Source: Vibrio alginolyticus NBRC 15630 = ATCC 17749
Lineage (GTDB): Bacteria; Pseudomonadota; Gammaproteobacteria; Enterobacterales; Vibrionaceae
NCBI RefSeq assembly: GCF_000354175.2
Contig: NC_022359.1
Span: forward strand, 570,001-602,000
DNA: 32,000 nt
Reading direction: 5' to 3'
Positions 1 to 32,000 of this stretch are shown here, in pieces (position 1 is the stretch's first letter; each line of letters starts with the position of its first letter). The position numbers were made by a program, and so were the translations under genes. Below the pieces are notes generated by a model, which ran no database searches, was not told where the DNA came from, and was given only the letters and a program-made list of their open reading frames with translations.

Positions 1-222
1 TCATGAGGTATTTACCTCATACCCTGACACGAACTCCGTGTGCGCGCATTAACGGATAAAAGGGCCCTTGAGTCTAATGATTAAAATCTATCATCTCGAT
101 TATGATTTGTTGTCGTCGCTACGTGTGAATATTTGTTTACCGAAGCGTCCATTCTGCTGTTATAGTTGGTCTGACCAGTAAGGATTCGGTCATGAAGCAT
201 CTCACTAAAATAAGGACATATT

Positions 223-984
223 TTGCAGCTGCACAGAATTCAGGGGTACATTCAGACCATGTATCTCGCCGAATATTCCGATAAATTATTGTTGCTTGAT
301 GGTGCCAGTCGAGCAGACATCCCTCATCTTAAAGACTTTATTGAACATCAACTCCATCGTCCTTTTTCTGACCTAAAGTTGGTTGTTGTGACCCACATGC
401 ATCCAGACCATGCTGGTGGTGCGCACAAACTACGTGATTTAACAGGATGCAAGCTATTGGCCGCAAAGCGAGAGAACCAGTGGTATAGCGGTGTAGACGG
501 TTGGCTAATGCATTTGACCGATTTGATGTTAGCACGCTGGATGGCGAATCGGATGCGTAAACCAAAGCAAAACCTGTGGTATTCCCGCAAGCTAAAGCCA
601 GATATTGAACTTATTGATGGACAGTTTATTCCTGGATTTGATGATTGGCAGGTGCTAGAAACGCTAGGGCATACCGACCGAGATCTGTCGGTTTATCATT
701 CTGAACAAGATGTGTTGTATGTGGCGGATTTAATGGTGCAGGTGAAAAAGCATCTGATTGCGCCGTTTCCCATATTTCATCCGAATCAATATCGGCAATC
801 ATTAAAGCGTGTGTTTGAGATGAATCCGCAATGTTTGCTTTTGGCACATGGGGGAGAGGTGACTTTGGATGAAAAAGCGTATCAGCACATTTTGAATACA
901 GCGCCGACTAAGCCAATGACGCACTGGCGAGTGACAAAAGTTAAAGCGAAGGGATTGTTGTTTGCGTTATTTCGTAGGAAGTAG
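223..984 (+). CDS. MBL-fold metallo-hydrolase (beta-lactamase-like superfamily)
   Basis: 253-aa ORF with the HxHxDH zinc motif (THMHPDHAGG). An in-frame TAA at 211 forces the TTG start at 223, which has AAGGA 6 nt upstream. Confidence 0.8.
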   Translation: MQLHRIQGYIQTMYLAEYSDKLLLLDGASRADIPHLKDFIEHQLHRPFSDLKLVVVTHMHPDHAGGAHKLRDLTGCKLLAAKRENQWYSGVDGWLMHLTDLMLARWMANRMRKPKQNLWYSRKLKPDIELIDGQFIPGFDDWQVLETLGHTDRDLSVYHSEQDVLYVADLMVQVKKHLIAPFPIFHPNQYRQSLKRVFEMNPQCLLLAHGGEVTLDEKAYQHILNTAPTKPMTHWRVTKVKAKGLLFALFRRK

Positions 985-1050
985 GCGAAGATAAAGCCAG
1001 ACGAGTGATGCTCAACAAAAACGTTCGATCACTCATCTGAAGCTACGGGG

Positions 1051-1479
1051 TTAAGATGCCAATAAGTGAGATTGGCTAGGATCAACGAGCACTTTGTCTG
1101 CCATGCCCTGACGACCTAACAACATCATGTAAGTCATTTTTTCACGGTTAGTCAACGTAATGTCGATTGGCCATTGTTGGTCGCCCATACGCAGCATCGT
1201 TGTGATCACGCAGCGGTGCTCAAAAGTACCGTTAGAAGATTTAACCTTACGGTTTGCTTTTAGTTTCGCTGTGCAGCGAACCACTTGTTCTAAATGGTAT
1301 ACATCTGGGTGCAGATCGAATGCAACATAAGACTGACCATCTTTTTCAAAGCAATCAATATTGTCTACATGTAATGAAGAGGTTTGAGCGCCTGTATCAA
1401 TACGCGCTTCAAGGTGAGTAATCCCTAACTCTGGCAAGCAAATAGCTTCGGCATTCCCAATGATCATTTTCTGATTCAT
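1051..1479 (-). CDS. RimK-associated retropepsin-like protein (putative ATP-dependent zinc protease family, PF05618-like)
   Basis: 142-aa ORF 65 nt downstream of rimK on the same strand. It has a D-T-G aspartic-protease-like motif (RIDTGAQTSSLH). Family assignment is from recall of rimK neighbourhoods, not a search. Confidence 0.7.
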   Translation of the reverse strand: MNQKMIIGNAEAICLPELGITHLEARIDTGAQTSSLHVDNIDCFEKDGQSYVAFDLHPDVYHLEQVVRCTAKLKANRKVKSSNGTFEHRCVITTMLRMGDQQWPIDITLTNREKMTYMMLLGRQGMADKVLVDPSQSHLLAS

Positions 1480-1501
1480 AGTGTCATCCTAGCGACGAGT
1501 A

Positions 1502-1530
1502 ACAAGAGAGCCGGCTTTTGGCTCTCTTGT
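1502..1530 (-). other. Intercistronic perfect 11-bp stem-loop between rimK and the downstream gene
   Basis: ACAAGAGAGCC-N7-GGCTCTCTTGT. No U-tract follows on either strand, so it is not a canonical terminator. Confidence 0.5.
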
Positions 1531-1544
1531 GCGTTAAACAAAAA

Positions 1545-2450
1545 TCAACCTTTACCGCGAGTACGGTTTGAATTTGGCTTAGCGTTTTTCTCGATAAAAT
1601 CGAAGATCATACCTGCAATGTTTTTACCAGTTGCTAGTTCGATGCCTTCTAGACCAGGGGAAGAGTTCACTTCCATTACCACTGGGCCATTTTTAGATTG
1701 AAGGATATCCACACCACAAAGGTTCAAGCCCATCACTTTCGCTGCATTTACAGCGGTCGCACGCTCTTCTTTGCTCAAACGCACGAGTTGTGCAGAGCCA
1801 CCACGGTGAAGGTTAGAACGGAACTCGCCTTCCTTTGCTTGGCGCTTCATTGCGGCAATCACCTTATTTCCGACAACAAAACAGCGGATGTCCGCGCCTT
1901 TTGCTTCTTCGATAAATTCTTGCACCATGATGTTAGCTTTCAAACCCATGAAAGCTTCAATCACACTTTCTGCCGCTTTATTTGTTTCAGCAAGTACAAC
2001 ACCAATGCCTTGAGTGCCTTCTAGCAATTTAATCACTAGAGGTGCGCCACCAACGTTTTTGATCACGTCCTGAATGTTGTCAGGATGGTGAGCAAAGCCA
2101 GTGCGTGGCAAACCGATGCCTTTACGTGATAGCAATTGCAATGAGCGCAACTTGTCACGAGAGCGGCTGATCGCGACAGATTCGTTGACACAAAATGTAC
2201 CCATCATTTCAAACTGACGTACAACAGCAGTGCCGTAAAACGTAATAGATGCCCCAATACGCGGAATAACAGCATCGTATTGCGGTAATTCTTCACCCTT
2301 GTAGCGGATCTTAGGGTTGTTGCTCGTAATGTCCATATAACAGTGAAGCGTGTCGATCACATCGATTTGATGCCCACGTTCTTCACCCGCCTGTTTTAGG
2401 CGCATGGTTGAATATAAATTCTCATTACGAGAGAGAATAGCAATACGCAT
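1545..2450 (-). CDS. rimK: Ribosomal protein S6 L-glutamate ligase RimK (ATP-grasp)
   Basis: 301-aa ORF with strong end-to-end resemblance to RimK (MRIAILSRN..., ATP-grasp core, basic C-terminal tail). Confidence 0.93.
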
Positions 2451-2750
2451 GGCAATTCCTTAGTAAGTCAGTACCAAATTAAAATATAAGTATAGAGCAT
2501 AGAATGCAGTAGGCAGGTGATCATGTTATGACATAACCTACTTACTTCAACGATTTAGAATTGTGGTTGAACAACCACGTCGTCAGAGGTGCGCACCTTA
2601 GGGCGTTTTTTTGTGAGATGAAAACGAAAAAGCATCGTCGACACGACAAAAATATTTTATCGAACGCTCACGCCTTGCGGTATGAGACTGTCAAGGGTGA
2701 GATAAATAAAATTGAGCAAAAATTTCATCGCTTTGTCACGAATTATCGCT

Positions 2751-2774
2751 TAAAAAAGCGGCCAATTTGACCGC
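2751..2774 (-). terminator. Rho-independent terminator of the TetR gene
   Basis: Minus-strand RNA GCGGUCA-AAU-UGGCCGC followed by UUUUUU. The stem has a G.U pair that becomes a C.A mismatch on the + strand. It abuts the TetR stop codon. Confidence 0.65.
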
Positions 2775-2779
2775 TGTTT

Positions 2780-3394
2780 TTAGCTGTTTTGATAGTGACT
2801 TAAAAAAAGTTCCGCCGTTTGGGTAGCTAACAGCCTAGATTCTTCATTCGACAAAGAGGGGCGAATTCCCATTAACTGCGGCCAGAATGCACTGCCTTTA
2901 AGTAAGTTGTGCAATTGAGTGCTTGCTATATGTACATCATCAATTTGCAAAGCGCCACTGTTCGATTTCTCAGTAAGCCAGCGGTACAGGGCGGTTTCCT
3001 GTTTCGACATTTGTTCTGCTTGTTCTTTGAGATCTTCCGGCTTAAATAAGAAGTGCCCAAATGCCACTTTTGCCAGCTCAATATAGTTTGGTTCCGTCAC
3101 CACAATGATCTCGCTGTAGAGTAATTCAATCAATTGATCTTTAAGTGGCAGAGTGGCCAAGCGTTTAATATCGCTTTCCATCATTGACGAACGCCAAAGC
3201 TCAGTCAGCAACTCCGTCACGATCGCTTCCTTAGAAGGGAAGTGATTATAGACCGTGCGCTTAGAGACTTGTGCGATTGAAGAGAGCTTATCCATGCTGG
3301 TGTTTTGCACTCCAAACTCTTGAAACGCTTGCCTTGCCGCGCACAAGATGGCTTCTCTTTTGGTTTCGCTACGACTTTTTCTTTTTACATTCAT
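2780..3394 (-). CDS. TetR/AcrR family transcriptional regulator
   Basis: 204-aa ORF with an N-terminal TetR HTH (REAILCAARQAFQEFGVQNTSMDKLSSIAQVSKRTVYNHFPSKEAIV). Confidence 0.9.
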   Translation of the reverse strand: MNVKRKSRSETKREAILCAARQAFQEFGVQNTSMDKLSSIAQVSKRTVYNHFPSKEAIVTELLTELWRSSMMESDIKRLATLPLKDQLIELLYSEIIVVTEPNYIELAKVAFGHFLFKPEDLKEQAEQMSKQETALYRWLTEKSNSGALQIDDVHIASTQLHNLLKGSAFWPQLMGIRPSLSNEESRLLATQTAELFLSHYQNS

Positions 3395-3441
3395 AAGCTT
3401 GCTAAGTTAAGAAGATCATTTCTTGATCTATTTTACACTAA

Positions 3442-3494
3442 GTAGTTTACTTTTGATAATTAGAATGTAAACTGCACCGTGTAGTTTACTTTTG
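3442..3494. promoter_or_regulatory. Candidate TetR operator in the divergent promoter region
   Basis: 14-bp direct repeat GTAGTTTACTTTTG at 3442 and 3481. Between the copies sits the inverted 7-mer GTAAACT (3467-3473), giving AGTTTAC/GTAAACT inverted pairs. A TAGAAT -10-like hexamer lies at 3461-3466. Confidence 0.4.
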
Positions 3495-3510
3495 TTCGGG
3501 TTAACTTTTT

Positions 3511-4563
3511 ATGAAAAAAACTTTGCTAGCCACAGTAGGAGCGTTCGCGATGGGTACATCCATGATTTCTTGTTCTAATGTTGATACTGAAAAAGCGCCA
3601 ACATACCCGGACAAATTTGCAAATACAGAGTTGGAATACAAAAGCGGTTTGGGCGACATGTTCGAAATCATGAAAGCGTATTTTACGACTGAGCGCCTTA
3701 ACCCAACACCAACGATTGAAATTCCAGTGCATGCGATCACAGCGCAGCAGCTGTTAGAAGAGCACGATGACGTCATCTATCGTCTGGGTCACTCAAGCGT
3801 ATTAATGAAGCTCGATGGAAAACTGGTGATGACCGACCCTGTATTCAGTGATCGCGCGTCTCCTGTGAAATGGGCTGGGCCAAAACGTTTTCACAAAACT
3901 CCCATCACGATAGAAGATTTGCCAACTATCGATGTGGTGGTGATCAGTCATGACCATTACGATCACCTAGATAAAGCTTCTATTAAAGTGCTAGGCGACA
4001 AGGTGGGCACTTTCTTGGTGCCGTTAAAAGTGGGGCAATTACTGGTTAACTGGGGGGTGCCGAAGGAGAAAGTGATCGAGCTAGATTGGTGGGAGTCACA
4101 TTCTGTCGACGGCATTGAATATACATTGACTCCGACTCAGCATTTCTCCGGTCGAGGTTTGACAGACCGCGATACGACGCTGTGGGGCAGTTGGGTTATC
4201 AATGCACAACAACACAAAGTGTTCTTCAGTGGTGACTCTGGTTACTTCAATGGCTTTAAAGAGATTGGCGAAAAGTACGGTCCATTTGACTTCACCATGA
4301 TTGAAACAGGTGCGTACAATGAACTCTGGTCAGACATTCACATGTTCCCAGAGCAAAGCGTTCAAGCACACATCGATGTGCAGGGCAAAGTTATGATGCC
4401 GATCCATAACAGCACGTTTGATTTATCGATGCACGATTGGAATGAACCGATGCAACGCGCGTTAGACATCAGTGAAGAGCGCGGTGTAACGTTAGTTAGC
4501 CCTGAGATTGGTCAACGCTTGGCGATTGCGGAGCCTCAGCCTGCTCGGGCATGGTGGCAATAA
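3511..4563 (+). CDS. MBL-fold metallo-hydrolase lipoprotein (NAPE-PLD-like family)
   Basis: 350-aa ORF with a lipoprotein signal peptide and lipobox (GTSMISC). HxHxDH motif ISHDHYDHLD. Confidence 0.8.
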   Translation: MKKTLLATVGAFAMGTSMISCSNVDTEKAPTYPDKFANTELEYKSGLGDMFEIMKAYFTTERLNPTPTIEIPVHAITAQQLLEEHDDVIYRLGHSSVLMKLDGKLVMTDPVFSDRASPVKWAGPKRFHKTPITIEDLPTIDVVVISHDHYDHLDKASIKVLGDKVGTFLVPLKVGQLLVNWGVPKEKVIELDWWESHSVDGIEYTLTPTQHFSGRGLTDRDTTLWGSWVINAQQHKVFFSGDSGYFNGFKEIGEKYGPFDFTMIETGAYNELWSDIHMFPEQSVQAHIDVQGKVMMPIHNSTFDLSMHDWNEPMQRALDISEERGVTLVSPEIGQRLAIAEPQPARAWWQ

Positions 4564-4610
4564 TTGCTGAGCTAAGCAGCCAAACACCAGAATAGTTAAG
4601 TCACTTATCA

Positions 4611-4665
4611 GTAGTTACTATTAGTAGTTAGTAGTTAGTAGTTAGTAGTTAGTAGTTAGTAGTTA
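4611..4665. repeat. Heptanucleotide tandem repeat (GTAGTTA)n
   Basis: Six perfect contiguous GTAGTTA units at 4624-4665, one more unit at 4611-4617 separated by CTATTA, and a partial TAGTTA at 4593-4598. Confidence 0.95.
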
Positions 4666-4693
4666 CGTGGCCAGGGATAAGGATAAAGGTGCG

Positions 4694-5038
4694 ATGAAAG
4701 CAAAGTGGACGTTGTTACTTACATTAAGCATTCTGCCTACCTTTGCACTAGCAGGGGTAGAGCAAGATATCTCGACGTTGATAAAACGAGTTGAGCAATC
4801 CTCTTGCACTTTTATCCGCAACGGCAAGTCGTACACTAATCAAGAAGCAGCAGAACACATGCGCAATAAATGGGATTACGCCAAAGATGACGTTGATTCC
4901 GTGGATGTGTTTATAAAAGAAGTTGCGTCGAAAAGTTGGTTATCTGGCAAACCATATTGGGTGGATTGCCAAGAGGAACGCATTACCAGCGAAGAGTGGC
5001 TAACATCATTGATGCGCACCACCGATCACATCCAATAA
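4694..5038 (+). CDS. DUF5329-like secreted protein
   Basis: The track ORF starts at GTG 4667. ATG 4694 gives a canonical signal peptide (MKAKWTLLLTLSILPTFALA) and has AAGG upstream. The CTFIRNG...EAAEHMRNKWDY pattern resembles DUF5329 (from recall). Confidence 0.7.
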   Translation: MKAKWTLLLTLSILPTFALAGVEQDISTLIKRVEQSSCTFIRNGKSYTNQEAAEHMRNKWDYAKDDVDSVDVFIKEVASKSWLSGKPYWVDCQEERITSEEWLTSLMRTTDHIQ

Positions 5039-5905
5039 CACTTCTTTGATGGTCTGATAGCGCAGAGGTAGAGCACGACTGCGCTTACGAACCAGAAATA
5101 GCTCTTCACATACAGTGTTTTTCAGTTGAGCAATGTATAACGTGTCTTTTAGTGGAAAATTGTCGACCGCACTTTGAGGCAGCACGGTGAAGCCAAGTCC
5201 TTTGCTGACAGGCAGCAAAATTTGGCTCAATTGATTTACGTAGCCGGATAATGGTAAATCGCTCATCTTAATTTCTTGGAGCTGTGGTTCTTCACATTGG
5301 TCAAAAAACAGCGTCATGTAATGCTCGGCATCAGGGTGGCTAATGACACCACAGTCATGCAAGAGTTGTGGCGTTATCTGCTTATTTTGATATTGCTTTG
5401 GCAGAACCAAGCACAACCTCTCTTTACCAATTCGCTCACTGTGAAACAGACCTTTGTTGGGAACATCAGTCACGATACCAATATCAATGTGCCCTTGCGT
5501 TATGGCGTTGAGAATAGATTGATTTGGCGCGGCTTCTAAATGTAACGATAAGCTCGGGTGCTGTTTTTGCTTCTCCAAAATGGGCCCATACAACATTAAC
5601 GCCATTGCACCAGAACAAGCCAGTTTACAATGGCCTGAAAACGCATCATCAAAACTGAGCTCTTCGAGCAGCTTCTTTTCTCTATCTTCTAACTCGAGCG
5701 CATATGCGTAGACAATCCTGCCTTGCTCGGTTAATTCGAAGCTTTTGTTTTCGCGCTTGATCAAGGCATGCTGACAACTTTGCTCTAATTTTTTGATGTG
5801 TTGGCTGACGCCAGGCTGAGTCATAAAAAGTTTTTCTGCCGTTTGCGTAAAATGACCGACTTCAATCAATGTCTTAAATGTATGTAACCAAACAGGATTA
5901 AGCAT
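5006..5905 (-). CDS. LysR family transcriptional regulator
   Basis: 299-aa ORF with an N-terminal LysR HTH (FKTLIEVGHFTQTAEKLFMTQPGVSQHIKKLE) and a substrate-binding domain. Confidence 0.9.
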   Translation of the reverse strand: MLNPVWLHTFKTLIEVGHFTQTAEKLFMTQPGVSQHIKKLEQSCQHALIKRENKSFELTEQGRIVYAYALELEDREKKLLEELSFDDAFSGHCKLACSGAMALMLYGPILEKQKQHPSLSLHLEAAPNQSILNAITQGHIDIGIVTDVPNKGLFHSERIGKERLCLVLPKQYQNKQITPQLLHDCGVISHPDAEHYMTLFFDQCEEPQLQEIKMSDLPLSGYVNQLSQILLPVSKGLGFTVLPQSAVDNFPLKDTLYIAQLKNTVCEELFLVRKRSRALPLRYQTIKEVLLDVIGGAHQ

Positions 5906-5986
5906 AGTGTGTGATTTTCTGAGAGCTTTGTTGGGAGACGTAAAGAAAATGATAGCACGGTGTTTTATGAAAACAGAGAAGACTTA

Positions 5987-6007
5987 AACGATAAAAGATG
6001 AATCGTT
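5987..6007. promoter_or_regulatory. Inverted repeat AACGAT-N9-ATCGTT, candidate LTTR-type box upstream of the LysR gene
   Basis: Perfect 6-bp arms about 80-100 bp upstream of the LysR start. It is compatible with an A-N11-T/T-N11-A style site, but this is a motif-level match only. Confidence 0.3.
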
Positions 6008-6020
6008 ATCAATACATTAC

Positions 6021-6058
6021 AGACAAAATAAAACCCCGCCTGGTTTCCCAGACGGGGC
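6021..6058 (-). terminator. Rho-independent terminator of the CsrB-like sRNA
   Basis: Minus RNA CCCCGUCUGG-GAAA-CCAGGCGGGG (10 bp including one G.U, GNRA loop) followed by UUUUAUUUUG. The G.U becomes a C.A mismatch on the + strand. Confidence 0.85.
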
Positions 6059-6317
6059 TTATTCTTTTTCGCAGCAATCCAGCTACTAATAGGTGCTCCC
6101 TGCATCTATCCTTGATTGTGGCTAAGTCCTTTAACCGAGTTCCTTGTTCATCGCCTTCCTAGCGGTGTCCATTCTTGCCTATCATCCTGACGGGCGAACT
6201 CTATCCTAGAGCTTAACTACATCCTTGCTGACAACTCATCCTAAGTTATCAAATCTTCATCCTGAAGATACCCAATCCTTTAGGCTTTTTTCCTGTTCCC
6301 GCCAACATCCTGTCGAC
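6025..6317 (-). ncRNA. CsrB-family (CsrB/CsrC/CsrD-like) CsrA-sequestering sRNA
   Basis: 16 GGA triplets in about 250 nt on the minus strand, 8 of them AGGAT at 15-21 nt spacing, some in hairpin loops. The 5' end reads GTCGACAGGATG like E. coli csrB. The 3' end is a strong terminator, and there is no ORF. Confidence 0.8.
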
Positions 6318-6477
6318 AAATTGAGTATTGATGTTTTGCTGATTTGACTCAATTAACTTTTCTAAATTATTTTTACTGATTATTTTAAGTGAATTTAAAT
6401 ATTACTTTTAAATCATATATTTAATGTTTTTTCTGGCATTGCTCTTAGAGGTGATTAATCTATTTGCTCACAACTCT

Positions 6478-6495
6478 TGTAAGAGATCTCGCACA
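6478..6495 (-). promoter_or_regulatory. VarA/UvrY/GacA-type upstream activating box
   Basis: Minus strand reads TGTGCGAGATCTCTTACA, against the TGTAAG-N6-CTTACA consensus. Its centre is about 170 bp upstream of the inferred sRNA 5' end. Confidence 0.7.
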
Positions 6496-6949
6496 AGTTT
6501 GGTGGTGAATGTATTAATGTGCGCTTTTTGTTCCGAGTTCTGTGGATTGAACTGGATCACAATGCGTTAAAAGGGAGACGATAAAGATGAAAGTGAATTG
6601 ATCTTGAGTAGAGATTTGTTTGAAAAGAAATAAAAATTCTTGCGGTTTTTATAAACAGTATGGTAAATCTGAAATGCCCACCTTGTTAATCCTTATTAAG
6701 ATTCAATGACAGTATAAGTAGGGAACTTGATTGCCATTTTTCTGTCATATCTGGTGAGTAAGTTAACTGTGTCAGATAGATAATATGCCGTTTGCCAGTA
6801 AAAACAGGCTGCAAGAAATCGGTAATTATCATTATGTTGTGAAATTGGTCACGGTTAAATGATTGATTCCCTTATAGATTGAAGGGGATACGACCTTAGA
6901 CAATAAGCTCCATGAGGAGCGTTACTTATATAAGATGAGGGACTTTACT

Positions 6950-7036
6950 ATGAAAAAGACTAGAAGAGCTCAGCTACATCGTGTGCGTATTCAATACTGG
7001 AAAGACACGAAAGACGCACCAGCTAAAAAATCATAG
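6950..7036 (+). CDS. Candidate 28-aa basic small protein (MKKTRRAQLHRVRIQYWKDTKDAPAKKS)
   Basis: ATG preceded by GAGGG 8 nt upstream. Too short to judge coding potential, and I recognise no family. Confidence 0.3.
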   Translation: MKKTRRAQLHRVRIQYWKDTKDAPAKKS

Positions 7037-7159
7037 TTAATTATACCTAAAGGCACGAGCTGGCTGTGGAACGCAGTTTCCCGTTGATTGCCAGCTCAAA
7101 AACGCCACAATCACTCCGCGCAACTTCCCAAGCACTCTATTTTTAATATCGCATTCTTC

Positions 7160-7190
7160 AAAAAATAAAAAAGCCAGTCTTAAGACCAGC
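7160..7190 (-). terminator. Rho-independent terminator of yggL
   Basis: Minus RNA GCUGGUC-UUAA-GACUGGC (two G.U pairs, so the stem forms only on the minus strand) followed by UUUUUUAUUUUUU. Confidence 0.7.
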
Positions 7191-7237
7191 TTTCTCTACC
7201 ATTTACTGAGCTCTGCGTATTACAGGTTGCCCTTTAG

Positions 7238-7576
7238 TTACAGGTAGTTGGCGTCAACTAGTTCGCCCGCTTGCGCGCTTTTCACTTCTGGGCGTGCTTC
7301 TAACCATTTGATAACTTGCGCTTTCTGTTCTTCAGTCGCACTGCCGTAACGGTCAGTAGAACATAGGAAGCCTTCAAACAGTTCTAGACCACCGCCACCG
7401 AAGCAAAGACCAAGCTCGTCAATGTAGTCGATAAAGTCATCAACGAATGCATCGTAACGGTCGAAGTCGTTAATGTCTGTTTCACAGCTGATCTCGAAAC
7501 CTAGGATTGCGAACTCACCTAAGAACAGCTTTTTACGGATACGACGGCTCTTGTTACCGATCTTGTCTAATTTCAT
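7238..7576 (-). CDS. yggL: YggL family (DUF469) 50S ribosome-binding protein
   Basis: Resembles E. coli YggL (NKSRRIRKKLFLGEF..GF.., acidic middle, C-terminal KWLEAR). I moved the start to ATG 7576 (MKLDKIGNKSRR), which matches the family N-terminus. The track ORF extends 17 codons further. Confidence 0.85.
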   Translation of the reverse strand: MKLDKIGNKSRRIRKKLFLGEFAILGFEISCETDINDFDRYDAFVDDFIDYIDELGLCFGGGGLELFEGFLCSTDRYGSATEEQKAQVIKWLEARPEVKSAQAGELVDANYL

Positions 7577-7842
7577 GATTATCTCTCGTAGATGATTTGA
7601 TTTCGTACACCTTATACCTTCTATCACACTTTAGCCCAAGTAAAATCAGAATGAAGCGATACAGTTGGTGATTATGTGACCAGAATTTAATTGCTTCGTT
7701 AGCTGTGTTGGTTGGTTTGCAGTATTGTTGAAACACAAGTTTCATATGTTTTAAGCACTTTTGTCATTTTTCTTATCCAAACTTCTTGCCGTTCAACTAA
7801 TCACTTATTTATTAATTAAACTATAAGATCGGGAAAGTAAAA

Positions 7843-9879
7843 ATGAGCAAGGAAACCTTTGACGCGACGCGTTATAACCAAAGTGAAAACAAACCATTTG
7901 AAGAAGTATTAGAAGCGAGCCTATCTCGACGCAGCATTCTGAAAGGTGGTTTAGGTATCAGTGCGATGACAGCGTTTGGTGCTTTCGGATTGGCTGGTTG
8001 TAACTCGTCTGACTCAGGGAGTACAGTAAGCAGTGGTTCGGGCGCATCTAAAGCCGTTCTTAACTTTGAATCTATCCCTGGCTCACTCACTGACGCAGTT
8101 TCAATTCCACAAGGCTACACCGCACAAGTACTAGTACCTTGGGGAACACCACTTAATGCACAAGGCAGCGCATGGCAAAATGATGGTACCAACACCAGTA
8201 CCGATCAGTTAAATGCGCTAGGCATGCACCATGACGGCATGCATTTTTTCCCATTGAACGATAGCACTACAGATGGCTTGCTATGTATTAACCACGAGTA
8301 CATCGACACATCAGCACTGCATCCAAACGGTCCGACGGTTGAAAATGGCGTACGTACCATTGTAGATGAAGTGCGTAAAGAGATTAACGCGCACGGTGTA
8401 TCAGTGGTTCGCATTCAACTGGAAGACAACATGTGGAAGTTGGTTGATACCGACCCACTAAACCGTCGTTATACTGGTGCGACAGTCATGGATTTGTCTG
8501 GCCCGGTAGCCCACACATCTTTAACTGTCACTCGTTTCTCACCAGATGGCAGCCAAGCGCGTGGTACGTTAAACAACTGTGGCAACGGCTACACGCCGTG
8601 GGGCACTTACTTAACGTGTGAAGAGAACTGGCCTGGTTACTTTGTTAACGCCGGGACTCGTACAGAAGAGCAAGATCGCATTGGTGTTGATGACCAAAGC
8701 ACACGCTACTTGTGGGAGACATTAGCAGGTAATGCAGAAGAGCGTCTTGATGAGTTCTCTCGCTTTAATGTGGCTCCAACAGGAGCAAGTGCGATGGATG
8801 ATTACCGTAATGAAGCCAATGGTCACGGTTACATTGTCGAGATTGACCCTTACACGCAAAACTCACGTGCGAAGAAACGTACTGCGCTAGGTCGTTTCCG
8901 TCACGAGGGCTGTACTTTCGGTAAGCTTGAAGAAGGCAAACCAGTGGTATTTTATTCTGGTCACGATTCTCGCTTTGAATACCTATACAAATTTGAATCT
9001 GCGGCAGCGTGGGATCCAGCAGATGCTAACCCTGATAACCGCTTGGCGATGGGTGACAAGTACATGGACGAAGGCACACTGTATGTGGCGCGCTTCAATG
9101 AAGACAGCACAGGTACTTGGTTACCATTAACGCTTGATAGCGTAACAACCGCTGGTGGTACGTTAGCGGATCACTTTGATTCACTGGCTGAAATTATCAT
9201 CAATACTGCGGGTGCGGCGGATTTAGTTGGGGCAACACCAATGGATCGACCAGAGTGGTGTACGGTTGATCCATTCACGGGTTCAGTATATTTAACATTG
9301 ACGAACAATACGCGCCGTACAGATGAAACCAATCCTGCGAATCCACGTTTGAATAATAAGTTTGGTCATGTTATTCGTTGGGATGAAGGTGCTTCAGCAA
9401 CTGACTTTACTTGGGATATCTTTGTGTTTGGTTCGCCAGCAAATGGTGATGCAGATACCAACCGTTCTGGCTTGAATGAGTTAAACCAGTTTGCGAGCCC
9501 AGACGGATTAGCGTTTGATGGCCGTGGTATTTTGTGGATTCAGACTGATAACGGCGCAGATGAAGTCACGTCTTACACCAATGATCAAATGTTGGCTGTT
9601 GTGCCATCGAAGCTAACAGATGAGAATGGTGATCAAGCTGTGATTGGTGCGGATAATCAAGCTGAATTGAAACGCTTCTTTGTCGGACCAAATGGTTGTG
9701 AAGTAACAGGCTTTACCATCAGCCCTGATTACAAATCATTGTTTGTAAATATTCAGCACCCAGGTAACTGGCCATACAGTGAAGATGCAGCCGAAGAAAC
9801 GCCTGCTGGTGTTTCTGTGCGCCCACGAGCGGCGACAGTGGTTATTCGCCGTGAAGACGGTGGAGAGATTGCAGTTTAA
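7843..9879 (+). CDS. phoX: PhoX family alkaline phosphatase (DUF839), Tat-exported
   Basis: 678-aa ORF with a twin-arginine signal (SRRSILKGGLGISAM). The beta-propeller PhoX-like sequence runs throughout. Confidence 0.88.
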   Translation: MSKETFDATRYNQSENKPFEEVLEASLSRRSILKGGLGISAMTAFGAFGLAGCNSSDSGSTVSSGSGASKAVLNFESIPGSLTDAVSIPQGYTAQVLVPWGTPLNAQGSAWQNDGTNTSTDQLNALGMHHDGMHFFPLNDSTTDGLLCINHEYIDTSALHPNGPTVENGVRTIVDEVRKEINAHGVSVVRIQLEDNMWKLVDTDPLNRRYTGATVMDLSGPVAHTSLTVTRFSPDGSQARGTLNNCGNGYTPWGTYLTCEENWPGYFVNAGTRTEEQDRIGVDDQSTRYLWETLAGNAEERLDEFSRFNVAPTGASAMDDYRNEANGHGYIVEIDPYTQNSRAKKRTALGRFRHEGCTFGKLEEGKPVVFYSGHDSRFEYLYKFESAAAWDPADANPDNRLAMGDKYMDEGTLYVARFNEDSTGTWLPLTLDSVTTAGGTLADHFDSLAEIIINTAGAADLVGATPMDRPEWCTVDPFTGSVYLTLTNNTRRTDETNPANPRLNNKFGHVIRWDEGASATDFTWDIFVFGSPANGDADTNRSGLNELNQFASPDGLAFDGRGILWIQTDNGADEVTSYTNDQMLAVVPSKLTDENGDQAVIGADNQAELKRFFVGPNGCEVTGFTISPDYKSLFVNIQHPGNWPYSEDAAEETPAGVSVRPRAATVVIRREDGGEIAV

Positions 9880-9908
9880 TCTCTAAATGAATAAACACCT
9901 TAAAATTC

Positions 9909-9930
9909 AAGCCCTGCAATTGCAGGGCTT
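9909..9930. terminator. Bidirectional hairpin between convergent phoX and the GH1 gene
   Basis: Perfect 22-bp palindrome AAGCCCTGCAATTGCAGGGCTT with weak T-tracts on both sides. Confidence 0.6.
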
Positions 9931-9978
9931 GATGGTTTAGGCGAATGCCTAGTTGCACTTTATACCTAGACAACAGGC

Positions 9979-11382
<1,404 letters not shown>

Positions 11383-11518
11383 TTATATTTAGGAAATGTT
11401 TGTGGATTTATTGCTTGAGAATAGTGTAGGAGACACCTCGATACTTGTATCGAGATCGTATTTTTCTCAAACAGCGGGGATGCTTAGTTCTAATGATGAT
11501 TTTGTAATCAATATCAAC

Positions 11519-13579
11519 CTAGGCTGATTTGAACAATAGAGTGAAAGTCAGCCCATTTTGTTCATTCTTATGCACGGTAATTTGTCCGTTCATATCACGC
11601 ATATTGTTGGCCGTAATCGCTAAACCCAGCCCCAATCCTTCACCAATTTTCTTTGAGGTTTGGAAGGGTTCGAACATGGATTCAAGCATCTCATTCGACA
11701 CGCCACAGCCATTGTCACTGACGATCAGTTCGACCTGATTAACAGTTGGATTGACGATCAAGTTGAGCTGCGGGTTGGTGGTGTTGTTCATTGCGTCTAG
11801 CGCATTCGAGACAAGATTACCGAGCACCTGAAGCAGTCGTTGTTCTTCACCCATGATGTTAGGTAAGTCATGAGGAACCCGAACACGCACATCCACCTTA
11901 TCTAATTGGGATTGATAGACGCGCAAGGTCTCTTCGAGTGCGGAGGTAAGAGAAATCGCTTGTAGGCTTTCTGGTTTGTTATAGGCGAACGTCTTTAACT
12001 GGCTGGTCATGCTTGCCATGCGATCAATCAGCTTCTGCACCAATACGTTGTTGGCTTTCATCATCTCGGTTTCGCCACGTTCTGCTAACAGTTCGTTTGT
12101 TGTGAGCAAGGTACGTAAGCCCGTCAGTGGCTGATTGAGCTCATGAGTAATCGCGCTCGACATGCGACCCAAGGCGGCCATTTTGCTTGATTCAATTAAT
12201 TGGTTTTGCGCTTCTTTTAGCGCTTGAGTACGCTCTTCTACCCGTTGCGCCAGTTCTTGGTTGACCTGTTGCAGCGATTGCTCGGCTTTTTTCCGCTTAC
12301 TGATGTCTATGATCGTGGCAAGGAAATACTGCTCGCCATGCCAAGGGAAACTGGTTAGCGAGAACAGGACAGGGAAGACGCTACCGTCACTGCGTCTGGC
12401 GATGGTTTCGACCGTGCTGATCTCTGCGAGCTCTTTATGTTTAGGTAAATCCTTAAGCAACTTGAGTGTGGTGGAATTGGGGTTGCCTGCATCGAATAAC
12501 TCCCAAGCAAAAGCGTGTCGATTGACGCTCTCTGGTAAACAGAACAAACGCTTCGCCATTGGGTTGAGATCGAACAGTTGCCCTTGTTCATCAATCAATA
12601 GTAAACCAACGTGGGTCTTATTGATCATCTGTTTCAAGCGGCGTTGGGACTCTTCCAACAGAGCTTGAATTCGTTGTTGATTGATGTGCTTTTGTCGTCG
12701 TTGTAAGCCAATGATGACGAGCAATACAACCAATAAGAGCAGCGCTGCTACGCTCCAACCAATCACATTGATGGTTTGTTGAATCGGCTTAGAAGGGGTG
12801 AGGTAGCTGACGTACCAATTCAAATCATCTAATTTAACGGTGTGTGCAAAATAACGCTGTTGGTTGAGCGTCCACACACTGATGTTGGTGTTGTCGTATA
12901 AGCGTTGCGTTTCTAACTGAACGGTGTTGCTCGGTTCGTTAAACCAGTCTGCGTTATAGAGCGAGCTGCTCGATAGGAAAAAGCGTTGCTGACGGTTCTG
13001 CAACGTAATGATGTCTTGGCTAGTAATGGTCTGTTCGGTCAATAGGCTAAGGTTGATTTGCACCACCACAATGCCAGCGATATCCAGACCATCGTAGATA
13101 GGGGCTGCAAGATAATACAATGGGCTCGAACCTTTGGTTTTGTTCACCAAGGAAACACCGCCGCCTTGGTTGTGAATTTGTTCCACAATGGCTTTTCGGT
13201 CAGACAGGCTAAAGCGCTCTTCGATCAAACTTGAGACCAATACTTCGCCAGAGTTAGACAGGATTAGCCAACCTTCCGTATTGGCGGCTTTATCTAGTTG
13301 AGTCAGTTGGGTTTGCAACGGTTCGTAATAAGTCAGATTCCCTTTCACAAAAGCGATGGTTTCTGGGTTATTGGTGACGAGGTAAGGTAAGTGGTAGAAA
13401 CGTTTGAGTGCACGGCGAACTTCACCGATATAGTCGAGCAGTTTTTGTTGAGCTTCGGTTTGAGTTTGTACGCTCAACCATTGACGAGCAACCTCTCTGC
13501 TGGCGCTATAACAAGACAACATCAGCACTGCTGCAATTACGACCACAAGCCACGTTTTGCCATTCCTTTTGCGCTGCAT
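11519..13579 (-). CDS. Sensor histidine kinase, DctB-like (periplasmic sensor, PAS, HisKA, HATPase)
   Basis: 686 aa with two TM segments flanking a periplasmic domain of about 250 aa. H-box is SAITHELNQPL, with N/G boxes at the C-terminus. Divergent from a sigma-54 response regulator. Confidence 0.88.
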   Translation of the reverse strand: MQRKRNGKTWLVVVIAAVLMLSCYSASREVARQWLSVQTQTEAQQKLLDYIGEVRRALKRFYHLPYLVTNNPETIAFVKGNLTYYEPLQTQLTQLDKAANTEGWLILSNSGEVLVSSLIEERFSLSDRKAIVEQIHNQGGGVSLVNKTKGSSPLYYLAAPIYDGLDIAGIVVVQINLSLLTEQTITSQDIITLQNRQQRFFLSSSSLYNADWFNEPSNTVQLETQRLYDNTNISVWTLNQQRYFAHTVKLDDLNWYVSYLTPSKPIQQTINVIGWSVAALLLLVVLLVIIGLQRRQKHINQQRIQALLEESQRRLKQMINKTHVGLLLIDEQGQLFDLNPMAKRLFCLPESVNRHAFAWELFDAGNPNSTTLKLLKDLPKHKELAEISTVETIARRSDGSVFPVLFSLTSFPWHGEQYFLATIIDISKRKKAEQSLQQVNQELAQRVEERTQALKEAQNQLIESSKMAALGRMSSAITHELNQPLTGLRTLLTTNELLAERGETEMMKANNVLVQKLIDRMASMTSQLKTFAYNKPESLQAISLTSALEETLRVYQSQLDKVDVRVRVPHDLPNIMGEEQRLLQVLGNLVSNALDAMNNTTNPQLNLIVNPTVNQVELIVSDNGCGVSNEMLESMFEPFQTSKKIGEGLGLGLAITANNMRDMNGQITVHKNEQNGLTFTLLFKSA

Positions 13580-13750
13580 ACTGACTCCGTTCAGCTAGTG
13601 CGTTCTCACCGAGAGTCATTAAAGAGTGCGCCTAACTGGTTGGATGTTAAAGACTTGTAAGCAAGAAGTGAGATCTAGCTCCTTTTCTCCTCAGTGGTTT
13701 TTGCTACCGTTAGCAAAGAGCGATTTCTATTCCACCTACGGTAGTAACTC

Positions 13751-15100
13751 ATGGCTTTTGACGACACCCCTAAAATTGCACTTATCGAAGACGATGACAT
13801 TGTTCGTCAGGCTACCAGTCAGTGGCTGCAACTGGCGGGGTTCGACGTGACCGCATTCAGTTTAGGAGAAGAGGGGAAAGCGGCCATTCTTAGCCAAGAA
13901 TTTGATGCGATTGTCAGTGATGTTCGCCTGCCGGACACCGACGGCTTGTCGATACTAGAAAGCCTGATTGCTAATCACATCCCAACGCCAGTTATCTTGA
14001 TCACCGGACATGGTGACGTCGATATGGCAGTAGGGGCGTTACAAAACGGTGCGTTCGATTTTATTGAGAAACCTTTCCAACCTGAGCGTTTATCCCAACG
14101 AGTAACCGAAGCGGTCGAGAGCTATCGCGCACAAACGTCTACTCAAGATCGCCAAGAGTACCTATCTAGCGTTAGCGGCTTAGAAGAGGTGTTGATTGGG
14201 CGAAGCCGAGTGATGCAACAGCTTAGAGAACAAGTAGCCAAGTTAGCACGCATTGATACTAACGTGATCATTTACGGCGAAACAGGTTGTGGTAAAGAGC
14301 TGGTGGCGACCAGTTTGCATAATGAAAGCCAACGCAGATCCTATCATTTTGTGCCAATCAACTGTGGCGCTATTCCTGAGAACCTGTTTGAAAGTGAGCT
14401 GTTTGGGCATGAAGCAGGGGCATTTACCGGAGCGGGTAAAAAGCGCATTGGTAAGTTGGAATACGCGGATAAAGGCACTTTATTCTTTGATGAAATCGAG
14501 AGTATGCCGCTGTCCATGCAGGTGAAAGTGTTGCGTTCATTACAGGAACATACGGTAGAGCGCGTTGGGGGCAACCAACAGATCTCAGTTGATTTGAGAG
14601 TGATCGCCGCCGCGAAAGAAGATCTCAATGATCATGACGAGTTTCGTCAGGATTTGTACTATCGTCTTAATGTGGCGCAGATCTATTTGCCACCGCTACG
14701 TGAGCGAGAAGATGATGCGTTGATCTTGTTCGAACACTTTGCTCTGAAAAGTAACCCTGAGAGCCGCCCACTGAGTGAAGCCGATAGAAAGGCCATTCTT
14801 GCTTACTCTTGGCCTGGTAACGTACGTGAGCTTAGGAATGTAGCGATGCGTTTTGCATTGGATGAAACCGTCTCCGTAATGGAAATTCTCTCTAGTCGAC
14901 CATCCTCAACAACCGAAGAGACGCATGCGGGCGTGCCGTTGGCGATTCAGCTACATAACTTTGAACGTAAGGTGCTACATGATTCTTTAGTCAGGCATCA
15001 TGGACGCATCAATGAGGTGATGCAGGAGTTGGATTTACCACGTCGAACCCTTAACCAAAAGATGCAGAAGTTTGGTTTGAATCGCTCCGACTATACTTAG
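13751..15100 (+). CDS. Sigma-54-dependent response regulator (DctD/NtrC family bEBP)
   Basis: REC domain, an AAA+ domain with Walker A GETGCGKE and the GAFTGA loop (EAGAFTGAG), and a C-terminal Fis-type HTH. Confidence 0.92.
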   Translation: MAFDDTPKIALIEDDDIVRQATSQWLQLAGFDVTAFSLGEEGKAAILSQEFDAIVSDVRLPDTDGLSILESLIANHIPTPVILITGHGDVDMAVGALQNGAFDFIEKPFQPERLSQRVTEAVESYRAQTSTQDRQEYLSSVSGLEEVLIGRSRVMQQLREQVAKLARIDTNVIIYGETGCGKELVATSLHNESQRRSYHFVPINCGAIPENLFESELFGHEAGAFTGAGKKRIGKLEYADKGTLFFDEIESMPLSMQVKVLRSLQEHTVERVGGNQQISVDLRVIAAAKEDLNDHDEFRQDLYYRLNVAQIYLPPLREREDDALILFEHFALKSNPESRPLSEADRKAILAYSWPGNVRELRNVAMRFALDETVSVMEILSSRPSSTTEETHAGVPLAIQLHNFERKVLHDSLVRHHGRINEVMQELDLPRRTLNQKMQKFGLNRSDYT

Positions 15101-15143
15101 TACGATTTCTAGCTAATGTAAAATCATTGGCATAACAAACATG

Positions 15144-16352
15144 TTATGCGCTTTTGGCAGGAGCTGGGACAAACTTATAATTTAGGTCTTTACCTTCTCC
15201 AAACAAGGTAACGAGGTTCCTTCCAGTATGTTTAGAGCTATATAGCGCTTCGTCTGCTTCAGCAAGCGCCTCTTGAAGTGATTGCCCCTCAGATAACTGA
15301 CTGATACCAAAGCTCATGGTCACTTCAGTTTTAAATGATTGCAAAGCGGTTTCAGTTTCGACCGCAAGGCGAATTTGCTCTGCGACAATTTTGGCTTGTT
15401 GTGCTTTTTCGAGCAAAACAATCATGAACTCGTCACCACCAAATCGCACAATGCAGGCTGACTCAGGAAGATGCTTTTTAAAAATAGTGGAGATCGTTGC
15501 CATGACGGAGTCGCCAACCGTGTGACCATAGTGATCATTAATCGCTTTGAACTTGTCGACATCAGTCATAATAATGCTGATTGCTTGGCTTTTTTTATGT
15601 GCTTTACTAACCAAGTTTGGAACGATTTCTTCCATGGCTCGACGATTATATAGCCCTGTGAGTGCATCTAAATGAGAGAGATCATTTATGGATTGCACCA
15701 AGCGTCCGTTAATTAACCACAGCATACTAAAGCTCAAAGCAACGATCAGGCAGATGCTAAATAAGAAAGTCAGCTGATGGATAAGGCCTGCGACCATAAA
15801 ACTTGGTAACTCACCTGAAAAAGTACTCCAAAGCGCCCTAAATCCCATAAAAAAACTAAATCCAAAGAAAGAGTAAGCCATTGCTTTAACAGGGAGCTTT
15901 AAGTCCTTTTGGGTACCTTTAAGCATGGCGACACCACTAAAGAAGGTGACGATACAAATATACATGCTCAGATAAATAATGCGGCTTTTGATAGAAGGGT
16001 CATGGAAGGTGAAATAGTAAAATGAACCACTGAAAACAGGTGTTAACAAGGTAAGACAGTGAGCCAATTTTAAAGGATATTGACGAAAAATGCTTACGCT
16101 ATATAGCGTAAGCAAGAAGCCGACTAATATGAGAGTGTTGGCTATGACGATGGTCAGCCAGTCTGGCGCAGAGCCTCTAAAGCCAAGTAAAAAAGGGCCT
16201 AAACCAATAAACAGTAGTGATATCGAGAAGGTTTTTAAGCCTTTGACTCTACCCTGAGTGTATTGATAACAAAGCAGACTAATAGAGTAAATGCAAGAGA
16301 ACAGAATAACGATAAAGTTCAGTGTTCTGATGTCTAGATACTGATTATCCAT
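15144..16352 (-). CDS. Membrane-anchored diguanylate cyclase (GGDEF domain)
   Basis: 402 aa with about 7-8 N-terminal TM helices, then GGDEF with an intact active site RFGGDEF. No RxxD I-site lies immediately upstream. Confidence 0.85.
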   Translation of the reverse strand: MDNQYLDIRTLNFIVILFSCIYSISLLCYQYTQGRVKGLKTFSISLLFIGLGPFLLGFRGSAPDWLTIVIANTLILVGFLLTLYSVSIFRQYPLKLAHCLTLLTPVFSGSFYYFTFHDPSIKSRIIYLSMYICIVTFFSGVAMLKGTQKDLKLPVKAMAYSFFGFSFFMGFRALWSTFSGELPSFMVAGLIHQLTFLFSICLIVALSFSMLWLINGRLVQSINDLSHLDALTGLYNRRAMEEIVPNLVSKAHKKSQAISIIMTDVDKFKAINDHYGHTVGDSVMATISTIFKKHLPESACIVRFGGDEFMIVLLEKAQQAKIVAEQIRLAVETETALQSFKTEVTMSFGISQLSEGQSLQEALAEADEALYSSKHTGRNLVTLFGEGKDLNYKFVPAPAKSA

Positions 16353-16455
16353 AGGCGACCCATATCAATCTTTCATTCAGGCAACTCCTTTGCCTGATAT
16401 CAATAAGCGAGCTACATAGTAACGCACTTATTGAGCGATGTCTTATGTTAAACGG

Positions 16456-17766
16456 CTATTCATTCACCAGCTCGAATTGTTCGGTTTGGTTGGTTTTCGT
16501 CGTAAACAGCAGACCAACAATCATCATAAATACGCTAGGCACAATCCAGCTAGCAAAGTCATTGTACAGAGGCATGTAATTACCCATCCACTCATCAGTG
16601 GAACTTGGCATGTAACCTAGGATGTGCAGCGCATCAACACAACCAAACGTTAGAGCAGTGAACGCCGTCGCGACGACCATGATTTGCGACATCTTGTTGC
16701 GCACCGGTGCCATGATCATCAACGCAATCGCTACTGGGTGAAGCGCCACAACCGCTGGTAATGTGATAGCCAATAGTTGCTCCAGACCTACGTTGGCGAT
16801 TAAACCTGCCAATACCATGGTCGTGATAACGCAGCCTTTGTAGTTCACTTTGCTGAAGGTGTTGTCGTAAAACTCACTGCCTGCGGTGGTTACGCCGATA
16901 GCAGTAGTCAAACACGCTAATACCATCACGGCACCTAGTAATAGTGAACCAAATGCGCCGAAGTGGCTGAAGGTGAATGCCGTTAAAATGTCGCCACCAT
17001 TGCTGAACTCAGAACCCAAGTATGAGCTTGTCGAGCCAATGTAAGCCAATGAGATGTAAACAAACGCCATGGCAACCGCGTACATCAAAGCTGCGATTAG
17101 CGTGTATTTTGCGGTGGCTTTCGGGCAATCCACACCCATGCTGCGAATCGCGCGGAAGATAATCCAACCAAAACCGATAGAACCTAGCGCATCCATGGTC
17201 ATGTAGCCTTGGGTCAAGCCTTCAGCAAATGCACCAGATAGGTATGGTCCCGTTGCGGCAGTTAGCTCACCTGCAGGAGAAACCAAAGCCGTCACAGACA
17301 TGATGATCAAGATTGCCATCAAGGCAGGCGTTAAGATCTTGCCTAGGTTGTCGACCAATTTACCCGGATATAGGGCAAATAGAATGGTGATAGCACAGAA
17401 GGCAATAGTGAAAGGCACCAAAGCTGCATCACCAAACATTGGCGCAAAGCTGAATTGGTAAGCCACGGTAATTGCACGTGGAATCACGAACGCAGGGCCA
17501 ATTACGATAAATACCATTACCCAAAAACTGGTCGCCAAAGGTTTAGGTAGGGCAGCGGTTAATTTGTCTGAACCGTTTACGATAGCCACCATCACTAGTG
17601 CCATCGCAGGCAGACCTACACCCGTTAAGAGGAAGCCAGACATCCCGCTCAGAAAGTTTTCACCTGCTTGGTAACCCAAAAATGGAGGGAAGATCAGGTT
17701 ACCCGCGCCTAAGTACATGGCGAAAGTCATGAAGCCCAAAGCGGCGATATTGCGTGCGCTTAACAT
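16456..17766 (-). CDS. brnQ: Branched-chain amino acid transport system II carrier (LIVCS family)
   Basis: 436-aa polytopic protein. The N-terminus (FMTFAMYLGAGNLIFPPFLGYQAG) is typical of BrnQ. Confidence 0.9.
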   Translation of the reverse strand: MLSARNIAALGFMTFAMYLGAGNLIFPPFLGYQAGENFLSGMSGFLLTGVGLPAMALVMVAIVNGSDKLTAALPKPLATSFWVMVFIVIGPAFVIPRAITVAYQFSFAPMFGDAALVPFTIAFCAITILFALYPGKLVDNLGKILTPALMAILIIMSVTALVSPAGELTAATGPYLSGAFAEGLTQGYMTMDALGSIGFGWIIFRAIRSMGVDCPKATAKYTLIAALMYAVAMAFVYISLAYIGSTSSYLGSEFSNGGDILTAFTFSHFGAFGSLLLGAVMVLACLTTAIGVTTAGSEFYDNTFSKVNYKGCVITTMVLAGLIANVGLEQLLAITLPAVVALHPVAIALMIMAPVRNKMSQIMVVATAFTALTFGCVDALHILGYMPSSTDEWMGNYMPLYNDFASWIVPSVFMMIVGLLFTTKTNQTEQFELVNE

Positions 17767-17829
17767 TGTTATTCCTCTTATGTTTCGCTTGGAAGAAACT
17801 GAAAGGAATGGGAGGAGTATGTGGTGTTC

Positions 17830-17880
17830 CCGTCAGCTTCTTCTCAAGCTGACAGAAAGTTTAGATATAGCCTGTCAGCT
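17830..17880 (-). promoter_or_regulatory. Alternative-pairing RNA elements in the brnQ leader
   Basis: On minus RNA, segment B CUGUCAGCUU (17846-17855) can pair either with upstream A AGCUGACAG (17872-17880) or with downstream C AAGCUGACGG (17830-17839). In addition, AUUCCUUU (17802-17809) can pair with the brnQ SD AGAGGAAU (17771-17778). Confidence 0.4.
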
Positions 17881-17970
17881 CTGAATCAGTTCCAGAGAGA
17901 GCAGGAGGATCGCAGCAGCAACGCCAGATGGGCGTTTTAAAGCGAATTGTAATTGCGCAGTTGCTGACAT
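17875..17970 (-). CDS. Candidate 31-aa Leu/Ile-rich leader peptide upstream of brnQ (MSATAQLQFALKRPSGVAAAILLLSLELIQS)
   Basis: ATG with AAGGA 6 nt upstream. 10 of 31 residues are L/I/V, including ILLLSLELI. The stop codon lies inside pairing segment A. Confidence 0.35.
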   Translation of the reverse strand: MSATAQLQFALKRPSGVAAAILLLSLELIQS

Positions 17971-18406
17971 GGGTGATCCTTAAAGACGAAAAAATACCAA
18001 GGAATACGTTTGCCTTGGCGTGTTGTTACACTAACGAACATAGGGCCATTGGCACAACCCCGAAGTAGAAAATAAGTTGATACGGTCAATGTTTGTTTCT
18101 GAACTGGTGGATCGAGCTGCTTTTTAAATTAAAAATTAGAATAAATGACTTTTCATTTTTGTAACATGGCTTTCTTTGCTGTATTTTTGTGCTATTTGTA
18201 GTCGTTTAGGCTATAAACCTCAGCTGATAAATTGAGCAGTTTAGAATGATGCGCTTTTTCTTCTTATTGTTAAGACGCTCATTAGTTGCAATTCAATCCA
18301 AAATTGCATCGGCAAAATATTGCTTATTAGTGAATCGTGCATTTATTTTGTCTTGATCACATTTTATTAACCTTTTGCGATCTAGGCGTGCAACCTTCTC
18401 CTCTTC

Positions 18407-18462
18407 AATGAGCAAGATCTTGCTCATTACTTTGCTATCAAATCAGCATGATTTTGCTCATT
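18407..18462. promoter_or_regulatory. Tandem palindromic UAS (candidate bEBP binding sites)
   Basis: Perfect 22-bp palindrome AATGAGCAAGATCTTGCTCATT (18407-18428) and a 19/22 copy AATCAGCATGATTTTGCTCATT (18441-18462). Centres are 34 bp apart, about 60-95 bp upstream of the -24 element. Confidence 0.55.
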
Positions 18463-18510
18463 TTTGATGTCTTTCAGTACTTAGTTCAATAAATACAAAG
18501 GGTTAAAAGT

Positions 18511-18526
18511 TGGCATTTCAATTGCT
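18511..18526 (+). promoter_or_regulatory. Sigma-54 (-24/-12) promoter of the TAXI-TRAP operon
   Basis: TGGCAT-TTCAA-TTGCT against the TGGCAC-N5-TTGCW consensus, with correct GG-to-GC spacing, 77 bp upstream of the ATG at 18603. Confidence 0.7.
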
Positions 18527-18602
18527 CTAGGGAATGTGTTGTTAATAAAGGTTTAACATGATGTAAATCCCCAATCGTGAAACGACTACACGGAGAGTAA
18601 TA

Positions 18603-19613
18603 ATGAAAATGAATAAGCTGGTAAAAGCTTTGGCTGTCGCTGTGACTTCTTTTGGTATTGCTGCTAACGCTGCGGCAGAAGATCGTAGCTATATTCTTGC
18701 AACGGCATCGACAGGTGGTACTTACTACCCTGTGGGCGTAGCGTTGGCGACGTTAAGCAAAGTGAAGTTGGCACCAAAGCACCACTTCTCCCTTTCTGCA
18801 ATCAGCTCTGCGGGCTCTGGTGAAAACGTTAAACTGCTGAATGAAAACGAAGCACAGTTCGCGATTCTACAAGGTCTTTACGGTGCGTGGGCTTGGTCTG
18901 GTGAAGGTCCTTATGAGAAGAGCGGTCGCCAAGAACAACTGCGCTCAGTCTCTATGCTTTGGCAAAACGTTGAGCACTTTATTGTTCGCTCTGACCTAGC
19001 AAAAACGGGCACAGTGACTGATCTGAACAACCTAGATGGCAAGAAGTTCTCTATCGGTAAGAAGAACTCAGGTACTGAGAACTCTGGTCGCCAAATCATG
19101 AAAGGTCTGAAGGTCGACCCTGATAAATTCAATCTTGCTTACATGGGTTACGGCGGCAGTGCGAGCGCACTTCAAAACGGCACCATTGACGGCATGAACA
19201 CGCCTGCGGGTGTACCTGTTGGTGCGGTCACTCAAGCTTTTGCTGCGTTGGGTAAAGACATTTCGATTCTTTCGTTTACTGACGAACAAATCAAAGAGGC
19301 GAACGGCAATTACAACCTATGGACGAAGTACGAGATCCCAGCGAACACGTACCCGGGTCTAGATAAGCCGATCACCACCATTGCACAGCCTAACTTCTTG
19401 GCAGTTCGTGAAGATATCTCGGAAGAAGACGTTTACCAACTAACCAAAGCGATCTACGAGAATCTGCCTTTCCTACAAGGTATCCACAAAGCAACAAAAG
19501 CAATGGCGATTGAGAAAGCGATCGCTGGCTTGCCAGTGCCTCTTCACCCAGGCGCGGCGCGTTACTACAAAGAAATGGGCATCGAAATCCCATCAGACCT
19601 AATGGCGAAATAA
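18603..19613 (+). CDS. TRAP transporter solute receptor, TAXI family
   Basis: 336 aa with a signal peptide (…FGIAANAAAED). TAXI hallmarks include ATASTGGTYYPVG and the C-terminal PLHPGAARYYKE. Confidence 0.9.
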   Translation: MKMNKLVKALAVAVTSFGIAANAAAEDRSYILATASTGGTYYPVGVALATLSKVKLAPKHHFSLSAISSAGSGENVKLLNENEAQFAILQGLYGAWAWSGEGPYEKSGRQEQLRSVSMLWQNVEHFIVRSDLAKTGTVTDLNNLDGKKFSIGKKNSGTENSGRQIMKGLKVDPDKFNLAYMGYGGSASALQNGTIDGMNTPAGVPVGAVTQAFAALGKDISILSFTDEQIKEANGNYNLWTKYEIPANTYPGLDKPITTIAQPNFLAVREDISEEDVYQLTKAIYENLPFLQGIHKATKAMAIEKAIAGLPVPLHPGAARYYKEMGIEIPSDLMAK

Positions 19614-19623
19614 CGCTAACTTG

Positions 19624-19651
19624 GCCCCGAGTTTCGGCTCGGGGCATTTTA
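19624..19651 (+). terminator. Intercistronic hairpin or partial terminator after the receptor gene
   Basis: GCCCCGAG-TTTCGG-CTCGGGGC followed by ATTTTA, sitting between the receptor and permease genes. Confidence 0.55.
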
Positions 19652-19701
19652 TCCCTACCGATTTCTAAGATGGAAAAAGCCGCCAGAGCTTGGAGTATGA
19701 G

Positions 19702-21825
19702 ATGAGCGACTCAATAGAAAAGGAATTGCAGAAGTTTGAGTTGCCCACGCGCACTGATTTTCCGTGGGTAACCACCACAATCACAGTGTTTGGCGTGGTG
19801 TTGTCTGCTTTGCACATTTGGTTTAATACCTTATCGACGTTACCAGAGTTATGGATTTCCGCGACCCACTTTGCTGGCTTTGCGGTGATTTGTGCGCTTT
19901 GGTATCCGGCTCATATCTCTCTCAAGCAGAGTAAGATTGCACTCGGTATCGATGTGTTAATTGCCATGGGCGCGGTCGCGTGTTTGCTCTACATTCCCTA
20001 TGCCGAAGATGCACTCTACGAACGTGGTGTGAAGTTCGTGACCAGCGATTGGGTCTTCGCCATCATGGCAATCCTGATTGTGATTGAGCTTATCCGACGC
20101 ACCATGGGTTGGTTTATTCCAGTGCTGATTGTGGTGTGTTTAAGCTACGTTGTGCTTTGGGGGCAGTGGGCGACAGGCATTTTCCACTTCCCGGGTTTGA
20201 GCATGGAAACCTTGCTCTACCGCAGCTTCTATTCTTCTGAGGGCATGTTTGGTTCTATCTCGCGCATCAGTTGGACTTTTGTATTTATGTTCATTCTGTT
20301 TGGTGCGTTTCTTGTTCGCTCTGGTGTCGGTGATTATATAATCAATGTGGCACGTGCTGCGGCTGGCAAAATCATCGGTGGTCCCGGTTTTATTGCGGTG
20401 ATTGGCTCCGGTTTGATGGGCTCAGTATCGGGCTCTAGTGTGGCAAATACGGTTTCCACCGGTGTTATCAGTATTCCTTTAATGCAAAAAGCAGGTTTCC
20501 CTTCGCGCTTTGCGGCGGGTGTTGAGGCTGCAGCGTCGACAGGTGGTCAGTTGATGCCACCAGTAATGGGCGCGGGTGCTTTCATCATGGCGTCTTACAC
20601 ACAAATTCCGTATGTTGATATCATCGCGGTGTCTTTTATTCCTGCTCTTATTTATTTCTTATCTGTTGCGTTCTTTGTGCGTATCGAAGCCAAACGCAGC
20701 GGCGTTCAAAAAATCACGACCAGCGATGAATCTCTAATGAAAGTGCTGATCAGCGGTTGGCACAACCTTATCCCACTGGCGGTGTTGGTTACTTTGTTGG
20801 TTCAAGGCTTTACGCCAACTTACGCTGCGGGCTTGTCGATCATTTCAGTAGTGGTGGCTTCTTGGTTCTCGAAAGATCACAAGATGGGACCAAAAGCGAT
20901 CATCGAAGCACTTTCGCAAGGCGCGAAAAACATGGCGACAACAGCCGTATTGCTGGTGGGTATCGGTTTGGTGATCAACGTGATCAGCACAACGGGTATC
21001 GGCAATACGTTCTCACTGATGATCGACGGTTGGGCGAATGGCGACTTGTTCGTCATGATCGTTCTGATTGCGCTCGCTTCTCTTGTTTTGGGTATGGGCT
21101 TGCCTGTGACAGCGGCGTATATTGTGTTGGGCACACTGTCTGCCCCTGCGCTTTACAAGTTGATTGCGGAAAACCAATTGCTTGAATTGATGGTGTCGGG
21201 TCAATTGCCAGAACAAGCAAAAGCCATCTTCATGTTGGCGGCGCCAGAAAAGCTGGAACTGCTTAATGCTCCAATGGCGTTGGAAACCGCGAAAGAAATG
21301 GTGGCGCTAGTACCTGCGGACTTTATGGAAACTCTACTAGAGCAAAGTTTGGGTATAGAAGCAGTAGGCTTGGCGTTGCTGGCTGCTCACCTCATCATCT
21401 TCTGGTTATCGCAAGACAGCAACGTAACGCCTCCAGTGTGTTTGACCGCCTTTGCTGCGGCAACCATCGCTAAAACACCGCCAATGCGTACCGGTTTGAT
21501 GGCATGGAAAATCGCTAAAGGTTTGTATCTTGTACCGCTGCTGATTGCTTACACAGGCTTAGTAAGTTGGGATGTAACGTCGGTAATTACCGTGGGCTTC
21601 TTCGCCATCATCGGAACCTATGCATTGATTGGTGCGATTGAAGGCTACTTGGAAGGTCCTCTAAACATTCTGACTCGTCTCTTGTTGGTAGTGGTGGGTA
21701 CATTGCTGGTTTGGCACGACATCCCAATGTTGGTTCGTGTGGCAAGCTGCGCGGTATTTGTCGCGGTGTTCATTTACAGTGGTCGCAAGTTCAAATTGCA
21801 ACAATCTCAACTCTCGGTTTTATAA
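19702..21825 (+). CDS. TRAP transporter fused permease (TAXI-associated 4TM/12TM fusion)
   Basis: Polytopic protein of about 707 aa. I prefer ATG 19702 (GGAG 6 nt upstream) over the track TTG at 19690. Confidence 0.88.
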   Translation: MSDSIEKELQKFELPTRTDFPWVTTTITVFGVVLSALHIWFNTLSTLPELWISATHFAGFAVICALWYPAHISLKQSKIALGIDVLIAMGAVACLLYIPYAEDALYERGVKFVTSDWVFAIMAILIVIELIRRTMGWFIPVLIVVCLSYVVLWGQWATGIFHFPGLSMETLLYRSFYSSEGMFGSISRISWTFVFMFILFGAFLVRSGVGDYIINVARAAAGKIIGGPGFIAVIGSGLMGSVSGSSVANTVSTGVISIPLMQKAGFPSRFAAGVEAAASTGGQLMPPVMGAGAFIMASYTQIPYVDIIAVSFIPALIYFLSVAFFVRIEAKRSGVQKITTSDESLMKVLISGWHNLIPLAVLVTLLVQGFTPTYAAGLSIISVVVASWFSKDHKMGPKAIIEALSQGAKNMATTAVLLVGIGLVINVISTTGIGNTFSLMIDGWANGDLFVMIVLIALASLVLGMGLPVTAAYIVLGTLSAPALYKLIAENQLLELMVSGQLPEQAKAIFMLAAPEKLELLNAPMALETAKEMVALVPADFMETLLEQSLGIEAVGLALLAAHLIIFWLSQDSNVTPPVCLTAFAAATIAKTPPMRTGLMAWKIAKGLYLVPLLIAYTGLVSWDVTSVITVGFFAIIGTYALIGAIEGYLEGPLNILTRLLLVVVGTLLVWHDIPMLVRVASCAVFVAVFIYSGRKFKLQQSQLSVL

Positions 21826-21833
21826 GAGGTCGT

Positions 21834-23060
21834 ATGAAATCAGTCTATGACTACATTATTGTCGGTGGCGGTATCGTTGGTGTGTCGACGGCATGGCAAC
21901 TGCAGCAACGTCACCCAGACAAATCCATTTTATTGGTTGAGAAAGAGTCCGGTTTTGCGAAGCACCAAACCGGACACAATAGCGGCGTGATTCATGCTGG
22001 GGTGTACTACGCACCGGGCAGCCTAAAAGCCGATTTTTGTAAGCGTGGGGTAGAGCGAACCATTTCGTTCTGTGCTGAGCACGATATTCCGGTGGAGAAC
22101 TGTGGCAAGTTGTTGGTTGCGACAAACGAGCAAGAAGTCGAACGCATGAATGCGCTTTATGAGCGCTGCCATGTCAACGGCATTGACGTAAAGCTACTCG
22201 ATGAAGTTCAGCTTAAACTCGCTGAACCAAACATCACAGGCTTGGGCGCGATTTATGTCAAAACCACCAGTATTGTCGATTATCGTTTGGTCACTGAGCA
22301 GATGGCGGAAGAATTCAAAAAACTCGGCGGTCAAATCAGCTTGAGAACCAAAGTGGTGGCTGCCGAAGAGAAGGACGAGGAAGTCCAACTGACCTGCATT
22401 TCAGACGGTCAAACGATGCAGCTTAATACTAAGTTCTTGGTTACTTGCAGCGGCTTGATGGCGGATCGCATGACTAAGATGATGGGTATTCCAACTGACT
22501 TTCAGATCATCCCTTATCGTGGTGAATACTACCGCTTAGATAGCAAACACGACCAAGTGGTGAATCATCTTATTTATCCAATTCCCGACCCTGACTTGCC
22601 ATTCTTGGGCGTCCATCTGACTCGCATGATTGATGGCAGTGTGACCGTAGGTCCAAATGCGGTGCAAGGCTGGAAGCGAGAAGGGTACGACAAGGTTAAC
22701 TTCAGCTTGCAAGATACCATGCAAATGCTCAGTTTCTCCGGTTTCTGGAAGGTGACACAAAAGCATCTAAAAACCGGATTGGATGAGTTTAAGAACTCGT
22801 GGTGGAAGCCGGGCTATCTCAAGCTGGTCAATAAATACTGCCCAAGCATCAAGGTAGACGATCTCAAACCATATCCAGCGGGTATTCGTGCGCAAGCGGT
22901 GTTATCCGACGGAACCTTGGTTCATGACTTCTTGTTTGCCGAAAGCGCAAGAAGCCTGCACGTTTGTAACGCACCCTCTCCCGCAGCGACATCTGCAATG
23001 CCGATTGGGGAGTACATTTGCGATAAAGTGAATGAAAAGATAGAGGCGAAAACGGTATAA
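21834..23060 (+). CDS. lhgO: L-2-hydroxyglutarate oxidase/dehydrogenase (LhgO/YgaF-like FAD enzyme)
   Basis: From MKSVYDYIIVGGGIVGVSTA onward it is collinear with E. coli LhgO (HQTGHNSGVIHAGVYY, NHLIYPIPDP..PFLGVHLTRMIDGSVTVGPNAV, CNAPSPAATSA). The start at 21834 has AAGAGG upstream and lies 8 nt after the permease stop. The track extension overlaps the permease. Confidence 0.9.
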   Translation: MKSVYDYIIVGGGIVGVSTAWQLQQRHPDKSILLVEKESGFAKHQTGHNSGVIHAGVYYAPGSLKADFCKRGVERTISFCAEHDIPVENCGKLLVATNEQEVERMNALYERCHVNGIDVKLLDEVQLKLAEPNITGLGAIYVKTTSIVDYRLVTEQMAEEFKKLGGQISLRTKVVAAEEKDEEVQLTCISDGQTMQLNTKFLVTCSGLMADRMTKMMGIPTDFQIIPYRGEYYRLDSKHDQVVNHLIYPIPDPDLPFLGVHLTRMIDGSVTVGPNAVQGWKREGYDKVNFSLQDTMQMLSFSGFWKVTQKHLKTGLDEFKNSWWKPGYLKLVNKYCPSIKVDDLKPYPAGIRAQAVLSDGTLVHDFLFAESARSLHVCNAPSPAATSAMPIGEYICDKVNEKIEAKTV

Positions 23061-23063
23061 AAC

Positions 23064-23087
23064 AAAGGCGACGTAACTGTCGCCTTT
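23064..23087. terminator. Bidirectional terminator between lhgO and the convergent gene
   Basis: AAAGGCGAC-GTAACT-GTCGCCTTT with T-rich tracts in both orientations. Confidence 0.7.
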
Positions 23088-23107
23088 ATTGTATTTGAAT
23101 CTGGGAA

Positions 23108-23512
23108 TTAGGAGTTGCCATCTTTAGGGCAGAGTTCACCTTTCTTGGCGTGTCTTTCTATCATGTAATCGCCTCGGGCACTGTGCAATACAATTGCATT
23201 CCAGACTTGACCATCTTGCAACTCGAACTCAAACGCATAATGGGTGCCGCCGACCATTTTCGTTCTCACCTCATGAATTGCTTTCAATTTATCATCGGCA
23301 TTCATTTGATAAAGCACCATGTTGAGTGAGCGTCTGGCGTCAGGAGTTGCTTCAGCAAGTTGCCAATGGCCCTGCTCGTCTGTTGCGGAGCAAATAGACC
23401 GCATTTTACTTTTCATGGCGGATGACATCTGCTTGTCTACGGCCAATGCATTTGGTGAAAACAGTGGAACCGTCAAAGGAATCAAAGTTACCAGAAACCG
23501 CTTTAAGGTCAT
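23108..23512 (-). CDS. Secreted small protein with a cystatin-like sequence pattern
   Basis: 134 aa with a signal peptide (…FSPNALAVD). The core KLKAIHEVRTKMVGGTHYAFEFELQDGQVWNAIVL resembles the cystatin helix, QxVxG loop and beta-hairpin. The fold call is by eye only. Confidence 0.6.
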   Translation of the reverse strand: MTLKRFLVTLIPLTVPLFSPNALAVDKQMSSAMKSKMRSICSATDEQGHWQLAEATPDARRSLNMVLYQMNADDKLKAIHEVRTKMVGGTHYAFEFELQDGQVWNAIVLHSARGDYMIERHAKKGELCPKDGNS

Positions 23513-23588
23513 AAAAACACTCCGTTGTTTTACTCTTGCTTGAGTATAGACCTCAATGGCTTCAGATGTGGTGCAGTAGACTCTGGGC

Positions 23589-23687
23589 CTACAATATCGC
23601 AGTTCGTATCAACGAACTGATGATAAACAAGGCGACCACGCTTGCCAGCCAAATGCCAATGAACCACAAAGTGGGTTTTAGTTTCAT
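23589..23687 (-). CDS. 32-aa single-TM peptide coupled to cydB/cioB (DUF2474/CydX-like accessory subunit candidate)
   Basis: MKLKPTLWFIGIWLASVVALFIISSLIRTAIL. Its ATG overlaps the cydB TGA (TGATG). It sits where small accessory subunits of bd/CIO oxidases are encoded. Confidence 0.6.
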   Translation of the reverse strand: MKLKPTLWFIGIWLASVVALFIISSLIRTAIL

Positions 23688-24685
23688 CAGTGATATCCTT
23701 CTCCACGTTTCATCTTGCCGCGGAAAACCCAGTACGAATAAGCCGTGTAGGCTATGATCAGAGGAAGTAATACCACCGCACCGGCAAGTAAAAATGCCAA
23801 ACTCTTATCTGGCGCAGCGACGTCTTGATAAGTGAGTGCGAATGGGACCAAGTAAGGGAATGTACTGACACCGAAACCCATCGCGGACACAAGAAACAGG
23901 CCGATCGCAAGAACGTAGGCTCGGACGGCTTTGTGGTCGAGTAAGGCTTTGAATAGCTGCCAAATAAGTGCCGCTGCAATAATTGGTAAAATGAAAAACA
24001 GTAGCGAGTTTGGTAATGAGAACCAACGTTCAAATACGATATTTTGGCTCAATGGCAGCCACAAACTGGCGATGAATATACAGGCTACCATCGCTAGTCC
24101 CCATCGTCGCGCGACCACGTAATAGCGCCCCATCAGCTCTTCTGGAAGCTTGATTAATAACCAGCATGAACCGAGCAGAATATAAGCACAAACAAGCGCC
24201 AGGCCACAAAATACGCTAAATGGTGAAAGCCAATCAAACCATCCACCTGCGTATGCTCGTTCACTAACCTCTATACCTTGGAGCAGGGTTCCGAGCATAA
24301 TGCCTTGCATCAATGCCGCGGTGAGTGAACCAATGAAAAAAGCGCTATCCCATAAAAACTTTCCGCGTTGTGTTCGGAAGCGATACTCAAAAGAAACCCC
24401 GCGCAGAATTAACCCGAGCAGCATTAAAATCAGGGGAGCATAGAGTGCTGGCATAATGACCGCGTAGGCGAGGGGGAACACGGCAAAAAGCCCACCACCG
24501 CCAAGAACTAGCCAAGTTTCATTCCCATCCCAAACAGGAGCGATGCTGTTCATCATCATGTCGCGCTCTTCATCGTCATTAGCGCTGAGGAATAGGATAC
24601 CAATACCGAGATCAAAGCCATCTAACACGACATAAATCAGAACGGCGAGCCCAATCAAAGCGTACCAAATTAATGCGTAATCCAT
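23687..24685 (-). CDS. cydB: Cytochrome bd-type quinol oxidase subunit II (CIO-like)
   Basis: 332 aa with the typical N-terminus MDYALIWYALIGLAVLIYVVLDGFDLGIGIL. It starts 10 nt downstream of subunit I. Confidence 0.9.
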   Translation of the reverse strand: MDYALIWYALIGLAVLIYVVLDGFDLGIGILFLSANDDEERDMMMNSIAPVWDGNETWLVLGGGGLFAVFPLAYAVIMPALYAPLILMLLGLILRGVSFEYRFRTQRGKFLWDSAFFIGSLTAALMQGIMLGTLLQGIEVSERAYAGGWFDWLSPFSVFCGLALVCAYILLGSCWLLIKLPEELMGRYYVVARRWGLAMVACIFIASLWLPLSQNIVFERWFSLPNSLLFFILPIIAAALIWQLFKALLDHKAVRAYVLAIGLFLVSAMGFGVSTFPYLVPFALTYQDVAAPDKSLAFLLAGAVVLLPLIIAYTAYSYWVFRGKMKRGEGYH

Positions 24686-24695
24686 GAGTTAGCTC

Positions 24696-26084
24696 CTAGG
24701 TTAGATGGTTAGAATGTGTGATGGCATCGGTTTTCGTGCCATCAGGAAGTCGGCTATCTAGGCCTTCTTCATATCGAGTTGGAGACTTACGCATCAAACG
24801 TAGGAGATAGAAGAAGCCAGCTCCAAAAACCACAAAGTAAACCACGATGAACGCCGTCAGGGAGACGCTCACCGCGGCGGCATCAATAGGCGATGCCGAA
24901 TTGGCTGTGGTTAAAAGACCGTATACGGTGTAAGGCTGTCGACCGACTTCGGTAGTTATCCAGCCTGCTAAAACTGCAATGAACCCCGCTGGGGCAAACA
25001 GGACACAAATACGTTGAAGTGCCCTTGAATCAAAAAGTTTGCGACGTTTTCTTAGCCAAAGGCTCCACAAACCAATAACAAGCATGCCAAAACCAAGCGC
25101 GACCATTACTCGGAAAGACCAGAAAACGATAGAGACAGGAGGGTGTTCCTCCTCTGGAAAAGCATCTAATCCCTTCACTTCACCGTTGAGGTCATGAGTT
25201 AAGATCAAACTACCGAGTTTGGGGATTTCCAGTGCGTATTCCATGCGTTTTTCTTCATCGTTAGGGATACCGAAGAGGATCAATGGCGCGCCTTGGTGAG
25301 ACTCATAGTGCCCTTCCATCGCGGCGACTTTGGCGGGTTGATGTTCAAGGGTGTTTAAACCATGCATGTCTCCAGCAACGATTTGAATTGGTGTCACGAT
25401 GGCAGCCATCCACATTGCCATCGAGAACATAATTCTGGCAAGAGGGTTATGGTTTGCTTTTAGTAAGTGATAAGCGGCAACGCCGGCTACAACAAAGGCA
25501 GTAGTAAGGTAAGCGGCGAGCAACATATGAACGAGCCGGTAAGGGAAGGAAGGGTTGAAGACAATCGCCCACCAGTCTTCTGGGATAAACTGTCCGGCTT
25601 CGTTGATACTGTAGCCCGCTGGTGTTTGCATCCAACTATTAACCGAAAGTATCCAAAACGCAGACAAAAACGTCCCGAATGCAACAATACAAGTCGCGGC
25701 GAAGTGAAGCTTCTTACCCACCTTATCCATACCGAAAAGCATCACGCCTAAAAACCCCGCTTCGAGGAAAAACGCAGTAAAAACTTCATAACCCATTAGC
25801 GGGCCCAGGATTGGGCCTGTTTTGTCGGCAAACACGCTCCAGTTAGTACCGAATTGATAGCTCAACACGATGCCACTCACCACACCCATACCAAAACTGA
25901 TGGCAAAGATTTTGAGCCAGTACTTATAGATTTGCATGTACTGTTTGTTGCCCGTTTTTAAGTACAAGCCCTCTAATACAGCGAGATAACTTGCCAAACC
26001 AATCGTAAAAGCTGGAAAAATAATGTGGAAAGAGACAGTAAAGGCAAATTGGAATCTAGCTAGGTCAATGGCGAGTGTGTCCAT
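24696..26084 (-). CDS. cydA: Cytochrome bd-type quinol oxidase subunit I, short Q-loop (CIO-like)
   Basis: The conserved N-terminus begins at MDTLAIDLARFQFAFTVSFH (ATG 26084, AAGGGA 6 nt upstream), giving 462 aa. That is shorter than E. coli CydA and consistent with the short-Q-loop/CioA subgroup. Confidence 0.9.
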   Translation of the reverse strand: MDTLAIDLARFQFAFTVSFHIIFPAFTIGLASYLAVLEGLYLKTGNKQYMQIYKYWLKIFAISFGMGVVSGIVLSYQFGTNWSVFADKTGPILGPLMGYEVFTAFFLEAGFLGVMLFGMDKVGKKLHFAATCIVAFGTFLSAFWILSVNSWMQTPAGYSINEAGQFIPEDWWAIVFNPSFPYRLVHMLLAAYLTTAFVVAGVAAYHLLKANHNPLARIMFSMAMWMAAIVTPIQIVAGDMHGLNTLEHQPAKVAAMEGHYESHQGAPLILFGIPNDEEKRMEYALEIPKLGSLILTHDLNGEVKGLDAFPEEEHPPVSIVFWSFRVMVALGFGMLVIGLWSLWLRKRRKLFDSRALQRICVLFAPAGFIAVLAGWITTEVGRQPYTVYGLLTTANSASPIDAAAVSVSLTAFIVVYFVVFGAGFFYLLRLMRKSPTRYEEGLDSRLPDGTKTDAITHSNHLT

Positions 26085-26244
26085 GAGCGGTCCCTTTTTC
26101 GTTGGATAAAACTGTTCGCCGGATTTAAAGAGGAGACAGAAGAGTGGCGAACAAGGTGAAATACGAAGAAGGAAGACGAAGAGATTAAAAAACGATCGCT
26201 TTTTACACATGTGCGTACCATCTTTTAGATAAAGGAGGAGTGTT

Positions 26245-27489
26245 ATGAGCCTTAAACATTACTTTGAGAAAGCGACACCTAAGTTTGGTCCAGGTGGGAA
26301 GTATCACAAGTTCTACCCACTTTTCGAAGCTGTCGAAACCATTTTTTACACGCCTGGTAAGGTAAACCAGGGCATGACTCACGTTCGAGATAGCATCGAT
26401 TTAAAACGTATTATGATCATGGTGTGGTTGGCGGTCTTCCCTGCCATGTTCTGGGGTATGTACAACATAGGCCAGCAAGCGAGTGATGCCTTGTTGTATG
26501 GAATGGAACAAGCCTCAGCTCAGCAAGCGCTTGTTTCTTCATGGCAACTGAGTTGGGTATGGGGTTCGTTAGATGCGGTTTCACAAGCGGGGTGGGAAAG
26601 TAAAATGTGGCTTGGTGCTACTTACTTTCTCCCGGTTTATGCGACGGTGTTTATCGTTGGTGGTTTCTGGGAAGTTCTGTTTGCTATTGTGCGAAAGCAT
26701 GAGGTGAATGAAGGTTTTTTTGTCAGCTCTATACTCTTTGCGCTGATCCTTCCTCCGACAATTCCACTATGGCAAGCGGCTTTAGGTATCACTTTCGGTA
26801 TTGTTGTGGCGAAGGAGATTTTCGGTGGTACTGGACGAAACTTCCTAAATCCAGCTTTAGCAGGGCGAGCGTTCTTATACTTTGCCTATCCTGCCAACAT
26901 GTCCGGTGGTGCTGTGTGGGTCGCGGCTGATGGTTACTCTGGCGCTACTCCACTTAGTCAATGGTATGAAGGCGGGCAAAGTGCTTTGATAAATAATATG
27001 ACAGGACAAACAATTTCATGGGGAGATGCTTTTGTTGGTAATTTACCAGGCTCGATGGGTGAAGTCTCCACGTTGTTGATCGCACTAACAGGCTTGGTTC
27101 TCATCTTTATGAAGATTGCATCGTGGAGAATTGTTGCGGGCGTGTTGGTCGGTTTAATCGGAGCTTCACTACTATTGAATGCGATCGGTTCAGACTCTAA
27201 CCCCATGTTCTCCATGCCGTTCTACTGGCACTTCGTGATTGGTGGGGTTGCGTTTGGTACCTTCTTTATGGCGACAGACCCTGTCTCGGCAGCTTTTACC
27301 AATAACGGGAAATGGGCATACGGACTATTAATCGGTGTGATGACGATTTTTATCCGAGTGCTGAACCCGGCTTATCCAGAAGGCATCATGTTAGCGATTC
27401 TATTTGCTAACTTATTCGCGCCACTTTTCGATTACCTAGTCAAAGAAAGTAATATCAAACGCAGAATGAAAAGGGCGAGACCTTCTTAA
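26245..27489 (+). CDS. nqrB: Stand-alone full-length paralog of Na+-NQR subunit B (NqrB)
   Basis: 414 aa, collinear with V. cholerae NqrB from recall ([64 protein letters not shown]). The covalent-FMN motif DGYSGAT is kept. Strong SD AGGAGG. No nqrA/C/D/E/F genes are adjacent, and a terminator follows. Confidence 0.9.
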
Positions 27490-27541
27490 AATGAGGGTGA
27501 CCTCACTGAAAATTGATTGAAAACTGCACTATATTGAAAAG

Positions 27542-27575
27542 GTCAGAGACATAGGGTTTCTGACTTTTTATTTTT
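27542..27575 (+). terminator. Rho-independent terminator after the nqrB paralog
   Basis: GUCAGAGA-CAUAGGG-UUUCUGAC followed by UUUUUAUUUUU. Confidence 0.75.
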
Positions 27576-27593
27576 ATCAGGAGGACGAAGACG

Positions 27594-27692
27594 ATGAGAA
27601 TAAAGGATATTCTCGATAGCCGTTTGGTGCTGTCGTTCTGGTATAACCTAGACTACTGCTTGTCTCTTCTTAGTAAAATCTCTTCTCGTTGA
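27594..27692 (+). CDS. Candidate TnaC-like leader peptide (MRIKDILDSRLVLSFWYNLDYCLSLLSKISSR)
   Basis: 32 codons with GGAGG 9 nt upstream. The single Trp sits in FWYNLD, compared with KWFNID in E. coli TnaC (same W-x3-D spacing). The ORF ends 95 nt before tnaA. Confidence 0.5.
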   Translation: MRIKDILDSRLVLSFWYNLDYCLSLLSKISSR

Positions 27693-27787
27693 TTTCCTCA
27701 ATGCAATCGCATTGAAAAGCATTCTATCTATTTGTTTTTTAGTCTTACGTGAAACTGCGTAGGGCAATGCGTATAAGGAAATTAACA

Positions 27788-29188
27788 ATGAAACGTATTC
27801 CAGAACCTTTCCGTATCAAAATGGTTGAGCCAATCAAAATGACGACTTTGGCAGACCGTGAAGTCGCGTTAAAAGAAGCGGGCTATAATCCATTTCTTCT
27901 TCGTAGTGATGATGTTTATATCGATTTGCTGACTGACTCTGGCACTGGTGCCATGAGTGATAATCAGTGGGCTGGCATCATGATGGGGGATGAATCCTAT
28001 GCGGGGAGTCGAAATTACTACAACCTGTGTGATGCAGTGGAGCACTTCTTCGGTTATAAGCTCACCGTGCCTGCACACCAAGGGCGTGGTGCCGAGCAAA
28101 TTTTGTTCCCAGCTTTGATTGAGCGTATGCGTCAGGTGCGTGGTGGCGAAACGCCAGTATTTATCTCGAACTACCATTTTGATACCACAGCGGGTCACAT
28201 TGAACTCAATGGCGGTAAAGCGATTAACGTGGTAACGGAAGAAGCATTCGACACCACTACGCCTTATGATTGGAAGGGCAATTTTGATATCGATAAGCTG
28301 GTGGCAACAATTGAAGCGTACGGTTCGCATAACATTTGTGCAATTATCACCACGATTACTTGTAATAGCTCCGGTGGTCAGCCTGTGTCGATGGAAAACA
28401 TGCGCAGTGTGTACGAGATTGCAACCAAGTGCGATATTCCAGTGGTGATTGACTCGGCTCGTTACTGTGAGAACGCCTACTTTATCAAGCAGCGTGAAGC
28501 GGGTTACGAAAATAAATCGATTCTGGAAATCATCCGTGAGATGTACCAGTACGGTGATATGCTCACCATGTCAGCTAAGAAAGACCCGATGGTAAACATT
28601 GGTGGCATGTGTTGTATTCGTGATCATAAGGAGTTGTTCCAGGCGGTGCAGACACGTTGTGTACCCATGGAAGGATTTGTGACATACGGTGGTATGGCTG
28701 GGCGTGATATGGAAGCGCTCGCTCGCGGTTTGTATGAAGCGGCAGATGAAGATTTTCTTCACTACCGAATTAGCCAAGTTCAATACTTAGGTGAGCGCTT
28801 ACGTGAAGGCGGTATTCCAATTCAATACCCAACGGGTGGTCACGCAGTGTTTGTGGATGCCGCTAAGATTTTGCCACATATTCCAGCGGATCAGTTTCCT
28901 GCGCAGGTATTGTGTAATGCTTTGTACTTGGAAGCGGGTATTCGAGCAGTAGAGATAGGTTCGTTGCTGCTTGGTCGAGATCCGGAAACGGGTAAACAAA
29001 AAGCGTCAGAGCTTGAGTTGATGCGTTTGACCATTCCACGTCGTGTCTACACAAACGATCATATGGATTACATTGCGGATGCGATTATCGAACTGAAAAA
29101 TCGTGCACATGAGTTAAAAGGGCTCACTTTCGAGTACGAGCCACCAGTGCTGCGCCACTTTACTGCTCGATTTAAAGAGATCGATTAA
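27788..29188 (+). CDS. tnaA: Tryptophanase-family beta-eliminating lyase (PLP-dependent), probably tryptophanase
   Basis: Collinear with TnaA/TPL ([34 protein letters not shown]-lysine motif [26 protein letters not shown]). Start at ATG 27788 with AAGGAA upstream. Substrate (Trp versus Tyr) is not certain from sequence alone. Confidence 0.85.
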
Positions 29189-29215
29189 CTCAAGTTTAAA
29201 TCTAGATAAGCAAAA

Positions 29216-29239
29216 GGCCGCGAGTTTCGCGGCCTTTTT
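29216..29239. terminator. Bidirectional rho-independent terminator
   Basis: GGCCGCGA-GTT-TCGCGGCC flanked by AAAA and TTTTT, between convergent tnaA and the 203-aa gene. Confidence 0.8.
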
Positions 29240-29266
29240 CGATTCGCTTATTTCTTAGCGTTACAT

Positions 29267-29878
29267 TTACGCCAACTCTAATGTGATGCGAACGAACTGG
29301 TCGTCTTGATACTGCACTTCATAATTGAAGGTACCACTGGCGTAAATGCTGCCAAGGAAAAGCGAACGTTGACTCATTGGTCCGCGGAACAGCATCGAAA
29401 TAGGAGCGATTAGGGCGTTATTATCATCGAAGTGCTGATTTAAGTTCTCAGAAAGCACACACAGCAAACAGCCGTGTTGGTCGTGAGATAAGTCGACGTC
29501 TTCCGGTCGCGATAATAACACGGTAGTCCCCAGTTTCTTCTCAATCTCGTTGATCAGCAGCAAGTAGCTATCTAGATCGGGTTGAGGGTTGCTGGGTTTG
29601 TCTGCACCGACGCAGCGCTCGAGTAATACTTCCAGATTTCCGTTCTCACCTTTTGCCTGCTGAGTCAAAGACTTTAACGGCTTTTTAATCAGCTTATAGC
29701 GATTACTCTTCAGTTTTGGTTTCAGCCATTTCTGAAGTAAGTCATTACGTTCTTTAAGGGAGAGGCCATGCGAGGACGCGTGAATTTTAAAGTGCAGGTG
29801 TAATAAAGCGTGAACCGCAAGCTCACTCAGAAGTTGATTAGCATCTGTAGACTGTCTCGCCTGCTTAGAACTTTGCAT
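29267..29878 (-). CDS. Hypothetical protein (203 aa), family not recognised with confidence
   Basis: Long ORF without competing frames, flanked by a terminator and a tRNA. No motifs I can name, though it may belong to a gammaproteobacterial DUF family. Confidence 0.55.
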   Translation of the reverse strand: MQSSKQARQSTDANQLLSELAVHALLHLHFKIHASSHGLSLKERNDLLQKWLKPKLKSNRYKLIKKPLKSLTQQAKGENGNLEVLLERCVGADKPSNPQPDLDSYLLLINEIEKKLGTTVLLSRPEDVDLSHDQHGCLLCVLSENLNQHFDDNNALIAPISMLFRGPMSQRSLFLGSIYASGTFNYEVQYQDDQFVRITLELA

Positions 29879-29910
29879 TACACTCGAACAAAATTAGGGA
29901 AGAAGGATAA

Positions 29911-29994
29911 TGGTGCCGAGAGAGGGACTCGAACCCTCACACCAAAGGCACTAGCACCTCATGCTAGCGTGTCTACCAATTTCACCATCTCGGC
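29911..29994 (-). tRNA. tRNA-Leu (anticodon GAG)
   Basis: Minus strand GCCGAGATGGTGAAATTGGTAGACACGCTAGCATGAGGTGCTAGTGCCTTTGGTGTGAGGGTTCGAGTCCCTCTCTCGGCACCA. It folds as a cloverleaf with a long variable arm, anticodon loop AUGAGGU, T-loop TTCGAGT and an encoded CCA. Confidence 0.95.
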
Positions 29995-30040
29995 ATCATG
30001 ATGCTCTGAATACTCAGAGGCCTCGAAAGAAGCAACGCGA

Positions 30041-30046
30041 ATTATA
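30041..30046 (-). promoter_or_regulatory. Candidate -10 hexamer (TATAAT) of the tRNA-Leu promoter
   Basis: Minus strand reads TTGGTTATAATTCGCG, a perfect -10 followed by a GC-rich discriminator, about 47 nt upstream of the mature tRNA 5' end. The -35 is weak. Confidence 0.35.
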
Positions 30047-30553
30047 ACCAAAATCCACCTGTTGGCGAGAGCAAAATGACGAATTTTGGCTCTTTCGAGT
30101 TTGATTGCATATTTATTGGTCACTTTTATGTTTTTTACCATCAACGCCTATCCTTATGCCCTTACTTTTATTAATAGTATGACGACAAAAGAGTGCTTTT
30201 GCCTAAATTTTGAACGCTTGAACGTTTGCGTAAATAAATGTGATGAATATCTCTTTTTGTTGGCTATACTTGCGTCCCGTTTAAGCGGGAATTAGGGTTT
30301 AGTTGTTCAGGACCCTTACCCATACAAGCCGTCACATGGAGCAGGCCAAGCAACATGCTCGCCAGCAGTGAATGACCCCACGGACCGGACCAGCTACGTT
30401 CAATTGCTTGTATAAGGTAAAAATAAGATGTCGAACTATTCGTTCTGTCTGCATTCTGGATCTAAAAGTGAGTTATCACTCGCTGCGTTGTCCCTTTCTT
30501 CTGCCAATTCCTTTGGCTCTTTTTTCTTTTTCAACGTTTAGTAGGTCCAGCTC

Positions 30554-31762
30554 ATGAGTGTTCTATTTAGTCTATTTGGTATTGTTGCACTGCTAGGTTG
30601 TGCTTTCCTACTTTCTGAAGGTCGTTCTTCCATTAATTGGAAAACTGTATCTCGCGCCTTGATGCTACAAATGGGGTTTGCTGCGTTAGTGCTCTATTTC
30701 CCGTTGGGTCAAGCGGCGCTAGCGAGTTTAAGTAATGGTGTCGCGGGGCTACTCAGCTTTGCTGATGAAGGGATTAAATTCCTCTTTGGTGACCTCGCTT
30801 CTTCTGGCTTTATCTTCGCTATTCGTGTCCTTCCTATCATCATCTTCTTCAGTGCTCTTATCTCCGCCCTTTACTATTTGGGCATTATGCAAAAAGTGAT
30901 TCAATTTATTGGCGGCGCTATCCAGAAGTTCTTGGGTACGAGTAAAGCAGAGTCTTTGGTTGCAACAGGGAACATTTTCTTATCTCAAGGCGAGTCACCA
31001 CTTCTTATTCGTCCATTTCTTTCTAACATGACTCGCTCTGAACTGTTTGCTGTGATGGCTGGTGGTATGGCTTCAGTGGCGGGCAGTGTGCTTGGTGGTT
31101 ATGCTGGTTTGGGGGTCGACCTCAAATACTTGATCGCGGCAAGCTTTATGGCAGCACCAGGTAGTTTGATGATGGCAAAAATCATCGTTCCTGAGCGTCA
31201 AACGCCAAGCGATTACAACAATATTGAGCTAGATAAATCAGAAGAAAGCAACGTAATTGATGCGCTAGCAAGCGGTGCCATGGGCGGTATGAAAGTTGCC
31301 GTTGCTGTTGGTACCATGCTTATCGCTTTCGTGAGTGTTATCGCGATGGTGAACACGGGGTTAGAAAACTTGGGTGAGATACTTGGTTTCTCTGGCGTAA
31401 CGCTACAAGCGATTTTTGGTTATTTGTTTGCACCTCTAGCGTGGTTGATTGGTGTGCCAAGCCACGAAATTCTAGCTGCGGGTTCATACATTGGTCAGAA
31501 AGTGGTGATGAATGAGTTTGTTGCGTTTATCGATTTTGTGCAGCACAAAGCGACACTGTCTGAGCATACTCAAATTATTATCACTTTTGCGTTGTGTGGT
31601 TTTGCGAACATTGGCTCAATTGCGATTCAGTTGGGCTCTATCGGCGTGATGGCACCTGAGCGCCGCAAAGATGTTGCAAGTCTAGGCCTAAAAGCGGTTG
31701 CTGCTGGTACACTCGCTAACCTGATGAGTGCGTGCTTAGCGGGCATTTTTATCTCTCTCTAA
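30554..31762 (+). CDS. nupC: Concentrative nucleoside transporter (NupC/CNT family)
   Basis: 402 aa, collinear with V. cholerae CNT and E. coli NupC from recall (FIFAIRVLPIIIFFSALISALYYLGIMQ, GQGESPLLIRPF, ELFAVMAGGMASVAGSVLGGYA, FALCGFANIGSIAI). Confidence 0.9.
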   Translation: MSVLFSLFGIVALLGCAFLLSEGRSSINWKTVSRALMLQMGFAALVLYFPLGQAALASLSNGVAGLLSFADEGIKFLFGDLASSGFIFAIRVLPIIIFFSALISALYYLGIMQKVIQFIGGAIQKFLGTSKAESLVATGNIFLSQGESPLLIRPFLSNMTRSELFAVMAGGMASVAGSVLGGYAGLGVDLKYLIAASFMAAPGSLMMAKIIVPERQTPSDYNNIELDKSEESNVIDALASGAMGGMKVAVAVGTMLIAFVSVIAMVNTGLENLGEILGFSGVTLQAIFGYLFAPLAWLIGVPSHEILAAGSYIGQKVVMNEFVAFIDFVQHKATLSEHTQIIITFALCGFANIGSIAIQLGSIGVMAPERRKDVASLGLKAVAAGTLANLMSACLAGIFISL

Positions 31763-31785
31763 TTTAGATTGAAGATCCACACTAA

Positions 31786-31816
31786 AAACCCGCCATTTAG
31801 GCGGGTTTTGTTATTT
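31786..31816 (+). terminator. Rho-independent terminator after nupC (probably bidirectional)
   Basis: AAACCCGCC-ATTTA-GGCGGGTTT followed by a T-rich tract. Confidence 0.8.
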
Positions 31817-32000
31817 CTAAGGCTTGGGCATTAAGCCGTAAGGTATCGATTTAAAAGCCTCTGGGTGCTCTTGATAAGTTGGCGCTTTATGTACCCCTTT
31901 CCAATCGAGCAGCATGATGGCTAGCACGTTACGGTGTTCGCCGTACTTGAGATCAAAGTTACCGTCGACCGACGGAATCATCCCTTTTTCTGCGTTGATT
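31817..32000 (-). CDS. C-terminal 60 codons of an unidentified protein (5' end beyond the window)
   Basis: Open minus-strand frame running to the window edge (…INAEKGMIPSVDGNFDLKYGEHRNVLAIMLLDWKGVHKAPTYQEHPEAFKSIPYGLMPKP*). The stop lies next to the terminator. Family not recognised. Confidence 0.45.
   Translation of the reverse strand, partial: INAEKGMIPSVDGNFDLKYGEHRNVLAIMLLDWKGVHKAPTYQEHPEAFKSIPYGLMPKP

Follow-up and report, generated by a model that had tools for sequence, protein, structure and literature searches.

A solitary NqrB paralog conserved across Vibrio and Photobacterium may be an alternative subunit of Na+-NQR

The window analysed here is a 32-kb stretch of V. alginolyticus chromosome 2 in which a solitary, full-length NqrB paralog, referred to below as nqrB2, lies back to back with genes for a cytochrome bd oxidase, cioAB. 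The genes and signals of the locus are as follows.

23589..23687, minus strand: small hydrophobic ORF of 32 aa, DUF2474-like, overlapping the stop codon of cioB; translation MKLKPTLWFIGIWLASVVALFIISSLIRTAIL
23687..24685, minus strand: cioB, cytochrome bd subunit II, 332 aa (PF02322, 322 bits)
24696..26084, minus strand: cioA, cytochrome bd subunit I with a short Q-loop, 462 aa from a homology-supported start (PF01654, 577 bits)
26113..26153, no strand assigned: inverted repeat TGTTCGCC ... GGCGAACA on the cioA side, arms 25 nt apart, from a repeat search
26162..26188, minus strand: promoter-like motif of cioA, TTAATC (plus-strand 26183-26188), 17-nt spacer, CGTA (plus-strand TACG, 26162-26165)
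26186..26205, no strand assigned: palindrome TAAAAAACGA/TCGCTTTTTA between the two divergent promoter-like motifs, from a repeat search
26192..26217, plus strand: promoter-like motif of nqrB2, ACGATC (26192-26197), 16-nt spacer, CGTA (26214-26217)
26233..26238, plus strand: Shine-Dalgarno sequence AGGAGG of nqrB2, 6 nt 5' of the ATG, read from the sequence
26245..27489, plus strand: nqrB2, solitary full-length NqrB paralog, 414 aa, ATG start, stop codon included
27537..27569, plus strand: terminator-like hairpin 3' of nqrB2, a 14-pair stem followed by the T-run ATTTTTAT

The first-pass annotation of this DNA had described a complete NqrB homolog with its own Shine-Dalgarno sequence and terminator, and both points held. 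The ORF is intact and lies well above both NCBIfam equivalog cut-offs, scoring 672.5 bits against NF003756 (cut-off 414) and 587.5 bits against TIGR01937 nqrB (cut-off 349.9), in each case over residues 1-411; V. cholerae NqrB (PDB 7xk3_B) aligns with it over residues 1-410 (E=6e-188). Its Pfam content is PF03116 only (residues 44-404), with no extra domain. The motifs that had been listed as retained, namely the FMN motif DGYSGAT, VGGFWEVLF, and the C-terminal stretch, are all found in the translation. The gene is also as isolated as had been proposed, because no nqrA, nqrC, nqrD, nqrE, or nqrF turned up in the 32-kb window, either in Pfam scans covering 19 ORFs or among the genes called on identical contigs. 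More than 100 assemblies encode an identical protein, and complete chromosome 2 records of approx. 1.8 Mb are among them. Matches in a plasmid database proved to be mislabelled chromosomes or chromosome 2 records rather than mobile plasmids, and plasmid carriage of nqrB2 was therefore rejected.

The divergent pairing with a CIO-type oxidase, separated by a 160-bp control region, likewise stands: cioAB is on the minus strand, and the intergenic region measures 160 bp. By its CydA and CydB domains and its short Q-loop, cioAB is of the CIO type. Alignment of CioA with subunit 1 of E. coli bd-II skips approx. 60 residues of that chain, and the short-Q-loop subunit of Geobacillus (448 aa) gives one uninterrupted match; the 462-aa length is also called on identical contigs. 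The small ORF beside cioB is called, with a weak PF10617 match, in two related loci (L004 and L012).

Within the intergenic region, the sequences upstream of nqrB2 and cioA have in common an unusual, promoter-like motif of the TGnnC-N15-17-CGTA type. All 32 non-redundant regions upstream of nqrB2 have CGTA 26-61 nt 5' of the ATG. Outside the Harveyi and Photobacterium clades, which leaves 21 regions, a TGnnC box lies 16 nt 5' of CGTA; the window's own clade has ACGATC-type boxes in its place. Upstream of cioA, the corresponding pattern is TTAATC, N17, CGTA in Harveyi-clade loci and TTGAAC or TTGACC, N15-16, CGTA in other clades. A CGTA element with a spaced box is absent close to nqrA. The nqrB2 pattern can be written TTGnTC, N16-17, CGTA, and the putative promoter type shared with cioA resembles promoters of ECF sigma factors, in which a -35 box of the GAAC type and a -10 box of the CGT type are 16-17 nt apart. 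An alternative reading is a sigma-70 promoter with an 18-19-nt spacer. Such a spacer could also indicate a MerR-type promoter, which was rejected because no dyad symmetry was seen in the spacers. A cluster of an ECF sigma factor and a Ser/Thr kinase that neighbours nqrB2 in the Splendidus clade was considered as the cognate regulator and was rejected as well: in the intergenic region between the cluster and nqrB2, the motif occurs on the nqrB2 strand only and is missing upstream of the sigma factor's own operon, and the cluster is not in the V. alginolyticus window. The palindrome TAAAAAACGA/TCGCTTTTTA is conserved 5' of nqrB2 in Harveyi-clade and Photobacterium loci, even in those without cioAB, and TGTTC/GAACA elements like those of TGTTCGCC/GGCGAACA also occur in other cio-linked intergenic regions. 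An Rfam search at gathering thresholds revealed no riboswitch or known RNA element in the nqrB2 and cioA leaders.

The solitary gene is not a peculiarity of one genome, as might have been assumed from the initial description, but belongs to a family found in at least 58 species of Vibrio and Photobacterium, in every one of which it is solitary. No nqr neighbour was found in approx. 65 related nqrB2 loci. It had been proposed to check for a split nqr operon just outside the window and for relaxed selection in orphan copies. No nqr gene lies within 10 kb of nqrB2 in any context examined, the reading frame is unbroken in 58 of 58 species, and dN/dS among orthologs is 0.01-0.05, indicating strong purifying selection, in line with the earlier view that the gene is not decaying. 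Whether a canonical operon coexists with the orphan was answered in one nqrB2 species, P. angustum, which carries a complete nqrABCDEF-apbE-nqrM operon in addition to its solitary nqrB2; for V. alginolyticus, we take the canonical nqr operon as given from the established literature. V. alginolyticus and V. harveyi both have a second NqrB.

The expectation that orphan copies would form a clade syntenic with cioAB was borne out in its first part only. NqrB2 is monophyletic (100/100 bootstraps), whereas a divergent cioAB upstream of nqrB2 is found in just 16 of the 58 species, although it recurs in three unrelated chromosomal settings. Some sister species in the same chromosomal setting are without cioAB. 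Many species keep nqrB2 without an adjacent cioAB, and the link is thus not obligatory. Pairwise distances of CioA and NqrB2 are strongly correlated (r=0.92), a correlation that shared vertical descent alone could explain. No conserved partner gene for nqrB2 emerged across five context types. Its neighbours other than cioAB include tnaA, genes for DUF2913, SPOR, DUF6482, MsrA, short-chain dehydrogenase, photolyase-like, and DUF2786 proteins, and a pyridine-nucleotide-disulfide oxidoreductase read as gor from synteny. These neighbours vary by lineage and look like ordinary synteny, and they were set aside as functional clues.

In a neighbour-joining tree, NqrB2 falls outside the group that canonical NqrBs of Vibrionaceae form with those of Klebsiella, Proteus, Providencia, Aeromonas, and Neisseria; this grouping has the support of 99 of 100 bootstraps, a value to be read with the possibility of long-branch effects in such a distance method. 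An initial placement of NqrB2 as sister to Vibrionaceae NqrB had used only distant 50%-cluster representatives as outgroups; once NqrBs from the five other genera were added, support for it fell to 0/100, and the idea of a recent in-family duplicate was abandoned. A 632-aa NqrB from ENA (P0001) was left out, as it was treated as a probable chimeric call. Judged from these sequences, NqrB2 is an old, separate, strongly conserved lineage that was previously undescribed. Indeed, full-text searches of the published literature, including searches for nqrB with cioA and for transcriptome topics, returned nothing on a solitary nqrB.

Over their full length, NqrB2 and canonical NqrB are 67-69% identical, and a survey of 158 NqrB2 sequences shows where they agree and where they differ. 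The FMN attachment motif S232-G233-A234-T235, which corresponds to the Thr236 site of V. cholerae, is invariant in all 158. Of the riboflavin ligands, N200, N203, and D346 are kept and T162 is replaced by Ser (97%). The quinone site (G141, E144, N156, E157, F159, and F160) is retained, as are D52, E274, F338, F342, and D397 of the Na+ path and gate; V64 is replaced by Thr (83%). In NqrB, the stretch 34-53 intertwines with NqrA and P376 contacts NqrC (PMC9325719, PMC10643135). Within that stretch, Y35, T36, P37, V40, H46, R48, D49, D52, and L53 do not vary in either family, and G38 hardly does; P376, the single NqrC-contact site checked, is kept in NqrB2. Residues with a role solely within the assembled complex are thus preserved. 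The annotation had placed the greatest divergence at the extreme N-terminus, where NqrA is contacted. This proved incorrect: divergence peaks in the periplasmic loop between TMH1 and TMH2 (residues 81-120 in V. cholerae numbering), and the core of 34-53 is conserved. A fixed two-residue deletion in this loop removes Y102-W103. There are 27 fixed substitutions between the families, of which four lie beside the Na+ gate in helix VIII (W327F, L331F, F336V, and M340T), and D223G is a further one. Cysteine is absent from 146 of the 158 NqrB2 sequences, whereas Cys148 is present in 99% of canonical NqrBs, and the histidine content of NqrB2 is half the canonical one. Conservation by region is at least as high in NqrB2 as in canonical NqrB, and the differences are systematic rather than the result of decay.

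The explanation that we consider best, with a probability of roughly 55%, is that NqrB2 takes the place of NqrB in Na+-NQR as an alternative isoform and is expressed together with the bd oxidase when respiration is stressed. Its assembly into NQR we infer from residue conservation only; co-regulation of nqrB2 with cioAB, the inducing signal, and the changed property of the hybrid are likewise putative. In such a scheme, nqrB2 would be transcribed from its own promoter, and its product, with FMN attached covalently by ApbE and with bound riboflavin and ubiquinone, would join NqrA, NqrC, NqrD, NqrE, and NqrF from the canonical nqr operon to give a hybrid Na+-NQR. The hybrid would be altered around the Na+ gate of helix VIII, in the periplasmic TMH1-2 loop, and in the lid that the flexible N-terminus forms over the quinone/inhibitor pocket, and it would be without the conserved Cys148 and several histidines. 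CioAB would be co-expressed with NqrB2 through the shared, ECF-like promoter type. Candidate stresses might be cyanide, sulfide, NO, and thiol- or metal-reactive agents, under which a stress-tolerant chain would run from NADH through NQR(B2), ubiquinone, and CIO to O2.

The position of NqrB2 outside every sampled canonical NqrB leaves room for unknown partners. It is conceivable, albeit unlikely, that NqrB2 acts alone or with such partners to serve the CIO branch, either as a gated cation channel or as a transmembrane electron path that leads through the periplasmic covalent FMN and the cytoplasm-side riboflavin, to or from the quinone pool. Slightly less probable is that NqrB2 stays out of Na+-NQR altogether as a self-sufficient membrane flavoprotein, the single gene left of an ancient NqrB lineage. 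It would then be a partner dedicated to the CIO branch, either moving electrons across the membrane to or from ubiquinone by way of its periplasmic covalent FMN and inner riboflavin or working as a redox-gated cation channel. The solitary state of the gene in all species and its linkage to cioAB would suit an independent role, and NqrB/RnfD-like modules do function outside NQR and RNF in other bacteria (PMC8238504). However, NqrB2 conserves the core of the NqrA-intertwining stretch and the NqrC-contact site to the same degree as canonical NqrB does, and isoform swapping is favoured for this reason. Moreover, NqrB2 has no fused NAD-binding domain beside PF03116, no partner gene is conserved across the five context types, and a protein that is 67% identical to canonical NqrB from end to end would be expected to pack under the same constraints. 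NqrB2 might also be a redundant spare that does the same job as NqrB, kept for dosage or as a backup. The catalytic residues are all identical, as this would require, but the depth of the lineage, its 27 fixed differences and fixed two-residue deletion, and its distinct cysteine and histidine content across two genera make a mere spare improbable. Its upstream motif is unlike the region upstream of nqrA, and plain redundancy is seldom kept at a dN/dS of approx. 0.03 over such depth.

Marine competitors produce another kind of pressure to be considered, namely korormicin and quinolones of the HQNO or aurachin type, against which NqrB2 might be a drug-insensitive copy of the target. NqrB binds both types of inhibitor, as well as ubiquinone, beneath its N-terminal lid (PMC9325719, PMC10643135), and some changes fall in this region: the cleft for the korormicin tail is lined by Trp23, which is 99% conserved among canonical NqrBs, whereas NqrB2 has Leu, Phe, or Trp at this position; Leu26 is often Val; and Ala takes the place of Cys148, which lies one helical turn away from V145 and E144. 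Nonetheless, the decisive binding residues (E157, E144, G141, F142, V145, F160, K54, M57, and I58) are the same, and position 33 is Ile or Leu rather than the Phe tied to HQNO tolerance in P. aeruginosa. Of the pocket residues named in the two papers, all but W23 and L26 are conserved; a pocket almost unchanged does not clearly indicate inhibitor resistance, and this idea was therefore rejected as the main explanation and kept as a minor rival, for which we see only a slim chance. The pairing with an oxidase also points to a wider respiratory stress rather than to an NQR-specific drug. A pseudogene in decay, or a split nqr operon produced by faulty assembly, is refuted by the intact frames in 58 species, purifying selection at the dN/dS reported above, the identical protein in more than 100 assemblies, and the lack of nqr genes within 10 kb in the contexts examined.

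In marine and pathogenic bacteria, respiratory sodium pumping relies mainly on Na+-NQR, which has been proposed as an antibiotic target. The proposed Na+ channel lies in its NqrB subunit, together with two flavins and the site at which quinone and inhibitors bind. NQR biochemistry has its classic organisms in V. alginolyticus and V. harveyi, and, to our knowledge, the enzyme has always been treated as a fixed six-subunit complex from one operon. If NqrB2 does swap in, there would be at least two forms of NQR, differing beside the ion gate and in their thiol and histidine content, and preparations of NQR from the wild type could be mixtures. Isoform switching could then provide resistance to NqrB-targeted inhibitors or respiratory poisons, and the natural changes fixed near F338 and F342 would offer a ready means of probing how the gate works. 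Isosubunit swapping would then be new to the Na+-NQR enzyme family, with a parallel in the orphan cbb3 subunits of Pseudomonas.

Among known systems, canonical NqrB (chain B of V. cholerae 7xk3 and the products of the V. alginolyticus and V. harveyi nqrABCDEF operons) is closest to NqrB2. By full-length alignment, the two have the same length and architecture, and they share the FMN motif, the riboflavin ligands, the quinone/inhibitor pocket, the Na+ path and gate, the NqrA-binding core, and the NqrC contact. However, canonical NqrB is encoded in an nqrABCDEF operon, whereas the gene for NqrB2 always stands alone; NqrB2 makes up a deep clade of its own, is Cys-free and His-poor, has the two-residue TMH1-2 deletion, and has a different upstream motif. 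NQR/RNF-like flavinylated systems, in which an NqrB/RnfD-like membrane domain is fused to an NqrF-like NAD-binding domain (PMC8238504), resemble it as membrane flavoproteins of this family found outside a full NQR or RNF operon. Unlike these, NqrB2 has neither PF00175 nor a flavinylation-associated gene cluster and is far closer to true NqrB. The neighbouring cioAB matches bd oxidases of the CioAB type, which have a short Q-loop and confer tolerance to cyanide, sulfide, NO, and metals (PMC11837568, PMC10968556), in its CydA and CydB domains, its short Q-loop, and its small third ORF; in the literature on CIO loci, we found none paired with an nqrB gene. A precedent is CcoN4 (ccoN4Q4), the orphan cbb3 subunit of P. 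aeruginosa, which forms hybrid oxidases and is induced by cyanide (PMC5697931, PMC10790758). CcoN4 belongs to a terminal oxidase rather than to an NADH:quinone reductase, and its regulator is MpaR, of the GntR type; hybrid formation and induction are demonstrated for CcoN4, whereas for NqrB2 we infer them. Nonetheless, both proteins are paralogs of a core membrane subunit encoded away from the main operon, which for NqrB2 is shown complete in P. angustum, and the induction of CcoN4 by cyanide has its counterpart in the position of nqrB2 beside an oxidase of the cyanide-insensitive type.

The gene at 26245-27489 encodes a complete NqrB, matching NCBIfam NF003756 (672 bits, cut-off 414) and TIGR01937 (587 bits, cut-off 350) end to end, with RnfD model scores far under the cut-off; residues 1-410 align with V. 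cholerae NqrB (PDB 7xk3_B, E=6e-188). As the first-pass annotation had claimed, it is a full-length orphan with its own Shine-Dalgarno sequence and a terminator-like hairpin, and no nqrA, C, D, E or F was found in the window by Pfam searches of 19 ORFs or in the gene calls on identical contigs. The divergent bd oxidase genes reported across an intergenic region of 160 bp are likewise present, and the window CioA is a short-Q-loop, CIO-type enzyme, since its alignment with the E. coli subunit lacks about 60 Q-loop residues. More than 100 assemblies under the name V. alginolyticus encode the identical NqrB2 protein, some of them complete chromosome 2 records of about 1.8 Mb. A pseudogene or an assembly artefact is excluded.

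Features of the window (position, strand, description)
6023-6335 (-), CsrB/RsmB-family small RNA (Rfam RF00018, full-length, 84 bits, gathering score 71)
23589-23687 (-), hydrophobic 32-aa ORF overlapping the cioB stop codon (translation)
23687-24685 (-), cioB (Pfam scan and gene calls on identical contigs)
24696-26084 (-), cioA (Pfam scan and gene calls on identical contigs)
26113-26120 and 26146-26153, perfect 8-nt inverted repeat TGTTCGCC/GGCGAACA, 25 nt between the arms
26186-26205, palindrome flanked by the nqrB2 and cioA promoter-like motifs (repeat search)
26233-26238 (+), Shine-Dalgarno AGGAGG, 6 bases before the nqrB2 ATG (sequence)
26245-27489 (+), nqrB2, intact ORF of 414 codons with an ATG start (translation)
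27537-27569 (+), hairpin of 14 pairs followed by a T-run, downstream of nqrB2 (sequence scan)
29914-29994 (-), tRNA gene (Rfam RF00005, 54.6 bits)

Small ORFs accompany these genes. The 32-aa ORF at 23589-23687 (-) has a weak DUF2474 match on identical contigs and in V. coralliilyticus, and could represent a third, small bd oxidase subunit. The 134-aa ORF at 23108-23512 (-), conserved and adjoining nqrB2 or cioB throughout the Harveyi clade, matches no Pfam or NCBIfam model and seems to carry a signal sequence at its N-terminus; its orthologs contain a Q-V-V-G-G motif, which by eye we take to be cystatin-like. Between the nqrB2 terminator and tnaA lies a 32-codon ORF (27594-27692, +; MRIKDILDSRLVLSFWYNLDYCLSLLSKISSR) with its own AGGAGG; its W-Y-N-L-D is similar to W-F-N-I-D, the core of the TnaC leader peptide in E. 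coli. Translation of tnaA probably begins at the homology-supported ATG at 27788 (466 aa) rather than at the GTG at 27749.

The finding is wider than a single gene. Database matches of about 80% identity in V. splendidus, V. crassostreae, V. fortis, V. pelagius and V. coralliilyticus could be taken for canonical NqrBs, but each is solitary and lacks nqr neighbours; identity of the window protein to true canonical V. cholerae NqrB is only 69%. A scan of one genome per species with a family-specific 13-residue protein motif returned 58 Vibrio/Photobacterium loci, V. diabolicus and V. harveyi among the species, and 3 records without a genus name, all solitary. The lack of matches in V. cholerae, V. 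parahaemolyticus, V. vulnificus and Aliivibrio calls for caution, as this species-representative scan also missed V. alginolyticus although the window matches the pattern exactly; the stretch is perhaps masked in the genome collection. In P. angustum, a complete nqrABCDEF-apbE-nqrM operon coexists with a solitary nqrB2. The dN/dS comparison proposed at first pass gave 0.013-0.052 between ortholog pairs. Genome annotation gives solitary nqrB2 genes the same product name as operon-encoded nqrB, and full-text literature searches found no description of a solitary nqrB. NqrB2 is an undescribed, solitary NqrB lineage that branches deeply. One NqrB-like protein from ENA (P0001) is over-long at 632 aa, and its score exceeds full length with NqrB2 and with V. 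cholerae NqrB alike; the probable cause is a metagenome contig on which the gene call is chimeric or duplicated.

In neighbour-joining trees on corrected distances, the orphan copies form one clade, the grouping proposed for testing at first pass (100/100 bootstraps). When operon-encoded NqrBs from Klebsiella, Proteus, Providencia, Aeromonas and Neisseria were added, canonical Vibrionaceae NqrB and these five external NqrBs grouped without NqrB2 in 99/100 bootstraps, and NqrB2 was never the sister of canonical Vibrionaceae NqrB (0/100). Identities are 75-77% between canonical Vibrionaceae and external NqrBs, 67% between NqrB2 and canonical Vibrionaceae, and 64-68% between NqrB2 and the external proteins. 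Within the limits of this tree method, NqrB2 therefore did not arise by recent duplication; it is an old separate lineage or was acquired from elsewhere. The external NqrBs were taken from chromosomes wrongly labelled as plasmids: several PLSDB "plasmid" entries of 2-5 Mb (Klebsiella, Proteus, Aeromonas, Neisseria) carry a canonical nqr operon and are evidently whole chromosomes.

Synteny with cioAB, a check proposed at first pass, holds for part of the family. Of the 58 species loci, 16 have a divergent cioAB immediately upstream of nqrB2, and some of the loci are truncated on that side. The pair occurs in three unrelated chromosomal settings, namely between the 134-aa ORF (23108-23512) and tnaA in the Harveyi clade, between a SPOR-domain gene and a DUF6482 gene, and with MsrA/short-chain dehydrogenase, and each setting also has sister species with the same neighbours but without cioAB. 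This is most simply explained by an ancestral cioBA<>nqrB2 module from which cioAB was lost repeatedly. Pairwise distances of CioA correlate with those of NqrB2 (r=0.92), a result that fits co-inheritance but also plain vertical descent.

The upstream regions share a promoter-like motif. CGTA lies 26-61 nt before the nqrB2 ATG in all 32 non-redundant regions, despite their divergence elsewhere. A TGnnC box precedes it by 16 nt in 21 of them, those from beyond the Harveyi and Photobacterium clades, and the 11 Harveyi/Photobacterium regions, including that of the window, have ACGATC-type boxes in place of TGnnC. The cioA side has the same architecture (TTGAAC or TTGACC, N15-16, CGTA; in the Harveyi clade TTAATC, N17, CGTA). 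No such motif was found near the start upstream of one canonical nqrA. The candidate motif is similar to the promoters of ECF sigma factors (GAAC ... CGT), but it could also be read as a sigma-70 promoter whose spacer is overlong. The TGTTCGCC/GGCGAACA repeat lies within the putative leader or operator of cioA, and further intergenic regions linked to cio have related TGTTC...GAACA elements, such as TGTTCAAAATATGAACA in V. aquaticus (locus L035). In the Splendidus clade, genes for a Ser/Thr kinase, an ECF sigma factor (PF07638) and large proteins lacking annotation form a cluster that adjoins nqrB2 (4809-9658 (-) in locus L010; 11728-16556 (-) in L011), either upstream in divergent orientation or downstream, depending on the species; the intergenic region common to both has TGnnC...CGTA on the nqrB2 strand only.

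With residue roles taken from V. cholerae structures (PMC9325719; PMC10643135), NqrB2 keeps the FMN attachment motif SGAT, riboflavin ligands N200, N203 and D346 (T162 is Ser), the Na+ path and gate (D52, E274, G334, G335, F338, F342, D397) and the NqrC contact P376. In those structures the cytoplasmic stretch 34-53 intertwines with the NqrA C-terminus; within it both families have invariant Y35, T36, P37, V40, H46, R48, D49, D52 and L53 and a nearly invariant G38. Conservation along NqrB2 is at least that of canonical NqrB. The kept NqrA-binding stretch is the main argument that NqrB2 would still assemble into NQR, because a partnerless protein would have no reason to keep it. The same stretch weighs against the reading as a stand-alone flavoprotein, raised at first pass, or a channel, which seems improbable.

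Twenty-seven positions are fixed differently between NqrB2 and canonical NqrB. Divergence peaks not at the extreme N-terminus, as had been claimed, but in the TMH1-2 periplasmic loop (residues 81-120), where Y102 and W103, invariant in canonical NqrB, are lost. Near the FMN site D223 is G and A242 is Y. Four further changes, W327F, L331F, F336V and M340T, are located in helix VIII or shortly ahead of it and flank F338 and F342, the residues proposed to form the gate. The N-terminal lid of NqrB2 has Leu, Phe or Trp at position 23, where 99% of canonical NqrBs have Trp, and frequently Val in place of Leu26. Cysteine is absent from 146 of 158 NqrB2 proteins (Cys148 occurs in 99% of canonical NqrBs), and histidines average 4.4 versus 9.5. 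These differences are consistent and selected. They may alter gating or coupling, change how NqrC docks, or help the protein to tolerate stress from thiol- or metal-reactive agents; simple redundancy seems the least probable reading. About as doubtful as a stand-alone role is an inhibitor-insensitive target copy, which overlaps with an isoform swap; the quinone/inhibitor pocket (K54, M57, I58, G141, F142, E144, V145, N156, E157, F159, F160) is kept.

All functional claims on NqrB2 rest on inference from sequence. The first-pass interpretation is partly supported. In the best supported reading, with a probability of roughly 55%, NqrB2 is an alternative isoform that would replace NqrB within Na+-NQR and, under respiratory stress, would be expressed together with the CIO-type oxidase. 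Its nearest known parallel is CcoN4, an orphan subunit of the P. aeruginosa cbb3 oxidases that is cyanide-induced.
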